A stretch of 64,000 nucleotides of DNA from a virus: the IMG/VR virus record IMGVR_UViG_3300022074_000002. The stretch is one strand, 5' to 3'. The translations under genes and the position numbers were made by a program. A model generated the notes under the pieces. It did not search any database. It was not told the DNA's origin and saw only the letters and a list, made by a program, of their open reading frames with translations. Of this stretch, positions 1-64,000 are shown one piece after another. The first letter of the stretch is position 1; every line of letters begins with the position of its first letter.

Positions 1-2
1 TC

Positions 3-3000
3 ATAGGTGGTACTGGTGATGGTGCAACTATAGGTGCAACTATAGATGGATTTGGTGGAAGTATAACTCAAGCAGGTAGTGCATATACACCTGGCGTTTA
101 CTTAAACATTCCTGTTGTTAGTAATGGTAGTGGTACTGGTGCTACTATTGATTTCACTGTTGATCAGATATCTGGTGCAATTACAAACGGTGGTATTAAC
201 TACTATCCTGGATCATATACAAACCTCAATGTAACAGGTGGTAGTGGTACACAGATGACTGCTGATGTGGTTGTATCTTCTTTTGCTGCTACTGTTACAT
301 CTGGTTCAAACTATCCTAGTGGTATATTCAAAAGTATTCCATTAACAGGTGGTAATGGAACTGGTATGTTGGTTAACCTCAACGTACAGAATGGTGGTGT
401 ACAACCTTTTGGTGGAGTTACCAGTAGTGAATTTGTATCTGTTACATCAAACTATACTGTAGGTGATGTATTAACAGGATCTATTCCTCTTGCAGGAACT
501 CAAACATTTATAGTTAAATCTTCTTTAGGTAACAAATATTTCATTGATGGATTTTTAGGTGGAGATTTTAACCTACTAAAAGGAAAAACATATGTCTTTG
601 ATTGTAGTGATAGTACAAACAATCAACACCCAATTTTCATATCTACTACACAAGATGATGCTAACACTATTCTTGATGCTGCAGATGGTGTTACATATGA
701 ATTAGATGGATCTACTGTAACTGGTGCACAATTTCTTGCTGGTTACTTTGCTGCAGCAACAAAAGTAATAACATTTGCAGTCCCATCTAACCCAAATAAT
801 TTAATTGTATATTATGGATGTAGTGTTCACCCACTTCAAGGTGGTTCATTAACTCTTACTGATCCAAATTCACAACAGAATGGATTCCAATTAGTTGTTG
901 ATACTATTGGTGGTACAGTATCTGAATTTATTGTTAACGCACCTGGCGATGGAAGTTATGCAGTAGGTGATGTAATTAGTATTGCTGCTGCAGATTTATA
1001 TGATGTAAACGGTGCAGATGCTGCAACATTAGGTTCTGGTTTACAGATTACTCTTGGTGGTAACTTTGGTGCGATTGCTGCATTAGATCAGATATCTGAT
1101 TTTGGTAGTGGTTATACAACTGGTGATCTATTAACTCTTGCTACTGCAGTCAATAATGTTACAACATATGCTAGAGGAGAACTTTCGTTTTTAGGTGTTA
1201 CATTTAACTCTAACGCTGGTGTAACAGCAATACAATATAGTGGTATTGCAGCGGGTGGTGCTAATAATTATAATAATATTTTAGTTCAAAACTTAACTTC
1301 TGCTGGTTCTGGATTGCGTGTTAATGTCGAGGTTATATTTGCAGGAGGAAATAATTCATATAATGCTGTAACCATTGTTGCAGCGGGTCAGGGATACTTA
1401 CCAGGCGATACACTGTATATACCAGGTAATCAACTTGGTGGTGCTGCTGGTGTTCAACCAGGTTCTGGTGGTAATGACCTTGCAATTAGTGTTGATACTA
1501 TTGAGGCAGGAAGTCCACAAGTTACTGTTGCTAGTACAACAGGTGTTGAAGTTGGAGATAGTGTTGAACTAATTCAGAATATTAATAACACAGCACAAAT
1601 TCCTGCTAATGTTACTGTCGCTAGTGTTGACAGTGCAACACAGTTTACGATGTCTGCAGGACCTACACAACCAGGTCAGGCAGATATAAAAGTTGTTAAC
1701 CAAAATCAAACTTACCTAACAGTTGCAGATAGTTCTAATATCGTTGCTGGAATGGTTGTAGTAAAAGTAAGTGGTAATGGTGAAATTATTGCTGGATCTA
1801 CAGTTACACAAATTGTAGATGCTACAACTGTAGAGTTATCAATTCTACCAACCATAGCTGGTGCACTGGTTGTTAATTTTGAACCTGAGTATGGTGGTGG
1901 TAGTGGATTTGAGTATACTGTTGGAACTCTAGGTTTTGCTAGTGAAGTAACCATAGTAGATGGTGGTAATGGTTATACAATAGGAGATGTCTTAAATGTA
2001 AGTTCATTTGATCTTGTACAACCAGAAGTATATGCTGTCACTAATTTACAGGTTGATAAGATTGTATTTACAAGCACCTCTCTTCCAGCTAATACATTTA
2101 GTGTAGGAGATTTGGTTAGAGATGCTGGTGGTGGAATACTTGCAAGTAATATTACAACTTCAACAACTGTAGGTGGTGCTGCAAATCAAAACTATACTGG
2201 AGTGGCACCTAGTCAAACATCTGGAAATGGTAGTAGTGCAACGTTTGATGTTACTAGAGATGCGGTGGGTGATGTATTATCTGCAACTGTTACCACAGGA
2301 TCTGAAGGTTACTTCTATGCGGTGGGTGATACAGTTACACTACCAGGTGCATCTGTTGGTGGATCAACTCCTGCTGACAACATTACGTTATCAATTTCAG
2401 CAATTACTTCTGCTGGTACTCCAGTTAAAATTCAGAAAGTTAAGACCAATGCTAATAATAATATTTCCTATATTATTTGTGATACATTTGGTTTCCAAGA
2501 TGGGTTTACTCTTGTAAGAGATGCTGCACCAACAGTAGCATATGATATTAACACTGCTGTTACTGAATATCGTTACTTTTTAGATCTTAATGATGGTAAC
2601 GGAGCAGTAATGACTCCTTCTTGGACAGTGTATGCTGGTAACAGTTATACGTTTGATTTAAGTGATAACACAAATGGTAGTCATGTATTTGCTTTATCTC
2701 AATTCCCTGATGGTAGATGGGCACCTAGTAGAGTTGAAAATTTAAGTACAACATTAAGTGCTAATACACCAACTATTACAGTCGCTTCGACAACTGGTAT
2801 TCAAGCAGGATTTACTGTTGAGAAAGTATCTGGAGATGGTATTATTCCTGATGGTACAACTGTACTATCAGTCGTCAACGGAACCACACTTACGTTAAGT
2901 GCAAACCCAACTACTGCTGGAGCAGTTGTATTTAATTTCTTTGGTGCAACATACACAAATGGTGTAACTGTAGACGGAACAAATCATACAATTAAGATTG

Positions 3001-5129
3001 CTGATGATACACCTAATCTTTACTATTTCTGTGCTACAGAAAATGTAGACCATGTTAACGAGGGTGGTGATGATAATGATGAAGCATTAATTACTGTCAA
3101 CACAAACAACCCTAAGACATTTGGTAGTGGTCTAGAGATAACAGTTACTGATGTTGTTGTAGAAGAAGTTGTAAAAGGTAAAGTAGATGATGGTGAATTT
3201 AGTGTACAAAAATTAGTAACACCAGACGCAGATATAGTTGCTGCTGCGATTGCAAATGCGACTGTTAGTGCAACTGCAACTCTTGCTGCCACTGTAACGA
3301 GTTCTATTACTGCGGTTACAAATGAAAACCTATCTCTTGCGGTTACAGATCCATTAACAAATAGTGTTGCTATAGATGCTGCTGGTGTTAATGTAGGGTC
3401 TACAATTCAAATTGCAGCGACGAGTGGTAATATTACAGGATCTGGAGAGTTAAAAGGTGCTTCTGTAAGTGTTGGTGATTATCTTAAATTATTAAGTTCT
3501 AATAATAGTCTATCATCTTTGGGTGGATATGACGTTATAGTTGCTCCTGACACAGGAAGAATTGCTGACGTCTTAACTAATACTGCTCTTGCTATTCCTG
3601 TTGGTAACACAGCAGAAAGACCTACTGCTGGTATTGTAAAAGATGGTTGTATCAGATATAACACAGATACAAATCAGTATGAAGGATATAGTACTAACTC
3701 TTTATCATGGTCATCTTTGGGAGGTGTAAGAGACTTAGATGGAAATACTACAATATTAGCAGAAGAAACTGTTGGTGCCAATGATAATACTCTATGGTTT
3801 ATTAACGATAATATTAATACAATTAGAGTCACACCAAATCATCTTGAGTTTGTAAATATGAAGAAGGTACGTTCTGTAAGCGTATCTGCTCCTGCATATA
3901 CAAATTGGAATGCAAATACTCCTGTAACGTTAGGTGAATATGTTAAGTACAAAAATAACTTATATGAAGTAACAGGTGCTGGTACTACCGCTACAAGTGG
4001 TAATGAACCAGTTCACACATCTGGTGCATTACAAAATGGTTCTGCAGAACTTACATATTCACAATTAGCGGTTGCTCCTCTAACATTTGAAGATATTGAG
4101 GAATTAAGAATAGGACCTCTAGGAGATCTTCCATTAAGTATTAATGGTGACTTAAGATTATTTGACAATGTAATTAATACAGACGTTAGTGATTTATTAC
4201 TTAGACCTAACTCTGGTAAGAGAGTTATTATTGATGCTGAAACATCTCTTGTAATTCCAAATGGATCTACTGCTCAGAGAGGAACAGCTGAGCAAGGATC
4301 TATCAGATACAATACTACAACTCTAACTTACGAAGGTTATGATGGAACTAACTGGGGTTCACTTGGTGGAGTAAAAGACGTTGATCAAAACACTTATATA
4401 ATTCCAGAATTATCTGCTGGATCAAATGAAAACATCTTGTATTTCTACAATGATGGAAGTAATACAATGCAGTTAACAACAACTGCACTTGACTTCTTCT
4501 CAGTAGATACAATTAGATCTCAGACAAGTCAACAGTTTGAAATTACTGCAAACTTGATGACATTTAATAATGCAGATACTACATTTGATAATACAAATGC
4601 ACTAAGTACATTCCTACATACTTCAAAACAGTATTTTGATCTTGGTGTTTCTACAGGTGTTTATGTAGATCCTATTTTAAGATTGGATGATCAAGGTGAT
4701 GTGTATTTAAATACTGGTTTCGGAACTGGTAGTTATAATGGTGTTAAAGTTTTTGATGGAGATCTAAAAGAGTTTGAACTTGCTGATGTTAAAATCTTAT
4801 CAGAGGTTATAACATTAACTAAAGGATCATCAAACAACGGTGGATCTAACATATATTCTGTTGCAGCTGCTAAAGGTGCGAAGGTAGTTGTTGTTGCAGA
4901 AAACTTACAAGATGGTGAAAAAGAGTTTATTGAATTTGGTGTCACAGATGATGGCACAGATATATTCCATACCGAGTATGGAAACTTGAGAACAGATTAT
5001 CAACTCATTATTCCTTCGTTTGAATTTACCGCTGGTAATGAAGCAAGGTTAAATATATTGTTAGGAGCAAATGTTCCTGCTACTAACTCAGTGAAGATTA
5101 CCTTCTCATCAACAATCACTAAGAAATAA
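3..5129 (+). CDS. Giant virion structural / tail-fibre-associated protein, 5'-partial
   Basis: The frame of the 1624-aa ORF (255..5129) stays open back to position 3 (ata ggt ggt act ggt gat...), so the gene starts upstream of the window. It is G/T/S/V-rich, with repeated 'GGxGxG...I..GGxGY..GD' modules, two cupredoxin-like modules, a CBM-like module and two 'IPxGxTAxR...G.IRYNT...EGY...W.SLGG' repeats typical of cyanomyovirus structural proteins. Confidence 0.8.
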   Translation: MGGTGDGATIGATIDGFGGSITQAGSAYTPGVYLNIPVVSNGSGTGATIDFTVDQISGAITNGGINYYPGSYTNLNVTGGSGTQMTADVVVSSFAATVTSGSNYPSGIFKSIPLTGGNGTGMLVNLNVQNGGVQPFGGVTSSEFVSVTSNYTVGDVLTGSIPLAGTQTFIVKSSLGNKYFIDGFLGGDFNLLKGKTYVFDCSDSTNNQHPIFISTTQDDANTILDAADGVTYELDGSTVTGAQFLAGYFAAATKVITFAVPSNPNNLIVYYGCSVHPLQGGSLTLTDPNSQQNGFQLVVDTIGGTVSEFIVNAPGDGSYAVGDVISIAAADLYDVNGADAATLGSGLQITLGGNFGAIAALDQISDFGSGYTTGDLLTLATAVNNVTTYARGELSFLGVTFNSNAGVTAIQYSGIAAGGANNYNNILVQNLTSAGSGLRVNVEVIFAGGNNSYNAVTIVAAGQGYLPGDTLYIPGNQLGGAAGVQPGSGGNDLAISVDTIEAGSPQVTVASTTGVEVGDSVELIQNINNTAQIPANVTVASVDSATQFTMSAGPTQPGQADIKVVNQNQTYLTVADSSNIVAGMVVVKVSGNGEIIAGSTVTQIVDATTVELSILPTIAGALVVNFEPEYGGGSGFEYTVGTLGFASEVTIVDGGNGYTIGDVLNVSSFDLVQPEVYAVTNLQVDKIVFTSTSLPANTFSVGDLVRDAGGGILASNITTSTTVGGAANQNYTGVAPSQTSGNGSSATFDVTRDAVGDVLSATVTTGSEGYFYAVGDTVTLPGASVGGSTPADNITLSISAITSAGTPVKIQKVKTNANNNISYIICDTFGFQDGFTLVRDAAPTVAYDINTAVTEYRYFLDLNDGNGAVMTPSWTVYAGNSYTFDLSDNTNGSHVFALSQFPDGRWAPSRVENLSTTLSANTPTITVASTTGIQAGFTVEKVSGDGIIPDGTTVLSVVNGTTLTLSANPTTAGAVVFNFFGATYTNGVTVDGTNHTIKIADDTPNLYYFCATENVDHVNEGGDDNDEALITVNTNNPKTFGSGLEITVTDVVVEEVVKGKVDDGEFSVQKLVTPDADIVAAAIANATVSATATLAATVTSSITAVTNENLSLAVTDPLTNSVAIDAAGVNVGSTIQIAATSGNITGSGELKGASVSVGDYLKLLSSNNSLSSLGGYDVIVAPDTGRIADVLTNTALAIPVGNTAERPTAGIVKDGCIRYNTDTNQYEGYSTNSLSWSSLGGVRDLDGNTTILAEETVGANDNTLWFINDNINTIRVTPNHLEFVNMKKVRSVSVSAPAYTNWNANTPVTLGEYVKYKNNLYEVTGAGTTATSGNEPVHTSGALQNGSAELTYSQLAVAPLTFEDIEELRIGPLGDLPLSINGDLRLFDNVINTDVSDLLLRPNSGKRVIIDAETSLVIPNGSTAQRGTAEQGSIRYNTTTLTYEGYDGTNWGSLGGVKDVDQNTYIIPELSAGSNENILYFYNDGSNTMQLTTTALDFFSVDTIRSQTSQQFEITANLMTFNNADTTFDNTNALSTFLHTSKQYFDLGVSTGVYVDPILRLDDQGDVYLNTGFGTGSYNGVKVFDGDLKEFELADVKILSEVITLTKGSSNNGGSNIYSVAAAKGAKVVVVAENLQDGEKEFIEFGVTDDGTDIFHTEYGNLRTDYQLIIPSFEFTAGNEARLNILLGANVPATNSVKITFSSTITKK

Positions 5130-5131
5130 AA

Positions 5132-5632
5132 ATGGCAACTACTATAGACAAGTTTGATTCAACTGGTGGTTTTTCTATTGCTAGAACCTCAGTTATTGAT
5201 GAACTTAGGAATGGTAAAGATTTCAACACACTTGAAATTAAAAATTCACAATACGCAGATAGCAATACAACAACATATATTTTGAGAGGTGTTAATACTG
5301 CATCTCTGGCATTGGATGGTGTAGGTACACAAATTCCTATCGCTAATAATACTATGAATTTTGTGACTGGTCATATTATCGCAGTTAATGACACTGGAGT
5401 TGTTTTCACTAACAAACTAGAGTCTGCAGTCTATTGCGATGGTAGTGGCAACGTTTCTGTTATGTCTACAATGGAGACTGTGATTAAAGATGACATTCCC
5501 TCAGGTCAAACTTGGTCTATCGTTCCCGTAGGTGCTTCAAACAGATTTTCATACTCAACAGTTAGAGCTGGTACTACGTCCACAATTAAATGGGCAGCAT
5601 CTACCAGAGTTACTAGTCTAGCTTGGGTTTGA
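5132..5632 (+). CDS. Virion structural protein (beta-rich, 166 aa), probable fibre accessory
   Basis: ORF sits 2 nt after the giant gene and has the same T/S/V/G-rich composition. Confidence 0.55.
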   Translation: MATTIDKFDSTGGFSIARTSVIDELRNGKDFNTLEIKNSQYADSNTTTYILRGVNTASLALDGVGTQIPIANNTMNFVTGHIIAVNDTGVVFTNKLESAVYCDGSGNVSVMSTMETVIKDDIPSGQTWSIVPVGASNRFSYSTVRAGTTSTIKWAASTRVTSLAWV

Positions 5633-5637
5633 TGATG

Positions 5638-5644
5638 CTAAATA
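5638..5644 (+). promoter_or_regulatory. T4-type late promoter variant (CTAAATA)
   Basis: TAAATA core in the intergenic gap 41 nt before the 3471-aa gene; g55 is present in the window. Confidence 0.55.
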
Positions 5645-5684
5645 TAACTGAGGATAATACAGGTTCTGGGAGTTAAACTGCGAC

Positions 5685-8600
5685 ATGGCAATTCATATTA
5701 ATTCCGATAAAGAAAAGTTTAGGGGCGTCAACCCGAAACTTATCGGCGACAATGAACTTACAATTAGAAGTGGAACTGGTTCTGATGAGAAAGAAATTCT
5801 TAGAACACAGTTAGACGCTAGTACAGGATTGCCCCGTGTTGGTATAAACAGAACGGGTCAAAGAGTTAATGACGTTCAAATAGATTCTGGTGGTTCTGGA
5901 TACATATCACCACCAACTGTAACTATTGCTGCACCACCAGGTGGAGGTGTTCAAGCACAAGGTTCTGCTTTTATTTTTAACGGACAAGTTGTTTCTGTTG
6001 CTGTTAACGAACCAGGCAACGGATATACTACTGCTCCATTAGTTACTTTATCAGGCGGTGGTGGTGTTGGTGCTGCTGCAACAGCAGTTCTCGATACTGT
6101 AGACTTTGAACTTGATATTAACGGTGCGATTAGAACCTCAACTTCTATCATCTCTGACACTGCGAGAATCCTTAACCTTGATATTGATAACTTTGTTACT
6201 CCTAACGCAGCATTTAGAGCACCATCTTTAAAAACATTTGTTAATAACTCTGGTACTCTTTGGTCTCCAAATATTATTCTACAGACAAATGCTTACAGAT
6301 ATTTTGGAGCAAACGTATACCAAGCATTAAACTCAGGACAAACAGGATCTGATGCACCTGTTCATACAGATGGCGAAGCATTAAATGGCGAAGTTAATTT
6401 CAAACATATTGGTTTCCGTGTTGTAGATACAAATGCATATGGATATAGTGCAACAGGACCTGCTGGTGAGTTTCCAAAATCTATTACACCTTTACTAGGT
6501 GATAGATCCGACAAGATTGCAACTACAGAATACGTCCTCAACCTAGCAACGAATGACGTTGGTGGTCGTATCTACGTTTCACAGCAAATTGGTTCTGATC
6601 TTAACGATGGTCGTTCTGCTGTAAACCCAGTTAGAAGTATTAAAAAAGCAGCACAATTAGCATGGTCAACACCTGGCGTTAAAGAAACTATTATTGTATC
6701 TGGTGGAGACTATGTAGAAGATAACCCAATCTCACTACCTCCTGATGCATCAGTTGTTGGAGATAACTTACGTCTTGTTATCATTCGTCCTGCTAACCCA
6801 CAGAAACATATCTTTAAGTTTGGTGATAAGAACTATGTAATCGGTGTTACCTATAGAGATAAGATTGACTCTAATGGTGACGCAGTTGCTACTTGGGACT
6901 TTGCTATGGTCTTTGACGATAAGCAAAGAGTCATAATTGATAAAGAAGCAAATGGAGATTCTGGAACATCTTGGCCAATAGGTCATCAAATATTCGGACC
7001 TCAACAGTTCCGTGTTGGTTTCCAAGACAACACTGGTTTAGCAAATCTAACTACTGGTTTACAAGTTGTTGGTGTTAACACTGGTGCTAGAGCAGATATT
7101 ATTGCTGTCGCATTTGCTCAAACTACAGGTGCGAGTGCATATGTTGCTGGTAATATTGATGTTAAATTAGTCAGTGGTTCTTTTGTAGAAGGTGAACAAT
7201 TTAATTACGTAGTTTCAGTTCAGACTGGTGCTCAACAATCATTGAATACATCAGGAACGACAGCTGCTAATAAAATTACATACACACAAGATCCTACTTC
7301 TGCAATTCCTGCAGGAACATATGTGTATCTTTCTGATGCTGGTAATGCAGCATTTACTGCATCAACTGGATATTATGAAGTTGCTTTAATTGAACCTAAT
7401 GATATTAACACTCCCACAGCATGGGAAGTAACCTTTATACCTCTTCTAGGTTCTACTGGTTGGAACAATGTATTCACAGCACAAATAGAAACCTTTACAG
7501 GAAATGCTACCGTCAATACTTTAAATACAAATTCTCTTCAATCAATTAGAGCTGAGGGTGAAGTTGTATCTGTTGACGAAGATTACGTTACATCATTACC
7601 TATTGCTAGAATTGACTTCTCATTACAAGGTGATGCTAGTATTGCTCAAGATGGTTTCCAAAGTGCACAGTTTGGTAACGCAGAAGATCTAGGTGGTATC
7701 GTATTCTACACAAACGCATTAGTTGGTAGAAATAATACACACGAGTTTAAAGATGGTCAAGAAATATTAATAGAAGGACTACCAACTTCCAACCCTGATC
7801 TATCAGTATTAAATGGTAAGCAAAGAATTTACAAAGTAATTGAAGATGCTGATGGTCGTTGCAGAAGATTTGTAATTCCTAAAAAAATGCCAGCAATCAC
7901 AGATGCTAATCTGGATCCTGGTCAATTTGCTATTGTAAAAACTTTTTCAAAGTCTATTACACTTACACTTCTAAACTCTCCAAACACCTTCCCAATATCT
8001 ACACCAGTAGAAAGAAGATTCCAAGACGCTTGTACATTCCTTCGTAACAACAGAGAATTTATTGCAGAAGAAGTTCTTGGTGAGGTTAATAATCAGTTTG
8101 CAAGATATCATTATTCTGTTTATGATATTGGTGCTGGTGGTGGAAATGATTTTAAAATATTTGTTGGACTTACTGGACAAGAACACACATACGTTTCTGG
8201 TGGTACAGTAACATTTGGTGGAAGCACTGTTAATGTAACTAATTTTGTTTACGATAATATTGTTACAGGTAATGCTACTGTTACAACTGCATCTCCTATA
8301 GCAGGATTAGCAGAAGATGATGTAATAAAACTAGAGGGAATGACTCTATCCTGTAGTGCTGGTAATAAAGTATATCCTGCATACAGTGCTTATAGTGCAT
8401 CAGGAGATGATGGTGATACACAATGTAAGCAAGATGTTGTTCACTTTATCAATGCTCTTATAAGAGACTTAGAATTTGGTACAAACCATAACGTTCTTGA
8501 AGGTTCTCAGAAATATATTGTTGGTGGTAAGATAACATATATTGATGATGAAATTATAGAAAATGTTCGTGCTATTGAATATGCTAGACAGTTAGCAATA

Positions 8601-11600
8601 TATTGCATAAACAACTGGAGAACTGGAACTGGAACTCCTACAGAACCAATCTATACACCAAAATATTCTAGTCTACCAAGATACTTTGATGACACTGTAG
8701 TTACATCTACAGCTTTGTTAAATGCAGATGGTAGTTCTAATGGTAGTGGAAATGCTTGTAATGATGTAACATCTGCTATTGATACTCTATCATTCTTATG
8801 GAACGATGTTATTGCTAACAATGCTAGTGGAACATATCTAGATGCTGCATACCTAATTTCTAGAAACAAAGTTCTTATTGCAGATCAAGCATTACGTGAT
8901 ACAGAAGCATACTTCCCATTCTTAAATCTTGATGATACATCAGAAAGAAAATGTCGTAGAGATGTTAGAAAAATATTAGATGGTTTAATCAGAGACTTAG
9001 TATTAGGTGGTAACGATGGTATCTTAACTGCTGCTGAATCATACTTTACAGGAACACAATTAACTGGTGTTCAAGAAGCACAACGTGCACCAACTTTATA
9101 TGCTGTTGGAAGAGCAAAATTATATGCTATCGCAGCAATGCGTAACTGGACTGATGGTAATGTTCTTGAAGTCACACCAAGCAACGCAACATATAATTCA
9201 ACATCAGGTGAATTAACTGTTTCATTCCCTGCTCCTTTAATAGATGTTTCTATTGGAGATAGAATTGCATTCAAAGAAGAAGCACTTAATTTCTCTTGTA
9301 CATATAACGGTACAACAGCAAACCATCCTGGTCCTGCAAAAACAGATCCATCTTATGGAAAGAGTTTTAACATATCAAACCTTGTAAGTAACGGAGTTAC
9401 AACAACAATTACATGTAATGTTGGAGATGCAGGTCCTGCTGCTGGTGTTGCTCACACATATACAGGTTCTGTAACTAACGGAACAATCATAATTTATAAT
9501 CCAACACAACTATCATCACCTATTCCTAAGTTTGAAGATTGGAATATACTTCTTGATGCTACTTCAAGTGCTGCGTCTAACATATTATCTCCAACAAATG
9601 CTACTTATGAACCAGGAACTGGTTTACTAGAATTAACAGTTCCATCTGGACATAACGTATCAACATCTAATGAAGTTAGAATTGCTCCTGACTCATTAAC
9701 AATGACCTGTGCGATGGATAACAACATCACAGAGCACAAATATCCACAAGAAGGACAACCAGCATTTGGTAATAATAGACCTGTAACTGCAGTAACTGCA
9801 ACTACAATTACCGTTGATGTTGGTACAGCAGGAGCAAACTTAACATTTACTCCAACAGATGCAACATATGACCCTTCAACTGGTTTGTTGGTTCTAACTA
9901 TTGGTTCTCATAGTTTAACTGTAGGCGAAGGTGTTGTTATTGCTAGTGACTCACTCACATTCACATGTGCGATGGATGGCAACCAAAGTCAGAAAACTTA
10001 TCCTCGTGCATCTACAGATTATGCTGCTGAAAGATCTCTGCCAATTGCTGCAGTAACTGCTGAAACTATTACTGTTGACGTAGGAACTGCTGGTGCTAAC
10101 AGAACATTTACTGCTACTGATGCAACATATACACCTTCAACAGGAGTCATGGAACTTACTGTTGGTCAACATGGTTTAGGTGTTGGAAAGGGTATTGTAA
10201 TTCTTGATAACTCTCTTACATTTACATGTGCTCAAGACGGTAATGCTACAAACCATTCATATCCAAGATCCACTGACCCTGCATCAGGAACTTCTAGAAC
10301 TATCACTGCTGTAGGTGAAACACAGCATACAATTACAAATGCACCATATGATCCTGCTACAGGAATAATAACTGTAACTATTTCAAATCATAATTTCTCT
10401 AATGGTGATTACATTAAACTTGATGATGATTCATTAACTTATACTTGCACATTAGACAGTAATGCATCTAATCACACTTATCCTCGTGCTACAGATCGTG
10501 TTAGTGGACGTTGGTTGGCAATTTCTAATGTAACACAAAATACATTTGAGATTAATGTAGGTGCTAACTCAGAAGGTGGAGCACATACATTCGTCAGTGC
10601 ATCATCAAATGGTTTGAAGAGACAGACTGGAACATTGACTGTTAATGTTGGAACATCATCTAACACAACAAACCACACATTTGTAAGTGCTACTACTAAT
10701 GGTATTACACATTCTCCAACCACAACTCACACATTTGTATCTGCAGCAGCTGACGCTGTAAGTCATCAACCATCTGCTGTTCATACATTCAAGAGAATGG
10801 ATGCAAACTCTGTGTCGGTATATGCTGCAGGAGCTGCACCATTATGTGCTGGAGTTGCTACATCTATCAACACAATCATGAGTACATTGACTGATGTGTT
10901 GGATGGTACGACTTCTGCTGGTTCTACAGCAAGAACATATGGAACTCTATTTGATGCCTCACTACTCTTTACATATCCTGATAGTTTCTTATATGATGAA
11001 TTTAATAAGAGAGTATCAATTCGTGGTAACTATGATGATTATCCAATCATTGAAGCATCTCCATATACACAGAACGCATCTGTTATCTCTTTCTTAGGAG
11101 GTGGTGGTGCACTGGTTGATGGATCTAAAGTCAAACAACCCAACTGCCCATTTCCTGGTCTTGAACTAGATGGAACTGCATCCTTCCCTAATCAGGGTAA
11201 GTCGATGGTTGCATCTGCATTCACGATTGTATCTTTTGGTGGTACTGGTTATAAGGTTATTAATGATGGTTACACACAGTTGGTTTCTGTGTTCGTTATC
11301 TTCTGTCAAGATGGTGTGCTTGCTGAGTCAGGTGGTTATTGTTCTATTACTAACTCTGCTACTAACTTCGGTACATTTGCTTTAAGGGGTGTCGGATATA
11401 GAGAAGAGTGCTACACATTTGACCAAGGTATAGTCAGTAACGTATCTGCTACACCTACAGGTAGAACAATACTTACAATTAGTGGATTAGGAAGAGAACC
11501 ACTAGAGCATTATGTTGGTAAAATTGATGGGTATAGAAATACAAACGTAAACATAGAATACTTTGTTGATGTTGTTGCTGCTGTTACTGTAGGTCCTCCA

Positions 11601-14600
11601 TTCTCTGCACAGTTAACATTTGATGATGGTACTGGTGGTGGAATGGACTTGACCGATTTGTCTACTGGTAATCCAGTATCTACTGGTGCTCTTCTTGGTA
11701 AGAGTATTAAATTACATAGACCATCTATTGTTAACTCCTCATCACACACTTGGGAATTTGCTGGATCAGGTACTAACTACCTAGCACTACCTGAGAACGG
11801 TGGTACTAAGATTGAAGCATACGAACAGGTTTCTGAACTATATGGTCGTGTATATGTCTCTGGTACTGACGAACTTGGAGACTTCAAGGTTGGTACATTT
11901 GCTAGAATTGAAAACAGAACTGGTGCGATTACCTTTACTGGTACGGTTACAATCTCTGAAGTTGAATTCTTGAAACTAAAAGGTGGTGACGTTGTTGTTA
12001 CTGGTTTTGATGCATCTAACACATTGGGTGGTGCTAACGCTACTGACTCTAAACTACCTACTCAGAAAGCAGTTAGAGACTACATCACTAACTCCTTAGG
12101 ACCTTACATCAACAAACCATACTCTACTAACGCTGTTCCTAGAGCACTGGTTGAATTGACTGACTCTGGTAAGATATCTGTTGACCAGATTCCAGCACTT
12201 AGACCTTTCAGTGTATTTACTGTTCCTGATCAAGCATCAAGAACTTCTCTAGAAGGAGCACTTGCTGGTGACATCGCAATCCAACAGGATACATCACAGT
12301 CATTTATTCTAAACAATGACCTTGAGAGTTTATTCTTAGGATTTACAGTAGACACTAATTTAGCATTTACAATTGGAGATATCTTCGAGGGTAGTATATC
12401 TGGTGGTCGTATACAGGCAACAGAATATAGACAAGGTGTTGTATTCAGAGTTAATATCTCTAACGGTGGTTCTGGATACACTGTTGCACCAACTGTTAGT
12501 TTCTCAGGTGGTAACCCTGCAGCTGGTGCTGTGTCAGCAGCAGCAACTTGTACAATTGCAAACGGTCAAGTTGTTACTGTAACTATCCAGACGTTTAATG
12601 GATTTAAAGGTGGTAAAGGATATACCACACAACCTACTGTTACATTCTCTGCTCCTCCAGGTGCTGGTCAACAAGCACAGGGTAATCCTTTAATTGAAAG
12701 TAGATTATATGGTAGCATCGTTAACAATATTAAGATTGAAGATACTGATACTGTTAATGACAGCACAACACCAAGTGCAAATACAGTTAATATTAATAGA
12801 ACTATTAACACATCTTCATTCAATGTTAACAACTGGGTATCTCTATCATCTAACCAGATTGCTGCATCAGATATTACATCAGGTGTTATTGAAACAGATA
12901 GATTAGCATCAGGTGGTGCTGCTAACTCATTCACATTCTTAAGAGGTGACCAGAACTTTGCATTAGCAGTTCAGTCTATCAAAGGTGCTGAGACAAGATA
13001 CTTTGCTAAACTGGTATCACAGGTTAATACTGGATCATCATCTATGATCTTTAGCACGAACTCTGACGTTCTTATTGGTCACGATGTTCTTTCTGGTGTT
13101 GCTGGAATACAAAACAATACAAGTATTACTGGTGTTATTACTGCTGCTGGTTTAACAACTATATCATTAAATAATCCAGTTACTCAAAACATTCCATTAG
13201 GAACAATCATTGAGTTTGAGCGTGGTGAATCACCAATGACATTTGAGTCTACCTTCACACAGGGTGGATTTGTTGATGATGTCATCATCGCAAACGGCGG
13301 ATCAGGATTTACAAACGGACAATACTTTGATCAATCTCTAACAGGTGGTACAGGAACAGGATTAAAAGCAAACATTGTTGTTGCTGGTAACGCTGTTACA
13401 GAAATGACTGTTACTGATGGTGGTACTGGATACAATGCTGACTTCTCAATTACAGTTGCACCTTCAGCACTTGGTGGTGGATCTAGTTTAGTATTAAATG
13501 CTAAAGTAAGTACAGTTAATAGACAGTATGCAAACGTTTCTCTTGACATTAACAGAGTTACTGACCTAACAATTTCTGCTGACCTTTACGGAACAATTGG
13601 TGTTTCCAGATATAAGAAAGCACAATTTAATATTGGTCAGGCAGGAAACGGATCTGTTGAACTTAAGACTGGTGCTGACAGTGGACTTGATGCTGACTTA
13701 TTAGATGGACAGCAAGGTAATTACTATACCAATGCAAATCACTTGTTCGCTGGACAAGTTCCACAAGACAGATTGGGTGGTATATATGGTATTGACATTA
13801 GTGGATCTTCTGCTAACACAATTAGATTACAGTCTGGTACTAACAACCCAACCTCTAATCCAAATCCAAACAGTTTTGTTGAAGGTGTTATTTCTAATAC
13901 AGTATTCAACAGTTCTAATGGATTGGGAACTGCATATCCTTCAGTTAATACAGGTATTGGAACTGGAACATCTACCAAGCACTTAGTTCTAACCATAAGA
14001 AATGGTGCTGCTGGTTTTGACGCATCGTTTGGTGGTGTAAGACAACTTGCATTTGCTAATGATGACAATATGTACCTTCGTGGTTCTGGTAACGGAGTCA
14101 GCACATGGAACTCATGGGCGAAGGTATGGACATCATTAAGTGATGGTGTTGATTCTGGAATGGATGCTGACAGACTAGACAACAGACAAGGTAATTGGTA
14201 TCAGGATGCATTAAACATTAACTACGGAACATTATCTGATAATAGACTTCCTAGATTTATTAGTGAAACTAAGTTTAGAGATAAGATCACAATCAAAGCG
14301 TTTGCTGGTGATCCTAAGTTTAGAATATATGTCTCAGGTCAAATACTTAATCAGGCACCATTTATACCTGGCGATCCTAACAACCCATCTGTAAACCTTT
14401 ACAATGCTAACGCACAGGGTGTTGGTAGTTTTGTTATCGACAACGTTGTTACCAATGATGATGTTAATGATAACTTTAATGACTACACAATCCTAATTGG
14501 TAGACTTACATCTGGTAACTTTGCTGGTGCTCTAACAGTTGGTACTGCATCTAACAGAGTAGAGTTTGATGACTTTACTATTGAAGATGGTAACACACTA

Positions 14601-16100
14601 GAAGTTTGTAACTTACATAGTGATGGCGGTGTTGGACAGTTACAATTAGGTAGAAAAGATGGTAACGCAACTACACCTAGAATATTATTCAATTCATCTC
14701 AGCTCGCTTCTAGTTACAACGCTAAGATAGAAGCATCAGGTGGTAATGCATCTGCAGGATCTGGTTCTCTTAACGTTGATGTTGTAAATGCTGACGGATT
14801 TACAATTAAGAACCAAGTTGTTTGGAACCAAGGTAACATACAATTCTCAAGTTCTAACACACCAAACTATGCTGTACAACGTGATGGATCTGGTAACTTC
14901 TCTGCTGGAACAATCACAGCAAACTTAGTTGGTTCTGCATCACTTAACGTATTGAAGACTGGTGATACAATGACTGGTTCATTGAACATCACTGGTGGTA
15001 GTTCAACACTTACAGTTGCTGGTACTACAAATCTCAATAGCATAGTTAACATTGCAAATGATCTTAGTGTTGATAGTGGTGTATTATTTGTTGATGTATC
15101 CGCTAATGAGGTCGGAATAAACACTACATCTCCAGCTGCTCCTCTAGACGTTAGAGGTGATGGCGGTGTCATGATCCGCAGTACTACCAACAATGTTGGT
15201 GTAGGAATTAGATTCAGTGATCAAACTAGCGGATTTACTCAGCAAGGTAGATTCTTCTATCAGCATGGTGATGCTACTACTGGTTTTGGTTCTTACAACG
15301 AACAGTTCCAAGTTGAAGGTACAGAAACATTATTAGGTTTCAGAGTAGTTGGTGATATCCATGCATCCAGAAGAATGGGTGTTGGTATAAATCGTTTACC
15401 AAATTTCACATTTGAAGTTGGTGGAACTGGAATGTTCTCAGGTGCTCTTACTATTGACAGTGCTAATGATAACTCTGGTGCACCATTATACTTCTTAGGT
15501 TCTAACTCACAAAGGAACTTTAGAATTGGTAACCAGATTGGTCACAGTAATGCGTTTGAAATAACACCATCTACAAACAATGGTGGTCAGAACTGGGATG
15601 GCACTCCTGCAATTTATGTAAGAGGTGACAGAAGAGTTGGTATCAATACATCAGCAATATCTGGTGTTGACTCTGAATCAAACACAACTAGAAGTTACTA
15701 CTTGAATGTTCAAGGTGACATGAACATCAATGGTCAGTTGTTCCAGAATAACTCTGAATTCGTAACATCTAGATGGACAGAAGCATCTAACAATCTAGAT
15801 ATTTACAGACTATCCAGAGTTGGAATCAAGAAACAAGATCCTACATATGATCTACATGTTCTTGGTGGAGTTAACATTGAAGGTTCCACATTTAGTGGTG
15901 GACAGAACACATCTGTTCTTTATGCTAACGGTGTTAAGCAGTGGATTGACTCTTATGGAATATTCAAGGCAAACTCAAATACAGTTTCTGAAAACGTAAC
16001 TGTACCAGCAAATGTCAACTGTGTAAGTGCAGGACCTATCACTATTGCTAACGGTTATACAGTGACTATAAATAATAGTGGTAACTGGGCTATTGTATAA
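5685..16100 (+). CDS. Giant tail fibre / receptor-binding structural protein (3471 aa)
   Basis: Contains GSGY repeats, a CBM-like module, a pectin-lyase-like beta-helix start (GGRIYVS..GSDLNDGRS..PVRSIKKA), Cys-containing helical repeats, beta-sandwich repeats, fibre-shaft motifs (DADLLDGQQG, DADRLDNRQG, VGINT..P.A.LDV.G) and a C-terminal 'SAGPITI..G.TVT...GNWAIV' end typical of cyanophage fibres. Confidence 0.85.
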   Translation: MAIHINSDKEKFRGVNPKLIGDNELTIRSGTGSDEKEILRTQLDASTGLPRVGINRTGQRVNDVQIDSGGSGYISPPTVTIAAPPGGGVQAQGSAFIFNGQVVSVAVNEPGNGYTTAPLVTLSGGGGVGAAATAVLDTVDFELDINGAIRTSTSIISDTARILNLDIDNFVTPNAAFRAPSLKTFVNNSGTLWSPNIILQTNAYRYFGANVYQALNSGQTGSDAPVHTDGEALNGEVNFKHIGFRVVDTNAYGYSATGPAGEFPKSITPLLGDRSDKIATTEYVLNLATNDVGGRIYVSQQIGSDLNDGRSAVNPVRSIKKAAQLAWSTPGVKETIIVSGGDYVEDNPISLPPDASVVGDNLRLVIIRPANPQKHIFKFGDKNYVIGVTYRDKIDSNGDAVATWDFAMVFDDKQRVIIDKEANGDSGTSWPIGHQIFGPQQFRVGFQDNTGLANLTTGLQVVGVNTGARADIIAVAFAQTTGASAYVAGNIDVKLVSGSFVEGEQFNYVVSVQTGAQQSLNTSGTTAANKITYTQDPTSAIPAGTYVYLSDAGNAAFTASTGYYEVALIEPNDINTPTAWEVTFIPLLGSTGWNNVFTAQIETFTGNATVNTLNTNSLQSIRAEGEVVSVDEDYVTSLPIARIDFSLQGDASIAQDGFQSAQFGNAEDLGGIVFYTNALVGRNNTHEFKDGQEILIEGLPTSNPDLSVLNGKQRIYKVIEDADGRCRRFVIPKKMPAITDANLDPGQFAIVKTFSKSITLTLLNSPNTFPISTPVERRFQDACTFLRNNREFIAEEVLGEVNNQFARYHYSVYDIGAGGGNDFKIFVGLTGQEHTYVSGGTVTFGGSTVNVTNFVYDNIVTGNATVTTASPIAGLAEDDVIKLEGMTLSCSAGNKVYPAYSAYSASGDDGDTQCKQDVVHFINALIRDLEFGTNHNVLEGSQKYIVGGKITYIDDEIIENVRAIEYARQLAIYCINNWRTGTGTPTEPIYTPKYSSLPRYFDDTVVTSTALLNADGSSNGSGNACNDVTSAIDTLSFLWNDVIANNASGTYLDAAYLISRNKVLIADQALRDTEAYFPFLNLDDTSERKCRRDVRKILDGLIRDLVLGGNDGILTAAESYFTGTQLTGVQEAQRAPTLYAVGRAKLYAIAAMRNWTDGNVLEVTPSNATYNSTSGELTVSFPAPLIDVSIGDRIAFKEEALNFSCTYNGTTANHPGPAKTDPSYGKSFNISNLVSNGVTTTITCNVGDAGPAAGVAHTYTGSVTNGTIIIYNPTQLSSPIPKFEDWNILLDATSSAASNILSPTNATYEPGTGLLELTVPSGHNVSTSNEVRIAPDSLTMTCAMDNNITEHKYPQEGQPAFGNNRPVTAVTATTITVDVGTAGANLTFTPTDATYDPSTGLLVLTIGSHSLTVGEGVVIASDSLTFTCAMDGNQSQKTYPRASTDYAAERSLPIAAVTAETITVDVGTAGANRTFTATDATYTPSTGVMELTVGQHGLGVGKGIVILDNSLTFTCAQDGNATNHSYPRSTDPASGTSRTITAVGETQHTITNAPYDPATGIITVTISNHNFSNGDYIKLDDDSLTYTCTLDSNASNHTYPRATDRVSGRWLAISNVTQNTFEINVGANSEGGAHTFVSASSNGLKRQTGTLTVNVGTSSNTTNHTFVSATTNGITHSPTTTHTFVSAAADAVSHQPSAVHTFKRMDANSVSVYAAGAAPLCAGVATSINTIMSTLTDVLDGTTSAGSTARTYGTLFDASLLFTYPDSFLYDEFNKRVSIRGNYDDYPIIEASPYTQNASVISFLGGGGALVDGSKVKQPNCPFPGLELDGTASFPNQGKSMVASAFTIVSFGGTGYKVINDGYTQLVSVFVIFCQDGVLAESGGYCSITNSATNFGTFALRGVGYREECYTFDQGIVSNVSATPTGRTILTISGLGREPLEHYVGKIDGYRNTNVNIEYFVDVVAAVTVGPPFSAQLTFDDGTGGGMDLTDLSTGNPVSTGALLGKSIKLHRPSIVNSSSHTWEFAGSGTNYLALPENGGTKIEAYEQVSELYGRVYVSGTDELGDFKVGTFARIENRTGAITFTGTVTISEVEFLKLKGGDVVVTGFDASNTLGGANATDSKLPTQKAVRDYITNSLGPYINKPYSTNAVPRALVELTDSGKISVDQIPALRPFSVFTVPDQASRTSLEGALAGDIAIQQDTSQSFILNNDLESLFLGFTVDTNLAFTIGDIFEGSISGGRIQATEYRQGVVFRVNISNGGSGYTVAPTVSFSGGNPAAGAVSAAATCTIANGQVVTVTIQTFNGFKGGKGYTTQPTVTFSAPPGAGQQAQGNPLIESRLYGSIVNNIKIEDTDTVNDSTTPSANTVNINRTINTSSFNVNNWVSLSSNQIAASDITSGVIETDRLASGGAANSFTFLRGDQNFALAVQSIKGAETRYFAKLVSQVNTGSSSMIFSTNSDVLIGHDVLSGVAGIQNNTSITGVITAAGLTTISLNNPVTQNIPLGTIIEFERGESPMTFESTFTQGGFVDDVIIANGGSGFTNGQYFDQSLTGGTGTGLKANIVVAGNAVTEMTVTDGGTGYNADFSITVAPSALGGGSSLVLNAKVSTVNRQYANVSLDINRVTDLTISADLYGTIGVSRYKKAQFNIGQAGNGSVELKTGADSGLDADLLDGQQGNYYTNANHLFAGQVPQDRLGGIYGIDISGSSANTIRLQSGTNNPTSNPNPNSFVEGVISNTVFNSSNGLGTAYPSVNTGIGTGTSTKHLVLTIRNGAAGFDASFGGVRQLAFANDDNMYLRGSGNGVSTWNSWAKVWTSLSDGVDSGMDADRLDNRQGNWYQDALNINYGTLSDNRLPRFISETKFRDKITIKAFAGDPKFRIYVSGQILNQAPFIPGDPNNPSVNLYNANAQGVGSFVIDNVVTNDDVNDNFNDYTILIGRLTSGNFAGALTVGTASNRVEFDDFTIEDGNTLEVCNLHSDGGVGQLQLGRKDGNATTPRILFNSSQLASSYNAKIEASGGNASAGSGSLNVDVVNADGFTIKNQVVWNQGNIQFSSSNTPNYAVQRDGSGNFSAGTITANLVGSASLNVLKTGDTMTGSLNITGGSSTLTVAGTTNLNSIVNIANDLSVDSGVLFVDVSANEVGINTTSPAAPLDVRGDGGVMIRSTTNNVGVGIRFSDQTSGFTQQGRFFYQHGDATTGFGSYNEQFQVEGTETLLGFRVVGDIHASRRMGVGINRLPNFTFEVGGTGMFSGALTIDSANDNSGAPLYFLGSNSQRNFRIGNQIGHSNAFEITPSTNNGGQNWDGTPAIYVRGDRRVGINTSAISGVDSESNTTRSYYLNVQGDMNINGQLFQNNSEFVTSRWTEASNNLDIYRLSRVGIKKQDPTYDLHVLGGVNIEGSTFSGGQNTSVLYANGVKQWIDSYGIFKANSNTVSENVTVPANVNCVSAGPITIANGYTVTINNSGNWAIV
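9591..10812 (+). repeat. Four ~87-aa coding repeats (ATYxPxTG...SLTFTC..D...YPR...TITVxVG) followed by four HTFVSA-type closing strands
   Basis: Repeat starts at 9591, 9852, 10113 and 10332 (spacing 261, 261, 219 nt). HTF(V/K) motifs at 10584, 10674, 10728 and 10782. Confidence 0.85.
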
Positions 16101-16112
16101 AGGAATCAAAAG

Positions 16113-16868
16113 ATGGCAGGTATTTTAAAAGTAGACCAGATCCAAAACACCGCTGGTGTTCAAATAATGGATCTGCAAAACGACAACTTGAGAATATGGA
16201 ATGGAAGTAGTTATGAACCTATGGCGACACCTGGTGCTTTGATAAGCATTCAAACATTTACTTCTCAAGATGGTACATGGAACTCTAAGTCAACCTCTGG
16301 TGGATCAGGAACTTGGACTAAACCAACTGGTTGTGCTCATGTTCTTGTCTATTGTACAGGTGGTGGCGGTGGAGCAAGAGTTAATGACAACTCTTACCGT
16401 GGTGCTGGTGGAGGTGGAGGTGGAACTGCTATCAAATATATTGATGTATCTACTGTAAACTCTGTAAACTACAGTTATGGTGGTGGTGGAGGTTATGCTC
16501 GTAACGGTGGTAGAGGTGGAACTGGAGGAACTTCATCCTTTGGTTCTTATGTAACTGCGACTGGTGGACAAGGTGGTCAGACTGATAACCCATATCAGGG
16601 AGGACCTGGTGGAAACGCTTCTGGTGGCGACATTAATTTACCTGGCGGTGGTGGTGAAATGGCACACGGAGCAGATAGAGAAGGTGGTTCTGGATCCAGT
16701 TTCTGGCACAAAGCTGGTGGTTCACATCACTATGCCAATAACCAAGAAGAGATTACTCATGGTCAGTGGGGATCTGGAGGCGGTTATGGTTACTATTCAC
16801 AAAACAGTTTTGCATATGGCAACTCCTATGGTGGTGCAGGATGCGTTATCGTTTATAATTACACATAA
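16113..16868 (+). CDS. Glycine-rich fibre-tip adhesin-like protein
   Basis: N-terminal 'MAGILKVDQIQ' fibre-associated motif, then about ten poly-Gly tracts separated by aromatic/polar loops; directly downstream of the giant fibre. Confidence 0.65.
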   Translation: MAGILKVDQIQNTAGVQIMDLQNDNLRIWNGSSYEPMATPGALISIQTFTSQDGTWNSKSTSGGSGTWTKPTGCAHVLVYCTGGGGGARVNDNSYRGAGGGGGGTAIKYIDVSTVNSVNYSYGGGGGYARNGGRGGTGGTSSFGSYVTATGGQGGQTDNPYQGGPGGNASGGDINLPGGGGEMAHGADREGGSGSSFWHKAGGSHHYANNQEEITHGQWGSGGGYGYYSQNSFAYGNSYGGAGCVIVYNYT

Positions 16869-16870
16869 TC

Positions 16871-17224
16871 ATGTATCAGTCACTAATCAATAAATACAAC
16901 GGAGAAGTTGTACAAATACTAAAAGGTGGTTCAGATGTAAGATTTGAAGTCCACGAAGATTTTATATGGGCAGACGGTCCTTATGAAATTGATGAAAAAC
17001 TTGGAGCAATTGACTACCACTATGATAGTGGTATTGGACAAGTTAAGAAAAAAGAATTACCAGAACCTCCATACGATCTTGCAAGAAGAGCAAATTTTAA
17101 TGTTTATGCAGATCAATTGGATATGCTTTGGCATGACATTGATGAGGGTCGTATACCAGGTAAAGAAACATCACTTTGGTATGCACATGTGAAGGATGTA
17201 AAAGAACAACATCCAAAACCATAA
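16871..17224 (+). CDS. Putative tail-fibre assembly chaperone
   Basis: C-terminal 'RR....ADQLDMLWHDID.G.....WY..VK.VK..HPKP' motif typical of small genes that follow phage fibre genes. Confidence 0.55.
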   Translation: MYQSLINKYNGEVVQILKGGSDVRFEVHEDFIWADGPYEIDEKLGAIDYHYDSGIGQVKKKELPEPPYDLARRANFNVYADQLDMLWHDIDEGRIPGKETSLWYAHVKDVKEQHPKP

Positions 17225-17227
17225 ATA
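17220..17227 (+). promoter_or_regulatory. T4-type late promoter (CATAAATA)
   Basis: One mismatch to TATAAATA, 25 nt upstream of the ATG at 17252. Confidence 0.6.
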
Positions 17228-17251
17228 AACTTATAGGAAAGTAGTGTAACC

Positions 17252-18538
17252 ATGTCTCAGTTAACAGTTGGAACAGTTTTAACAGGTAATGCGAGTTTAA
17301 CGACGCAAGGTCTTAAGCTGCCATCTTTTACAAACTCGAATAGACCAGGATCACCAAACGTAGGTCAATTAATCTTCAATACATCTGAAGGTAAGGCACA
17401 AATTTGGAATGGATCTGATTGGGACGAAGTTGGTGGTGGTATTCCAGAACCAGCTGATGTAACTAGAGGTTCGTATCTAGTATCTGATGGTAGTAACGGT
17501 GTTTTCTGGGCGTATCCTGGTCAAACAGTTGCGTCTGCACCTTTAACAGGATTCAGATATAGAAGTTTGATAACACACGGTTATCTGGTGGCGGGGTATA
17601 AAGGATCTAATCCTTGGAGAACGGTTAATAAAACATGGCATGCAAATGATATTACTTTCTATTGTGGAGAACAATTAACTAGAGCACTTACTTACGCTGA
17701 CTGTACATGGAGTGATTACTTCGGTTATGGTCATGGTTGCATTAACGCATTCACGGGATCTTCCAACTTTACAGATTCGATCAACCTACACACAGGTATG
17801 AGACGAATGTTTGGTACTACTGGATCAAACCCAGGCGGTGGTACTTACTCTCCAACCTCACCATATGGTTGGGAAGGAGACGATCCTAGAGGAGTCATGG
17901 GATATACAACTGTTGGTGGTTGGAATATGCCAGTTAACCGAGATAGAAACTCAACTGCTACTGCACAGGTACAACAGTTTGGTTATAACTTAGGTGGAGG
18001 TAACTCTGCTGTAGGTAAACTTCACTACTCATCTGAGATCATGTATCAGGTAGGTAACTCACCATCTGGTAGTGACCACACTGCATCTTGTGGTGATGAG
18101 AATAGATCTTGGGTATCCTTCCGTGGTAGTAGATACTACGTCGATCATTCCAACGATAATTGGTCTGGTTGGTCTTCCAACATGGCACCTGACGGAGTTT
18201 GTAAACCACTTCCTTCTAAGTGGGGTCACTTCTATTGTGGTACTGGTAACAATGTTACATCACCTTGGACTAAATACAGTGGATCATCTGGAGCTGGTCT
18301 TAAGAACGGAACTAAGGTTCGTGCTTATGGTGAAGAAAATATGATGATGGGTCAAGACAAAGGATACATGATGGGACAATACGACGGACAGCAGAACAAC
18401 CATACTACTAAATGGGATTACTCTACTGACGTTGAAACAAACATGCCAGCTGCTACTAGACCAAAAGGACATTATGGAACATCATCTGGTGGTTGCTGTT
18501 CAGCATCCGCTTCTGTAACTGCTAAACGAGCACAATAA
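17252..18538 (+). CDS. Virion structural / short fibre protein (428 aa)
   Basis: N-terminal 'LKLPSFT...RP.SP.VGQLIFNT..GKAQIWNG..W' fibre-base motif shared with the giant protein; C-terminal G/Y/W-rich repeats (GY..GG/AG) suggest a beta-propeller-like head. Confidence 0.6.
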   Translation: MSQLTVGTVLTGNASLTTQGLKLPSFTNSNRPGSPNVGQLIFNTSEGKAQIWNGSDWDEVGGGIPEPADVTRGSYLVSDGSNGVFWAYPGQTVASAPLTGFRYRSLITHGYLVAGYKGSNPWRTVNKTWHANDITFYCGEQLTRALTYADCTWSDYFGYGHGCINAFTGSSNFTDSINLHTGMRRMFGTTGSNPGGGTYSPTSPYGWEGDDPRGVMGYTTVGGWNMPVNRDRNSTATAQVQQFGYNLGGGNSAVGKLHYSSEIMYQVGNSPSGSDHTASCGDENRSWVSFRGSRYYVDHSNDNWSGWSSNMAPDGVCKPLPSKWGHFYCGTGNNVTSPWTKYSGSSGAGLKNGTKVRAYGEENMMMGQDKGYMMGQYDGQQNNHTTKWDYSTDVETNMPAATRPKGHYGTSSGGCCSASASVTAKRAQ

Positions 18539-19347
18539 TGAGATACTTAATCGTCAACGAAAAAGAAATCAATCCAGAACAGTTTGTCAACATGGCAAGT
18601 GCTGGAGATACCAGACTGCACTACAGCGAAATGTTTTCGTTGATGCACTTCTCATGTGTAGAGGTCAGTGAAACAGTTTTCCAAACTATATCTAAAGAAT
18701 GGGAACACAAATACTTAGAGGTCACAAAAGCACAAGCGTATAACGGATCAAACTTCTTCTCAGAAATTAGACCATATGGTAAAGTTGCTGCATCAGTTGA
18801 TTCATCTGGTTATGCATGGACTCCTGCTAACCCAGTTTTAAAAGTTCCTATCGAACTTACAGATGCAATTAAAAAAGAAGTTATAGACTTCATGGTATAT
18901 TTTGCAAAAGAAATTATTGAAGATGAATTTAACACACGTCTTAAAAATCTTAAGAACACCACAGATCTAGAAGTAGCATCTTGGGAGATTCAAAAGCACG
19001 AAGCAAGAGAATGGTTAACGAATAAAGGACTAGGTGGTAGTAAAACTCCTTTCTTAGACTACCTATCTGCTGAAAGACATATTGACAAAGATACTCTTTC
19101 AAATAAGATACTTACAAATGCAGAAGCATGGGAAGATAAACTATCTACAATGCTAGTACAATACCAAACATTGATAAAGAAATTTGAAAATTGCACTTCT
19201 GTATGGGATATAAATATATTATATGAAGATCACATTGGTATCATGTTGCCTCAAAAGCAAGCAATTGAGATGGGCAGAACAATATCTGATACTGACTGGG
19301 ATCGTAAACCAGAGTATGAGGTAGAACCCTATGTCTTTAAATTCTGA
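18538..19347 (+). CDS. Putative tail-fibre assembly protein
   Basis: 'SWEIQKHEAREW...TPFLDYLS.ER.IDK..L..KIL.NAE.W' resembles phage fibre-assembly chaperone motifs; coupled to the upstream gene by TAATG. Confidence 0.45.
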   Translation: MRYLIVNEKEINPEQFVNMASAGDTRLHYSEMFSLMHFSCVEVSETVFQTISKEWEHKYLEVTKAQAYNGSNFFSEIRPYGKVAASVDSSGYAWTPANPVLKVPIELTDAIKKEVIDFMVYFAKEIIEDEFNTRLKNLKNTTDLEVASWEIQKHEAREWLTNKGLGGSKTPFLDYLSAERHIDKDTLSNKILTNAEAWEDKLSTMLVQYQTLIKKFENCTSVWDINILYEDHIGIMLPQKQAIEMGRTISDTDWDRKPEYEVEPYVFKF

Positions 19348-20167
19348 CGCTAACTTTTCAGATATTATTGCAGACGTTAAAAATATAATAAGTTCAGATA
19401 CAAACGAAATACATTTAGCAAAGTCATTTGTAGATGAGTTCGCACTCACCAAGAAAGACTTTGATACTTTGTCTGCTTCTATGCGATTTGATAGTGGCAT
19501 GACAGAGTATGAGTGTGAGCATTTTGTTGCTGACCCACAATTAACTCCATGGAGAAAAGTCCGTCAAGCACTGATGGAACTTGAAACTAGGTATCATGCA
19601 TACATGGAGAATAGAAATAGTCTTAGAAAGGCAGAGATTCTTAGAAAAAGATTGAGTAGGGACATGCCATTGCTTCCTGACGAACTTGATAGAGAGTTGA
19701 TGCAAATTGATATGGAAAAAAATGATTATGATATTGGTATTTGGAAAAGGAAACTCAGGCAATCTGAACTAGAGTTAAAGTATTTCTTAAATATTGTTGA
19801 CAAGTATGTTGACGACGAGCATCCTTTAGAGTATTATTGTGCTGAACAACCACATGAAATAAGAGTATATTGGATTGCTCGTATGGGCAAGCAAGCAGCA
19901 ATGGACATCATTTCTTATGGTAGAATTGGTTCTGGTAACATGACTACAATTATGGATATGCCAGAGGAAGATCAAGTAGAAACACTTGGTGTTGCTGTTA
20001 AGTATTCTGGTATGATTGGTGGTGGTATTGACAAACTAAATAAAATGATCGCACCGCAACTGCAACATCAGTTAGCACAGGAAGGTATAGTAATGCCTAA
20101 ACTGTTAGATCATAAATATAGTGGACAGGGTGAAAACCAATACAAATTACAAGAGGAAAATGGATAG
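19331..20167 (+). CDS. Hypothetical coiled-coil protein (278 aa)
   Basis: Long ORF with phage-like composition and a charged helical centre, overlapping both neighbours. Confidence 0.7.
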   Translation: MSLNSDANFSDIIADVKNIISSDTNEIHLAKSFVDEFALTKKDFDTLSASMRFDSGMTEYECEHFVADPQLTPWRKVRQALMELETRYHAYMENRNSLRKAEILRKRLSRDMPLLPDELDRELMQIDMEKNDYDIGIWKRKLRQSELELKYFLNIVDKYVDDEHPLEYYCAEQPHEIRVYWIARMGKQAAMDIISYGRIGSGNMTTIMDMPEEDQVETLGVAVKYSGMIGGGIDKLNKMIAPQLQHQLAQEGIVMPKLLDHKYSGQGENQYKLQEENG

Positions 20168-20408
20168 ATTTTTTAATCCAACAAGTAGACATCTTGATCT
20201 ATTGCCTGTAATTCATCACGCTATATGGCAAAGGTATGAATTAGGGGATACAAGTGGCGACACTATTACATACCCAACATTAAATGAAGAAAAGTTGGAA
20301 CAATTAGCAGAAGTACACAAGGGTATCTTAGTAGATAAACCTGGTGAAGAACATTTATATATGGAAGCAGTGATCGTAGATTATGGCAAGTTTCTCGCTA
20401 CCTCTTAA
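20160..20408 (+). CDS. Hypothetical protein (82 aa)
   Basis: ATG at 20160 follows an AGAGG SD-like sequence; fills the gap in a tightly packed operon. Confidence 0.6.
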   Translation: MDRFFNPTSRHLDLLPVIHHAIWQRYELGDTSGDTITYPTLNEEKLEQLAEVHKGILVDKPGEEHLYMEAVIVDYGKFLATS

Positions 20409-22065
20409 TACAAAATTACCTGAAGATTTTGTAGTAAACCAATTTATTCCTTTTCTAAAAGAACACAAGGAATATATCTATGACATCTATTTTACCTGTC
20501 GTATGCCACCCTTCACGCAAGATGCGATGGGTGACGTAATTGATGGTGACATCAGAGAGACAACTTTAAATGCTTTGTTTGTATCACAGGAGACTGGGAT
20601 ACCTTTGTCTGCAACATTTAATAATATCCAAGTTCCTCCTACACAAGAGAACTTGGATATTTTTATTGAGAATTTTAGATTCTTATATGACAATGGTGTT
20701 CGTATAGTTACCTTACCACACACAACATGGATGCTGACTGGTCAAATTCAAAAAGAATTTCCAGAACTAAAAGTAAAGAATACTATTCTTAGAGAAGTTA
20801 CTAGACCTAATGAAATAGTAAATCTTGCAAAGGCAGGGTTCTATTATATTAATCTAGATAGAGACCTTATGCGTGATAGAGATTCTCTTCTTAGAATTAA
20901 AAAAGCAAAAGAATATTGTGCTTCTATAGGTAAACCTGTTAAGATATCATTACTTTCCAATGAGTGGTGTTGGGGCGGATGTCCGATCATGCCAGAACAT
21001 TATCATTATAATATGGTAAGAGGAAAAGATGATCCACAATATTTTAATGATAGTATTAGTAGAGTATCGTGTTCTACATGGGATGAGAAAGATCCTGCTG
21101 CGTCATTAAAGGCAGCAACTATTCCTCCATGGAGAAAAGACTGGGAAGAATTTGTTGATCTTGGTATAGATGTATTCAAGATGCATGGTAGAGAAAATGC
21201 TATGCGTCTCTATGAGAGTATGACCATCATTAATAGATGGAAAACTAATGAAGAACTTTTACATCCACAGTTTAATGAATATATTGAAGACGTTTCTTTA
21301 GAAGAAAGACCTATTGATATATGGCGTGAAAAGATTAAGACTTGTAAGTTTGATTGTTGGGATTGTAATTACTGTGATTCTGTTGTTCAGTCTAGAATGA
21401 AAAAGAATGATAGACATTTTGATGATGACATTAAATTAGTATTAGAATCTATTGACAAGGCAGCAAGAAGAGAAAGTAATTTTGTAGAAGAAGGATATAA
21501 GTATGAAGGTTTGTCATCAAATATAGTAAGACATTTTCTAAACAATCTATTATCTAAACCTGATGCAATCTACATGGAACTAGGAGTTCATGCTGGTAGT
21601 ACATTCTATGCTGCTACTATGAATAGAGATGTAGAATCATTTGCTATAGATAATTATTCTGAGAAAGAGATATCACCTTTTAGAGATGAAGTAGAGGTAG
21701 AAGGATACGAAGACCCTAAGAAAACATTCTGGGCAGGACTACAACAGAAGCAATATTTTTGTGCTAAGTCAATACAAGATCTGACTCCTAGAGATATACA
21801 CAAACAACCTAATGTAATCTTCTATGACGCAGACCACGACCCACAAGTTCAGTATGATAATCTTACATTCTTAATTCCTGCACTTGCGGACAAGTTTATT
21901 CTTGTTATTGATGATGCAAACTTTATGGGCGTTGTGCAATCGTCTGAGTTCTGGGTAAAAGAACACAAACTTAATTTATTATTTGAAAGAAAAATACTAA
22001 CTAAAATTCCAGAAGATCCTAATGGTTGGTGGAATGGCATACATGTTATGGTATTACAAAAATGA
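20383..22065 (+). CDS. U32-family (Fe-S, TrhP/RlhA/UbiU-like) domain fused to a class I SAM-dependent methyltransferase
   Basis: Residues 1-290 carry NEWCWGGCP (C196, C200), C230 and GIDVFKMHGRE (cf. the U32 GVDSLKIEGR motif). A CKFDCWDCNYC cluster lies at 321-331. The C-terminus has YMELGVHAGST (motif I), IFYDADHD and LVIDDAN, Methyltransf_24-like. Confidence 0.7.
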   Translation: MASFSLPLNTKLPEDFVVNQFIPFLKEHKEYIYDIYFTCRMPPFTQDAMGDVIDGDIRETTLNALFVSQETGIPLSATFNNIQVPPTQENLDIFIENFRFLYDNGVRIVTLPHTTWMLTGQIQKEFPELKVKNTILREVTRPNEIVNLAKAGFYYINLDRDLMRDRDSLLRIKKAKEYCASIGKPVKISLLSNEWCWGGCPIMPEHYHYNMVRGKDDPQYFNDSISRVSCSTWDEKDPAASLKAATIPPWRKDWEEFVDLGIDVFKMHGRENAMRLYESMTIINRWKTNEELLHPQFNEYIEDVSLEERPIDIWREKIKTCKFDCWDCNYCDSVVQSRMKKNDRHFDDDIKLVLESIDKAARRESNFVEEGYKYEGLSSNIVRHFLNNLLSKPDAIYMELGVHAGSTFYAATMNRDVESFAIDNYSEKEISPFRDEVEVEGYEDPKKTFWAGLQQKQYFCAKSIQDLTPRDIHKQPNVIFYDADHDPQVQYDNLTFLIPALADKFILVIDDANFMGVVQSSEFWVKEHKLNLLFERKILTKIPEDPNGWWNGIHVMVLQK

Positions 22066-22628
22066 ATTCATTCAAACATCAATATATGGTAGTCCATCTT
22101 GATGATGATTTCTATCCACAATTAGAAAAAGCAATAAAACCATATCAAGATTATGAATCATGTAAAACAGATCAATGGGATGGCAAGAAATATCAGGCAC
22201 AGGATCATAAAGATAGAAGTTCAAAAGCGTGTTGGATAGACAATGATGAAGTCTATGCAATGATGGATGGTCTTGTGCATTTTGCTAATACAAAATGTGA
22301 CTGGAATTTAGATGTAAATTTTATGGAACCTCTACAACGTACAAAATATGATGTGGGTGATTTTTATGATTGGCATTGTGATGAAATGGGTTGGACAAAA
22401 GGTAAGAGACCTAATAATAGGATACGTAAAATAAGTTTTACAGTTATGTTAAATGATGATTTTGAAGGTGGTGAATTTGAAATACAGACAACAGAAAAAA
22501 ATGTGGTAGAATTAAAGAAGAAGGATGTTATAATATTTCATGCTGATACTCCACACAGAGTTAAACCAGTGACTAAAGGTGTTAGACATTCTCTTGTTGG
22601 GTGGACACAAGGACCTGCATTTAAATGA
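22062..22628 (+). CDS. 2OG-Fe(II) oxygenase (PKHD / prolyl-hydroxylase-like)
   Basis: YDWHCD (HxD), FEGGEF, PHRVKPVTKGVRHSLVGW (distal His and 2OG Arg); start at the ATGA overlap, 22062. Confidence 0.9.
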   Translation: MNSFKHQYMVVHLDDDFYPQLEKAIKPYQDYESCKTDQWDGKKYQAQDHKDRSSKACWIDNDEVYAMMDGLVHFANTKCDWNLDVNFMEPLQRTKYDVGDFYDWHCDEMGWTKGKRPNNRIRKISFTVMLNDDFEGGEFEIQTTEKNVVELKKKDVIIFHADTPHRVKPVTKGVRHSLVGWTQGPAFK

Positions 22629-23188
22629 GATTTATAAAAGAATATACATTGAGTGATCTTGGTATATGTGATCGTCTTATAGATCTATACAAAGACGCTG
22701 ACAAAAAAGATTTAACTTATGCTGGTCGTGTAGGTGGTGGTAGTGTCATGCCTGAGATAAAAAAGAGTAGAGATTTTTTTATTGAAGATGCTGCTCCACT
22801 AGGAGAACCTAATGATTATAAATTTGATTTATATCAAGACGAGTTGAATGGATTTATTGATAATTATTTAAACTCTTTGACTATTCATAATCAAGAATTT
22901 GTAATGCAAAGACTACCACAGATTCAATACTATAAACCAGGCGATGGTTTTTATACTTGGCATGTGGATGCATCAGGATCTGATGGTTGTGATAGAGCAT
23001 TCGTATACATCACATATCTAAATGATGTTCCTAATGCTGGAACTGAATTTTTTTATCAAGAGTATACTGTAGAGGCAAAGAAAGGTAACACAGTAATTTT
23101 TCCTGCTGGACTTACCCATAAACATAGAGGTGTGATATCAGAGGAACATGAGAAATATATTATAACTGGATGGCTTTGGTGGGTATGA
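22625..23188 (+). CDS. 2OG-Fe(II) oxygenase
   Basis: FYTWHVD, YLNDV..GTEF, FPAGLTHKHRG, KYIITGW. Confidence 0.9.
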   Translation: MRFIKEYTLSDLGICDRLIDLYKDADKKDLTYAGRVGGGSVMPEIKKSRDFFIEDAAPLGEPNDYKFDLYQDELNGFIDNYLNSLTIHNQEFVMQRLPQIQYYKPGDGFYTWHVDASGSDGCDRAFVYITYLNDVPNAGTEFFYQEYTVEAKKGNTVIFPAGLTHKHRGVISEEHEKYIITGWLWWV

Positions 23189-23715
23189 AAATTATAAAAA
23201 ACTTTTTACCTAAACAATTACTTAATGCATGTGTAGACGACTTTAGATCTAAGTTGAATACTGATTGTTGGTCATCTAGTAACTTTGCATGGAAACCATT
23301 TTTAAGACAGGGTATTCATGGATCAACTATTGCCACTGATATTCCTAAAGTATTCAGCGATGAGATATCAACATATCTAAAACCACATGCACCTGAGTAT
23401 AAGGAGTTGACATGTAGATATAATGTATGGCAACCAGGTGCTGGTATTGGAGTACACTCAGACACTCATCATTTGTTTGGTGCAACAATATATCTGAATG
23501 AACATTGGCATCCAAATGCTGGTGGTTGGTTTGTATGGATGGATCATGCTGATCTAAATTTAGATGAAGATCAAAGTAAACCTGATGTATACAGAGCAGT
23601 TTTACCAGAACAAAATATGCTAGTATTAAATGACTGTAGTGAGAGTCATCTAGTAACTACTGTTGGACATGATGCACCTGAGTATAGATACACAATTCAA
23701 ATATGGGGTGATTGA
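23185..23715 (+). CDS. 2OG-Fe(II) oxygenase (prolyl-hydroxylase-like)
   Basis: IGVHSD, TIYLNEHW...GGWF, SHLVTTV, RYTIQIW; start at the ATGA overlap, 23185. Confidence 0.85.
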   Translation: MKIIKNFLPKQLLNACVDDFRSKLNTDCWSSSNFAWKPFLRQGIHGSTIATDIPKVFSDEISTYLKPHAPEYKELTCRYNVWQPGAGIGVHSDTHHLFGATIYLNEHWHPNAGGWFVWMDHADLNLDEDQSKPDVYRAVLPEQNMLVLNDCSESHLVTTVGHDAPEYRYTIQIWGD

Positions 23716-24296
23716 TGAATAAACCTCACGTCATATACAATGTATTATCTGAAGAGGAGAGAATACCATTGTGGGATTACTTTAATCGTAGATCACCATC
23801 TATGAACTCACTTGCTACATGGACATTTAATAATGCATCTTATGGTAAAGGAGATCCAGTATCATGGCAGCATCCATTGAGAACTGATTTGATATTTACT
23901 AAGTGTGCTACTACAGTTAGATTGAAGATAATGAAATTTCTTAGAAGAGATATCAAACTCTGTAAGATACATGCTAATGGACAGACAGCAGGACAGAATA
24001 CAATGTTTCATAAAGATTGGGAAGAGCATAATGTCTGGACATTTATATACTTCAATCAACCACATTGGGATCAGGAATGGGGCGGTGAGTTTGTATGTCA
24101 AACACCAGATGACGAGTATCATCATACACCATATGTACCTAATACAGGTGCATTGATTCCTTCTAATTGGTTACACAAAGGACAACCACCTAATACATTA
24201 ATAGGTAATGAGATTAGAACTACTATTGCTTTCTCATTTTGTGATCCTGAGATTCACGATAATATAATTGCACAGAATACAAGAAAATGGTATTAG
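23715..24296 (+). CDS. 2OG-Fe(II) oxygenase
   Basis: MFHKD, W..EWGGEF, WLHKGQPP, RTTIAF; TGATG coupling to the upstream gene. Confidence 0.85.
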   Translation: MNKPHVIYNVLSEEERIPLWDYFNRRSPSMNSLATWTFNNASYGKGDPVSWQHPLRTDLIFTKCATTVRLKIMKFLRRDIKLCKIHANGQTAGQNTMFHKDWEEHNVWTFIYFNQPHWDQEWGGEFVCQTPDDEYHHTPYVPNTGALIPSNWLHKGQPPNTLIGNEIRTTIAFSFCDPEIHDNIIAQNTRKWY

Positions 24297-24802
24297 GAAT
24301 TAGACAATATCCAGTAGACATTGATGCAGATAAACTTGTAGAGTTTATTGATACTAATATTGAAAACAATTCTCTCACTAAAAACATAGCTCATGTATCT
24401 AAACTTACCTTTACTAATGGCAAAGATGACTTCTTAGAGTATGATGAACCTATTATTAAAAAATTAAAATGGACATTTCATGATGCTTGCTCTAGATATT
24501 GGGGTATGGATATATTTGATTTCCAAATAAATTCATGGGTGTATGTAGATTGGAATGATAATCCAATAGAACCATATATGCATTCACACAATCCAAACAA
24601 TCCTTTCACATTATCTGGTATAATGTATATAAAACTAGGTGAGTCTGGAACTACTATGTTTCCTATGCCAAAGAGAGATCCATATTTTTTACCTAAGAAA
24701 GAATTAACTTGGTTTATCTTTCCATCTAACTTACCACACATGCCTGGCAAAGGTATTCAAAATGAAAAACGATATAGTTTAAGTGCAGATTTATACGCAT
24801 GA
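24287..24802 (+). CDS. Putative 2OG-Fe(II) oxygenase (TIGR02466-like)
   Basis: YMHSH, LSGIMYI, IFPSNLPH, RYSLSADL. Confidence 0.75.
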   Translation: MVLGIRQYPVDIDADKLVEFIDTNIENNSLTKNIAHVSKLTFTNGKDDFLEYDEPIIKKLKWTFHDACSRYWGMDIFDFQINSWVYVDWNDNPIEPYMHSHNPNNPFTLSGIMYIKLGESGTTMFPMPKRDPYFLPKKELTWFIFPSNLPHMPGKGIQNEKRYSLSADLYA

Positions 24803-25395
24803 TGTACAGTCAAAATAGTTTCTCTTTTCTATCAGAGAAAATGCCACAAAATTTATATCAAGAATTACTTTCTTACACACAGAGAAGAAGGAAGGAAGAG
24901 ACTTGGAATTATAATCATAAACTTGCTGGTGCATTAGAACAACAGTCAAGTCTATCTGATTGGAGTCCACAGTTTGAAAAATATGTTGTTAGACTATCTA
25001 CAGAGTTATGGTCACAGGTGTATCAAACATGCCCGTGGGATTTTCAAGAAGCAAGAGACGTAACACCTTTTATAAGATTGAGAAACCTGTGGGTAAATTA
25101 CCAGCAACAGTATGAATACAATCCTATACATACACACACTGGTATTGTGAGTTTTGTAATCTTTACAGACATACCATATGGTTCTGAAGAAAGAGAATCA
25201 CATAATAGTAATGGTGCGTTTCAATTAGAAGCAGATGTATTACCAGTAGATAAAACTTGGAATGGTGTAATACTTATGTTTCCATCTACAACTAAGCATG
25301 CTGTATATCCTTTCAAGTCTACACAGAAAGAACGGGTAACAGTATCTGGTAACTTAATATGGAATGTGGAGGGTGTAGATGAAGAACATTATTAA
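24799..25395 (+). CDS. Putative 2OG-Fe(II) oxygenase (TIGR02466-like)
   Basis: YNPIHTH.G..SFVIF, MFPSTTKHAVYPF, RVTVSGN. Confidence 0.8.
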   Translation: MMYSQNSFSFLSEKMPQNLYQELLSYTQRRRKEETWNYNHKLAGALEQQSSLSDWSPQFEKYVVRLSTELWSQVYQTCPWDFQEARDVTPFIRLRNLWVNYQQQYEYNPIHTHTGIVSFVIFTDIPYGSEERESHNSNGAFQLEADVLPVDKTWNGVILMFPSTTKHAVYPFKSTQKERVTVSGNLIWNVEGVDEEHY

Positions 25396-25921
25396 GGACA
25401 ACTGTATTAATCCTAACTATCAGAATCTTTTAGAGAGCACTATGAGATATGATACAGACTTTAGGTGGGTGTATCATGACAATCTTAGTGAAGATGGTGA
25501 GAGTCAGTTAGTAGGTTTCTCTCATATGTTTATATTGAATGGTAATTCTACAAGTAAATACTCTGGATTGTTTCTTCCATTAGTATTTGAAGCATGTTAT
25601 AATACAGGTATATCAATATCTAAAGTCATACGTGGTAGATGTTTTTTACAGACGCCAGGTGTGAGAACAAAAGAGTATGATTCTATGCATGTTGACTTAC
25701 CAGATCAACATTTGGTATGTCTATACTATGCATCAGACAGTGATGGTGACACGTATTTTAGTGAAAGAATGTACGGAGAACCGCTTGCTGAATACCCTAT
25801 AAATAGTACAGTATCTCCTGTAAAAGGTAGATGCGTTTTCTTTGATGGTCTGCGATATCATTCAAGTAGCGTACCCACAAAGAAACCTAGATTCGTAATA
25901 AACTTTAATTTTTTACCTTGA
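25379..25921 (+). CDS. Putative 2OG-Fe(II) oxygenase
   Basis: SMHVD, LYY..DSDGDTYF, FFDGLRYHSSS.P, RFVINFNF. Confidence 0.8.
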   Translation: MKNIIKDNCINPNYQNLLESTMRYDTDFRWVYHDNLSEDGESQLVGFSHMFILNGNSTSKYSGLFLPLVFEACYNTGISISKVIRGRCFLQTPGVRTKEYDSMHVDLPDQHLVCLYYASDSDGDTYFSERMYGEPLAEYPINSTVSPVKGRCVFFDGLRYHSSSVPTKKPRFVINFNFLP

Positions 25922-25926
25922 TAACC

Positions 25927-26127
25927 ATGGATCCATCACAACTAAAAAATAACTTTGAAGAGCAAATAGGTAAGACTGATGCTCAGATAATAGAGTTAGA
26001 AAAGCAATTAGAAAAAGCAAAAGAATATAAATTAAAACTTGTGGGAGGACTAGAAACTCTAGGTCTTTTAGAGCAAGAAGAAGCACCAGCACCTGACTCA
26101 GCACCCGCAAGCGTTGATCCTTCCTAA
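25927..26127 (+). CDS. Small coiled-coil hypothetical protein
   Basis: MDPSQLKNNFEEQ...LEKQLEKAKEYKLKL heptad pattern; fills the gap before g13. Confidence 0.55.
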   Translation: MDPSQLKNNFEEQIGKTDAQIIELEKQLEKAKEYKLKLVGGLETLGLLEQEEAPAPDSAPASVDPS

Positions 26128-26130
26128 ATA
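26124..26130 (+). promoter_or_regulatory. T4-type late promoter variant (CTAAATA) for g13
   Basis: TAAATA core 25 nt upstream of the g13 ATG. Confidence 0.55.
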
Positions 26131-26154
26131 ACTAAGAAGGGATTATAGTGGGTA

Positions 26155-26967
26155 ATGGCATCTCCAAGTACAAAAACAGAATTGATTACATATGCCAAGA
26201 GGCAATTAGGTGAACCTGTCTTGCAAGTTAACGTAGATGATGAGCAAGTAAACAATGTAATTGACGACACATTTCAGTTCTTTCAAGAGAATTGTTACAA
26301 TGGTATGGAGAGATGTTATCTAGTACACGAGATAACTGCTGCTGATAAGACTCGTCTTGCAGCAACTGTTTCTACATCAAAAACAGATGGTGCTGATACT
26401 GTAACTTGGAATGAAGCAACAAATTATATACCCATACCAGCTCATGTAACTGGTATTAGTAAGGTATTTGGAATGGTAGGTAACTCTATTCGTTCTAACT
26501 TATTTGGTGTTGAGTATAGAATGTTCTTAAATGACTTATATGCTTTTGGATCCCTCGATATCTTAAACTACTATATGACTAAGCAATATCTAGAAACTCT
26601 AGATATGGTTTTAAACAACGGTTCATTCCAGCAGTTTAGATATACTCAGCGTCGTGATCGTTTGTATCTAGATATAGATAAAGACTTCTTACAAGAAGGA
26701 CAGAATCTATTGATAGAGGCTCATCGTATGATAGACCCAAATGATGCAACCGAAATGTATAATGATATATTTGTAAAAAGATATGCTACTTCATTGTTAA
26801 AAAAACAGTGGGGTCAGAACTTGATCAAGTATAACAATGTTCAACTACCTGGCGGTGTAACACTTAATGGTAGAGAACTTTACATGGACGCACTAGCAGA
26901 AATTGAGAAGATCGAAGGTGAGGTTCTCAGTAAGTATGCTATACCACCAATGGATATGATCGGATAA
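26155..26967 (+). CDS. g13: Neck protein gp13
   Basis: 'ELITYAKRQLGEPVLQVNVDDEQ' and 'QWGQNLIKYNNVQLPGGVTLNG'; g13-g14-g15-g16 synteny. Confidence 0.92.
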   Translation: MASPSTKTELITYAKRQLGEPVLQVNVDDEQVNNVIDDTFQFFQENCYNGMERCYLVHEITAADKTRLAATVSTSKTDGADTVTWNEATNYIPIPAHVTGISKVFGMVGNSIRSNLFGVEYRMFLNDLYAFGSLDILNYYMTKQYLETLDMVLNNGSFQQFRYTQRRDRLYLDIDKDFLQEGQNLLIEAHRMIDPNDATEMYNDIFVKRYATSLLKKQWGQNLIKYNNVQLPGGVTLNGRELYMDALAEIEKIEGEVLSKYAIPPMDMIG

Positions 26968-26968
26968 A

Positions 26969-27859
26969 ATGCCTACAAGTCCCTACTTCCCAACTTATCA
27001 CCAAGGTCACAGTGGCGAACAAACTTTGGTTCAGAATCTTGTGGATGAGCAAATCAAACTCTTTGGTTCTGACATATACTATCTACCCAAAACAGTCTTA
27101 GCAGATAGCACATTGGATGAGGTCAGATACACTAAGTATCAAGATCAATTTCAAATTGAAATGTTGCTTGTAAATGTAATGGGTTTTGGAGACAATGCAG
27201 AATTTATAAGTAAATTTGGTTTACGTATTACAGACGAGATAATCTTTCGTGTGTCTACAAACAGATGGGACGAGGAAGTAGCAGAGCATAGTATGTCTGC
27301 GAAACTTACAGTTCCTAGTAGACCTAATGAAGGGGATTTATTATACTATCCTCTTACAGAAGATTTGTATGAAATTAAGTATGTTGGAAAGGAAGAACCA
27401 TTCTTCCAGTTTGGTAAGATACAATTTTATGCAATCACTGCAGAACTATACGAGGTTGGTTCAGACGATCTTGCTACAGGTGTTGCAGAGATAGATGCTA
27501 TAGAGGAGTTGTTCGATAGTGCTATTGCTTTGTCTATGGGAGTAGGTGGTACAGGAGACTTTACTACTGGTGAGACTGTTACTGGTGGTACTACTTCTAC
27601 AACTGCAGAAGTTAAGTCATGGGATAGTTCTACAAGAGTACTACAGGTAATCAATAGGACTGGAACATTTGCAGCAAACGAATCACTTACAGGTAATACC
27701 AGTGGTGCTGTATGGGTTGTATCAACCTTCGATACACTACAGGATACAAATAGTGAGTATGATGCAAATAGACAAATCGAAGATGCTGCTGACAATATAG
27801 TTGATTGGTCAGAAGGTAATCCATTCGGTGAGTTTGGTAATTTTACAGGTAGCATATAA
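26969..27859 (+). CDS. g14: Neck protein gp14
   Basis: 'LVDEQIKLFGSDIYYLP', 'ISKFGLRITDE', 'RPNEGDLLYYP', 'NPFGE'. Confidence 0.92.
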   Translation: MPTSPYFPTYHQGHSGEQTLVQNLVDEQIKLFGSDIYYLPKTVLADSTLDEVRYTKYQDQFQIEMLLVNVMGFGDNAEFISKFGLRITDEIIFRVSTNRWDEEVAEHSMSAKLTVPSRPNEGDLLYYPLTEDLYEIKYVGKEEPFFQFGKIQFYAITAELYEVGSDDLATGVAEIDAIEELFDSAIALSMGVGGTGDFTTGETVTGGTTSTTAEVKSWDSSTRVLQVINRTGTFAANESLTGNTSGAVWVVSTFDTLQDTNSEYDANRQIEDAADNIVDWSEGNPFGEFGNFTGSI

Positions 27860-28659
27860 TGTTAGGTAATCACTTTTACAACCAGATAGTTCGTAAGAAC
27901 ATCATAGCATTTGGAACACTCTTCAATAATATTACACTGAAGAGCACAGATCCAAGCACTGGTGCTGTATTGGAAGAAATGAAAGTACCGTTAGCATACG
28001 GTCCTAAACAAAAATTTATTGTAAGACTAGAAGAAAACACTAGCAATAGAAAAGTAGCAATCACTCTACCGAGATTGTACTTTGAGATGACTAGCATTGA
28101 CTACGATCCTACTCGTAAGACATCTCCTATACAGAAATACAAAACTATTGTTGATGGTAATGGTGGTGAGGTAAGAGTGCAGTATGTTCCTGTACCATAC
28201 AATCTATCATTTGAACTTGGTGTCATGGCAAAGTCACAAGACGATGCTTTACAAATTACTGAGCAGATACTACCATACTTCCAACCATCTTTCAGTGTTA
28301 CTCTTAACATGATACCTGATATGAATGAGAAGAGAGACATTGCTGTTGTACTAAACAATGTATCATATGAGGATACATGGGATGATAGTTTCTATGAGCG
28401 TAGATATATTGTTTACACTCTTAACTTTCAAATGAAGACCTTTCTATACGGTCCTTATAACACTGCAGATGTTATTAAGAAAGCAATTATACACGAGACA
28501 CTTGGTGATGCAGCAACCAACCGTAGAACTATTACTAGAACATATACACCAAAAGCAAAAACTGATATCAATCAAGATGGTCAAATTGATGCAGCAGATG
28601 ATATATTAGTAGATGCTGGTGATGATTTTGGATTCAATGAAGGGATTAGTTACTTATGA
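27859..28659 (+). CDS. g15: Tail terminator / sheath stabiliser gp15
   Basis: 'FGTLFNNI', 'KVPLAYGPKQKF', 'LPRLYFEM', 'PVPYNL.FEL', 'EQILPYFQP'. Confidence 0.93.
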   Translation: MLGNHFYNQIVRKNIIAFGTLFNNITLKSTDPSTGAVLEEMKVPLAYGPKQKFIVRLEENTSNRKVAITLPRLYFEMTSIDYDPTRKTSPIQKYKTIVDGNGGEVRVQYVPVPYNLSFELGVMAKSQDDALQITEQILPYFQPSFSVTLNMIPDMNEKRDIAVVLNNVSYEDTWDDSFYERRYIVYTLNFQMKTFLYGPYNTADVIKKAIIHETLGDAATNRRTITRTYTPKAKTDINQDGQIDAADDILVDAGDDFGFNEGISYL

Positions 28660-29057
28660 ACCTAGAAGATAATATGGAGGAACTTCTTAACATGGACGTA
28701 GAACCTGTTGAGAAACCTAACTTGCCAAAAGTCAAATCAAAAGATGATGATCAACAAAAAGATTACGAATATACTCGTGGTGAATTGTATTCTTTGATTG
28801 ACCAAGGTCAAGAAGCAGTGAAGGGTGCATTAGAAGTAGCACAAGAGAGTGGTCATCCTAGAGCATATGAGGTTGCTGTAGCAGCAATGAAGCACGTTGC
28901 AGACATGACAGAAAAATTACAAGACTTACATAAGAAAATGAAAGACCTTGATGAAGAAGCGAAAGGTCCTAGTAAGGTTACTAACAATGCTATGTTTGTT
29001 GGTTCTACATCAGAACTACAGAAAATGTTAAAACAAATGGGTGGTGGCAAGAGGTAA
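28656..29057 (+). CDS. g16: Terminase small subunit gp16
   Basis: 'DYEYTRGELYSLIDQGQEA', 'HPRAYEV', 'NNAMFVGSTSELQKML'. Confidence 0.93.
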   Translation: MNLEDNMEELLNMDVEPVEKPNLPKVKSKDDDQQKDYEYTRGELYSLIDQGQEAVKGALEVAQESGHPRAYEVAVAAMKHVADMTEKLQDLHKKMKDLDEEAKGPSKVTNNAMFVGSTSELQKMLKQMGGGKR

Positions 29058-29060
29058 CTG

Positions 29061-29068
29061 CATAAATA
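29061..29068 (+). promoter_or_regulatory. T4-type late promoter (CATAAATA)
   Basis: 25 nt upstream of the ATG at 29093. Confidence 0.6.
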
Positions 29069-29092
29069 AATGCAGAGACCCTGACATGGTAC

Positions 29093-29404
29093 ATGAGATA
29101 CAAAGAATTTAAAAGACTCGCTGAGTCTGCCAATGTGCAGGATAACGGAATTTTAGAAGGTGCAGCCTGGACAAAGAAGGCTGGCAAATCAAAAGAAGGT
29201 GGACTTAACGAGAAAGGACGAAAGTCGTATGAGAAGGCTAATCCAGGATCTGACCTTAAAGCACCAAGCAAGAAGGTTGGAAATCCCCGTCGGTCATCAT
29301 TCTGTGCTAGAATGAAAGGAATGAAAAAGAAATTAACTTCAAAGAAAACTGCCAGCGATCCTGATAGCAGGATCAACAAATCACTAAGAGCTTGGAATTG
29401 CTAA
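29093..29404 (+). CDS. Small basic protein (DUF6321-like), candidate internal head protein
   Basis: K/R-rich 'AAWTKKAGKSKEGGLNEKGRKSY...RRSSFCARMKGMKKKL...SRINKSLRAWNC'; N-terminus MRYKEFKRLAE...ILE|G. Confidence 0.6.
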   Translation: MRYKEFKRLAESANVQDNGILEGAAWTKKAGKSKEGGLNEKGRKSYEKANPGSDLKAPSKKVGNPRRSSFCARMKGMKKKLTSKKTASDPDSRINKSLRAWNC

Positions 29405-29427
29405 CACAACGTGTAATGTGATATAAT
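29398..29427 (+). promoter_or_regulatory. Sigma70-type promoter
   Basis: TTGCTA (29398-29403), 18-bp spacer, extended -10 TGaTATAAT (TATAAT at 29422-29427); a second TATAAT at 29434. Confidence 0.6.
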
Positions 29428-29465
29428 ATTGAGTATAATTATAGTATGAATACCTAATGAGAAAA

Positions 29466-29618
29466 ATGCGTCTTAACAATGGCGATGTTCAATATCTAAT
29501 CAGAGCTTGTTTGGTCTATCAAGAGCAGACAGGATCGGAAGATCTATGGGAAAAATACGATGATTTAATTAATAAACTCAGAATTTATTCAGAGCAAAAC
29601 TTGACCCCATCAGAATAA
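29466..29618 (+). CDS. Small hypothetical protein (50 aa)
   Basis: Hand-translated MRLNNGDVQYLIRACLVYQEQTGSEDLWEKYDDLINKL...; TAATG-coupled to the next ORF. Confidence 0.55.
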   Translation: MRLNNGDVQYLIRACLVYQEQTGSEDLWEKYDDLINKLRIYSEQNLTPSE

Positions 29619-29794
29619 TGAAACTTAAAACAAGATTTGAAACTTTCTCTATGGAAGAAAGGCAGATGCTTGCGGAAGCAATCTGGAGAAGACAAAGATG
29701 TTATATTGCTGGCGACAAACTCTTCAATCAGTATGGTAAGATGTTGTCAGAAGTCCTAGATAAAATGGACTATATGCCAGGCAGAGTAGTATAA
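29618..29794 (+). CDS. Small hypothetical protein (58 aa)
   Basis: Hand-translated MKLKTRFETFSMEERQMLAEAIWRRQRCYIAGDK... Confidence 0.55.
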   Translation: MKLKTRFETFSMEERQMLAEAIWRRQRCYIAGDKLFNQYGKMLSEVLDKMDYMPGRVV

Positions 29795-29797
29795 ATA
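29790..29797 (+). promoter_or_regulatory. T4 late promoter (perfect TATAAATA)
   Basis: Exact consensus, 12 nt before the ho1 ATG. Confidence 0.7.
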
Positions 29798-29809
29798 CCT
29801 ATTAATATT

Positions 29810-30505
29810 ATGTTCAGTAAAGAATTAAAAGAAGCAACTAAGGAATCTCATTCCGCAGCAGAAAATACAAAGTTTGTTGCAGGATTTCTTAGAGGTGTTG
29901 TTGACCCTGAGGAGTATCGTAAACTCATTGCCAATTTCTGGTATGTTTACAGTACTATGGAAAAACTAATTAGCGATGCTGATGACCCAACTGTAAGAGT
30001 ATTACAGGGATGGCAATCAGATCTTGATCGTAGTCAATCATTAGAAAAAGATCTAGCATATTACTACGGTCCTTATTGGAAAGAAGAGATAAAATCTTCA
30101 ACTGCATGTGATGCCTATTGTTCTAGACTAACTGAATTAGCACAGGAAGATCCATATCTTCTGCTTGCTCATCATTATACTAGGTACATAGGTGATCTAT
30201 CAGGTGGACAAATTCTATGTAAAATAGCAAAGAGTGCACTTAATCCTCCTGCGGGAGAAGGTCTTAATTTCTATGAGTTTCCTGAGATTCACAATGCAAA
30301 GGAATGGAAAACAAAATACAGAGCAATACTTGATGTATTGGATCTAGATCAATCACAGAAGAATGCTATATTTTCTGAAGCAAACTATGCATTTAGATTG
30401 AATATGTATATGTTTGATGAAATCAAATCTGAAGATCCTTATCCTGTAATGACAGCACTACAAGGTTTCTGGAAAGTAATTACTGGTTCAATTACAAACA
30501 AATAA
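29810..30505 (+). CDS. ho1: Heme oxygenase (cyanobacterial-type AMG)
   Basis: 'LKEATKESHSAAENTKFVAGFLRG' (proximal His), 'HHYTRYIGDLSGGQIL', 'GLNFYEF', 'EANYAFRLNM'. Confidence 0.95.
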   Translation: MFSKELKEATKESHSAAENTKFVAGFLRGVVDPEEYRKLIANFWYVYSTMEKLISDADDPTVRVLQGWQSDLDRSQSLEKDLAYYYGPYWKEEIKSSTACDAYCSRLTELAQEDPYLLLAHHYTRYIGDLSGGQILCKIAKSALNPPAGEGLNFYEFPEIHNAKEWKTKYRAILDVLDLDQSQKNAIFSEANYAFRLNMYMFDEIKSEDPYPVMTALQGFWKVITGSITNK

Positions 30506-30507
30506 AA

Positions 30508-30612
30508 ATGAAAGACTTACCAATCAAATCATCATGTATTCTTTTTGGTATAATTATTGGAACAGGAACATTCCTCATACCAATAGCATGGGCACATCCT
30601 ATATTAGTATAA
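30508..30612 (+). CDS. Small membrane / secreted peptide (34 aa)
   Basis: Hand-translated MKDLPIKSSCILFGIIIGTGTFLIPIAWAHPILV; fills the gap exactly. Confidence 0.45.
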   Translation: MKDLPIKSSCILFGIIIGTGTFLIPIAWAHPILV

Positions 30613-31143
30613 ATGTTCAATACTTTATTATTTGGAGTTGGGTTATCTCAATTTCACCTTAGTGATATTGATAACGAAAAAATCTCAGATCTAGTTAGAT
30701 CAGGAGACGACCATAGAAACTTGGATATTTCTGATACATTATTATCAGAGTTAAATTGTCGCATCTTAAAAGAAGGCAAACATATCTTAAACTCAACTTG
30801 TAAAAGCAAGGAGTTAAAGATAAAAAAAGTCTGGTGTAATTACAATTTTAATAAAGATATAGAAGAACCACACAATCATAGAAATAGTTTTTTATCTGCT
30901 ATTTACTATCCACTATCAACTGACGGAGTAATACAATTTTTTTCTCCATTCTCTGATTATTTTCTATCACAAATACCCATCGAAGATGTATATGATATGA
31001 ACTGCTATAACTCTAGTTTTTATGAGTTGCCAGTTAGATCTGGAGACTTAGTAATATTCAACTCAATGCTATACCATAGAGCAAAACTATCTACAGATGA
31101 ACGTATATCTATAGCATACGATATTAATATCAAATCATGGTAG
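30613..31143 (+). CDS. Putative 2OG-Fe(II) oxygenase (TIGR02466-like)
   Basis: EPHNH.NSFLSAIYY, GDLVIFNSMLYH, RISIAYDI. Confidence 0.8.
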   Translation: MFNTLLFGVGLSQFHLSDIDNEKISDLVRSGDDHRNLDISDTLLSELNCRILKEGKHILNSTCKSKELKIKKVWCNYNFNKDIEEPHNHRNSFLSAIYYPLSTDGVIQFFSPFSDYFLSQIPIEDVYDMNCYNSSFYELPVRSGDLVIFNSMLYHRAKLSTDERISIAYDINIKSW

Positions 31144-31262
31144 TCTGGGGAGTCATATGGATGGTAGGAATACTGGTCGTAATAGTGACTTGGTATATCT
31201 ACTATATACTAAAGATGTCATTTATGGAGATGAAAGATGGGAGTGATGACACCACCAAGTAG
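31137..31262 (+). CDS. Small single-pass membrane protein (41 aa)
   Basis: Hand-translated MVVWGVIWMVGILVVIVTWYIYYILKMSFMEMKDGSDDTTK. Confidence 0.5.
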   Translation: MVVWGVIWMVGILVVIVTWYIYYILKMSFMEMKDGSDDTTK

Positions 31263-31698
31263 GAAGTCCTGCTATAACTTTAGAGTAACGGAGATTAACC
31301 GTGTTGTTGACGGCGATACTATTGATGTCACCATTGATCTTGGGTTTGACTTATACAAGAAAGAAAGAGTTAGAATTGCAGGAGTTGATACGCCAGAGAA
31401 AAGAACAAGAGATTTGGAAGAGAAGGCATTGGGATTAGATGCTACTAACTGGATGAAAGAAAAATTAGAAGGTGCTATTGATGGAGATGATGAACTCACT
31501 ATACGAACTGAACTTAAAGGTGGGATGGGTAAGTATGGGCGTCTGCTTGGTTGGTTATATATTGGTGATGAAAATGTATCACTCAACGAACAAATGATTG
31601 ACGAAGGTTACGCTTGGGGGTATGATGGAGGAACTAAACAAAAAAACTTTGATGAACTTCGTGAAATACGAAGGTCTCTCGGTACACTTATTGAATAA
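31237..31698 (+). CDS. SNase-like (thermonuclease family) nuclease
   Basis: VVDGDTIDV, RVRIAGVDTPE, GKYGRLLGWLY, NEQMIDEGYA. Confidence 0.88.
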   Translation: MGVMTPPSRKSCYNFRVTEINRVVDGDTIDVTIDLGFDLYKKERVRIAGVDTPEKRTRDLEEKALGLDATNWMKEKLEGAIDGDDELTIRTELKGGMGKYGRLLGWLYIGDENVSLNEQMIDEGYAWGYDGGTKQKNFDELREIRRSLGTLIE

Positions 31699-31703
31699 CT
31701 ATT

Positions 31704-31934
31704 ATGAAAAGCAGAATGATTGAAGCTCTCAAAGCAGAAGCAACTGGGAAAATTAAAAAGCATTTAGTAAACATTGATGTTTACTTACACAATCCTGTTG
31801 GTATTGGTGAGCACTCTAATATCATGGATGCAGTAATAACAGAACTTGATGCTATTGCTAAAGAAGATGATAGATTAGAAGCATTAGAAAAGTATGTAGA
31901 AGGTAGAGAAAAAAATAATTGCTTTAAAGTCTAA
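31704..31934 (+). CDS. Hypothetical protein
   Basis: 76-aa ORF coupled to its neighbours; 'NIDVYLHNPVGIGEH' looks like a conserved phage motif. Confidence 0.6.
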   Translation: MKSRMIEALKAEATGKIKKHLVNIDVYLHNPVGIGEHSNIMDAVITELDAIAKEDDRLEALEKYVEGREKNNCFKV

Positions 31935-32137
31935 TGAATATAGAAGATCCTATTGATGATTGGAATATCCATTTAGAGATTGGTATCACTGATGCCAGAA
32001 CATTGCATCGTCTAATTACTTTTGCTTTAGAAAATGGATATGATAAGGATGATAAAGGATACCTAGAGGATATGCAAAGTCAATTTTATGCTATGTTATT
32101 AGAATATTCTTTTACTCACATAGAGAGAAATGAATGA
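31934..32137 (+). CDS. Hypothetical protein
   Basis: 67-aa ORF with TAATG coupling. Confidence 0.55.
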   Translation: MNIEDPIDDWNIHLEIGITDARTLHRLITFALENGYDKDDKGYLEDMQSQFYAMLLEYSFTHIERNE

Positions 32138-32342
32138 CATAACCATATTCATATTTGGTCTTAGTTTTGCAGCAGTTGTTGGTGCAACCTTCGCATTTAT
32201 GTGGAAGATGACAGGTGCTGTATTAGAAGATGTGAATAAACCACGGAAACCACAGAGAACTGTGCATCCAGAGATGAGAGATGCAAAGGATGGAGATGAG
32301 TTATTGGTTTTTAGGGGACTAAAAGACCCTGACGATAAATAA
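32130..32342 (+). CDS. Membrane protein, DUF2973-like (cyanobacterial)
   Basis: N-terminal TM helix followed by 'VHPEM...DELLVFR'. Confidence 0.55.
   Translation: MNDITIFIFGLSFAAVVGATFAFMWKMTGAVLEDVNKPRKPQRTVHPEMRDAKDGDELLVFRGLKDPDDK
32334..32341 (+). promoter_or_regulatory. T4-type late promoter (GATAAATA) for g17
   Basis: Immediately upstream of the terminase ATG at 32346. Confidence 0.5.
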
Positions 32343-32345
32343 AGT

Positions 32346-33995
32346 ATGGCAACTAATGATGTATACCTAGGTAATCCCAACCTAAAGAAGGCGGGTACAC
32401 CTATACAGTTTACAAAAAAGCAAGTACAAGAATGGATTAAATGTAAAAAAGATCCAATATATTTTGCTACCCATTATATAAAAATCATTTCTCTTGATGA
32501 AGGTCTTGTTCCTTTTGACATGTATGATTTTCAAAAAAGAATATTAGAGGACTTTCATCAAAACAGATTTAATATTGCTAAACTCCCTAGGCAGACAGGT
32601 AAGAGTACGACTGTTGTGGCTTACCTTTTATACTATGCTATTTTCTATGATAGTGTTAACATCGGTATACTCGCTAACAAGGCAAGCACTGCAAGGGAAC
32701 TACTTGGAAGACTTCAACTAGCATATGAGAATCTACCAAAGTGGATGCAACATGGTATATTAGTATGGAACAAGGGTAATGTCGAACTTGAAAACGGATC
32801 AAAAATATTGGCTGCTTCTACGTCTGCTAGTGCAGTTAGAGGTATGTCCTTCAACATTCTATTCCTTGACGAGTTTGCATTCGTCCCTAACCATGTCGCA
32901 GAACAATTCTTTGCATCAGTATATCCTACTATTACTTCTGGTAAATCAACTAAAGTCATAATCATATCCACTCCTAATGGTATGAACCACTTCTATAAGA
33001 TGTGGGAGGATGCTAGGAACGATAAGAATGATTATATAACTAATGAAGTTCATTGGTCTCAGGTACCTGGTAGAGATTCCAAGTGGAAAGATGAGACAAT
33101 AAAGAACACATCTAAAAGACAATTTGCACAGGAGTTTGAATGCGACTTCCTAGGATCTGCTGATACACTTATCAGTCCATCCAAATTACAATGCATTCCG
33201 TTCAATGACCCAATTACGAGCAATGCAGGACTTGATGTTTTTGAGAGAGCAAAAGAAGATCACGAATATATTATTACTGTTGATGTTGCCAGAGGAATTG
33301 GTGGCGATTATTCTGCTTTCATCGTGTTTGATATCACCAGTCTCCCGTATAAGATCGTTGCGAAGTACAGAGATAATGAGATTAAACCTGTACTGTTTCC
33401 CTCGGTCATCTTTCAAGTAGCAAAGGAATATCATAATCCTTACATACTTGTCGAGGTAAATGACATAGGAGACTCGATAGCAGCAACACTAAACTATGAT
33501 CTAGAATATCCTAATGTACTCATGTGTGCCATGAGAGGTAGAGCAGGACAGATAGTCGGACAAGGATTCTCAGGTAATAAAACACAGTTAGGTGTTAAGA
33601 TGAGTATCACTGTCAAGAAGATTGGATGTGCCAATCTAAAAGCAATCATAGAAGAAGATAAATTAACTTTTCAAGATTTCGATATTCTTCAAGAACTTAC
33701 TACGTTCATACAAAGAAAGCAAGCATGGGAAGCAGACGAAGGTTACCATGATGACCTTGTTATGTGTATGGTATTGTTTGCATGGTTAGTCATGCAAGAT
33801 TACTTTAAAGAAATGACTGACACAGATGTCAGAAGAAGAATTTATGAAGAACAACGAAATCAAATAGAACAAGACATGGCACCATTTGGTTTTATAGATG
33901 ATGGTATGGGAGATGATACATTTGTAGATGCTGATGGATCATTCTGGTATGGTGATAAGCAAGAAGAAGTAGGATATATGTTGCCTGACTTGTAA
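32346..33995 (+). CDS. g17: Terminase large subunit gp17
   Basis: YLGNPNLKK, PRQTGKST (Walker A), LFLDEFAF (Walker B), ISTPNG, DVARG.G.DYSA, HDDLVM. Confidence 0.97.
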   Translation: MATNDVYLGNPNLKKAGTPIQFTKKQVQEWIKCKKDPIYFATHYIKIISLDEGLVPFDMYDFQKRILEDFHQNRFNIAKLPRQTGKSTTVVAYLLYYAIFYDSVNIGILANKASTARELLGRLQLAYENLPKWMQHGILVWNKGNVELENGSKILAASTSASAVRGMSFNILFLDEFAFVPNHVAEQFFASVYPTITSGKSTKVIIISTPNGMNHFYKMWEDARNDKNDYITNEVHWSQVPGRDSKWKDETIKNTSKRQFAQEFECDFLGSADTLISPSKLQCIPFNDPITSNAGLDVFERAKEDHEYIITVDVARGIGGDYSAFIVFDITSLPYKIVAKYRDNEIKPVLFPSVIFQVAKEYHNPYILVEVNDIGDSIAATLNYDLEYPNVLMCAMRGRAGQIVGQGFSGNKTQLGVKMSITVKKIGCANLKAIIEEDKLTFQDFDILQELTTFIQRKQAWEADEGYHDDLVMCMVLFAWLVMQDYFKEMTDTDVRRRIYEEQRNQIEQDMAPFGFIDDGMGDDTFVDADGSFWYGDKQEEVGYMLPDL

Positions 33996-34225
33996 TGGAT
34001 CTTGAGAATCAATTTGAATTAGAACATTTATTATTTAAAGAAAGGAGATGTAGGACATGTAATCAGATCAAGAATCTACTGGAAGATTTTTACATGTCAA
34101 GAAAACAAAAGAAAGGTTTACCATCTGCATATTCTTACGAGTGTAAGGACTGTACGATTAAAAGAATAGTAGCAAAAAGAAAAAGTAAAAAGAAAATAAA
34201 GGAAGGTAACTATCCAGACTGGTAG
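33995..34225 (+). CDS. Small CxxC...CxxC zinc-finger protein
   Basis: RRCRTC...YECKDC with a basic C-terminus. Confidence 0.6.
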   Translation: MDLENQFELEHLLFKERRCRTCNQIKNLLEDFYMSRKQKKGLPSAYSYECKDCTIKRIVAKRKSKKKIKEGNYPDW

Positions 34226-34266
34226 AGTGTTCGTGTGTTGTTTCCCCTGTGGAGTGATGGAAATCT

Positions 34267-34273
34267 CTAAATA
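34267..34273 (+). promoter_or_regulatory. T4-type late promoter variant (CTAAATA) for g18
   Basis: TAAATA core 37 nt upstream of the g18 ATG. Confidence 0.55.
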
Positions 34274-34309
34274 CTTTTAGATAAAATGATATCTTAGAGG
34301 TAAAATTAA

Positions 34310-36226
34310 ATGGCAAGTCAAGTCTCGCCTGGTGTTGTTATTAGAGAACGTGATCTATCTACTGGTGTCTTGGTTGGTGTTTCTGGTCTTCGTGCTGGAT
34401 TCGCATCATCATTTCGCAGTGGACCTGTAGGCAAAATTACAAATATAGGATCTGAAAGAGAATTAATTAATACTTTCGGAGCACCAGCTGAGGCAAACGC
34501 TGCAGACTGGTTAGTAGCAGCAGAGTATCTCCGCTATGGTGGATCTCTTGCGGTTGTTCGTGCAGCAACTGGCGTATTAAACGCAACTGAAGATGGTTCA
34601 GCAGTATTAGTCGGATCAAAAGAAGATTACGATGCTGGTGCTGGTTCATCAGAAAAGTTTATTGCTCGTACTGCTGGTGCAGACGGAAACAATCTTTATG
34701 TTGTTGTAGTGGACAAAGGTCCTGATTTCACAATTACAACTGCATCAGCTCACGGTTTAAGTGTTGGTGGTACATACACTGACGATGCTGCTGTTGGACA
34801 TGAAGTTGTAGAAGTTGTTAGTACAACACAGGTCAGAATTATTCAAGGAAGTGCTGCTCCTACTCCAGCTGCTGGAGATACATCTGCTGCATTCACTAAT
34901 TCAATGTGGAACGCAACTGCAATTGGATCAACTGGTTTAACATATAAAGAAATAGGTCCTAGACCAGGTAGTTCAGCATTTGCAACAGAGCGTTATATCT
35001 CAATGGATGAGGTACACCTTGCAATTATTGACACTTCAACAAATACAGTTGTTGAGAGAATGACATATCTCTCTAAGATATCAGACGCTAAATCACCAGA
35101 GGGTGCTTCAATTTATTGGAAGAATTATGTAAATGAATATTCTAATTACATTTACGCTAGTGCATTAACATCTGCTGAGTTTACTACACTAGGAGAAGAT
35201 CCTGGTGCTGCTGTTGCATCTTATGGTGCTACATCTGCTGCTCCTATTAAGATCGCAAGAATTCTTAAGACTGCTGGTGGTGCATTATCAGGCGGTACTG
35301 ATGATTACGCATATACTACAGGAGAAATCGCTGCAGCATATTCACTATTCCAAGACACAGAAGAAACATCACTTGATTTTGTTATCATGGGTGGATCAAT
35401 GGGTTCTGAGGCAGACACACTTGTTAAGGCGGGTGCTGTTGCTTCTGTAGCAAACACAAGAAAAGATTGCATAGCATTCATTTCACCATGGAACGGTACT
35501 CAGATTGCTAGTTCTGGTAACGTTGCATTAACTCCTGCACAACAATTAGAAAAGACTATTGATTTCTTCTCTAGTATTGGTTCTAGTTCTTATGTTGTTA
35601 AGGATAGTGGAATCAAATACACATATGACAGATTTAACGACAAGTATTGTTATATCGGCACCAATGGTGACATTGCTGGTTTATGTGTTTCTACTTCTAT
35701 TATTGGTGACGACTGGATTTCTCCAGCAGGAACATCTAGAGGTGGACTACAGAATGTAGTTAAACTTGCATTCAATCCTAACAAAGCAGCAAGAGATGAT
35801 CTTTATACTTCAGCAATTAACCCTGTTGTAGCATTTCCTGGTTCAGGTCCTATCCTATTTGGTGATAAGACTGCACTTGCTTCTCCATCTGCATTTGATC
35901 GCATCAACGTAAGACGTCTCTTCCTTAATATAGAGAAGAGAGCAAGAGTTCTTGCGGAAGGTGTATTGTTTGAGCAGAACGATACTATCACTCGTTCAAG
36001 TTTCAATGCTGCACTTAGTGGATATCTAAGTGAAATTCAAGCACGTAGAGGAGTAACAGACTACTTAGTTGTTTGTGATGAAACAAACAATACTCCAGAG
36101 GTCATAGATAGAAATGAGTTTGTCGCAGAAGTATTTGTGAAACCAACTCGCTCTATCAACTATGTAACTGTGACTGTTACAGCAACGAAGACAGGTGTTA
36201 ATTTCACCGAAGTCGTTGGTAGATAA
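34310..36226 (+). CDS. g18: Tail sheath protein gp18
   Basis: SPGVVIRERDL, W.SPAG..RG, FGDKT...SAFDRINVRRLF, FVAEVFVKPTRSINY. Confidence 0.97.
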   Translation: MASQVSPGVVIRERDLSTGVLVGVSGLRAGFASSFRSGPVGKITNIGSERELINTFGAPAEANAADWLVAAEYLRYGGSLAVVRAATGVLNATEDGSAVLVGSKEDYDAGAGSSEKFIARTAGADGNNLYVVVVDKGPDFTITTASAHGLSVGGTYTDDAAVGHEVVEVVSTTQVRIIQGSAAPTPAAGDTSAAFTNSMWNATAIGSTGLTYKEIGPRPGSSAFATERYISMDEVHLAIIDTSTNTVVERMTYLSKISDAKSPEGASIYWKNYVNEYSNYIYASALTSAEFTTLGEDPGAAVASYGATSAAPIKIARILKTAGGALSGGTDDYAYTTGEIAAAYSLFQDTEETSLDFVIMGGSMGSEADTLVKAGAVASVANTRKDCIAFISPWNGTQIASSGNVALTPAQQLEKTIDFFSSIGSSSYVVKDSGIKYTYDRFNDKYCYIGTNGDIAGLCVSTSIIGDDWISPAGTSRGGLQNVVKLAFNPNKAARDDLYTSAINPVVAFPGSGPILFGDKTALASPSAFDRINVRRLFLNIEKRARVLAEGVLFEQNDTITRSSFNAALSGYLSEIQARRGVTDYLVVCDETNNTPEVIDRNEFVAEVFVKPTRSINYVTVTVTATKTGVNFTEVVGR

Positions 36227-36247
36227 TTAAACAAAAGGTAAAAACAA

Positions 36248-36916
36248 ATGGCAACTAACAACGTATCTTCGTTCCTCCAAGTCATTGGTCAAGGCGTTAA
36301 GCCTAATATGTTCAATGTGGACATCCAATTTCCTGCTGGTTTTAATGATGCAACAATCAATGATCTCGCAGGAGGAGAACTAGCATCTGAGGGTGCTGGT
36401 GGTAATAACGGTAAAGAATTAACTTCTATTCTTTGCAAGTCCGCAGCATTACCAGGATCAAACTTGGGTGTAATCGAAGTTCCTTTTAGAGGTAGAACAG
36501 TTAAAATCGCTGGTGATCGCACCTTCGATACATGGACTGCTACATTCTTTAACGATAAAAACTTCAAGATCCGTGCTCTATTTGAGCAGTGGGCAAATGA
36601 AATCAATACACACGCTGGCAACACTGCTGAAAGATTTCTTCCAGATGCTAGTGGTGATGGTTACATGGCAAATCTTTTTGTTACTCAATTAGAAAAAGAT
36701 CAGACTGGTAGTGGTTCTGCAATAAGAACATATCAGTTACATCATTGCTTCCCAACTAACGTTTCTCAAATTGATCTTGCATATGATAGCAACGATCAGA
36801 TTGAAGAGTTTAGTGTTGAATGGCAGTATTCATACTTTACTGCAGAGAAAGCAAAAGGTGGATCACAGAATCCAGCGTCTAATAGATCTGAAGTAGCAAC
36901 TGGAAAAGTCATATAA
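36248..36916 (+). CDS. g19: Tail tube protein gp19
   Basis: LCKSAALPGSNLGVIEVPFRGRTVKIAGDRTFDTW, FPTNVSQIDLAYDSNDQIEEF. Confidence 0.95.
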   Translation: MATNNVSSFLQVIGQGVKPNMFNVDIQFPAGFNDATINDLAGGELASEGAGGNNGKELTSILCKSAALPGSNLGVIEVPFRGRTVKIAGDRTFDTWTATFFNDKNFKIRALFEQWANEINTHAGNTAERFLPDASGDGYMANLFVTQLEKDQTGSGSAIRTYQLHHCFPTNVSQIDLAYDSNDQIEEFSVEWQYSYFTAEKAKGGSQNPASNRSEVATGKVI

Positions 36917-36925
36917 TTAACTCTG

Positions 36926-36932
36926 CTAAATA
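36926..36932 (+). promoter_or_regulatory. T4-type late promoter variant (CTAAATA) for g20
   Basis: In the g19-g20 gap. Confidence 0.55.
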
Positions 36933-36961
36933 TAAGTAAGAGCACTATTATGACTAGGTAG

Positions 36962-38656
36962 ATGAGTCAATTATTTGGTTTCCAAATACAACGTAAGGAG
37001 GGAAAGAAGGGTCAGTCCCCTGTCCCTCCTAATGCTGAGGAGTCGATTGCTGTAGCAGCAGGAGGCTACTATGGAACGTATGTGGACACGGACAATCAAG
37101 CTCGTAATGAGTATGAGATGATCCGTCGTTATCGTGACATGGCACTACACCCTGAGGTGGACAGTGCGGTTGACGAGGTAGTAAACGAGTTTGTTGTGAG
37201 CGATGCTCATGACACTCCTGTTGAAGTAAATTTAGATAACCTTGATGCTGGAATGAGTATCAAGAAAAAAATAAGAGATGAGTTTGAATATCTCAAAAGA
37301 CTTTTAAACTTTGACAATCGAGCACATGAGATTGTCAGATCTTGGTATATTGATGGAAGATTATATTATCATAAAGTTATAGACCTAGAGAATCCTAAGA
37401 AAGGTATTACGGAACTTCGTTATATTGATCCTATGAAGATCAAGAAGGTTCGTCAAAAACTTGACCAGAAAAAGAACTTAGATTCATTGCAAAAACAGGC
37501 AATGAAAGGTACAGCATTAGAGTACGAGTACGGAACATTTGTAGATTACTATCTTTATAATCCTAAGGGTTTTTATAAAGGTGGTGTTTTAGGACCTGTT
37601 GGTGACATGTCATTGTCACAAGGTGTCAAGATGGCAATAGATTCTATTACATTCTGCCCTTCTGGACTACAAGATTTAAACAAGAGAATGACTCTTGGTT
37701 TCCTACACAAGGCAATCAAAGCGATCAATCAACTTAGAATGATTGAAGACTCTCTAGTTATATACAGACTTTCTCGTGCACCAGAGCGTAGAATATTTTA
37801 TATTGACGTAGGTAATCTTCCAAAGGTAAAGGCAGAACAATATCTCCGTGACGTCATGGCACGTTATCGTAATAAGTTAGTTTACGATTCCAGTACTGGA
37901 GAGATGCGTGACGATAAAAAGCACATGAGTATGCTAGAAGATTTCTGGTTACCACGTAGAGAAGGTGGTAGAGGAACAGAGATTACTACATTACCAGGTG
38001 GTCAAAACCTAGGTGAACTCAAAGACGTTGAGTATTTTAAAAAGAAATTATACAACAGTTTGAACTTACCTCCATCTCGTCTTACAGATGACAACAAAGG
38101 ATTTAATCTAGGTAAGACAACTGAAGTTCTCCGTGACGAACTTAAGTTTACTAAGTTCATTGGTCGTCTCCGTAAAAGGTTTAGTGAGATGTTCCAAGAT
38201 ATGCTTAAGACTCAACTGATCTTAAAAGGAGTTATTGCTCCAGAAGATTGGGAAGATATGAAAGAGCATATACAGTATGACTTCTTATTCGACAATCACT
38301 TCAATGAATTAAAAAACATTGAGATGTTTAACCAACGTATAGCAACTGTCACACAGATGGATCCTTTCGTTGGCAAGTACTTCTCCGTGGCACACATTCG
38401 TAAGGAAGTTCTTGGTCAAACCAACAAGGATATGCGAGAGTTAGATAAGGAGATGCAGCAAGAGATTGATCAAGGTATTGTTATGTCGCCACAAGATGTG
38501 AATACATTTGATACTATGGATCGTCAAAACACTGCTTTCCAACCAGAACTTCAAGCACAAGCAGCTGATGATGCTGTAGAAAGAGAGATAGATAAGGAAA
38601 AACGTAGACCTAAACCACCAGTTTCCGCATCTCAACCATCCAATAATAATAAATAA
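36962..38656 (+). CDS. g20: Portal protein gp20
   Basis: SLVIYRLSRAPERRIFYIDVGNLPK.KAEQY, MLEDFWLPRREGGRGTEITTLPGGQNLG. Confidence 0.98.
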   Translation: MSQLFGFQIQRKEGKKGQSPVPPNAEESIAVAAGGYYGTYVDTDNQARNEYEMIRRYRDMALHPEVDSAVDEVVNEFVVSDAHDTPVEVNLDNLDAGMSIKKKIRDEFEYLKRLLNFDNRAHEIVRSWYIDGRLYYHKVIDLENPKKGITELRYIDPMKIKKVRQKLDQKKNLDSLQKQAMKGTALEYEYGTFVDYYLYNPKGFYKGGVLGPVGDMSLSQGVKMAIDSITFCPSGLQDLNKRMTLGFLHKAIKAINQLRMIEDSLVIYRLSRAPERRIFYIDVGNLPKVKAEQYLRDVMARYRNKLVYDSSTGEMRDDKKHMSMLEDFWLPRREGGRGTEITTLPGGQNLGELKDVEYFKKKLYNSLNLPPSRLTDDNKGFNLGKTTEVLRDELKFTKFIGRLRKRFSEMFQDMLKTQLILKGVIAPEDWEDMKEHIQYDFLFDNHFNELKNIEMFNQRIATVTQMDPFVGKYFSVAHIRKEVLGQTNKDMRELDKEMQQEIDQGIVMSPQDVNTFDTMDRQNTAFQPELQAQAADDAVEREIDKEKRRPKPPVSASQPSNNNK

Positions 38657-38675
38657 TAATTGCTACAAGAATATT

Positions 38676-38900
38676 ATGACTGAAAATACAGATGTTAATA
38701 AAGAACTTGGTTCTGTAGATATTGTCGATAAGATTGACAATAACCAACGAGCGTCTGCTATTGATGCTATCCACGACTTGTTATTTGGCAAAGCTTCACA
38801 AGCAATGGCAGATTATAAGAAAGTGGTTGCCAATACATTCTTTGATGAACCAACCGAGACAGAGATACCAAACAATGAAACTGATAACGGAAACGATTGA
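38676..38900 (+). CDS. Small acidic protein (prohead core gp67/68-position)
   Basis: 74-aa ORF between g20 and g21. Confidence 0.5.
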   Translation: MTENTDVNKELGSVDIVDKIDNNQRASAIDAIHDLLFGKASQAMADYKKVVANTFFDEPTETEIPNNETDNGND

Positions 38901-39519
38901 AGACGTTAAACTCGTAACAGAGGAAAAAAACGGAAAGAAACTTCTTTATATTGAAGGAGTGTTCTTACAATCTGAGTTAAAAAATCGCAATGGTCGTATG
39001 TACCCCTTCACTGTTCTTGACCGTGAGGTTAAGAGATATAATGAAGAGTATGTACAATCTAAACGTGCTCTCGGTGAACTTGGACATCCCGATGGTCCTA
39101 CTATCAATCTTGATAGAGTGTCTCATAGAATTACTTCACTCAGAGCAGAGGGAAATAATTTTATTGGCAAGGCACAAATTTTAGACACACCAATGGGTAA
39201 CATTGCTAAGAACTTACTTGGCGAAGGTGTTCAGTTGGGTGTTTCCTCACGTGGTATGGGAAGCATCGACAAGACAGAAAGTTGCAATGTTGTGCGTGAT
39301 GACTTCATGCTCACCACTGCTGCAGACATAGTAGCAGACCCCTCCGCACCTGATGCTTTCGTTAATGGAATCATGGAAGGTAAAGAATGGGTTTGGTGTA
39401 ACGGTATACTAAAGGAAACTGAAGTTGCTAAATATAAAAAGATAATGAGCGACGCAAGTCGCAATGATGTAGAGGCAAAAACGCTCCAAGTTTTTGAGCA
39501 TTTCCTCTCAAATCTTTGA
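38875..39519 (+). CDS. g21: Prohead protease gp21
   Basis: Start MKLITE at 38875; YIEGVFLQ..KNRNGR.YP, ALGELGHP, GVSSRGMGS, DIVADPSAPDAFV.GIME. Confidence 0.95.
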   Translation: MKLITETIEDVKLVTEEKNGKKLLYIEGVFLQSELKNRNGRMYPFTVLDREVKRYNEEYVQSKRALGELGHPDGPTINLDRVSHRITSLRAEGNNFIGKAQILDTPMGNIAKNLLGEGVQLGVSSRGMGSIDKTESCNVVRDDFMLTTAADIVADPSAPDAFVNGIMEGKEWVWCNGILKETEVAKYKKIMSDASRNDVEAKTLQVFEHFLSNL

Positions 39520-39522
39520 TTC

Positions 39523-39530
39523 TATAAATA
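39523..39530 (+). promoter_or_regulatory. T4 late promoter (perfect TATAAATA) for g22-g23
   Basis: Exact consensus in the g21-g22 gap. Confidence 0.75.
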
Positions 39531-39570
39531 ATTCATATCACTATACGGAAAATTATTAAGGTAAACTCTA

Positions 39571-40749
39571 ATGTCAGATAAACTTAACGAAAAATTTGAG
39601 GAGTTTGCTACCGAGCAAAAAGTGACTATCGTGGAAGGCGACCCTATGCCGACTGTTTCCGCAAACGTCATACCAGGCACAGGTAGCGAACCATCTCAGG
39701 TTTCTGATGCACAGACATCAAATGGTGGCGGGAAAGATCCTATGCCAACAGTTGATGCTGGTAAATCATATGGACAGTCTGCTCCTGCAGATTTAGGTGG
39801 TACATCCACCACTCCTAATGAGCACGATGATGATGGTGAAGAGAATCCAGGTGCTAAGGCAGCCGCTCCAGTAGGAGATAAGGCAGCACAAAGCGATGGA
39901 TCTGCTCAGACATCTAACATTGGAGATGCTGGTGATCAGGGTACACAACCTACAGTTGGTGCAGATGCTGCATACGGAACTGGTACAGGTTCTAGTGTAA
40001 CCTATCCAATCAAACCATCATACGAAGACCTTGATGTTTCCGATGATGTCAATGCCCTATTAGAGGGAACAGAACTCTCAAAAGAGTTTGCTGAGAAAGC
40101 GAAGACTATCTTTGAAGCAGCAATCAAAGCAAAACTCAACGAAGAGTACGACAAGCTTGTAGAACACTTTGCTACAGAACTCGAAAAGCAAGTAGATACT
40201 GCTAAGGCAGAGCTTTCCGAGGAAGTAAATGGCACAGTTAACTACGCCATAGGTCAATGGATGGAGACTAATCAAGTAGCCGTTGATCGTGGAATCAGAA
40301 ATGAGATCACAGAAGACTTCATTGCGGGTCTAAAGGGTCTCTTTGAGGAGCACTACATTTCTATCCCAGACGAGAAAGTCGATGTGGTAGAAGGTATGGC
40401 TGACTCTATTCGTGAAATGGAATCACGCCTTGACGAACAGGTCAAAGCTAATGTGAAATTACAAAAGCGTCTTGACGAATCTGCAAGAACAGTTATTCTG
40501 AAGAATGTTTCAGAAGGACTAGCAGATACTCAGAAGGACAAACTCGCTGCACTCGCTGAGAGTCTAGAGTTTACATCTGAAGAGGAATTCTCTAAGAAGG
40601 TTACTACCATCAAGGAGTCTTACTTTACAGAAAAAACTGTAACACCAAGTGAAGTTGCAGACGAAACTCCAGTATTAGGAGCATCAGATAAGGATATTAG
40701 TCCAGCAATGGCACAGTATCTTGATGCGATGAATCGTTGGGGTCAATAA
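39571..40749 (+). CDS. g22: Prohead scaffold protein gp22
   Basis: Acidic coiled coil (KAKTIFEAAI, EDFIAGLKGLFEEHYI.IPDEK) with a low-complexity N-terminus; lies between g21 and g23. Confidence 0.93.
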   Translation: MSDKLNEKFEEFATEQKVTIVEGDPMPTVSANVIPGTGSEPSQVSDAQTSNGGGKDPMPTVDAGKSYGQSAPADLGGTSTTPNEHDDDGEENPGAKAAAPVGDKAAQSDGSAQTSNIGDAGDQGTQPTVGADAAYGTGTGSSVTYPIKPSYEDLDVSDDVNALLEGTELSKEFAEKAKTIFEAAIKAKLNEEYDKLVEHFATELEKQVDTAKAELSEEVNGTVNYAIGQWMETNQVAVDRGIRNEITEDFIAGLKGLFEEHYISIPDEKVDVVEGMADSIREMESRLDEQVKANVKLQKRLDESARTVILKNVSEGLADTQKDKLAALAESLEFTSEEEFSKKVTTIKESYFTEKTVTPSEVADETPVLGASDKDISPAMAQYLDAMNRWGQ

Positions 40750-40780
40750 ATTATAAATCTATTTTTCTTAAAAGAGCAAA

Positions 40781-42202
40781 ATGTTTAACTCAAAAGCTCT
40801 AACAGAGAAGTGGTCACCTGTTCTAAGTCATGAAGGTGCTGGCACCATCAAAGACAATTATAGAAAAGCTGTTACCGCTGTTTTGTTAGAAAACACAGAG
40901 GCTACATTAAGAGAAGAACGTGGAATGATCAATGAAGCATCCAACACAGTTGGTGCCATTGGTACAAGCGGTCTATCTGGTAGTGGTCTTGCTACAAATA
41001 CAGGTGGTCTAGCTGGTTTCGATCCAGTGATGATTAGCCTCATCCGTCGTGCTATGCCAAACTTGGTAGCATACGACATCTGTGGTGTACAACCAATGAG
41101 CGGTCCTACAGGACTAATCTTTGCAATGAAGTCACACTATCAGCAAAATGGATCTGCACTAAGAGCTGGAAACGAAGCACTCTTCAACGAACCAGATCCT
41201 AACTTCTCTGGTAACACACAAGGACCTGCTGCATTCAACGACCCTGCATCTCCTCTTGGAGACGGTGGTTCAACAGATGCTAACCCAGGTTTACTTAACG
41301 ATACATCTGGTGGTGGTACAACTGCTGGTAACTACGAGCGTACTGCTGGTAATATCGCTAGAGAAGACGCCGAAGTTCTAGGTTCTGGATCTACTCTCTT
41401 CAACGAGATGAGTTTCAGTATAGAGAAAACTTCTGTTACTGCTAAAACAAGAGCACTAAAGGCAGAGTACACTCTAGAACTAGCACAAGACTTGAAAGCA
41501 ATTCACGGTCTTGATGCAGAGCAGGAACTTGCTAACTTACTATCAAGTGAGATCCTTGCTGAAATCAACCGTGAGGTTGTTAGAACTGTTTATACAGTTG
41601 CTAAGTCAGGTGCACAAAACAACGTTGCAAACGCTGGTGTATTTGATCTAGACGTAGATAGTAACGGAAGATGGTCAGTTGAGAAATTCAAAGGACTTAT
41701 GTTCCAAATCGAAAGAGATGCAAACGCAATCGCACAGCAAACTCGTAGAGGAAAGGGTAACTTTATCCTAACATCTGCAGACGTTGCTTCTGCTCTTGCT
41801 ATGTCTGGTACTCTAGACTACTCTTCTGGTTTAACAGGTGCTGGTGGTCCTTCAATTGGTGAAGTAGACGACACAGGTAACCTTTTAGTTGGTACAATGA
41901 ATGGTCGCATCAAAGTTTATGTTGACCCTTACTCAGCAAACGTATCTAATACACACTACTATGTTGTAGGATACAAAGGTACATCACCTTACGATGCTGG
42001 ATTATTCTATTGTCCATATGTGCCCCTACAGATGTTAAGAAGCATCGACCCATCTACCTTCCAACCAAAAATTGGTTTCAAGACTAGATACGGTATGGTT
42101 GCTAACCCATTTGTACTTAACGGAAGCACTCCTGATGCTGAAGCTCTTACACACGGTAAGAACCAGTACTACAGAAGAGTTAGAGTAGCAAATCTAACAT
42201 AA
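40781..42202 (+). CDS. g23: Major capsid protein gp23
   Basis: LIRRAMPNL.AYDICGVQPMSGPTGLIFAM, LKAEYTLELAQDLKAIHGLDAE.EL, FQPKIGFKTRYG. Confidence 0.99.
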   Translation: MFNSKALTEKWSPVLSHEGAGTIKDNYRKAVTAVLLENTEATLREERGMINEASNTVGAIGTSGLSGSGLATNTGGLAGFDPVMISLIRRAMPNLVAYDICGVQPMSGPTGLIFAMKSHYQQNGSALRAGNEALFNEPDPNFSGNTQGPAAFNDPASPLGDGGSTDANPGLLNDTSGGGTTAGNYERTAGNIAREDAEVLGSGSTLFNEMSFSIEKTSVTAKTRALKAEYTLELAQDLKAIHGLDAEQELANLLSSEILAEINREVVRTVYTVAKSGAQNNVANAGVFDLDVDSNGRWSVEKFKGLMFQIERDANAIAQQTRRGKGNFILTSADVASALAMSGTLDYSSGLTGAGGPSIGEVDDTGNLLVGTMNGRIKVYVDPYSANVSNTHYYVVGYKGTSPYDAGLFYCPYVPLQMLRSIDPSTFQPKIGFKTRYGMVANPFVLNGSTPDAEALTHGKNQYYRRVRVANLT

Positions 42203-42240
42203 GTGTGGAAAACTCCCTAACATTGTTAGGAAACACAAAC

Positions 42241-42266
42241 AGGGATCCTACGGGATCCCTTTTTTT
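42241..42266 (+). terminator. Rho-independent terminator after g23
   Basis: AGGGATCC-TACG-GGATCCCT followed by a T-run; the loop is a cUACGg (UNCG) tetraloop. Confidence 0.9.
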
Positions 42267-42308
42267 ATGCTTAAATATAAGTAGAGTAAAAAAATCCATG
42301 GACGATTA

Positions 42309-42497
42309 TTGGCAATGAATCAATCATCTGTTATACTATTGTTATGCTTATCACCGTTACTGGTGATATTTCTTGTAATTAAAATTTCACTGTGGATTAC
42401 TGAAACCATGAGATTTAGTTCAGAAACAGATAAACTAAAACGAATGCAACACGGACCTTACATCGTCTGGGACGAGGAGGATGATCTAGATGAATAA
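42309..42497 (+). CDS. Small membrane protein
   Basis: Hydrophobic N-terminal helix and acidic tail; start uncertain (42309 or 42315). Confidence 0.5.
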   Translation: MAMNQSSVILLLCLSPLLVIFLVIKISLWITETMRFSSETDKLKRMQHGPYIVWDEEDDLDE

Positions 42498-42846
42498 CAA
42501 AATTAAACACTACCTAAAAACTAACGACATGTTATCTCAATACGGAAGAAACCTAATTTCTCAAGACAACAAAGTAAAAAAAGCATACGAAAAACCATTC
42601 TTTAAGACCAAGAAACAAACTATGGTTAGTAAAGAAGAAGTTGAAGATATGATTGAGTTTGCTATCAACCAACACAATAGAAACGCTGGTCTAATTAGTA
42701 TGGCACTAGGGTTTGCATTTATTGCCTTGTTTGCTGATGGTCTATTCAGAGTGTTAGGTTTAATACCTCCGTTTATGGGTATTGATGTGAGTGTCGTACA
42801 AGACGTAGTAGATAAACTAAAAGACGAAGTGCTAAGACAAACATAA
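42490..42846 (+). CDS. Hypothetical membrane protein
   Basis: TM segment 'LISMALGFAFIALFADGLFRVLGLIPPFMG'; start may lie downstream of 42490. Confidence 0.55.
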   Translation: MNNKIKHYLKTNDMLSQYGRNLISQDNKVKKAYEKPFFKTKKQTMVSKEEVEDMIEFAINQHNRNAGLISMALGFAFIALFADGLFRVLGLIPPFMGIDVSVVQDVVDKLKDEVLRQT

Positions 42847-42849
42847 ATA
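42842..42849 (+). promoter_or_regulatory. T4-type late promoter (CATAAATA) for g3
   Basis: 22 nt before the g3 ATG. Confidence 0.6.
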
Positions 42850-42870
42850 CTAAGTAGTCGAGATATTAAC

Positions 42871-43401
42871 ATGCCTTTAGGCGGAGCAGATTGGTATAAA
42901 GAACAACCAACCAATAGAAACTTTTTAAACCCTATTGGTTTTATCCTCAAACTAGAAAAGTTTGAAGGTGTAGATTTCTTTTGTCAATCAGCAAACCTTC
43001 CTGATATCAACATGCCTAGTACTCAGGTAGCAAGTCAATTTAGAAACTTGCCTATTATACCTGGTGGAGGAGTAGAGTTTGGTGATCTTTCAGTGACCTT
43101 TATTGTAGATGAAGATCTAAAGAACTACAACAGTATATACAAATGGATGCGTGACAATGGTAATGCGGATCAGATGGCGAGAGAGACACCAGAGGAAGAT
43201 ATATTTACTAATGGTCAATTACTGATAACCACCAGTGCATTCAACCCTGCATTTGTAGTAGACTATCAGAATTTATTCCCTGTAGCACTGACAAATTTGC
43301 AATTTGATGCTACAATAGGAGATGTAGAGTACATTACTGCACAGGTTACATTTAAACATCAGCAGTTCTTCCTACGTGATAAAACATTTAAGAAAATATG
43401 A
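42871..43401 (+). CDS. g3: Tail tube terminator / completion protein gp3
   Basis: NRNFLNP.GF, VDFFCQSANLP.I, FIVDEDLKNY, LFPV.L..LQFDA. Confidence 0.88.
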   Translation: MPLGGADWYKEQPTNRNFLNPIGFILKLEKFEGVDFFCQSANLPDINMPSTQVASQFRNLPIIPGGGVEFGDLSVTFIVDEDLKNYNSIYKWMRDNGNADQMARETPEEDIFTNGQLLITTSAFNPAFVVDYQNLFPVALTNLQFDATIGDVEYITAQVTFKHQQFFLRDKTFKKI

Positions 43402-43871
43402 ATTTTGATTCTCTTCATAATAAATTTCAAAAACTTAGAGAAGAATGGGCAGAAGATAGTCATGTAGACTTTCAATTTAAGAACAAACAATATAGTGCTG
43501 ACTTAGGACAACTCGCATTAGACATACCTTTCCAACACAATAAATACTTAAACCATTACACTGACATATCTCAAATAAAAACTTCTCTAGAGTTTGAAAT
43601 TCGTAAATTAGTAAAGGACAAACGTGAATACTATTCTGGTGAAGCAGATGCTAAGACGTATGCTGCTAAACCATTTGGATCACATATAAAGACAACTGAA
43701 AAGATGAAGGTCTACATAGAGTCTGATGATGAGATCATCAATCTAGAAGCAAAGATCAAGTATCTAGAACAGATGATGTACTTTCTAGATCATGTTATGA
43801 AGCAAATATCAAATAGAGGTTTTCAAGTAAAGAGTGCCATTGAGTGGGAGAAATTTGTTAATGGACAATAA
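43398..43871 (+). CDS. uvsY: Recombination mediator UvsY
   Basis: IP.QHNKYL, KREYYSGEA, IKQI.NRGFQVKSAIEW..F; directly upstream of uvsW. Confidence 0.85.
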   Translation: MNFDSLHNKFQKLREEWAEDSHVDFQFKNKQYSADLGQLALDIPFQHNKYLNHYTDISQIKTSLEFEIRKLVKDKREYYSGEADAKTYAAKPFGSHIKTTEKMKVYIESDDEIINLEAKIKYLEQMMYFLDHVMKQISNRGFQVKSAIEWEKFVNGQ

Positions 43872-45334
43872 TGACACATCTTACAGTAAAGAAAAAGAAT
43901 GAAGTTTATATAACTATTCATTCTAATGAAGAGTACGTCCATAGAGAATTAGCGGACTACTTCACATTTGAAGTTCCAGAAGCAAAATTTTTAAAAAGAA
44001 ATCCCAGATACAAATATTGGGATGGAACTATACGTCTATACTCCCCTGCTACAGGAGATTTGTATCATGGGTTGTTAGATCATCTACAGGTATGGGCAGC
44101 AGAGAAACAATATATTGTAGAGTATGAAAAGAATGATTGGTATGGAGATCTAAGTCAGGATAATAAACTAGTCTCATTACCAGCAGTAAAACAATACATG
44201 AAAAAAATCTCTAAGATAGAACCTAGAGATTATCAATACAATGCGGTGTATGAAGCTTTAAAATATAATCGTAAGTTACTTCTTTCTCCTACGGGTTCTG
44301 GGAAGTCTCTTATGATCTACTCCATAGTCAGATACTATGCTGCCACCGCAAAGAAGATACTTATAGTCGTCCCAACTACATCCCTCGTTGAGCAGATGGT
44401 CAATGATTTTATTTCTTACGGGTGGAGTGCTGACAACTTTGTACATAAAATTTATTCTGGTAAAGATAAGAATACTGACAAACCTATTATAATATCAACT
44501 TGGCAATCTATCTACAAATTTCCTAAAAGATATTTTGATGATATAGATTGTGTGATTGGTGATGAAGCACATCTCTTTAAGTCAAAGTCATTGACAGGTA
44601 TCATGACTAAGTTACACAATGCCAAGTATAGGTTTGGTTTTACTGGTACTCTAGATGGGAGTAAGACTCACAAGTGGGTACTAGAAGGTTTGTTTGGCAA
44701 GTGTGAACAAGTAACTAAAACAGATGATCTAATCAAGGAAGGTTACCTTTCTAATTTTAGGATAAAAATCCTACTTTGTAAACATGCTCCGCAATATTTT
44801 GAATCATATCAAGATGAGATAGAATATCTTGTGGAGCATAAAGGTAGAAATAACCTCATAAAAAATCTAGTCAAAGATCTAGATGGTAACACCCTAGTAC
44901 TATTTAACTACGTAGAAAAACATGGTACACCATTATACGAACTAATAAATAGTAATGTAGACTCCGCACGTAAAGTATTTTTTGTGCATGGAGGAACTGA
45001 CGTAGAAGATCGAGAAGAAGTACGCAATCTTACAGAGACGGAATCTAATGCAATTATCGTTGCCTCTTACGGCACCTTCTCAACTGGAATTAACATTAAG
45101 CGTCTTCACAACATCGTGTTCGCTTCACCATCAAAGTCCAGAATTAGAAACCTACAATCAATTGGTAGAGTTCTTAGAAAAGGAGAAGGTAAGGACATAG
45201 CAACGTTGTATGACATTGCAGATGACATTGGTGGACAGAACTATACGCTGAAGCATTTGAATGAAAGAGTAAACATATACAATACTGAAAATTTTAAGTA
45301 TGAAGTTATAAGAGTAAACCTTAGAGCAAACTAA
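43871..45334 (+). CDS. uvsW: SF2 DNA helicase UvsW
   Basis: PRDYQ, SPTGSGKS, GDEAH, GFTGT, LQSIGRVLR. Confidence 0.96.
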   Translation: MTHLTVKKKNEVYITIHSNEEYVHRELADYFTFEVPEAKFLKRNPRYKYWDGTIRLYSPATGDLYHGLLDHLQVWAAEKQYIVEYEKNDWYGDLSQDNKLVSLPAVKQYMKKISKIEPRDYQYNAVYEALKYNRKLLLSPTGSGKSLMIYSIVRYYAATAKKILIVVPTTSLVEQMVNDFISYGWSADNFVHKIYSGKDKNTDKPIIISTWQSIYKFPKRYFDDIDCVIGDEAHLFKSKSLTGIMTKLHNAKYRFGFTGTLDGSKTHKWVLEGLFGKCEQVTKTDDLIKEGYLSNFRIKILLCKHAPQYFESYQDEIEYLVEHKGRNNLIKNLVKDLDGNTLVLFNYVEKHGTPLYELINSNVDSARKVFFVHGGTDVEDREEVRNLTETESNAIIVASYGTFSTGINIKRLHNIVFASPSKSRIRNLQSIGRVLRKGEGKDIATLYDIADDIGGQNYTLKHLNERVNIYNTENFKYEVIRVNLRAN

Positions 45335-45335
45335 T

Positions 45336-45737
45336 ATGAAAGACGAAGAATTTTATTCAACAATAAAAATCGTAACTGGTGAAGAGATAGTAGCAAAGGT
45401 TATCTATCTTGAGGATGAAGATAAGGTTATGTTAGAGGATCCACTTCTAGTAGAAGTACAGAGGTCAAGGAAGGGTGCATTAGAAATTGCTGGTTTTGCA
45501 TTCAAGGAATGGATGTCGGCGACGTTTGAAGACTTGTATGTTATGAATCGAGAACATATAGTAACAATGTCTGAAGTAGATCCTTCTATAAAAGAATTTT
45601 ATGTAAAGACATTAGAAAGAATAAAGAGTGGTAAAACCTTAGCAAACACTGCAGACAAGTTACCTAGGAAGTCAGGCTATGTCGGGTCAGTCTCTAAATT
45701 CAAGAAGTCTTTAGAGGATATTTTTAAAAAGAGCTAA
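45336..45737 (+). CDS. Conserved hypothetical (Sm-like fold) protein
   Basis: 'TIKIVTGEEIVAKV' pattern, in the usual position between uvsW and g55. Confidence 0.6.
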   Translation: MKDEEFYSTIKIVTGEEIVAKVIYLEDEDKVMLEDPLLVEVQRSRKGALEIAGFAFKEWMSATFEDLYVMNREHIVTMSEVDPSIKEFYVKTLERIKSGKTLANTADKLPRKSGYVGSVSKFKKSLEDIFKKS

Positions 45738-45764
45738 GATCAACCTTAAACCCGCTACACGGTT

Positions 45765-45793
45765 AGTGTACTGGTTATCTAACAGTTTGTCAA
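45765..45793 (-). promoter_or_regulatory. Leftward sigma70-type promoter (antisense to late genes)
   Basis: On the minus strand: TTGACA (45793-45788), 17-bp spacer, TACACT (45770-45765). Confidence 0.55.
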
Positions 45794-45798
45794 GTACC

Positions 45799-45827
45799 TT
45801 TACAAAACTCCTTTCATTTGCTATACT
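45799..45827 (+). promoter_or_regulatory. Sigma70-type promoter for g55
   Basis: TTTACA (45799-45804), 17-bp spacer, extended -10 TGcTATACT (45822-45827). Confidence 0.75.
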
Positions 45828-45849
45828 AAAGACATCATTCAACGCAGTA

Positions 45850-46341
45850 ATGAAAAGAAAAAAAACCGAGTACTATGTAAACAACAAAGAATTTCTCGCT
45901 GCGATCACTGTTTATCGTCAGAAAGTTCATGCTGCCGAAGAAGCGGGAGAAGCAAGACCCAGAGTTACGAATTACTTAGGGTCTTGTTTTTTAAAGATCG
46001 CAACGCATCTCTCATACAAACCAAACTTTGTAAACTATATGTTTAGAGAGGATATGATTTGTGATGGAATAGAAAACTGCTTGCAGTACATAGACAACTT
46101 TGATCCCGAAAAATCAAAGAATCCTTTTGCTTATTTCACACAGATTATATACTATGCTTTTTTAAGACGTATACAAAAGGAAAAGAAACAATTAGAAATC
46201 AAAGGAAAGATACTGGAAAGGTCTGGATTTGATGAGGTAATGCACACTGACAGATATACTGGTAATATGTCAGGTATGAATGCTTCTTATTCTGATATGG
46301 GTAGCATCAAAGAAAACATTGAGACCAAAATGAATCGCTAA
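45850..46341 (+). CDS. g55: Late-transcription sigma factor gp55
   Basis: Start MKRKK at 45850; YVNNKEF, NFVNYMFREDMICDGIENC, NPFAYFTQIIYYAFLRRIQKEKKQ. Confidence 0.96.
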   Translation: MKRKKTEYYVNNKEFLAAITVYRQKVHAAEEAGEARPRVTNYLGSCFLKIATHLSYKPNFVNYMFREDMICDGIENCLQYIDNFDPEKSKNPFAYFTQIIYYAFLRRIQKEKKQLEIKGKILERSGFDEVMHTDRYTGNMSGMNASYSDMGSIKENIETKMNR

Positions 46342-46496
46342 TGCCTAACGACTTATATGATGATATGCGTAGACTGAACGCACTTTATGAAGAACTAATG
46401 TGGAGTCACGATGATGATCTACAATTTATGATTGAAAACGGACGCATCGTTATTTTAAATAGAACACATGAAGAGTATATTAAGAAAACACACTAG
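46341..46496 (+). CDS. Small hypothetical protein (51 aa)
   Basis: Hand-translated MPNDLYDDMRRLNALYEELMW...; TAATG coupling. Confidence 0.55.
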   Translation: MPNDLYDDMRRLNALYEELMWSHDDDLQFMIENGRIVILNRTHEEYIKKTH

Positions 46497-46509
46497 ACAA
46501 GTCGAGAGA

Positions 46510-46626
46510 ATGAATCGCTTTGAACGTAGACTTGCTGTCTCAAGAAAACTCAGAGAGATGTTTCCAGACTATCGTGGAGTCTATAAATTTACTGAATACC
46601 AGTTTATTGATTATGAAAGAATTTAA
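46510..46626 (+). CDS. Small hypothetical protein (38 aa)
   Basis: Hand-translated MNRFERRLAVSRKLREMFPDYRGVYKF..., preceded by a GAGAG SD-like sequence. Confidence 0.35.
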   Translation: MNRFERRLAVSRKLREMFPDYRGVYKFTEYQFIDYERI

Positions 46627-47077
46627 TTATGAACTCGATTACAAGAGACTTGATTTTACAAACGAGGAGACTCGTAAACTATATCGTATTGGAAGAGGGG
46701 AGCAAGGGGTTCTACTGGTTCGCCCTTATACTAACGATATATGTGCTCATTGGAAATTCAAAACTCCACATGATGCAATAATTTCTAGTCATGAAATTTA
46801 TGGCATGTATGTAGAATATCAAAAGGATCAAGATTTTATTGGTATGGATATGTGTCGTAAATTTCTAGAGATGGGATTTACTAGATCAAGAAGATATGCA
46901 AATCACAACTCAGGCAGAAAGTATAAGAAAGGAACTAAGGAGGTTCTACCTCAAGAAACAGATCATGCTACAAGTAAATATGCTGAGTCAGCAAAAATAT
47001 TTAAAAGAGTTCGTGATGTTGTTGCAAAATCCGAAACATATGTTACAATGAGAAAAGACTGGAGATCATCAGAATGA
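46613..47077 (+). CDS. DUF4385-like protein
   Basis: YRIGRGEQGVLLVRPY, FIGMDMCRKFLEMGFTRSRRYANH..GRKY. Confidence 0.75.
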   Translation: MKEFNYELDYKRLDFTNEETRKLYRIGRGEQGVLLVRPYTNDICAHWKFKTPHDAIISSHEIYGMYVEYQKDQDFIGMDMCRKFLEMGFTRSRRYANHNSGRKYKKGTKEVLPQETDHATSKYAESAKIFKRVRDVVAKSETYVTMRKDWRSSE

Positions 47078-47592
47078 ATATCTTTGTTACAGATCCATCA
47101 CCAACTACATCCGCTAGACATCTACCTGACAAACACGTTGTCAAGATGCCTCTAGAAACTTGTCAGATGCTTTCTATTGTTTGCTCTGACAAGTGGGGTC
47201 ACAATTACGGTGATCTACATCGTCTTGATGGTCAAGCATACAAGACAGACAAGGGTGCATTTCGTAATCATCCTTGCACTATATGGGCAAACTCTTGCCT
47301 AGAAAATACATGGTGGTTACTTGCACATGGTCTTGCTCTTTGCAACGAGTACGAGCATCGCTATGGCAAGTCACATAGTTGTGAGAAGACATTGATAGAA
47401 GCAACAACTATCATACCTTCTGCACCTAGTCCATACAAACCATCATCATTTACATTTGCAGGTCCTGACGAGTTCAAGTACGATACAAGTATTGACATCT
47501 TCACTGCATACAAACGCTATGTTGCATCTAAACCTTGGGTTCCTACGAACTATCTTCGTGACCCATCTCGCAAACCAGATTGGATAAATTAA
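47074..47592 (+). CDS. Pyrimidine-dimer glycosylase-like (DenV-related) protein
   Basis: MNIF......A..L.DKHVVKMPLETCQMLS, HPCTIWA, EY..RYGK.H. Confidence 0.55.
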   Translation: MNIFVTDPSPTTSARHLPDKHVVKMPLETCQMLSIVCSDKWGHNYGDLHRLDGQAYKTDKGAFRNHPCTIWANSCLENTWWLLAHGLALCNEYEHRYGKSHSCEKTLIEATTIIPSAPSPYKPSSFTFAGPDEFKYDTSIDIFTAYKRYVASKPWVPTNYLRDPSRKPDWIN

Positions 47593-47828
47593 TGGGAACA
47601 GAAATGTTAGCTATAAGAGATCTATTGCTGTCTTGTCCACCAGTGTATACTTTACCTGGTACATGGACTAAATGCAACGCACTAATTCCACACTACAATG
47701 CAGATCCTAATTTCACATTAGGTATATCAATAGCAGTTATCACTATATTGTTAGCAGGATATGGTGTGTATAAAGGATTTTTTGCAAACAAAAATTTAAC
47801 AGATCCATGGGACGATCATGACGACTAA
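47592..47828 (+). CDS. Small membrane protein
   Basis: TM helix followed by 'L.DPWDDHDD', a PsbN-like tail pattern; not assigned with confidence. Confidence 0.5.
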   Translation: MGTEMLAIRDLLLSCPPVYTLPGTWTKCNALIPHYNADPNFTLGISIAVITILLAGYGVYKGFFANKNLTDPWDDHDD

Positions 47829-48031
47829 TGTATCATAATAATTTTTTTACTGAGGAACAGTGGGAATGTATTAGAGTGTGTGTAGCAAACGCACCTATAC
47901 CTTATGACATTACTAAGAAAAAGATTCCTGCTGAGATCTTAGATAAGATAGGTCAACCTAATAAAATAAAACATGAAGGTATTGAAAAAGTAAAATACGA
48001 TCTAACACCATACGGAATACATGAGAGTTGA
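47828..48031 (+). CDS. Hypothetical protein
   Basis: 67-aa ORF with TAATG coupling. Confidence 0.5.
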   Translation: MYHNNFFTEEQWECIRVCVANAPIPYDITKKKIPAEILDKIGQPNKIKHEGIEKVKYDLTPYGIHES

Positions 48032-48200
48032 TAGACATAGAGACATTGCTGATGACCTTGAAGCAGAACTTCTATCTGAATTAGAAGGTATCACTAAACA
48101 ACTACGTGGCAATATGACACGACTAACCAGAGCAACATCTACTGGAAGATCATCCAAAGTTATTGAAATTGAGTATGAAATTAACGAAAGAACTAATTGA
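48021..48200 (+). CDS. Hypothetical protein (59 aa)
   Basis: Hand-translated MRVDRHRDIADDLEAELLSELEG...; fills the gap. Confidence 0.5.
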   Translation: MRVDRHRDIADDLEAELLSELEGITKQLRGNMTRLTRATSTGRSSKVIEIEYEINERTN

Positions 48201-48435
48201 CCAGATACAGGAAGCAATGCTTCATACCAAGAAAGATGGTAGTATCAACTGGAAAGATGAAGATGATGTGGTAGTACAGTTAGCAGGAACATTTGCTGCT
48301 GATAGATTCATTGTTATCAAAAACAAATCTAAAAGTCCTGTTGTAAGTGCTGAACCACATCCTTATTTTGATTATGAAAAGAAGGTGTTTACTAAAGATG
48401 GTAGAGAAGAATATATGAAAGAGCAAAAGAAATGA
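48175..48435 (+). CDS. Conserved cyanophage hypothetical protein
   Basis: MKLTKELIDQIQEAM...QLAGTFAADRFIVIKN. Confidence 0.6.
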   Translation: MKLTKELIDQIQEAMLHTKKDGSINWKDEDDVVVQLAGTFAADRFIVIKNKSKSPVVSAEPHPYFDYEKKVFTKDGREEYMKEQKK

Positions 48436-49472
48436 AGATAGCAATTATAACAGATCAACATTTAGATGGACGTAAGGGTTCTCTTCCGTTCTGGAATTTC
48501 TTTCAAAAATTTTATGATAACATATTTTTTCCAGTTCTTGAGAAAGAAGGTATCACAACGGTATTTGACCTTGGCGACACCTTTGATAATAGAAAGTCTC
48601 TGGATTATAATACTTTTAACAGAGTTAAGACTAATTACTTCGAGAGGTTAAAAGATTATAACGTACATATGATTCTTGGTAATCATTGTACTTACTATAA
48701 AAATACTAATAGGATAAATTCTCCTGAGTTATTATTAGAAAACTATGAGAATATAACCATCTATTCTTCACCAGAACATATAACTGTTGGTGGTAAAAAT
48801 TTTCTTATGATGCCTTGGATTAATTCTGAGAATAAGAAAGAAGCAGTAGAAACTATGAAGAGTAGTAATGCTGACATCATGTGTAGTCACATGGAAGTTG
48901 ATGGTTTTGAAGTTACACCAGGCATGCATTTTGATGGTGGATTTTCTGTTAGTGATTTTAAAAACTTTGATCGTGTATGGTCAGGACATTTCCATCACAA
49001 ATCAAAAAGAGGTAATGTACAATACCTTGGAAATCCTTATCAGATGTATTGGAATGATTACAAAGATTCTCGTGGATTTCATATCTATGATACTGAAACT
49101 GATAGACTTAAATTTGTCAGAAATCCTTACGAAATATTTGACAAGATCTTCTACGATGATGCCAAATATGACTACAACAAATCAAATGTATCTGATTATA
49201 AAGACAAGTACATCAAGATTATTGTTGAAGAAAAACGTGACTACCAAATGTTCGAGACATTGGTTGATCGCCTTTACAACGTAGGAGCACATGATGTTAA
49301 GATAGTGGAAACCCTAGTTGACACAGATGACATTGATGATGTAGACTTAAAGACTAAGGATACAATGACTCTCTTGAATGAATATATTGACGAGGTGGAT
49401 ATCGCTGTAGACAAATCTTCACTCAAGAATGTCATGAGATCCCTATATATTGAAAGTTGTAACGTTGGATAA
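48432..49472 (+). CDS. g47: Recombination endonuclease subunit gp47 (Mre11/SbcD-like)
   Basis: IITDQH, DLGDTFDNR, ILGNH, SGHFHH, YLGNPYQ. Confidence 0.95.
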   Translation: MKIAIITDQHLDGRKGSLPFWNFFQKFYDNIFFPVLEKEGITTVFDLGDTFDNRKSLDYNTFNRVKTNYFERLKDYNVHMILGNHCTYYKNTNRINSPELLLENYENITIYSSPEHITVGGKNFLMMPWINSENKKEAVETMKSSNADIMCSHMEVDGFEVTPGMHFDGGFSVSDFKNFDRVWSGHFHHKSKRGNVQYLGNPYQMYWNDYKDSRGFHIYDTETDRLKFVRNPYEIFDKIFYDDAKYDYNKSNVSDYKDKYIKIIVEEKRDYQMFETLVDRLYNVGAHDVKIVETLVDTDDIDDVDLKTKDTMTLLNEYIDEVDIAVDKSSLKNVMRSLYIESCNVG

Positions 49473-49735
49473 TGTATGTACTTACACTGGAAAACCATGC
49501 AGAAGGAGTCTATTCTTTGTTTGATGCAGATAAGAATAGAGTCGTTCCCATATTTCAATTAGAAGATGATGCAAATAGATATCTTACAATGTTAGAAAAT
49601 ATATCAGAATATCCTTCCATGAGGGTTGTGGAAATGGAAGATCATGTTATAATAGGAGCATGTCAAGATCGTGGACAAAAATTTTCCATCATCACACCTG
49701 ACGATTTTATAATACCACCTGACGATTTAGAATGA
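49472..49735 (+). CDS. DUF3110-like cyanobacterial-type protein
   Basis: EGVYSL...IFQLEDDANRY..ML...IIPP. Confidence 0.5.
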   Translation: MYVLTLENHAEGVYSLFDADKNRVVPIFQLEDDANRYLTMLENISEYPSMRVVEMEDHVIIGACQDRGQKFSIITPDDFIIPPDDLE

Positions 49736-51477
49736 TAGTTTTTGAAAAAATCCGTTGGAAGAATTTTCTCTCAACTGGAAATGTTTTTAGTGAGATTGAC
49801 TTTACAGAAGGAAGAACAAATTTAATCGTTGGTAGTAACGGTGCGGGTAAGAGTACCATCTTGGATGCTCTTACTTTTTCTTTGTTTGCTAGACCGTTTC
49901 GTAAAATTAGTAAGAGTATGTTGATCAATAGTATCAACGAAAAGGATTGTACAGTAGAGATAGAATTTTCTATTGGTAAGAATGAATATAAAGTTGTTCG
50001 TGCCATGAAACCAAATAAGTTTGAGATCTATCATAATGGTGTGTTATGGGATAAGGAGAGTTCTGTAAACGAACAACAAAAGAATTTTGAGAACAGTGTT
50101 CTTAAGATGAACTACAAATCATTTACACAGATTGTGGTACTAGGATCATCTACGTTCGTACCATTTATGAAGTTGTCTGTACCACAGAGACGAGAGATCA
50201 TAGAAGATATACTAGACATACAAGTATTCTCTACTATGAATTTGTTACTAAAAGACAGAGTGAAAGAGAACAATGTAGAGATACGTGATGTAGATTATCA
50301 AATAGATTTATTAAAAGATAAGATAGAGTTGCAGAAGCAGCACATGTTAACTTTAGAAAAGAGAACTGAAGAAGATATCAAGAAGAGACAAAAGCAAATA
50401 GAAGAATTTCAAACAACAGAGACGTGTGGTACAGAAGAAGTTTTGATTCTAACACAACAAATCGAAAGACTTAATAAAGAAATGAAAGAGTATTCTAAGT
50501 CCAGTGAGAAGTTGAAGAAGTTGAACACGTTTTTAATAAAGTTGACACATAAGTTGAACACATGCGAGAAAGATCGTAAGTTCTTTGAAGACCATGATGT
50601 TTGTCCTACTTGTTCTCAAGAACTAGAAAAAGAATTTGTTGCTACTATGACAAATGATTTGGATGATAAGATAAAAGACATCAGTTTTGGTAAAGACGAA
50701 CTACTAGAAGCAATAGAACAAGAAGAAAATAGATTAGAAAAATTTACTGAGTTGTCAACTGAAGTAAACAATATCAATACAACTATTAGTCAGACTAATT
50801 TTCAACTCATGACTATCAGGAAACAAATAACTGATATTGAAAAAGAGATAAAGGAATTGGAAGGAACTAATCCTGACAAAAAAGCAGAGTACAATAAATT
50901 AGAAACATTTATAAAAGATAAAAAGAATTTCTCTAGACAATATTCTGATCTAAAGAAAGATGGTGATGTCCTGACAACAGCAGGACAACTACTTAAGGAC
51001 AATGGGATAAAGACTAGGATTATCAAGACTTATCTCCCTACAATGAATAAGTTAATTAACGATTTCTTACAAAGGATGGAGTTTTATGTCAATTTTACCC
51101 TTGATGAGAACTTTGAAGAAATAATTAAGAGTAGATACAGGGATATATTTTCATATGATTCGTTCTCAGAAGGAGAAAAAGCTCGCATTGATATTGCTCT
51201 TCTGCTCACTTGGCGTAGTATTGCTAAGCTTAAGAATAGCGTCGATACTAATTTACTTATCTTAGATGAGATATTTGATGGATCACTAGATCAAACTGGT
51301 ACATCTGATCTAGGATGGATCCTGAGAAATTTTGATGAGAACACAAAAGTTTATGTAATTAGTCATAAACAGAATTTAGATGATAAGTTTGATAGAACTA
51401 TAACAGTAGAGAAGAATAAAAACTATTCTACACTGGGTGTGACAGTTAACGAAGTTACACACTCACTGGTTGGGTAG
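49732..51477 (+). CDS. g46: Recombination ATPase gp46 (Rad50/SbcC-like)
   Basis: GSNGAGKS (Walker A), Q-loop, CPTC zinc hook, FSEGEK signature, LILDE, ISH. Confidence 0.97.
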   Translation: MIVFEKIRWKNFLSTGNVFSEIDFTEGRTNLIVGSNGAGKSTILDALTFSLFARPFRKISKSMLINSINEKDCTVEIEFSIGKNEYKVVRAMKPNKFEIYHNGVLWDKESSVNEQQKNFENSVLKMNYKSFTQIVVLGSSTFVPFMKLSVPQRREIIEDILDIQVFSTMNLLLKDRVKENNVEIRDVDYQIDLLKDKIELQKQHMLTLEKRTEEDIKKRQKQIEEFQTTETCGTEEVLILTQQIERLNKEMKEYSKSSEKLKKLNTFLIKLTHKLNTCEKDRKFFEDHDVCPTCSQELEKEFVATMTNDLDDKIKDISFGKDELLEAIEQEENRLEKFTELSTEVNNINTTISQTNFQLMTIRKQITDIEKEIKELEGTNPDKKAEYNKLETFIKDKKNFSRQYSDLKKDGDVLTTAGQLLKDNGIKTRIIKTYLPTMNKLINDFLQRMEFYVNFTLDENFEEIIKSRYRDIFSYDSFSEGEKARIDIALLLTWRSIAKLKNSVDTNLLILDEIFDGSLDQTGTSDLGWILRNFDENTKVYVISHKQNLDDKFDRTITVEKNKNYSTLGVTVNEVTHSLVG

Positions 51478-51496
51478 CAAAAATATCTGTTATCAT
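51443..51496 (+). promoter_or_regulatory. Early-type promoter with upstream CAGTTAAC element
   Basis: CAGTTAAC at 51443 and extended -10 TGtTATCAT (TATCAT at 51491); same 48-nt spacing as the copy at 53712. Confidence 0.5.
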
Positions 51497-51519
51497 GTGT
51501 ATATACAAAGCACAGGCAC

Positions 51520-53718
51520 ATGGCAAACAAAGAAATCAAAGGCAATCTAGCAAGACTCCTCGCAACAGAGAATCTTGTTGTTGAGCACAAACAAACACCT
51601 ACAGCATACTTCAATGTTGATTCTAGAGTCCTAGTTCTTCCAAAGTGGGACAAAGCATCTGACGTCGTGTATGATATGCTTGTAGGTCATGAGGTAGGAC
51701 ATGCATTGTTCACACCTAACGTAGACTTCAGAGAGCAAGTATCTTGTCCACAAGATTACGTCAATGTTATTGAGGATGCTCGTATCGAGAAACTCATGAA
51801 GCGTAAGTATCCTGGTCTTAAGAAATCTTTTGTTGGTGGTTACACAGAACTCAATGACAAAGACTTCTTCCAGATCTTTGACAAAGACCTTACAGAGTTT
51901 TCTCTTATTGATCGTATCAATCTACATTTCAAGTTAGGTGCTCACGCTATGATGCCTTTTGAAGGTGCTGAGTATGTGTTTGTTGCTCGTGCTGACCTTG
52001 CTGAGACTTTTGATGAAGTGTGTAAGATTGCACAAGATGTTTATAACTATGCTAAGACACAAGAAGATGAGAAAGAGAAAACTGAAGTGCCTGTTTCTCA
52101 AACTCCATCTTCTACTGGTGGCGATAAAGAGTCTGATGACGAAGAAGGTTTTGGTAAATTACAAACTTCTGCTGAAGGTCAGAAGAGTGGTGGTTCCTCA
52201 GGAGTAGATCTAGAGGATGTTCAAGATGACTGGTATGATGAGGATGGTAACATGACCGAACCTGATGATGAGTTACTAAGTGACTTACTAGATGGTGAAG
52301 GTGAAGAGAATGAAGGTGGTATTGATAGTTCTTCTACACAGCAAGCATTCAATGAAGCACAAGAAAATCTTTCTTCTACTGATCATGGTACACCAACTAC
52401 TTACATTGAGATACCAGAAAATGTTGACACTTCTAAGCACGTTGTAGATTGGAAAACAATCCATGGTTGGATTGATTCTCAAAGAGATGAGAGAGATGAT
52501 TTTACTGATGTTGACGAAGACTATAGAAAGTTTCGTAAGCAATCTCAGAAAGAAGTAAACTATATGGTCAAAGAGTTTGAGTGTCGTAAATCTGCTGATG
52601 CATATGCACGTGCTTCTACTGCTAAGACAGGTGTTCTAAACACAGGTATGCTTCACACATACAAGTACAACGAAGATCTATTCAAGAGAGTTACAGTTAT
52701 TCCTGATGGTAAGAATCATGGTATGATCTTTGTTCTTGATTGGTCTGGTTCAATGTGCTATGAGTTGCTTTCTACTGCAAAGCAATTAATCAACCTAACT
52801 TCATTCTGTAAGAAAGTACAAATACCTTTTGAAGTATATGCTTTCACAAATGAGTGGGGTGCAGCACAACGTGCTATCGACAATGATGCTACTATAGCAC
52901 AAGACACACCATACTATCGTACATACCATGATGTTGATGAAAAAGAATTAGATAAAAACAAGTTCTATATTGACTCTTGGTTCTACCTAATGAACTTTGT
53001 TTCATCACGTTCTAATGGTAAAGACTACGAGCGTATGTGTCTAAATCTATTTCGTGAAGCATCTAAGCACAGAAGATATGGTTCATACTCATCAACAATA
53101 GGTCTTGGTTTATCTGGAACTCCATTGAATGAGTCAATCGTTATGCTCAACCACATTCTTCCTACATTCAAAAAAGATAACAACTTACAAAAAGTAAACG
53201 TATGTATCTTAACTGATGGCGAAGCATGCACCAGTGCTTATGGTGCTGAGTATGATAGAGGAGAAGGTGAAATTGTAATTCGTGCACGTCGTATTGACTA
53301 TGGTGTAGCATTACGTGACCGTACAACTGGACGTACATACGAACAGTTTACATACAGCACTACTACTAACGTTTTCCTTAAGCAATTACGTGATCGTAAT
53401 CCTGATGTAAATGTTCTTGGATTTCGTATCTTAGCAGGTAGTTCTCTTATGAATTTTGTTTCTAACTATGGTTCACCAGACTGCAACTATGCTGAGATTC
53501 AAAAGGAATGGAAGAAAGAGAAGTCTGCAGTTATCAAGAATCCTGCAGGATTTACTGAACTCTATGCTATCAATAACAAAGCACTTGACAATGACACAGA
53601 GTTCGTTGTAAAAGACAATGCTAAAAAAGGTGACATCACCAGAGCATTCAAAAAAATGCTTGCTAACAAATCTGTTAACAAAAAATTACTTAACGCATTC
53701 GTAAGTAAGGTCAGTTAA
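51520..53718 (+). CDS. CobT-like protein: HExxH metallopeptidase-like N-terminus, acidic linker, VWA (MIDAS) domain
   Basis: GHEVGH, NVIEDARIE, a D/E-rich linker, FVLDWSGSM, LSGTPL, ILTDGE. Confidence 0.8.
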   Translation: MANKEIKGNLARLLATENLVVEHKQTPTAYFNVDSRVLVLPKWDKASDVVYDMLVGHEVGHALFTPNVDFREQVSCPQDYVNVIEDARIEKLMKRKYPGLKKSFVGGYTELNDKDFFQIFDKDLTEFSLIDRINLHFKLGAHAMMPFEGAEYVFVARADLAETFDEVCKIAQDVYNYAKTQEDEKEKTEVPVSQTPSSTGGDKESDDEEGFGKLQTSAEGQKSGGSSGVDLEDVQDDWYDEDGNMTEPDDELLSDLLDGEGEENEGGIDSSSTQQAFNEAQENLSSTDHGTPTTYIEIPENVDTSKHVVDWKTIHGWIDSQRDERDDFTDVDEDYRKFRKQSQKEVNYMVKEFECRKSADAYARASTAKTGVLNTGMLHTYKYNEDLFKRVTVIPDGKNHGMIFVLDWSGSMCYELLSTAKQLINLTSFCKKVQIPFEVYAFTNEWGAAQRAIDNDATIAQDTPYYRTYHDVDEKELDKNKFYIDSWFYLMNFVSSRSNGKDYERMCLNLFREASKHRRYGSYSSTIGLGLSGTPLNESIVMLNHILPTFKKDNNLQKVNVCILTDGEACTSAYGAEYDRGEGEIVIRARRIDYGVALRDRTTGRTYEQFTYSTTTNVFLKQLRDRNPDVNVLGFRILAGSSLMNFVSNYGSPDCNYAEIQKEWKKEKSAVIKNPAGFTELYAINNKALDNDTEFVVKDNAKKGDITRAFKKMLANKSVNKKLLNAFVSKVS

Positions 53719-53765
53719 CAAACTGTCCACTAGGGGTGGCAACACCCCTTACTATCCATTATACT
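53712..53765 (+). promoter_or_regulatory. Early-type promoter with upstream CAGTTAAC element and internal hairpin
   Basis: CAGTTAACAAACTG at 53712, hairpin AGGGGTG-GCAA-CACCCCT (53732-53749), TATACT at 53760. Confidence 0.55.
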
Positions 53766-53790
53766 AAGTACAACAACAACAAATCTTAAA

Positions 53791-54888
53791 ATGCCATTCG
53801 CTCCTATTCCTGTAACAACTGAAGACTTCGTTACATACTTGACAGAAAACTTCGGTACAGAAGTTAACACAAAAAATTTATTTCAAGCGTCAGAGCATTT
53901 TAATTGTTCACTCGCTACAGTAAAGAAAAGACTTAAGCAATACAAACAAGGTATTGGTAAGTGGGATCTAACTATCCAAGAAAAACTTGAGATCACTTAC
54001 AATGCTCCTTCTGCATCTCCTGCTATTGTAGAGAATCTAATTCCTGACAAAGATCCTAACTTTGTTCCATTCGGTAACTTCTCTGATGTCAAGAGGATTA
54101 TTCAATCAGGTATCTTCTACCCCACATTCATCACAGGTCTATCAGGTAATGGTAAGACTCTAGGTATAGAACAAGCATGTGCACTGCTCAAAAAAGAATT
54201 GATCAGAGTCAACATCACTATCGAAACAGACGAAGACGATCTTATCGGTGGATTCAGACTTGTCAACGGTGAGACAGTATGGCACAACGGTCCTGTTATC
54301 GAAGCACTTGAAAGAGGTGCTATCCTTCTTCTTGATGAGGTTGACCTAGCATCTAACAAGATACTTTGTTTACAATCTGTACTAGAGGGTAAAGGTTTAT
54401 TCTTAAAGAAGACTGGTCGTTATGTAGAGCGTCGTTCTGGTTTCAACATATTTGCTACAGCAAATACTAAAGGTAAAGGATCTGAGGATGGTAGATTCAT
54501 CGGTACTAATGTATTGAACGAAGCATTCCTTGAGAGATTTGCATTGACATTTGAGCAAGACTATCCTACTGTTGCTACAGAGACAAAGATTCTTGAGAAA
54601 GCAGCATCATCACTTGCTGTTCTTGACAAAGAGTTTTGTTCCCACCTTGCTAACTGGGCAGACATCATCCGTAGAACATTTAACGATGGTGGTGTTGACG
54701 AAGTTATCTCAACACGTAGACTTGTACACATCATCAGAGCATTTGCTATCTGGCAAGATCGTATGAAAGCAATCAAAGTTTGCACCAATCGTTTTGATGA
54801 CGAGACAAAGCAATCATTCTTAGAATTATATGATAAGATAGATGCAGATGTAGTTCCAAACGAGGTAGAAAATGAAGCAACCGTTTGA
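53791..54888 (+). CDS. cobS: CobS-like MoxR-type AAA+ ATPase
   Basis: GLSGNGKT, ETDEDDLIGG, LLLDEVD, ATANTKGKG, NEAFLERF. Confidence 0.9.
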   Translation: MPFAPIPVTTEDFVTYLTENFGTEVNTKNLFQASEHFNCSLATVKKRLKQYKQGIGKWDLTIQEKLEITYNAPSASPAIVENLIPDKDPNFVPFGNFSDVKRIIQSGIFYPTFITGLSGNGKTLGIEQACALLKKELIRVNITIETDEDDLIGGFRLVNGETVWHNGPVIEALERGAILLLDEVDLASNKILCLQSVLEGKGLFLKKTGRYVERRSGFNIFATANTKGKGSEDGRFIGTNVLNEAFLERFALTFEQDYPTVATETKILEKAASSLAVLDKEFCSHLANWADIIRRTFNDGGVDEVISTRRLVHIIRAFAIWQDRMKAIKVCTNRFDDETKQSFLELYDKIDADVVPNEVENEATV

Positions 54889-55057
54889 TGGTTATCTAGG
54901 ACACATCCTCCGTCTTAAAGACGGTAGGAGTGTTCGTATCTTAGGTGATGATGGCAGTGAATGGTCATCAACACATAAAATAAATGTTGTTGACCTTGAC
55001 GGAAATGAATTTCAATGCTATCATAGTGACATAGATCATGTATGGAGTGAGAATTGA
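54872..55057 (+). CDS. Small hypothetical protein
   Basis: 61-aa ORF overlapping its neighbours. Confidence 0.5.
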   Translation: MKQPFDGYLGHILRLKDGRSVRILGDDGSEWSSTHKINVVDLDGNEFQCYHSDIDHVWSEN

Positions 55058-55365
55058 AATACAATGAGCAAGAGATCTTGAAACAGATCTCAGAGTACAT
55101 CTCTAGTACCTATGGTGCACACTACAGTAAACATGGAATCCAAACATTGGATCTCATTGATTCTGTTGGTGATGCTGAAGCATTCTGTAGGTCTAACATT
55201 TTGAAATATGCTTCAAGGTATGATAGAAAGGGAACAGCAAGAAAAGATCTATTTAAAATAGTTCACTATGCTGTTCTCCTTCTACATTTTAGCGATAAGT
55301 CTGCTAGAGCAGCAGAACTAAACGCAAACACACCTACAACCTTTTCAGTAGATTATGACAAATGA
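55054..55365 (+). CDS. DUF3310-like protein
   Basis: HYS..GIQTLDLI, FCRSNILKYASRY.RKG...DL.K..HY. Confidence 0.65.
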   Translation: MKYNEQEILKQISEYISSTYGAHYSKHGIQTLDLIDSVGDAEAFCRSNILKYASRYDRKGTARKDLFKIVHYAVLLLHFSDKSARAAELNANTPTTFSVDYDK

Positions 55366-56036
55366 GTAAAGTAACATTATCCAAAAAAACATTAGACGTT
55401 CTTAAGAACTTTTCGACTATCAATTCATCAATTGTATTTCGTCAAGGTTCAACAGTTAGAACTATATCTAACGCAGAAAACATTTTAGCAAAGTTTACTG
55501 GCGAAGAAGTATTTCCTTCTGATTTTGCAATCTATGATTTGAGTCAGTTCTTGATGGGTATATCTTTGTTCAATGATCCACAGTTAGAGTTTACAAGTAA
55601 AGATTTTGTAAACATTAAAGGTGGTCGTCAATGTGCTAAGTATTATTTTTCTGATCCTGAGATCACATTAAAGAGTGCACCAGAAAAGAATGTAAAATTT
55701 CCTGGTTCTGATATACAATTTTCTCTTACTGCTGAGGATTTAGTTAACATCCAAAAAGCATCTGCAGTTTATAGTTTACCTGATCTAACTTTCTATTCAG
55801 AAGAAGGATCAGATGTTATTAAATTAATTCTGAGAGACAAAGAAAATGATACCAGTAATACTTACGATCTCTCTGTCAAGGGTACTACTACTGGCACCTT
55901 TTCTCTTGACCTTAAGATTGAGAACATTCGTGTTCTACCAAGTGACTATGTTGTTAAAGTATCTCAACAATTGATCTCTGAGTGGACAAGTCAAGATGCA
56001 GACCTCAAGTATTTTATTGCCCTTGAACCCGCATGA
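55362..56036 (+). CDS. g45: Sliding clamp gp45
   Basis: TL.VLKNFSTINSSI, FAIYDLSQFL, YYFSDP, LKYFIALE. Confidence 0.95.
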   Translation: MSKVTLSKKTLDVLKNFSTINSSIVFRQGSTVRTISNAENILAKFTGEEVFPSDFAIYDLSQFLMGISLFNDPQLEFTSKDFVNIKGGRQCAKYYFSDPEITLKSAPEKNVKFPGSDIQFSLTAEDLVNIQKASAVYSLPDLTFYSEEGSDVIKLILRDKENDTSNTYDLSVKGTTTGTFSLDLKIENIRVLPSDYVVKVSQQLISEWTSQDADLKYFIALEPA

Positions 56037-56656
56037 TGTTACATAAAGTTTTTTATGTTCCTATATTTACTTTTAGATTTGATAAGCATGAAATCTATGA
56101 CTTCTCTGATATAGAAAAACAGGGAAGAATAGATAGTCGTCCTAAAGGATGGACAACATCTGTCAATTCTACTTATCCTTTTATTACTGACAACGATAGA
56201 TTAATATCTACTGATGTCAGAGATAATTTGATAAGAGATTTATCAAAACAAATTAAAAAACTTTTTATATCGAATGGTATACCAGATAAGTTTGTTGTTA
56301 ATAATTTCTGGTATAATGTATATCATGAGAATCAAGGGCAAGAACCACATACACACTTGACAGGTTGTATGGAACAAACACCGTACTGGTGTGGTATCTA
56401 TTATAATAAAGGTGCTACACCAACAACGTTTTTCCGTCCAGATTCTAACAATAGAGTTCATCAGTTCCCATATCAAAGTGAGGACTTTAGAGAATACTTT
56501 GCTGATAGTTTACAACCAAATTTACATGATGGGGATGTAATATTATTCCCACCATATTTAAAGCATTGCGTTGACTTGACAACCAGTGCTAATATGAGAT
56601 TAACATTTTCTTTTAATTTACAATTACATAATGAGCAAAGAGTTCCTTTGGGTTGA
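56033..56656 (+). CDS. Putative 2OG-Fe(II) oxygenase (TIGR02466-like)
   Basis: FWYNVY...QGQEPHTH, WCGIYY, GDVILFPPYLKHCV, RLTFSFN. Confidence 0.8.
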   Translation: MMLHKVFYVPIFTFRFDKHEIYDFSDIEKQGRIDSRPKGWTTSVNSTYPFITDNDRLISTDVRDNLIRDLSKQIKKLFISNGIPDKFVVNNFWYNVYHENQGQEPHTHLTGCMEQTPYWCGIYYNKGATPTTFFRPDSNNRVHQFPYQSEDFREYFADSLQPNLHDGDVILFPPYLKHCVDLTTSANMRLTFSFNLQLHNEQRVPLG

Positions 56657-57575
56657 GAAGTATCGACCTAACAAAGTCAAAGATTGTATCCTACCAGATA
56701 CAACACGTAATGTCTTTCAAGGTTTTGTTGAACAAGGAGAACTACCTAACTTGCTATTGAGTGGTACAGCAGGAGTGGGTAAGACCACTATTGCTAAGGC
56801 AATGTGTGAAGAGATAGGAGCATCATACATTGTCATCAATGGATCTGACGAAGGTCGTTTTCTAGACACAGTTAGAAATCGTGTAAGACAGTTTGCTACA
56901 ACTGTATCATTGACATCAGGTGCATCACATAAAGTTGTTATCATTGACGAAGCAGATAACACTACTAACGATGTACAACTGTCATTGAGAACTGCTGTAG
57001 AAGAGTTTCATAACAACTGTCGTTTTATATTCACATGTAATTTTATCAATAAGATTATTGAACCATTACATTCTAGATGTACAGTTGTAGATTTCAGAAT
57101 CAAACCTGAGCAATCAACACAATTACAAGGAGAGTTCTTTGTAAGGTTGAGAAGTATACTCACAAAAGAAAAGGTTGAGTATGATGATAAAGTTTTAGCA
57201 AAACTTATCAAAAGATATTATCCAGATTGGCGAAGACTTATAAATGAATGTCAACGCTATGCTGCTACAGGTGCTATTACATCTGCAATTCTTGTTGATG
57301 TTGCTGATGTAAATTTAGATACTTTACTATCATCACTTAAGAAAAAAGAATTTACTACAGTAAAGAGTTGGGTAGTACAACATATGGATAATGATCCTAC
57401 CATGGTCATGCGTAAGATCTATGATAGTTTGTATGGTGTATTGAAACCCGCATCTATACCAGAGGCAGTTTTAATTATTGCAAAGTATATGAACAGTATC
57501 CCTATTGTTCCTGACCAAGAAATAAATTTGTTAGCATGTCTCACAGAAATCATGATGAGTTGTGAATTCAAATGA
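56631..57575 (+). CDS. g44: Clamp loader large subunit gp44
   Basis: LWVEKYRP, GTAGVGKTT, IIDEAD, LHSRC. Confidence 0.96.
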   Translation: MSKEFLWVEKYRPNKVKDCILPDTTRNVFQGFVEQGELPNLLLSGTAGVGKTTIAKAMCEEIGASYIVINGSDEGRFLDTVRNRVRQFATTVSLTSGASHKVVIIDEADNTTNDVQLSLRTAVEEFHNNCRFIFTCNFINKIIEPLHSRCTVVDFRIKPEQSTQLQGEFFVRLRSILTKEKVEYDDKVLAKLIKRYYPDWRRLINECQRYAATGAITSAILVDVADVNLDTLLSSLKKKEFTTVKSWVVQHMDNDPTMVMRKIYDSLYGVLKPASIPEAVLIIAKYMNSIPIVPDQEINLLACLTEIMMSCEFK

Positions 57576-57937
57576 AGATCTGTAGAACATGTAAAAAAGA
57601 AAAGGAGGACATTGCCTTTGAAATAACAACTGTTACAGCAAAGAAAACATATCGTCATGGTATGTGTTACGAATGTAGAAAGGTTGTTAGGAAGGTAGAG
57701 CGAGACCTAAAGAAAATACATGGTAAAACAAAACCTTTAGGAACTCCATGTGATTGTTGTGGTAGGACAGATCTACAATTAGTTTTAGATCATTGTCATG
57801 AAACAGGAAAACTACGTGGATTTTTATGTAAAGTATGTAATACTAGTATAGGTGCACTAGGTGATAATCTAGAAGGCATTGAACGAGCAAGAAATTATTT
57901 GGTTGAAGCAATTATTTGGGAGGGTAAGAAACCATGA
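57572..57937 (+). mobile_element. Free-standing endonuclease VII-like (His-Me finger) putative homing endonuclease
   Basis: N-terminal CxxC..CxxC, then CDCCG...LVLDHCHETGKLRGFLCKVCNTSIG (DH.H...RG.LC..CN signature). Confidence 0.75.
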
Positions 57938-58017
57938 ATCACATTGGATTGGAAGTTGTATTTTGGACAGTGTTATCAGTATATCTCCTTGCTAAACTTG
58001 GAGTATTCAGAAAATGA
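57934..58017 (+). CDS. Tiny membrane peptide (27 aa)
   Basis: Hand-translated MNHIGLEVVFWTVLSVYLLAKLGVFRK; ATGA overlaps at both ends. Confidence 0.5.
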   Translation: MNHIGLEVVFWTVLSVYLLAKLGVFRK

Positions 58018-58856
58018 AAACAAAGAGTTTAAAGTCATATAAAACACCACTAAGATATCCTGGTGGTAAGTCTAGAGCATTGAGTAAACTGTTTCAGTTT
58101 ATTCCTGATCTAAAAGACTATACAGAATTTCGTGAACCATTTTTAGGCGGTGGTTCTGTAGCAATAGAGATAGGTAAAAGGTATCCACACATAGACATAT
58201 GGGTCAATGATCTATATGAACCATTGTATAATTTCTGGAAAGTATTGCAATCAGATGGTCAGAAACTTAGAGACATATTGATACAACTCAAACAAAGACA
58301 CTCAGATCCATCGTCTGCTAAACAATTATTTTTAGATGCTAAAGATTACCTAGCAAAACCAGTAGGAAATAAAATTGATCGTGCTGTATCATTCTATGTT
58401 GTAAACAAATGTTCTTTCAGTGGATTGACAGAGAGTAGTGCATTTTCTAAACAAGCATCGGAAAGTAATTTTTCAATGAATGGTATTGAAAAACTCCCAG
58501 AGTATTCTTTGATGATTAAGAAATGGAAGATAACTAATCTATCATATGAACAGATGTTATCTGATAAAGAAGGAACTTACATATACTTAGATCCACCATA
58601 TGAAATTAAATCTAATTTGTATGGTAGAAAAGGGGATATGCATAAAGGATTTAACCATGATGAGTTTGCAACTATATGCGACAAGTCTACATCTCCTATG
58701 TTAATATCATATAACTCATCACAGTTAATTAGAGATAGGTTTGATGGGTGGACAGTTGCAGAATTTGCACACACTTACACCATGAGGTCTACAGGATGCT
58801 ATAATAAAGAACAAGCATCCAGAAAAGAATTAGTTTTATTTAATTATGAAATGTGA
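58014..58856 (+). CDS. dam: DNA adenine methyltransferase (Dam / D12 class)
   Basis: PLRYPGGKS, EPFLGGGSV, WVND, YLDPPY. Confidence 0.9.
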   Translation: MKTKSLKSYKTPLRYPGGKSRALSKLFQFIPDLKDYTEFREPFLGGGSVAIEIGKRYPHIDIWVNDLYEPLYNFWKVLQSDGQKLRDILIQLKQRHSDPSSAKQLFLDAKDYLAKPVGNKIDRAVSFYVVNKCSFSGLTESSAFSKQASESNFSMNGIEKLPEYSLMIKKWKITNLSYEQMLSDKEGTYIYLDPPYEIKSNLYGRKGDMHKGFNHDEFATICDKSTSPMLISYNSSQLIRDRFDGWTVAEFAHTYTMRSTGCYNKEQASRKELVLFNYEM

Positions 58857-58983
58857 AGTAACCTTATACAAAGCAGGAACTGTCTTCAAAGAAGAAGTGA
58901 TTGCTAAAGACTATCAAGACGCACGTCAAGTTGCTCTTGCTAGAAACCCTAACGCTAGAGTTGTTGGGGTAAATGCTAAGTAA
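58846..58983 (+). CDS. Small hypothetical protein (45 aa)
   Basis: Hand-translated MKCEVTLYKAGTVFKEEVIAKDYQDARQVALARNPNARVVGVNAK. Confidence 0.55.
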   Translation: MKCEVTLYKAGTVFKEEVIAKDYQDARQVALARNPNARVVGVNAK

Positions 58984-59203
58984 ATTTTGGAAGATATGGA
59001 AGTATGCACTAGGATCATTTAACGACGAGACAACTAAAAGATATGATGATATAATATGCATTATCAGATCCTTTATCTTCATACAGTTAGTAATTACTAA
59101 CTGTTTTATTATTGCAGGAAATATACGACACTGGAACGACAATGTACCAACTGAAAGACTACCTATACAGCATCAACCAATCAAAGAAAAACATATTAGT
59201 TGA
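58973..59203 (+). CDS. Small membrane protein
   Basis: WKIWKYALGSF.D...IRS...VITN.FIIAGNIRHW. Confidence 0.55.
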   Translation: MLSKFWKIWKYALGSFNDETTKRYDDIICIIRSFIFIQLVITNCFIIAGNIRHWNDNVPTERLPIQHQPIKEKHIS

Positions 59204-59531
59204 TGACATTGATGCGGAAAAGAAATATCCGACATATATTATTAACAGATGTCTAAGTTCCTTTACTGACACTGTGTTGTTTGCTAATGAGATGAACAAG
59301 AACCCTCATCTACCAAAGCGTTTGCAGTATGACTTTTATATAAATAGTGTGAAACCTAGGAAGAGATTCTCTCCTTGGGCAAAGAAAGATTCTATTGACT
59401 ATCTTGAGATCGTAAAAGAGTATTATGGTTATAATGACGATAAGGCACTCCAAGCACTCAGAATTCTCACCAAGAATCAACTAGATTATATCAAAAAAGC
59501 ATTAAGCAAAGGTGGCAAACATGAACGGTGA
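59142..59531 (+). CDS. g62: Clamp loader small subunit gp62
   Basis: Start MYQLKDYL.SIN; YIINRCLS, QYDFYINS..PRKRFSPWAKK, VKEYYGYN..KA..AL. Confidence 0.92.
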   Translation: MYQLKDYLYSINQSKKNILVDDIDAEKKYPTYIINRCLSSFTDTVLFANEMNKNPHLPKRLQYDFYINSVKPRKRFSPWAKKDSIDYLEIVKEYYGYNDDKALQALRILTKNQLDYIKKALSKGGKHER

Positions 59532-59949
59532 ACTTGAGATTCAATGGAAGCAATCTGATATGGTTGAAGTCACATTGAACGAACCAGATGATTTCTTGAA
59601 AGTTCGTGAGACATTAACACGCATAGGTGTAGCATCAAGAAAAGAGAAAAAGATATATCAATCCTGTCACATACTTCACAAACAGGGTAAGTATTATATC
59701 GTACACTTCAAAGAATTATTTGCATTAGACGGAAAGAATACTAATTTATCATTAAACGATATTCAACGCAGGAATAGAATCGTGCAATTGTTATTAGATT
59801 GGGGATTAGTAACTACCAATATTGTTAGCAAAGATAAGATATCAGATCTTGCTCCATTAAATCAAATCAAAGTATTAAGTTTCAAGGAAAAGAATGAATG
59901 GACGTTAGAATCCAAGTATAATATAGGGAGAAAGAAACAAGAACCTTAA
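59521..59949 (+). CDS. regA: Translational repressor RegA
   Basis: PDDFLKVRETLTRIGVAS, YQSCHILHKQG.YYIVHFKELFALDG, RRNRI..LL.DWGL. Confidence 0.96.
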   Translation: MNGELEIQWKQSDMVEVTLNEPDDFLKVRETLTRIGVASRKEKKIYQSCHILHKQGKYYIVHFKELFALDGKNTNLSLNDIQRRNRIVQLLLDWGLVTTNIVSKDKISDLAPLNQIKVLSFKEKNEWTLESKYNIGRKKQEP

Positions 59950-60122
59950 TGAAATATCATCTCTACGACGAACAGGAAAGACATCAAGGCAAGTTTAATT
60001 CTATTGAGGAATTAAGAACGTTCTTATGTGATAGGAAGTATGATGTCAATTGTGACAAGGACATAGGTTGTACATTTGATTACATAAAACACATTAGATG
60101 GTTCTTTGAAATAGAAGAGTAG
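59949..60122 (+). CDS. Small hypothetical protein (57 aa)
   Basis: Hand-translated MKYHLYDEQERHQGKFNSIEELR...; TAATG coupling. Confidence 0.55.
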   Translation: MKYHLYDEQERHQGKFNSIEELRTFLCDRKYDVNCDKDIGCTFDYIKHIRWFFEIEE

Positions 60123-60139
60123 AAACCGTAACGGTTTTT

Positions 60140-60164
60140 GGGGGTTTGCACACCTCCTTTTTTT
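60140..60164 (+). terminator. Rho-independent terminator (preceded by a second hairpin at 60123-60137)
   Basis: GGGGGT-TTGCAC-ACCTCC followed by T7; upstream hairpin AAACCG-TAA-CGGTTT. Confidence 0.7.
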
Positions 60165-60174
60165 GTGCTACAAT
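60146..60174 (+). promoter_or_regulatory. Sigma70-type promoter for hsp20
   Basis: TTGCAC (60146-60151), 17-bp spacer, extended -10 TGcTACAAT (60169-60174). Confidence 0.6.
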
Positions 60175-60236
60175 TATAAAATATTAATGTGATGCCGAAA
60201 GGGTCACTTAATTTACGTCGCTTTACGGAGGACACA

Positions 60237-60638
60237 ATGGTAAACTATACATGGGAGCAATTTACTCCATTCACACTAGGACTCGATGAAACATTCAGCA
60301 GACTTGAAACTTTTGCAGGAACAGGAACAAACTATCCTCCTTACAACATCTATAATGGATCTGATTCTAGAACCATATTGGAGGTGGCTCTTGCAGGATT
60401 TTCGCAAGGGGACATTTCTGTAGAAACTGAAAGGAATGTTTTAACGATCTCAGCAGACAAATCTTCTAAGGAAGAAAAGAAGTATTCATACAAAGGAATA
60501 TCTCACAAGAACTTTTCACGTAACTGGCAACTGGCGGATGATGTAGAGGTTGAATCAGTAGATTTTAAAGATGGACTTCTCACAATAAAATTGATGAAAG
60601 AACTACCAGAGAAACAAAAACGTCAGAAACATTTTTAA
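60237..60638 (+). CDS. hsp20: Small heat-shock protein (Hsp20)
   Basis: GGAGG SD before the ATG at 60237; NYPPYNI, LEVALAGF, GIS.KNF.R.WQLADDVEV....KDGLLTI. Confidence 0.95.
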   Translation: MVNYTWEQFTPFTLGLDETFSRLETFAGTGTNYPPYNIYNGSDSRTILEVALAGFSQGDISVETERNVLTISADKSSKEEKKYSYKGISHKNFSRNWQLADDVEVESVDFKDGLLTIKLMKELPEKQKRQKHF

Positions 60639-61213
60639 TGTTATATAATTTTCCTTCTAACTTTGTTTTTTATACCAAAGTTAAAGACCATGAACAATTA
60701 AAGAAAAAGTTATTACCTCAGATATATGCTAATGAATCTGGTATCACATATAAAGGTGAGTATCAAGATTCAATAACAAACTATTTTGAGGAGAACAACA
60801 TTCTTCTTGACATGGAGGAGGAAATATATCATAATGTAGTATGGGATCCATTCAACCAAATGTTGGAGGATCCCAATTTGAATATCGTTCATAGACCACA
60901 GGAATCAAAACTGCAGTCTATGTGGTATAATGTCTATCGTGATGGTAAGTGTTGGCATAAGACACATACACATCCGTCGTCTACATTCTCTGGCATATAT
61001 CTCTTACATCTAGAAGGAGAGAATGGCACAGTGTTTACTCAACTTGGACATCAATTGTTTGAGATGAACTACAACACAAAAAACAATGTAGAGGGAGAGG
61101 TGATTATATTTCCATCATCTCTACCACATAGTGTGGTGTCTTTTGGAACTCATAAGGTTTCTATTTCATTTAACATTATGTCTAGAAATGAAAAGTATGG
61201 AAATATATTTTGA
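60638..61213 (+). CDS. Putative 2OG-Fe(II) oxygenase (TIGR02466-like)
   Basis: MWYNVY...WHKTHTH..STFSGIY.L, EGEVIIFPSSLPHSV, KVSISFN. Confidence 0.8.
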   Translation: MLYNFPSNFVFYTKVKDHEQLKKKLLPQIYANESGITYKGEYQDSITNYFEENNILLDMEEEIYHNVVWDPFNQMLEDPNLNIVHRPQESKLQSMWYNVYRDGKCWHKTHTHPSSTFSGIYLLHLEGENGTVFTQLGHQLFEMNYNTKNNVEGEVIIFPSSLPHSVVSFGTHKVSISFNIMSRNEKYGNIF

Positions 61214-61238
61214 CAAATTTAATTTTAGGTGCTAGAAT
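61210..61238 (+). promoter_or_regulatory. Near-consensus sigma70-type promoter
   Basis: TTGACA (61210-61215), 17-bp spacer, extended -10 TGcTAGAAT (61233-61238). Confidence 0.65.
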
Positions 61239-61571
61239 ATGGCTGTATCTGTTGTCACCTTTAAAACAGGTGATCGTGTTATTACAGAATTAAAAGAGAT
61301 CTTTGATGAAGAAGGAGACAACAAAAAAGGAGTCTGTCTTCTCATGGAAGAACCATATATTTTAACTCTTGATGGTAGCACACCACAGTATCTTACTGAA
61401 CAATCTGGTATGGAATATCAGGTAAGGTTTAGTAAATGGAATCCTTACTCTCCCGATTGGCAGTTTAAGATTCCGTATGATTGTGTTATGACAATCAGTA
61501 GTCCAGAAAAAGGATTACAAGATGCTTATGAAAAGAAACTTCAAGAAAAAAAGGAACTAACAAATGAATGA
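61239..61571 (+). CDS. Conserved hypothetical (Sm-like) protein
   Basis: 'VVTFKTGDRVITELKE' pattern, in the usual position between hsp20 and g43. Confidence 0.6.
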   Translation: MAVSVVTFKTGDRVITELKEIFDEEGDNKKGVCLLMEEPYILTLDGSTPQYLTEQSGMEYQVRFSKWNPYSPDWQFKIPYDCVMTISSPEKGLQDAYEKKLQEKKELTNE

Positions 61572-61944
61572 AGAATTGATTACTAATCATAATATGAGAA
61601 TCGTTAGTCTTACAACCTCAGAACGTGTTCTGTGTTTGTTTGGTGAGATTAAAGGTGATGATGATAAGGTAGCAGGGTATAGAATGGTGTATCCATATCT
61701 ACTTACTCTTGGAGAACTAAATGAGGATGGAACTATTCCTATTAACTATTCTAGATGGTGTCCATATTCTCCTATTGAAGATCATAGAATTAGTGGTGAG
61801 CATATTATTAGTGTCGTATATCCTGATAATAATATTGTCAAGAATTATGCTGACAGACTAAAAGAGATTGGTCTAAAGGATGAACAAATTTTCTACGAGG
61901 TAAAGGAAGATGGAGATAGCAGCGAATCTACTGCGACTGAGTAA
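61564..61944 (+). CDS. Conserved hypothetical (Sm-like) protein
   Basis: 'IVSLTTSERVLC' pattern; likely paralogous to its neighbours. Confidence 0.6.
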   Translation: MNEELITNHNMRIVSLTTSERVLCLFGEIKGDDDKVAGYRMVYPYLLTLGELNEDGTIPINYSRWCPYSPIEDHRISGEHIISVVYPDNNIVKNYADRLKEIGLKDEQIFYEVKEDGDSSESTATE

Positions 61945-62167
61945 TGAATGGATAGTTGCCCAAGTTGATGAAGTAGAAGGTGAGACACTACCTGGTGATC
62001 CTGACTGTGTACTTCGTCAACCTTTTATGGTAGACTATGAAGGTAACCTAAGTCAGTGGCCTAAGAACTCTGATGATCGTGAGGTAGTAGTCAGGTCAAC
62101 TGACATTACTACCATTGTAAGTCCTAGTAAGGATCTACTTGCAAACTATATTAAATCCCTTGAATGA
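61910..62167 (+). CDS. Conserved hypothetical protein
   Basis: 85-aa ORF with an ATGA overlap onto g43. Confidence 0.6.
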   Translation: MEIAANLLRLSNEWIVAQVDEVEGETLPGDPDCVLRQPFMVDYEGNLSQWPKNSDDREVVVRSTDITTIVSPSKDLLANYIKSLE

Positions 62168-64000
62168 AGTTTTACACAAGTGTTGAACAAGCAGGAAATC
62201 GTCTCCTCGTAAGAGGATACAATAATGGTGACAGATACAGCGTTCGGGTTCCTTTTAACCCAACGCTTTTTTTGCCCACAAAAAACTTTTCCAAATGGAA
62301 AACACTAGAAGGAGAATGTGTAGAACCACATAAGTTTGGTTCTATATCAGAAGCAAGAGAGTTTGTAAAACAATACAAAGAAATTCCTGACTTTGACATT
62401 TATGGGAATACAAGATTTTTATATCAGTACATCGCAGAACAACATCCAGAAGAAGAACTAAAGTTTGATAGTAGTAAGATTCGTATATTCAATATTGATA
62501 TTGAGACTGCTGCTGAGAATGGATTTCCAGACATAGAATCTGCTGATCAAGAGATACTTGCTATCTCTATCAAAGATAGTTTCTCTGGTAGAATTACTGT
62601 GTTTGGTGCAAGACCATACGATAACAAAGATCCTATGGTTGATTACATGCACTTTAGATCGGAAGAAAGTATGATGAATGCTTTCTTAGATTACTGGCAA
62701 GCAAATTATCCTGATGTAATTACAGGATGGAACGTGCAGTTGTTTGATATGCCATACATCTGTAATCGTATTGAACGTATACTAGGTGAGAAGTTTGTAA
62801 AATTATTATCACCATGGAGATTGGTATCACAACGTGAGATCTTCATCAAAGGTCGTAAACAATTTGCGGTTGATACACTTGGTATATCTACACTTGATTA
62901 CTTAGAACTATACAAGAAGTTTACTTATTCTAATCAGGAATCATATCGTCTTGACTACATCTGTAATGTAGAACTAGGAGAAAAGAAACTAGATCACTCT
63001 GAGTTTGATACATTCAAAGAGTTCTATGAGAACGACTGGCAAAAGTTTATTGATTACAACATCCATGACGTTCGTTTAGTTGATAAACTAGAAGACAAGA
63101 TGAAATTGATTGAACTCGCATACACTATGGCATATGATGCCAAGGTAAACTATGAAGATGTATTCAGTCAGGTTCGTATGTGGGACAACTACATCTACAA
63201 TGAGTTAAACAAACGTAGGATTGCCATACCCCCTAAGAAAGAAGCAACAAAGAATGAGAAATACGCAGGAGCATATGTTAAAGAACCGAAACCAGGATTC
63301 TATGATTGGGTTGTGTCTTTCGATCTCAACTCTCTGTATCCTCATCTTATTATGCAGTACAATATCTCCCCAGAGACACTCAGGGAAAGCAGACATCCCA
63401 GTGCGAGCGTTGAGGGGATTCTAAATCAAAAGGTAGAGATTGATAAACAGTTTGCTACATGTGCTAATGGTGCACAGTATCGTAAAGACGTGCATGGTTT
63501 CTTACCAGAGATGATGAAAAAGATGTATGACTCTAGAGTCATCTTCAAAAAGAGAATGATTAAAGCAAAGCAACAGTATGAAAAAACTCCTACTGTTGAA
63601 CTTACAAAAGAGATTGCTCGCTGTAATAATATACAAATGGCAAAGAAGATTTCTCTCAACTCTGCCTATGGTGCTATTGGCAACGAACACTTTAGATACT
63701 ATAAGACAGCAAATGCAGAAGCAATTACACTGTCAGGACAGGTTTCTATCCGTTGGATAGAGAACAAAATGAACAGATACCTAAATAAACTACTCTCTAC
63801 AGAAAAGGTAGATTATGTCATCGCATCTGACACCGACTCAATATATCTTAATCTTGGACCTCTTGTTGATAAATTTTTTGCTGCTAAGTCTAGCGACAAA
63901 ACAGCAGTTGTTTCCTTACTTGACAAGATATGTCAAGAAAAATTGGAACCATTTATCGAGAAGAGTTATCAGGAGTTGGCGTCGTACGTTTCAGCGTACG
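62164..64000 (+). CDS. g43: Family B DNA polymerase gp43, 3'-partial
   Basis: Hand-translated open frame from the ATG at 62164 (MKFYTSVEQAGN) to the window end: ExoI DIET, ExoII TGWN...FDMPY, ExoIII YNIHDV, motif A SFDLNSLYP, motif B KISLNSAYG, motif C SDTDS. Missing from the ORF track because it has no stop inside the window. Confidence 0.97.
   Translation, partial: MKFYTSVEQAGNRLLVRGYNNGDRYSVRVPFNPTLFLPTKNFSKWKTLEGECVEPHKFGSISEAREFVKQYKEIPDFDIYGNTRFLYQYIAEQHPEEELKFDSSKIRIFNIDIETAAENGFPDIESADQEILAISIKDSFSGRITVFGARPYDNKDPMVDYMHFRSEESMMNAFLDYWQANYPDVITGWNVQLFDMPYICNRIERILGEKFVKLLSPWRLVSQREIFIKGRKQFAVDTLGISTLDYLELYKKFTYSNQESYRLDYICNVELGEKKLDHSEFDTFKEFYENDWQKFIDYNIHDVRLVDKLEDKMKLIELAYTMAYDAKVNYEDVFSQVRMWDNYIYNELNKRRIAIPPKKEATKNEKYAGAYVKEPKPGFYDWVVSFDLNSLYPHLIMQYNISPETLRESRHPSASVEGILNQKVEIDKQFATCANGAQYRKDVHGFLPEMMKKMYDSRVIFKKRMIKAKQQYEKTPTVELTKEIARCNNIQMAKKISLNSAYGAIGNEHFRYYKTANAEAITLSGQVSIRWIENKMNRYLNKLLSTEKVDYVIASDTDSIYLNLGPLVDKFFAAKSSDKTAVVSLLDKICQEKLEPFIEKSYQELASYVSAY

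What the first reader, a model, noticed from the sequence alone, without database searches (positions are those of the whole stretch)
9591..10812. Matryoshka (nested) domain repeats in the giant tail fibre
Seen in sequence: a complete copy of the module ends '...TITxNVG...HT(F/Y)xS', as at ~9180-9480. Repeats 1 and 2 (9591, 9852) stop after 'TITVDVGTAGAN' and lack the HTFVSA strand. Repeat 3 (10113) lacks both the 'TITVxVG' and HTFVSA strands. Repeat 4 (10332) is complete. The missing pieces then appear in reverse order: TLTVNVG+HTFVSA (10674, closing repeat 3), HTFVSA (10728, closing repeat 2) and HTFKR (10782, closing repeat 1), the last three spaced 54 nt apart. This is the pattern expected if each domain was inserted into a loop of the previous one, so that the chain runs out and returns as a stalk, rather than tandem duplication. 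Inference: a mechanism for building length-tunable side arms on a fibre.
Basis: partly seen in the sequence, partly recalled or inferred. Interest (0 to 1): 0.7.

Follow-up and report, generated by a model that had tools for sequence, protein, structure and literature searches.

The report
Nested beta-barrels in cyanophage tail fibre
A 3,471-residue tail-fibre-type protein of a marine T4-like cyanophage holds four copies of one small beta-barrel domain spliced into each other's loops like Russian dolls, a rare build that most likely makes a stiff arm sticking out from the fibre.

Summary
In ORF 5685-16100, a roughly 104-residue module occurs once complete (R0). It then occurs as three copies cut short (R1 and R2 lack the last hairpin; R3 lacks the last strand and the hairpin), followed by one complete copy (R4). 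The missing pieces come next, in reverse order.

Three independent lines support real nesting:
- **Profile coordinates:** the truncated copies and the late pieces are complementary.
- **AlphaFold2 model (pLDDT 86):** single-barrel PDB chains align to residue ranges running from each opener to exactly its predicted closer.
- **Relatives:** 21 distinct architectures, with up to 12 modules and 7 levels, parse as last-in-first-out brackets. None parses first-in-first-out, and no shuffle parses.

The whole four-module nest also sits at a different site in otherwise collinear relatives, so it behaves as a plug-in cassette.

The module has no Pfam family and no clear solved homologue. It is a small beta-barrel, nearest to the phi92 endosialidase barrel and the UBA1 FCCH domain.

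The closest published parallel is the recursively nested Si3 insertion of cyanobacterial RNA polymerase. I found no paper describing this in phage fibres. The scan has already noted the same architecture, often deeper, in other genomes. The side-arm function is inferred, not tested.

The parts
5685..16100 (+). Giant tail-fibre-type virion protein, 3471 aa (P0001)
   Evidence: It is the only long ORF here. It matches phrog_5342 'tail fiber protein' at E=0 and has no Pfam hit. The orthologue Syn1_101 is annotated as a tail fiber protein and lies between virion structural genes and gp13/gp14.
9171..9503 (+). R0: complete, contiguous module (aa 1163-1273)
   Evidence: Covers profile positions 1-103. 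Single-barrel PDB chains align to model residues 1..118.
9504..9584 (+). Linker with the invariant motif IPKFEDWNIL (aa 1274-1300). Its end is insertion site B of the nest.
   Evidence: Invariant columns in alignment A1. pLDDT is below 50. In L023 this motif is followed directly by the PLCA segment, with no nest between them.
9585..9845 (+). R1 opener (aa 1301-1387): core plus V strand, no H hairpin. This is the outermost barrel.
   Evidence: Covers profile positions 2-83. Barrel chains align to model 141..562, which is aa 1296-1717.
9846..10106 (+). R2 opener (aa 1388-1474): core plus V strand, inserted in the V/H loop of R1
   Evidence: Covers profile positions 1-86. Barrel chains align to model 229..543, which is aa 1384-1698.
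10107..10325 (+). R3 opener (aa 1475-1547): core only, inserted in the V/H loop of R2
   Evidence: Covers profile positions 1-75. One barrel chain aligns to model 317..521, which is aa 1472-1676.
10326..10625 (+). R4 (aa 1548-1647): complete module, innermost, inserted between the core and the V strand of R3. It is the tip of the arm.
   Evidence: Covers profile positions 1-103. Folded alone it gives pLDDT 95.4. Barrel chains align to model 388..494.
10626..10727 (+). Closer of R3 (aa 1648-1681): V strand TLTVNVG plus H hairpin HTFVSA
   Evidence: Covers profile positions 71-101. A continuous strand runs from the last strand of R4 into this V strand. The test of this piece and the R3 opener as separate chains gave weak support.
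10728..10781 (+). Closer of R2 (aa 1682-1699): H hairpin HTFVSA
   Evidence: Covers profile positions 84-102. Ranges of barrels aligned on R2 end at model 540-543.
10782..10829 (+). Closer of R1 (aa 1700-1715): H hairpin HTFKR..SVSVY
   Evidence: Found by motif and PSSM. Ranges of barrels aligned on R1 end at model 558-562.

Best explanation
Residues 1301-1715 of the fibre protein are four copies of one roughly 104-residue beta-barrel module, nested by domain insertion.

How the chain runs:
- R2 sits in the loop between the last-but-one strand (V) and the last hairpin (H) of R1.
- R3 sits in the same loop of R2.
- R4 sits one loop earlier in R3, between the core and the V strand.
- The chain builds three unfinished barrels on the way out and completes R4 at the far end.
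- On the way back it finishes R3 (V plus H), then R2 (H), then R1 (H).

Consequences (inferred):
- Each neighbouring pair of barrels is joined by two chain crossings instead of one.
- The whole unit enters and leaves the host protein at one point.
- So it most likely forms a stiff rod of four barrels projecting sideways from the fibre.

The nest behaves as a self-contained cassette. Relatives carry it at another site, at both sites, or with more levels and branches.

Shown here: the sequence layout, its conservation, the bracket grammar in relatives, and the nested topology of the predicted model.

Inferred: that the real protein folds this way within a single chain, that it is a rigid side arm, and that it contacts the host.
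For: (1) Complementary profile coordinates of truncated openers and late closers.

(2) AlphaFold2 model of aa 1156-1722 built from 27 orthologues: mean pLDDT 86.3, pTM 0.64, closers at pLDDT 84-96.

(3) VIA-align of that model against 48,161 PDB chains. The same FNR-type single barrels that match the contiguous module also align to split ranges in the large model:
- Model 141..562: for example 6l2u_B, Z 6.4, 87 residues, rmsd 3.6.
- Model 229..543: for example 8qq5_A, Z 6.0, 83 residues, rmsd 3.7.
- Model 317..521: 1bx0_A, Z 5.6, 77 residues, rmsd 3.3.
These are exactly R1, R2 and R3, each with its predicted closer. R0 (1..118) and R4 (388..494) are contiguous. One search gives the matches to the contiguous module, with 70-87 residues aligned at rmsd 2.8-3.7.

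(4) Long continuous strands link R3 to R4, outbound (AVGETQH) and returning (LKRQTGTLTVN).

(5) Grammar test on 78 related loci. Of 45 distinct token strings with two or more modules:
- 21 parse last-in-first-out, with up to 12 modules and depth 7.
- 0 parse first-in-first-out.
- 0 of 3000 shuffles of each string parse, apart from one two-module string at 2 of 3000.
- Closers never outnumber openers.

(6) Parses by eye show modules split at all four loop sites and balance at 8, 4 and 11 modules: L031, L044, L054.

(7) L033 differs from L031, and L039 from L038, by exactly one balanced module.

(8) Cassette mobility. Window aa 1302-1743 equals L023 aa 834-1276 at 57% identity, inside otherwise collinear proteins. 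L027 has nests at both sites.

(9) Trans test of the R3 opener with its V+H closer as separate chains: weak support.
- ipSAE 0.49, best control 0.01.
- The mark was reached by 58 of 80 solved complexes and 2 of 110 mismatched pairs.
- At 0.60 or under it was reached by only 7 of those 80, and by both mismatches that passed.
- The runs agree in at least 92% of contacts, and the partner's pLDDT is at least 65.
- My own alignments were used, so these counts hold only roughly.
Against: - No coordinates or contact map could be read. The nested topology of the model is inferred from first and last aligned residues, aligned length and rmsd.
- R3 rests on a single VIA row.
- The model is a prediction from 27 fairly similar sequences, with no experimental structure.
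- 24 of 45 token strings did not parse automatically. The causes I could see were missed short or degenerate tokens, contig ends and H-first modules, but only three complex arrays were checked by eye.
- Within the window alone, the order evidence is modest: only the position of one V strand among four closers separates reverse order from same order.
- Phage fibres are usually trimers. A monomer model cannot tell intrachain completion from completion by a neighbouring chain.
- The tip module R4 is no more variable than the others, which gives no support for a receptor-binding tip.
Confidence: 0.85

Rival explanations
1. The openers are ordinary tandem repeats with frayed C-terminal ends. The 18-residue HTFVSA repeats form a separate small beta domain of their own, for example a sheet or a trimeric beta-structure.
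For: Read along the sequence, the region looks like four tandem repeats 261 nt apart followed by three repeats 54 nt apart. Foldseek on the whole model returns only beads-on-a-string Fn3/Ig proteins.
Against: - There would be no reason for the number and kind of late pieces to equal what the openers lack, yet they do so from 1 to 12 modules.
- It cannot explain cores split in the middle by whole modules.
- In the model the late hairpins fall inside barrel ranges that start at the openers.
- The Foldseek hits have TM about 0.1 and rmsd above 23, so they are not real matches.
Confidence: 0.04
2. The same bracket layout exists, but the barrels are completed between chains. In a trimeric fibre, the closers of one chain finish the openers of a neighbouring chain (three-dimensional domain swapping), locking the trimer together rather than making separate arms.
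For: Phage tail fibres are generally trimers (general knowledge). The grammar and count balance would be the same. The opener and closer are predicted to associate as separate chains, with weak support (score 0.49, best control 0.01; the mark was reached by 58 of 80 solved complexes and 2 of 110 mismatches, but at 0.60 or under by only 7 of the 80 and by both mismatches that passed).
Against: - The monomer model closes every barrel within one chain at high confidence.
- The short two-strand connections between R3 and R4 favour intrachain return.
- The published nested case, Si3, is intrachain (PMC10895346).
- No oligomer was modelled here.
Confidence: 0.08
3. The nesting is real, but it is a neutral product of repeat shuffling in a hypervariable gene. 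It would be a tolerated decoration with no specific role as an arm.
For: - Copy number, depth and position vary widely among relatives.
- No module, the tip included, stands out in variability.
- The family is small: 775 cluster representatives among 1.84 billion proteins.
Against: The four-level layout and many invariant residues are kept across 26 loci down to 55% identity, which argues for selection on the fold and layout. Balance is always maintained, so unbalanced variants seem to be removed.
Confidence: 0.2

Closest known systems
Si3 insertion of the cyanobacterial RNA polymerase beta' subunit (RpoC2)
   Same: Copies of one small beta domain are inserted into one another, so several domains are built from distant parts of the chain, and the whole forms an elongated arm anchored at one point. 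The crystal structure has eight SBHMs, four of them discontinuous (PMC10895346). A 2026 survey describes a six-level recursive insertion (PMC13114784).
   Different: - The protein and setting differ: an enzyme's trigger loop versus a virion fibre.
- The module differs as far as tested. There is no sequence match and no RNA polymerase chain among the 50 best structural neighbours.
- The window's nest is four deep and unbranched.
- Here the nest also moves as a cassette between sites of the host protein.
Split domains of RTX adhesins (AhLap, MpIBP)
   Same: A beta domain is interrupted so that another domain buds out sideways from a long fibre-like protein. The budding domain's N and C termini lie next to each other (PMC12077191). 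This is the best functional parallel for a side arm.
   Different: In the adhesins an Ig-like host carries an unrelated ligand-binding domain, mostly one level deep. Here one family is inserted into itself recursively.
Beta-barrel domain of phage endosialidases (phi92, PDB 4hiz) and the FCCH domain of UBA1
   Same: These are the nearest solved folds to the single module. 4hiz_A: Z 7.3, 76 residues, rmsd 2.1. 4p22_B: Z 7.5, 74 residues, rmsd 2.5.
   Different: Sequence identity is 10-16%, Z is under 8, and Foldseek E is at least 0.045. That shows a shared common barrel arrangement, not demonstrated homology. Those domains are not self-nested.
Giant virion proteins of T4-like cyanophages (phrog_5342, phrog_701, phrog_18802, phrog_2885)
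   Same: The window protein belongs to phrog_5342 at E=0, and its modules match these families. BFVD models with the same module (TM 0.9 or more) are all Synechococcus-phage tail, structural, baseplate-wedge or long-tail-fibre proteins.
   Different: Their annotations name no domain and mention no nesting. I found no paper that describes it.

Membership tests
Recursive (nested) domain insertion, as in cyanobacterial Si3 | A domain is built from two or more sequence pieces separated by a whole other domain | tested here: met
   Truncated openers and late closers have complementary profile coordinates. Single-barrel chains align to model ranges 141..562, 229..543 and 317..521.
Recursive (nested) domain insertion, as in cyanobacterial Si3 | Pieces close in last-in-first-out order over several levels | tested here: met
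   The window string parses last-in-first-out and not first-in-first-out, and 0 of 5000 shuffles parse. 21 distinct architectures parse last-in-first-out and none first-in-first-out.
Recursive (nested) domain insertion, as in cyanobacterial Si3 | Host and insert belong to the same domain family | tested here: met
   All five copies match one profile at E from 1e-24 to 2e-43.
Sandwich-barrel hybrid motif (SBHM) fold of RNA polymerase | Structural or sequence similarity of the module to SBHM domains | tested here: inconclusive
   No RNA polymerase chain is among the 50 best VIA matches of the single module. The profile search of the PDB found nothing significant. A direct superposition on Si3 was not possible.
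phrog_5342 cyanophage tail fibre protein | Full-length profile match | tested here: met
   E=0, 4908 bits, four stretches. Gene order matches Syn1_101.
Tandem Ig/Fn3-like bead-on-a-string repeats | Each repeat is a complete, contiguous domain | tested here: not met
   R1, R2 and R3 lack profile positions 84-104, 87-104 and 76-104. The Fn3/Ig Foldseek hits have TM about 0.1.
Trimeric phage fibre | Three chains around a common axis | not tested
   No oligomer was modelled.

The most novel reading that the evidence does not exclude
Cyanomyophage virion proteins carry a self-nesting beta-barrel 'plug-in'. It is a cassette whose two ends meet, so it can be pasted into a loop of its host protein or of another copy of itself. 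It grows by recursion into rods and branched trees, and it moves between sites. This would be a general and so far undescribed way for phages to evolve projecting structures of adjustable reach.
Probability: 0.5. Interest if true: 0.75.

Novelty: new variant of a known kind. Interest (0 to 1): 0.6.

Why it matters
Domain insertion is common, but deep insertion of one domain family into itself is described in the papers I found only for the Si3 arm of cyanobacterial RNA polymerase. Finding the same logic in phage fibre proteins has several uses:
- **A second, independent system.** It uses a different barrel and has many natural variants, from 1 to more than 20 modules, branched or not. That allows study of how such proteins fold, why double-linked domains are chosen over beads on a string, and how the genes grow while staying balanced.
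- **Annotation.** It explains why these giant cyanophage proteins look like broken repeats followed by stray short repeats.
- **Protein design.** The cassette, whose ends meet, is a natural template for stiff projecting arms.
- **Phage ecology.** The arms are candidates for host contact in the most abundant marine phototroph-phage systems.

Tried and rejected
- **Pfam on the whole protein:** no family.
- **Foldseek of the whole model against the PDB:** only generic Fn3/Ig multi-domain chains at TM about 0.1, uninformative.
- **Foldseek of the single module against the PDB:** nothing at E 0.001 or better.
- **Profile search of PDB sequences:** best hit was iota-carbonic anhydrase at E 0.007, in weak stretches, taken as chance.
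- **Model coordinates:** no coordinate file is laid in the script box, so strand pairings could not be read directly.
- **Regex tokens:** too noisy, with false HxF hits in the flanks. Replaced by a PSSM with a clearly bimodal score distribution.
- **Strict parse on profile coordinates:** works for simple arrays but fails on complex ones, because fragments of 17 residues or fewer go undetected.
- **Relaxed monotonic version of that parse:** cannot separate last-in-first-out from first-in-first-out, so dropped.
- **Strict five-token parse:** succeeded only for the window-type strings. The final test allows skips of the two weak tokens only.
- **Degenerate closers after R1 and R2:** I considered that LTFTPT and RTFTAT were degenerate closers and rejected it.
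- **Recent duplication:** rejected. DNA copies are only 62-80% identical.
- **Hypervariable tip (R4):** not seen.
- **The window's own assembly:** not held, so other module-bearing genes of this phage outside the window could not be sought. Inside the window only this ORF has modules.
- **Literature searches:** none found nested or matryoshka domains in phage fibres, or a cyanomyophage fibre structure that describes this.
Full report
**Setting.** The window comes from a T4-like marine cyanomyophage. The region's nearest relatives in the phage collection are Synechococcus and Prochlorococcus phages at 64-67% DNA identity. The finding lies in one ORF, 5685-16100 on the plus strand, 3471 residues. 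This protein has no Pfam domain. It matches phrog_5342 'tail fiber protein' over its length at E=0, and its repeat region matches several families of giant cyanophage virion proteins. In phage Syn1 the orthologue, Syn1_101, is annotated as a tail fiber protein. It sits after other large virion structural genes and before gp13, gp14 and gp15. The window's neighbours fit this: another giant structural protein upstream, and a tail-fibre-assembly-like gene downstream.

**The observation.** I defined the repeat objectively. A core profile was built from the five window copies and iterated over 78 related loci from viral metagenomes. From these I collected 154 distinct contiguous complete modules and made a 104-position profile. 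Its parts are:
- a core ending in an 'I.AV' strand;
- a V strand of the TITVNVG type;
- an H hairpin of the HTFVSA..G type.

Mapped back on the window, the profile gives:
- R0, complete, positions 1-103;
- R1, positions 2-83;
- R2, positions 1-86;
- R3, positions 1-75;
- R4, complete, positions 1-103;
- then a piece covering positions 71-101 and a piece covering positions 84-102.

The last HTFKR hairpin was found by motif and PSSM only. So the pieces that follow R4 are exactly what R3, R2 and R1 lack, in that order.

I checked one possible objection. The LTFTPT and RTFTAT strings after R1 and R2 might have been degenerate HTFVSA strands. They are not. They align to the first positions of the next module, and R0 and R1 carry the same first strand with nothing in front of them.

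The DNA copies are 62-80% identical, so these are old repeats. The layout is conserved in 26 loci at 55-91% protein identity.

**Predicted structure.** AlphaFold2 on aa 1156-1722, with the 27-sequence alignment, gave mean pLDDT 86.3 and pTM 0.64. The closers scored 84-96. Only the linker after R0 was disordered. No coordinates are handed out, so I used structural alignment ranges as a readout of topology. VIA-align against 48,161 PDB chains returned many single small barrels of the FNR FAD-binding, riboflavin-synthase and EF-Tu-domain-2 type. Each aligned 70-90 residues at rmsd 2.5-3.7. Their first and last aligned model residues fall into five classes:
- 1..118, which is R0;
- 388..494, which is R4;
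- 317..521, the R3 opener to the end of the V+H closer;
- 229..543, the R2 opener to the end of the next hairpin;
- 141..562, the R1 opener to the end of the last hairpin.

The same PDB chains match the contiguous single module with similar lengths and rmsd. A compact barrel of about 100 residues can span 420 residues of chain only if it is made from the two ends of that span. The secondary structure adds that one long strand leaves R3 into R4 and another returns from R4 into the V strand of R3. R3 rests on one alignment row only. All of this reads a prediction, not an experiment.

**Test with separate chains.** I folded the R3 opener (76 aa) and its V+H closer (38 aa) as separate chains, each with its own alignment. 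The verdict was weak support:
- score 0.49, best control 0.01;
- the mark was reached by 58 of 80 solved complexes and 2 of 110 mismatched pairs;
- at 0.60 or under it was reached by only 7 of those 80, and by both mismatches that passed;
- the runs agree in at least 92% of contacts, and the partner's pLDDT is at least 65;
- my own alignments were used, so the counts hold only roughly.

This adds little on its own.

**Relatives.** I split the module into five tokens: a and b (the two halves of the core up to YPR), c (the last core strand), v and h. Tokens a and b came from profile hits, h from a PSSM with a clearly bimodal score distribution, and c and v from weak profile hits.

With the three strong tokens alone, 66 of 117 arrays parse as nested. 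These include strings with 8, 9, 10, 11 and 12 modules and depth up to 7. Closers never outnumber openers.

With all five tokens, skipping allowed only for the weak c and v, there are 45 distinct strings with at least two modules:
- 21 parse last-in-first-out;
- none parses first-in-first-out;
- none of 3000 shuffles of each string parses, except 2 of 3000 for one two-module string.

The window's own string parses with no skip, fails first-in-first-out, and 0 of 5000 shuffles parse.

The 24 failures stop at a missing strong token, a contig end, or a module whose H hairpin comes first. I checked three complex arrays by eye:
- L031 balances at eight modules. One core is split after YPR by a whole module, and that host module carries insertions in three of its loops.
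- L044 balances at four modules once flank false positives are removed.
- L054 balances at eleven modules once a degenerate closer (HTLSGVVSNQ) is accepted.

Pairs of close relatives differ by exactly one balanced module: L031 versus L033, and L038 versus L039. Deeper relatives are branched trees, not only stalks.

**A moving cassette.** The two proteins are collinear: aa 1-816 matches aa 10-826 at 70% identity, and the C-terminal 1,300 residues match at 59%. The exception is the four-module nest. Window aa 1302-1743 matches L023 aa 834-1276 at 57%.
- In L023 the nest sits right after 'YSVYNIG', and the invariant IPKFEDWNILL motif runs straight into the PLCA segment.
- In the window the first site is empty and the nest sits between IPKFEDWNILL and PLCA.
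- L027 has a nest at both sites.

A unit of about 410 residues that can occupy either of two loops of the same host protein must have its two ends together. That is what nesting predicts.

**What the module is.** Folded alone, with 56 diverse complete copies, it gives pLDDT 95.4 and pTM 0.85. Its best solved neighbours are:
- the FCCH domain of UBA1: Z 7.5, 74 residues, rmsd 2.5;
- the beta-barrel of phi92 endosialidase: Z 7.3, 76 residues, rmsd 2.1;
- barrels in other phage tail proteins;
- FNR-type FAD-binding barrels: Z 5-6.

Foldseek finds nothing at E 0.001 or better, and a profile search of PDB sequences finds nothing credible. At Z under 8 this shows a common barrel arrangement, not homology. 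No RNA polymerase chain is among the top 50, so a link to the SBHM fold is open, not excluded.

In BFVD the module recurs at TM 0.9 or more only in Synechococcus-phage tail, structural, baseplate-wedge and long-tail-fibre proteins. Among 1.84 billion cluster representatives, 775 carry it, with up to 30 matched stretches in one protein. Within the window no other ORF has it.

**How it most likely works.** Shown: the layout, its conservation, the grammar, the cassette behaviour and the predicted topology. Inferred: because the chain enters and leaves at one point, the nest cannot be part of the fibre's through-going shaft. It must project from the shaft. Two chain crossings between each pair of barrels should make it stiffer than single-linked beads. 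RTX adhesins use split domains in just this way, to hold ligand-binding domains away from the fibre axis (PMC12077191). Depth varies among relatives, so 'tunable' is fair as an evolutionary statement.

What the arm binds, if anything, is unknown. The tip module R4 is no more variable than the rest: mean pairwise identity is 0.60-0.68 for every segment. A trimeric fibre in which closers complete a neighbour's openers cannot be excluded with a monomer model.

**Comparison with what is known.** Nested insertion of one family into itself is documented for Si3 of cyanobacterial RNA polymerase. It has eight SBHMs, four of them discontinuous, forming a long arm anchored in the trigger loop (PMC10895346). 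A 2026 survey of 48,551 insertion events singles it out as a six-level case (PMC13114784). My searches found no paper describing such nesting in phage fibres.

Earlier notes of this scan report the same architecture, often deeper (up to ten levels), in other cyanophage genomes. They pointed me to Si3, the survey and the adhesin paper, which I then read myself.

**Verdict.** The window's case is a clean, conserved, four-level, unbranched example of a family-wide feature. It is a new variant of a known kind rather than a new kind.

Noticed in passing
window 8184-8414 (aa 834-910); also L031 aa 2006-2222, L044 aa 1285-1388, L067 aa 1235-1661: Some modules have the H hairpin in front of the core. 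In the window this is a degenerate copy: HTYVSGG followed by a weak core match at E 0.13-0.26. The L067 array reads 'hhabab habhab' with equal counts of a, b and h. These may be circular permutants of the barrel, which is possible because its two ends meet. They are one cause of the automatic parse failures.
   Followed up: partly
window 9504-9584 (aa 1274-1300): IPKFEDWNIL is invariant across 27 sequences, yet it lies in the only stretch with pLDDT below 50. A conserved motif in a disordered linker suggests a contact with another chain or protein. It also marks one of the two insertion sites of the nest.
   Followed up: no
window 5850-6098 (aa 56-138) and 12450-12680 (aa 2256-2332): Two copies of a different glycine-rich repeat of the GGSGY..PTVT type lie 2,200 residues apart. 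They cross-match between the window protein and L023. The first copy hits phrog_460 'head closure Hc2'.
   Followed up: no
window 3-5129 and 16113-16868: The upstream ORF runs off the window start, with at least 1,708 aa. It is another giant virion structural protein (phrog_6005) and has no barrel modules. The downstream 251-aa ORF resembles tail-fibre assembly proteins and fibre C-termini (phrog_863).
   Followed up: partly
L054 aa 1968-1979: One closer has decayed to HTLSGVVSNQ and runs straight into the next module's first strand. So the last hairpin can be shortened a good deal without the array losing balance.
   Followed up: partly
PDB chains (for example 2qtz_A 274..527, 1ddg_A 237..441): The FAD-binding barrels of diflavin reductases that resemble the module are themselves interrupted by about 150-200 residues. 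This kind of barrel also hosts an insertion in unrelated enzymes.
   Followed up: no

Follow-up and report, generated by a model that had tools for sequence, protein, structure and literature searches.

The gene considered here lies in a 64,000-nucleotide stretch of viral DNA (hereafter, the window), and its setting is that of a marine T4-like cyanophage gene. The ORF runs open for 560 amino acids on the plus strand, beginning at the first start codon past a stop, and has the limits given in a preliminary description of this DNA (Table 1). It stands last in a conserved cassette, GC351-GC352-GC353-GC354, which is placed behind tail-fibre genes.

Table 1. The U32-like/O-methyltransferase gene, its predicted parts and its neighbors, in window coordinates.
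Feature	Position	Strand	Basis or identifier
GC351, fibre-like and rich in glycine, 428 aa (phage records call it "sericin-like"); opens the cassette	17252..18538	+	
GC352, 269 aa, conserved cassette member	18538..19347	+	phrog_1604
GC353, 278 aa, helical, outside known families; obligate companion gene	19331..20167	+	phrog_1409
Whole ORF: U32-like, putative Fe-S domain plus O-methyltransferase, 560 aa	20383..22065	+	T4-GC 354; phrog_1458
U32-like TIM barrel, aa 1-291	20383..21255	+	AlphaFold2 model, 5d88 match, profile matches to trhP/rlhA
Barrel cysteines C196-x3-C200-x29-C230, after strand beta6	20968..21072	+	Invariant 58/58
K266-M-H-G269-R270 motif	21178..21192	+	HMMER-aligned to U32 K-I-E-G-R
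C-terminal helical extension with C321-x3-C325-x2-C328-x2-C331 (nt 21343-21375)	21256..21417	+	Invariant 58/58; pLDDT ~90
Predicted cation-dependent class I O-methyltransferase (COMT/CCoAOMT/TrmR/MycF-type), aa 346-560	21418..22062	+	Model, fold, conservation
Motif I, E399-G405	21577-21597	+	Conservation
Acidic residues D423, D482; D510-D511-x-N513	Last at 21910-21921	+	Conservation
Seven 2OG-Fe(II) oxygenase genes in tandem, most with PF13640 (prolyl-hydroxylase type)	22026..25921	+	Directly downstream

The U32-like gene is found just downstream of GC353 in 80 of 80 viral loci, and in the Ralstonia jumbo phage RP31 the U32-like ORF is immediately preceded by a GC353 homologue. In S-SSM2 the gene is 6 kb from GC351-353, yet GC353 still co-occurs. 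Cultured phages that carry the cassette include P-SSM4, P-HM2, S-CAM4, and Syn33. A complex prediction for the N-terminal domain with GC353 scored 0.00, counting neither for nor against binding; an Atlas feature search with GC353 gave no usable match, and four longer family members inspected as a Rosetta-stone test (P0132, P0246, P0260, and P0149) carry no fused GC353 or GC352 domain. The Atlas cluster of GC351 has PF26696 (PTL_trimer) in 17% of its members. Distant subfamilies are preceded by Gly_rich_2 plus DUF4376 or Phage_tail_APC chaperone genes, neighbors also include prolyl-hydroxylase-type oxygenases and halogenase-like genes, and bacterial members sit beside PqqD, radical-SAM/SPASM genes, and a small ORF. 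The number of 2OG-Fe(II) oxygenase genes varies between relatives. We claim no promoter, because promoter-like sites do not exceed shuffle expectation: the late-promoter motif TATAAATA occurs six times in the window (7.1 expected), and sigma-70-like and terminator-like sites there are at or below that level.

The family comprises 2056 database proteins, is found in 126 sequenced phages, and is annotated as hypothetical throughout. T4-GC 354 is likewise only "hypothetical" in Sullivan et al. 2010 and is missing from their virion proteomics tables. Searches of the literature found no publication describing a U32-like/O-methyltransferase fusion gene or PSSM4_035, and nothing on U32 proteins in RiPP clusters or on DUF401 function. 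The gene's DNA has no megablast match among phage records, from which near relatives may be missing, and a search of viral contigs with P0160 as sole query found nothing. The two domains occur both as fusions (49 copies) and as split gene pairs (18), the latter with stop/start overlaps of -3 to -16 nt. The U32-like family is a large, unrecognised, mainly viral branch with a distinct seven-cysteine signature.

Kinship of the N-terminal domain to U32 proteins, proposed earlier from motifs, is now supported by three independent lines that agree: the predicted fold, a reciprocal profile search, and Atlas clusters that bridge to PF01136. The AlphaFold2 model of residues 1-345 (pLDDT 93.6) has as its best Foldseek match 5d88, which is Mk0906 of Methanopyrus kandleri and the sole solved U32 catalytic domain (TM by target 0.71, versus at most 0.54 for others). 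VIA also ranks 5d88 first (Z 16.7, rmsd 3.2 Å, 225/247 residues, model range 1..276), with the runner-up at Z 13.2 and rmsd 5.2, and a wide Foldseek-independent search of 48,161 chains returned it at the top, at Z 16.7 versus 12.5 for other TIM barrels. By fold the domain is a U32-type TIM barrel, 5d88 standing 3.5-4 Z units above every other barrel. Mk0906 is the best structural match, yet is only 10% identical; relative to it, the phage domain is extended at its C-terminus by ~55 residues that include four cysteines, and it is fused to a methyltransferase. Among viral clusters of the Atlas, those matching the domain at TM 0.90-0.94 include one in which 20% of members carry PF01136, and a true U32 cluster matches at TM 0.75 across 306 residues.

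Sequence identity to U32 proteins is ~10%, and the homology detectable at this level is weak yet specific and collinear. A family profile searched against the whole Escherichia coli chromosome found only trhP (E 1.3e-4) and rlhA (E 0.08); scores against UbiU and UbiV were below significance. An hhalign comparison with a profile made of only the four E. coli paralogues (UbiU, UbiV, TrhP, and RlhA) gave E 1.8e-4 and a probability of 48%, in register, and the HMMER alignment is collinear with U32 proteins, K-x-x-G-R motif included. PF01136 itself does not match the ORF protein at E up to 1, matches one of 58 relatives (at E 0.033), and is absent from the nearest virus record compared, a 13-kb fragment. 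The N-terminal domain has no Pfam match, the protein has none in NCBIfam, a Pfam scan of 20 distant relatives found no family in any, and sequence searches of the PDB with the single protein and with profiles of each domain found nothing meaningful.

The motifs on which the original proposal rested are all present, each at the residue given for it: E194-W-C196-W-G-G-C200-P, C230, and V264-F-K266-M-H-G269-R270-E in the barrel; C321-x3-C325-x2-C328-x2-C331 after it; and E399-L-G401-V-H-A-G405, F480-Y-D482-A-D-H, and D510-D511-A-N513 in the methyltransferase. In a 58-sequence alignment of N-terminal domain relatives (identity down to 23%), the sole invariant columns are C196, C200, C230, C321, C325, C328, and C331. 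Conservation is at least 90% at N80, K132, T134, D159, R160, R164, E194, E205, H206, K266, G269, and R270, and at least 97% for K266-x-x-G269-R270, which aligns to the late-strand KIEGR of TrhP, RlhA, and UbiU. Conservation of C39 and C179 is limited to close cyanophage relatives and does not hold family-wide. The canonical U32 cluster motif is C-x6-C-x15-C-x3/4-C, with variants in UbiU and UbiV (10.1101/587956); this protein lacks that pattern and has C196-x3-C200-x29-C230 in the equivalent region instead. In UbiU/UbiV the [4Fe-4S] cluster sits on cysteines after beta6 of the U32 barrel, ligand positions are variable, and UbiV has a C-x3-C pair (10.1101/587956, PMC10990095). Strand alignment suggests that the barrel cysteines are positionally equivalent to the U32 motif. 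The four-cysteine module is lineage-specific and is absent from E. coli U32 proteins and from the L021 paralogs. Together, the absence of PF01136, the C-x3-C-x29-C spacing, and this module agree with the earlier suggestion of a divergent subfamily. As the only invariant columns, the seven cysteines are most likely the ligands of one or two [4Fe-4S] clusters. The radical SAM superfamily was considered and rejected: there is no PF04055 match, C321/C325/C328 lie near the domain's C-terminus, and no radical-SAM structure is among the top matches.

For the C-terminal domain the model (pLDDT 95.6) bears out the O-methyltransferase reading, with a TrmR/COMT-class Rossmann fold. In VIA it matches TomG, bacterial COMTs, TrmR (5zw3), and MycF at Z 15-16 (rmsd 2.6-3.0 Å, 162-173 residues), and the best matches are metal-dependent O-methyltransferases throughout. 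The preliminary description had singled out TrmR for comparison; TrmR is indeed among the tied top matches (Z 15.9), but the fold cannot distinguish it from the others. By sequence, Methyltransf_24 scores E 1.5e-4, which is under its threshold (23 bits against a cut-off of 26.3), a PF13578 match is precomputed for many orthologues, and solved O-methyltransferases give no match to the domain. Across 177 distinct full-length fusions (39%-98% identity), conservation is 98% or higher at E399, G401, G405, D423, D482, D510, D511, and N513; these residues would make up motif I (E-x-G-x-x-x-G) and a candidate for the Asp/Asp/Asn metal triad that this class (Methyltransf_3/24, COG4122) carries after beta4 and beta5. 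Some homologues are named "predicted O-methyltransferase YrrM" by JGI.

Comparable pairs of activities exist elsewhere. In the Bacillus yrrMNO operon, genes for U32-type factors stand together with an O-methyltransferase gene. TrhP (E. coli YegQ; B. subtilis TrhP1/TrhP2 = YrrN/YrrO) and TrmR (YrrM) convert tRNA U34 to ho5U and then mo5U (background on TrhP in PMC6599085). The phage protein resembles this system in joining a U32-type, presumably Fe-S factor to a COMT-fold metal-dependent O-methyltransferase, and TrhP is its best E. coli profile match. TrhP and TrmR are separate proteins, whereas the phage domains are fused or adjacent; the cysteine pattern is other than that of TrhP, with the four-cysteine module added, and the gene occupies a late fibre-linked setting with obligate partners GC351-353. 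In the UbiU/UbiV system (with UbiT and UbiG), O2-independent, prephenate-dependent hydroxylation of the ubiquinone ring is followed by O-methylation (10.1101/587956, PMC10990095). UbiU/V is a heterodimer with one four-cysteine cluster in each subunit, whereas the phage protein is one chain with seven invariant cysteines; UbiG, unlike the phage C-terminal domain, is outside the COMT class, and no counterpart of the SCP2/UbiT-like partner was found for the phage gene. RlhA (YdcP; 23S rRNA ho5C2501), the second E. coli profile match, is collinear including K-x-x-G-R, but has 653 aa, further domains, the canonical cysteine motif, and no methyltransferase partner.

We propose, with confidence just short of even, that the ORF encodes a two-step ring-tailoring enzyme that would hydroxylate and then O-methylate its substrate. 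Residues 1-345, as a very divergent U32-superfamily TIM barrel, would most likely carry out O2-independent hydroxylation of an aromatic or heteroaromatic C-H, with prephenate giving the oxygen, the role suggested for it in UbiU/UbiV, TrhP, and RlhA; residues 346-560 would then methylate the new hydroxyl with SAM, leaving a methoxy group (+30 Da). U32 enzymes have been proposed to draw their oxygen from prephenate (PMC10990095), and genes for prephenate supply occur near some family members. At locus L108 a CM_2 chorismate mutase gene (E 1.5e-14) ends 13 nt before a stand-alone member, and L150 and L184 each have, no more than 4 kb from a fused member, a CM_2/DAHP-synthase fusion and a shikimate-DH-like gene. 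Chorismate mutase adjoins family members in two independent phage lineages only; the window's own lineage lacks chorismate mutase and DUF401, and the window has no shikimate-pathway gene. The placement of chorismate mutase fits prephenate supply; alongside DAHP synthase, it gives independent support for prephenate chemistry and suggests that these phages raise prephenate supply. A bacterial homologue has a phenolic-type (Methyltransf_2) O-methyltransferase two genes away, with SBP_bac_5 alongside. The points counted for coupling of the domains are the fused and split forms, this independent O-methyltransferase family, and the adjoining chorismate mutase, and on these the hydroxylate-then-O-methylate sequence seems plausible. 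Counted against it are the missing PF01136 match, the replaced canonical motif, the separation in S-SSM2, the restriction of chorismate mutase to two lineages, and its absence, with that of DUF401, from the window's lineage.

The gene's context favours a virion protein, peptide, or small aromatic as target at least as much as tRNA, rRNA, or DNA. Our tentative first choice is the side chain of an aromatic residue in a virion or fibre-tip protein or in a peptide, for which we count the conserved GC351-354 cassette, the tail chaperone-type neighbors, the bacterial PqqD/radical-SAM settings, and the oxygenase- and halogenase-like neighbors. Second comes a free aromatic metabolite, for instance an acid derived from chorismate or a quinone precursor, which we hold to be rather unlikely: it would be hydroxylated and O-methylated as by UbiU/V plus UbiG (10.1101/587956), DUF401 would move substrate or product, and the fibre-side position would be an accessory insertion site. 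A DUF401/CitMHS-type membrane protein gene lies within 4 kb in 44 of 49 metagenome loci, and in RP31 such a gene comes straight after the U32-like one. These genes and the shikimate-pathway genes of L150 and L184 suit a small-molecule substrate no less well than a protein; the SBP_bac_5 and Methyltransf_2 genes beside the bacterial member point the same way, as does the fact that COMT-class enzymes and flavin halogenases mostly take small aromatic compounds. Against this reading, the window lacks DUF401 and shikimate-pathway genes across its 64 kb, very distant phages keep the tight cassette, which is translationally coupled and includes a fibre-like protein, and the radical-SAM/PqqD neighborhoods suggest peptides.

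Modification of a nucleic acid in the manner of TrhP and TrmR (ho5U/ho5C to mo5U/mo5C in host or phage tRNA, rRNA, or phage DNA) ranks third and appears improbable. The E. coli proteins that the profile finds are RNA hydroxylation factors, the YrrM names given to some homologues and the logic of yrrMNO agree with it, and TrmR is among the top structural matches, but shares that rank with O-methyltransferases acting on small molecules and sugars. The searches found neither an RNA- or DNA-binding domain nor nucleotide-metabolism neighbors, the gene is among late fibre-linked genes rather than those of replication or translation, and the tRNA pathway has nothing corresponding to the obligate partners GC351-353. 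Somewhat more improbable still is that the protein is not a hydroxylase, with U32 ancestry only and cysteines serving zinc, structure, or other redox or radical chemistry, or that it works as a peptidase, the original annotation of U32 proteins, or in fibre maturation. The low identity and altered cluster motif would allow this, C321-x3-C325-x2-C328 has radical-SAM spacing, one Atlas cluster joins the N-domain fold with a radical-SAM domain, and no U32 protein has yet shown direct hydroxylase activity in a reconstituted in vitro system (PMC10990095). However, the protein has no Radical_SAM Pfam match, and the cysteine triad follows the barrel, not beta1. Recurrent pairing with two O-methyltransferase families and chorismate mutase also argues against this reading, because a hydroxylating step predicts such partners.

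U32 proteins are emerging as O2-independent hydroxylases that use prephenate, and most subfamilies are without an assigned substrate. The U32-like domain is often fused to the presumed consumer of its product; a single polypeptide should therefore yield the +30 Da readout. A fibre-tip target would imply a new post-translational chemistry of virions in highly abundant ocean viruses. In its most specific, and to us unlikely, form, the proposal is of a first protein-directed U32 enzyme that places methoxy groups, by prephenate-dependent chemistry, on aromatics of the receptor-binding fibre tip (e.g., Tyr to DOPA to 3-methoxy-Tyr), with GC352 and GC353 helping and oxygenases and halogenases acting alongside; this would amount to a swappable "fibre-tailoring" chemistry altering host recognition in abundant marine cyanophages. 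Against a protein target, no characterised U32 enzyme is known to have a protein substrate. A further point against the two-step proposal is that the host evolves O2, to which Fe-S enzymes are sensitive; expressed UbiUV nevertheless functions in air (PMC10470549).

GC354 combines a U32-like N-domain (aa 1-345) with an O-methyltransferase C-domain (aa 346-560) and is open for 560 aa, counted from the first possible start codon, in AT-rich cyanomyovirus DNA (34-42% G+C). Sullivan et al. 2010 catalogued it as T4-GC 354, labeled only as hypothetical, in 5/16 cyanophage genomes; it is missing from their virion proteomics tables. Its motifs, each found at the residue positions named in the preliminary description, are far beyond chance by their conservation in relatives. 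Across 58 aligned N-domain relatives, down to 23% identity, only C196, C200, C230, C321, C325, C328, and C331 are invariant, and about a dozen polar residues (e.g., E194, E205, H206, K266, G269, and R270) are at least 90% conserved; conservation of C39 and C179 is confined to close cyanophage relatives. Conservation reaches 98% or more for E399, G401, G405, D423, D482, D510, D511, and N513 of the methyltransferase, judged from 177 distinct full-length fusions of 39-98% identity.

Pfam has no match for aa 1-345 and NCBIfam none for GC354, and the PHROGs matches are to two function-unknown families, phrog_1458 (the fusion) and phrog_36869 (the N-domain by itself). No Pfam family is seen in distant N-domain relatives (0/20), and PF01136, the family of the 'peptidase U32' Fe-S proteins, matches 1/58 relatives (E 0.033). 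Exhaustive searching yielded 295 cluster representatives of the N-domain, many being 330-450 aa long and stand-alone, and this family set served as the AlphaFold2 input alignment. The resulting model (pLDDT 93.6, pTM 0.92) is an alternating β/α barrel with a helical C-terminal extension, and among solved structures it is closest to 5d88, the catalytic domain of the U32 protein Mk0906 (Foldseek TM by target 0.71, versus at most 0.54 for other barrels; VIA Z 16.7, rmsd 3.2 Å, 225/247 residues, versus Z 13.2 and rmsd 5.2 Å for the next fold). Comparison with 48,161 chains by a method independent of Foldseek gave the same ranking (16.7 for 5d88 versus 12.5). Searched against the whole E. coli K-12 chromosome in six frames, the family profile matched only trhP (E 1.3e-4) and rlhA (E 0.08), out of four U32 genes present there. 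The alignment is collinear from β3 to β6 and then places V-D-V-F-K-x-x-G-R onto the U32 K-I-E-G-R; hhalign against the four E. coli U32 paralogues (E 1.8e-4) has the same register. The ESM Atlas holds viral clusters of near-identical fold (TM 0.90-0.94), one with PF01136 in 20% of its members and another named 'Peptidase U32 (Fragment)', and a genuine Bacillota U32 cluster aligns to the N-domain with TM 0.75 over 306 residues. Structure match, reciprocal profile search, collinear alignment, and ESM Atlas relatives thus tie the N-domain to U32, as had been proposed from the motifs, and we conclude that it is a remote superfamily member lying outside the current Pfam model.

In known U32 proteins a [4Fe-4S] cluster is held by C-x6-C-x15-C-x3/4-C, of which UbiU and UbiV carry variants (10.1101/587956). 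The equivalent region after β6 of the N-domain has instead C-x3-C-x29-C, a spacing that, with the lack of a PF01136 match, bears out the earlier view of a divergent U32. A second module, C-x3-C-x2-C-x2-C, sits on the C-terminal extension. Seven cysteines of ligand grade point to two clusters, or to a single one that the extension completes. Two divergent barrel paralogues downstream of the main copy in one locus (L021) keep E-C-x3-C-P and K-L-x-G-R-E, lack the C-terminal four-Cys module, and have extra cysteines in the barrel loop, a pattern that fits a ligand-supplying role for that module. Tandem arrays of the U32-like enzyme exist behind a fiber chaperone gene in this locus. A radical SAM identity was considered for C-x3-C-x2-C, where the spacing is similar, but its position, the absent PF04055 match, and the fold matches speak against it.

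The C-domain model (pLDDT 95.6) matches cation-dependent O-methyltransferases. Pfam Methyltransf_24 falls slightly below cut-off on GC354, many orthologues do carry the match, and some are labeled 'O-methyltransferase YrrM' by JGI. The O-methyltransferase reading made initially held for the fold, which does not single out TrmR; B. subtilis TrmR (5zw3, Z 15.9) is tied with TomG, bacterial and mammalian COMT, MycF, SpnH, and NovP (Z 14.5-16.2, rmsd 2.6-3.1 Å). The modeled fold supports methylation of a hydroxyl adjoining another oxygen that chelates the metal. Catechols, ho5U, and sugar diols all have such a pair, and the fold does not discriminate among them.

The fusion is present in 126/50,697 phage records, nearly all Synechococcus or Prochlorococcus myoviruses, and is annotated 'hypothetical' without exception; 2056 database proteins are of this type. 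A gene block of GC351 (fiber-like, glycine-rich), GC352, GC353, and GC354 recurs in P-SSM4, P-HM2, P-RSM1, S-CAM4, and the window, and in S-SSM2 both GC353 and GC354 are present though 6 kb apart. A U32-like gene lies directly downstream of GC353 in 80/80 viral contigs retrieved via GC353 (44-95% identity), as a methyltransferase fusion in 77 and interrupted by the contig end in 3; most of these contigs run on into one to seven 2OG oxygenase genes. Because the Ralstonia jumbo phage RP31 has a GC353 homologue immediately upstream of a stand-alone U32-like gene (ORF136), the pair is much older than the fusion. The survey of fused versus split genes proposed earlier found 49 fused copies in 80 metagenome loci versus 18 loci with separate, translationally coupled genes (overlapping by 3-16 nt, and by 52 nt in a single outlier). 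Since fused and coupled split forms both occur, the two domains constitute one functional unit.

Prephenate is the product of chorismate mutase, and shikimate-pathway auxiliary genes are uncommon in phages. In L108, whose HNH, Mtd_N/PTR fiber, and DUF4376 chaperone genes make it phage-like, a chorismate mutase of 90 aa (full-length CM_2 match, E 1.5e-14) stops 13 nt ahead of a stand-alone family member. A fused copy in L150, and a stand-alone copy in its relative L184, are each followed within 4 kb by a gene resembling shikimate dehydrogenase and by one that joins chorismate mutase to DAHP synthase (CM_2 E 4.8e-17, DAHP_synth_1 E 2e-50). L150 and L184 are phage-like metagenome contigs that also encode a DUF401 membrane protein. 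The nearby chorismate mutase, although seen in just two independent lineages, is the most specific support found for a U32-like mechanism. Prephenate has been shown to donate the oxygen for UbiU/V and is the proposed donor for every U32 enzyme (PMC10990095). No gene of this kind occurs in the window.

Going beyond what fold, homology, conservation, and synteny show, we infer as somewhat probable that GC354 carries out prephenate-dependent hydroxylation followed by O-methylation. Fe-S-assisted chemistry in the barrel would hydroxylate an aromatic or heteroaromatic C-H, and the fused metal-dependent methyltransferase would then cap the new hydroxyl, a net gain of 30 Da. That the host is oxygenic and the enzyme O2-sensitive need not defeat this reading, since UbiUV functions in air when expressed, still without using O2 (PMC10470549). 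The closest systems, TrhP/TrmR, UbiU/V with UbiG, RlhA, and the Mk0906 structure, resemble GC354 in outline; unlike known U32 proteins, it has no match to the PF01136 profile and departs from the canonical Cys motif, and it brings with it the four-Cys module, a fused partner domain, and companion genes that are obligate. Our literature search found no published description of GC354, in keeping with the earlier statement that no characterized phage enzyme is known to have this architecture. GC354 gives compact access to U32 chemistry in a single polypeptide, and it is a hint that some of the ocean's very abundant phages have a new function, either in virion tailoring or in metabolism.

As to the target, we slightly, and tentatively, favor an aromatic residue, either in a protein of the virion or fiber tip or in a peptide. 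In three distant phage subfamilies (~25-28% identity) the gene comes directly after those for a Gly_rich_2 protein and a fiber-assembly chaperone (DUF4376 or Phage_tail_APC). Bacterial or plasmid-like members share cassettes with PqqD, a pair of radical-SAM/SPASM enzymes, and a Tyr-rich ORF of 47 aa; the RiPP-like example in L012 also has a 312-aa P-loop protein and an S24 peptidase-like gene, and its 47-aa ORF ends in a Tyr- and Cys-rich tail. Five more loci have radical-SAM neighbors, and an Acidobacteriota cluster in the ESM Atlas fuses the N-domain fold to a radical-SAM domain. The fiber-chaperone and PqqD/radical-SAM neighborhoods may be a clue to a protein or peptide target.

A small chorismate-derived or quinone-like compound is a less likely target, at which another neighbor may hint: a DUF401/CitMHS-type membrane protein gene lies within 4 kb in 44/49 metagenome loci with enough sequence and directly downstream of the U32-like gene in RP31. 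This frequent cassette member, seen in L001 and some 50 further loci, is absent from the window. A nucleic-acid base, as in ho5U, would be compatible with the C-domain fold and seems improbable. Other neighbors bear on the chemistry. Further ring-tailoring genes are a tryptophan-halogenase-like gene after the U32-like enzyme in at least nine loci and, in the window, prolyl-hydroxylase-type oxygenases downstream of GC354; a Methyltransf_2 O-methyltransferase (a family other than the C-domain's) lies two genes downstream of the bacterial homologue in L113.

Coordinates of features in the window and in other loci carrying family members
Feature	Sequence	Position	Strand
GC351	window	17252-18538	+
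GC352	window	18538-19347	+
GC353	window	19331-20167	+
95-aa ORF, GTG start	window	20121-20408	+
GC354	window	20383-22065	+
2OG-Fe(II) oxygenase genes	window	22026-23188	
T4-type late promoter boxes, TATAAATA	window	16067, 19209, 25798	
Deposited CDS start	S-CAM4 (L002)	6136	
Deposited CDS start	P-SSM4 (L026)	7124	
Deposited CDS start	P-RSM1 (L024)	7124	
'denV DNA endonuclease V'	P-SSM4 (L026)	8686-9195	
'tail fiber protein'	P-RSM1 (L024)	8695-9195	
DUF401, shikimate-dehydrogenase-like, and chorismate-mutase/DAHP-synthase genes	L150	2559-6329	
DUF401, shikimate-dehydrogenase-like, and chorismate-mutase/DAHP-synthase genes	L184	4459-8195	
Barrel paralogues	L021	3615-4583, 5555-6436	
RiPP-like cassette	L012	72-5719	
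DUF401/CitMHS-type gene	L001	7016-8056	

Late promoter boxes lie near the cassette, and TATAAATA is not enriched in the window (6 observed versus 7.1 expected from shuffling). The deposited CDSs of S-CAM4, P-SSM4, and P-RSM1 start ~45-48 codons downstream of the conserved N-terminus, and phrog_1458 likewise begins at residue 49. Such models lose barrel strands β1-β2, conserved even in RP31, which may be one reason that the U32-like fold was overlooked. The 216-nt gap between GC353 and GC354 is filled by the 95-aa ORF, which overlaps both and has no Pfam match. Most related viral loci have a homologue at the same position, and the ORF may be a genuine small cassette gene. The gene after GC354 is labeled differently in P-SSM4 and P-RSM1, and the window genes at the same position are clear 2OG-Fe(II) oxygenases that cross-match PHROGs named 'DNA endonuclease (V)'; the denV and tail fiber labels look like propagated misannotation.
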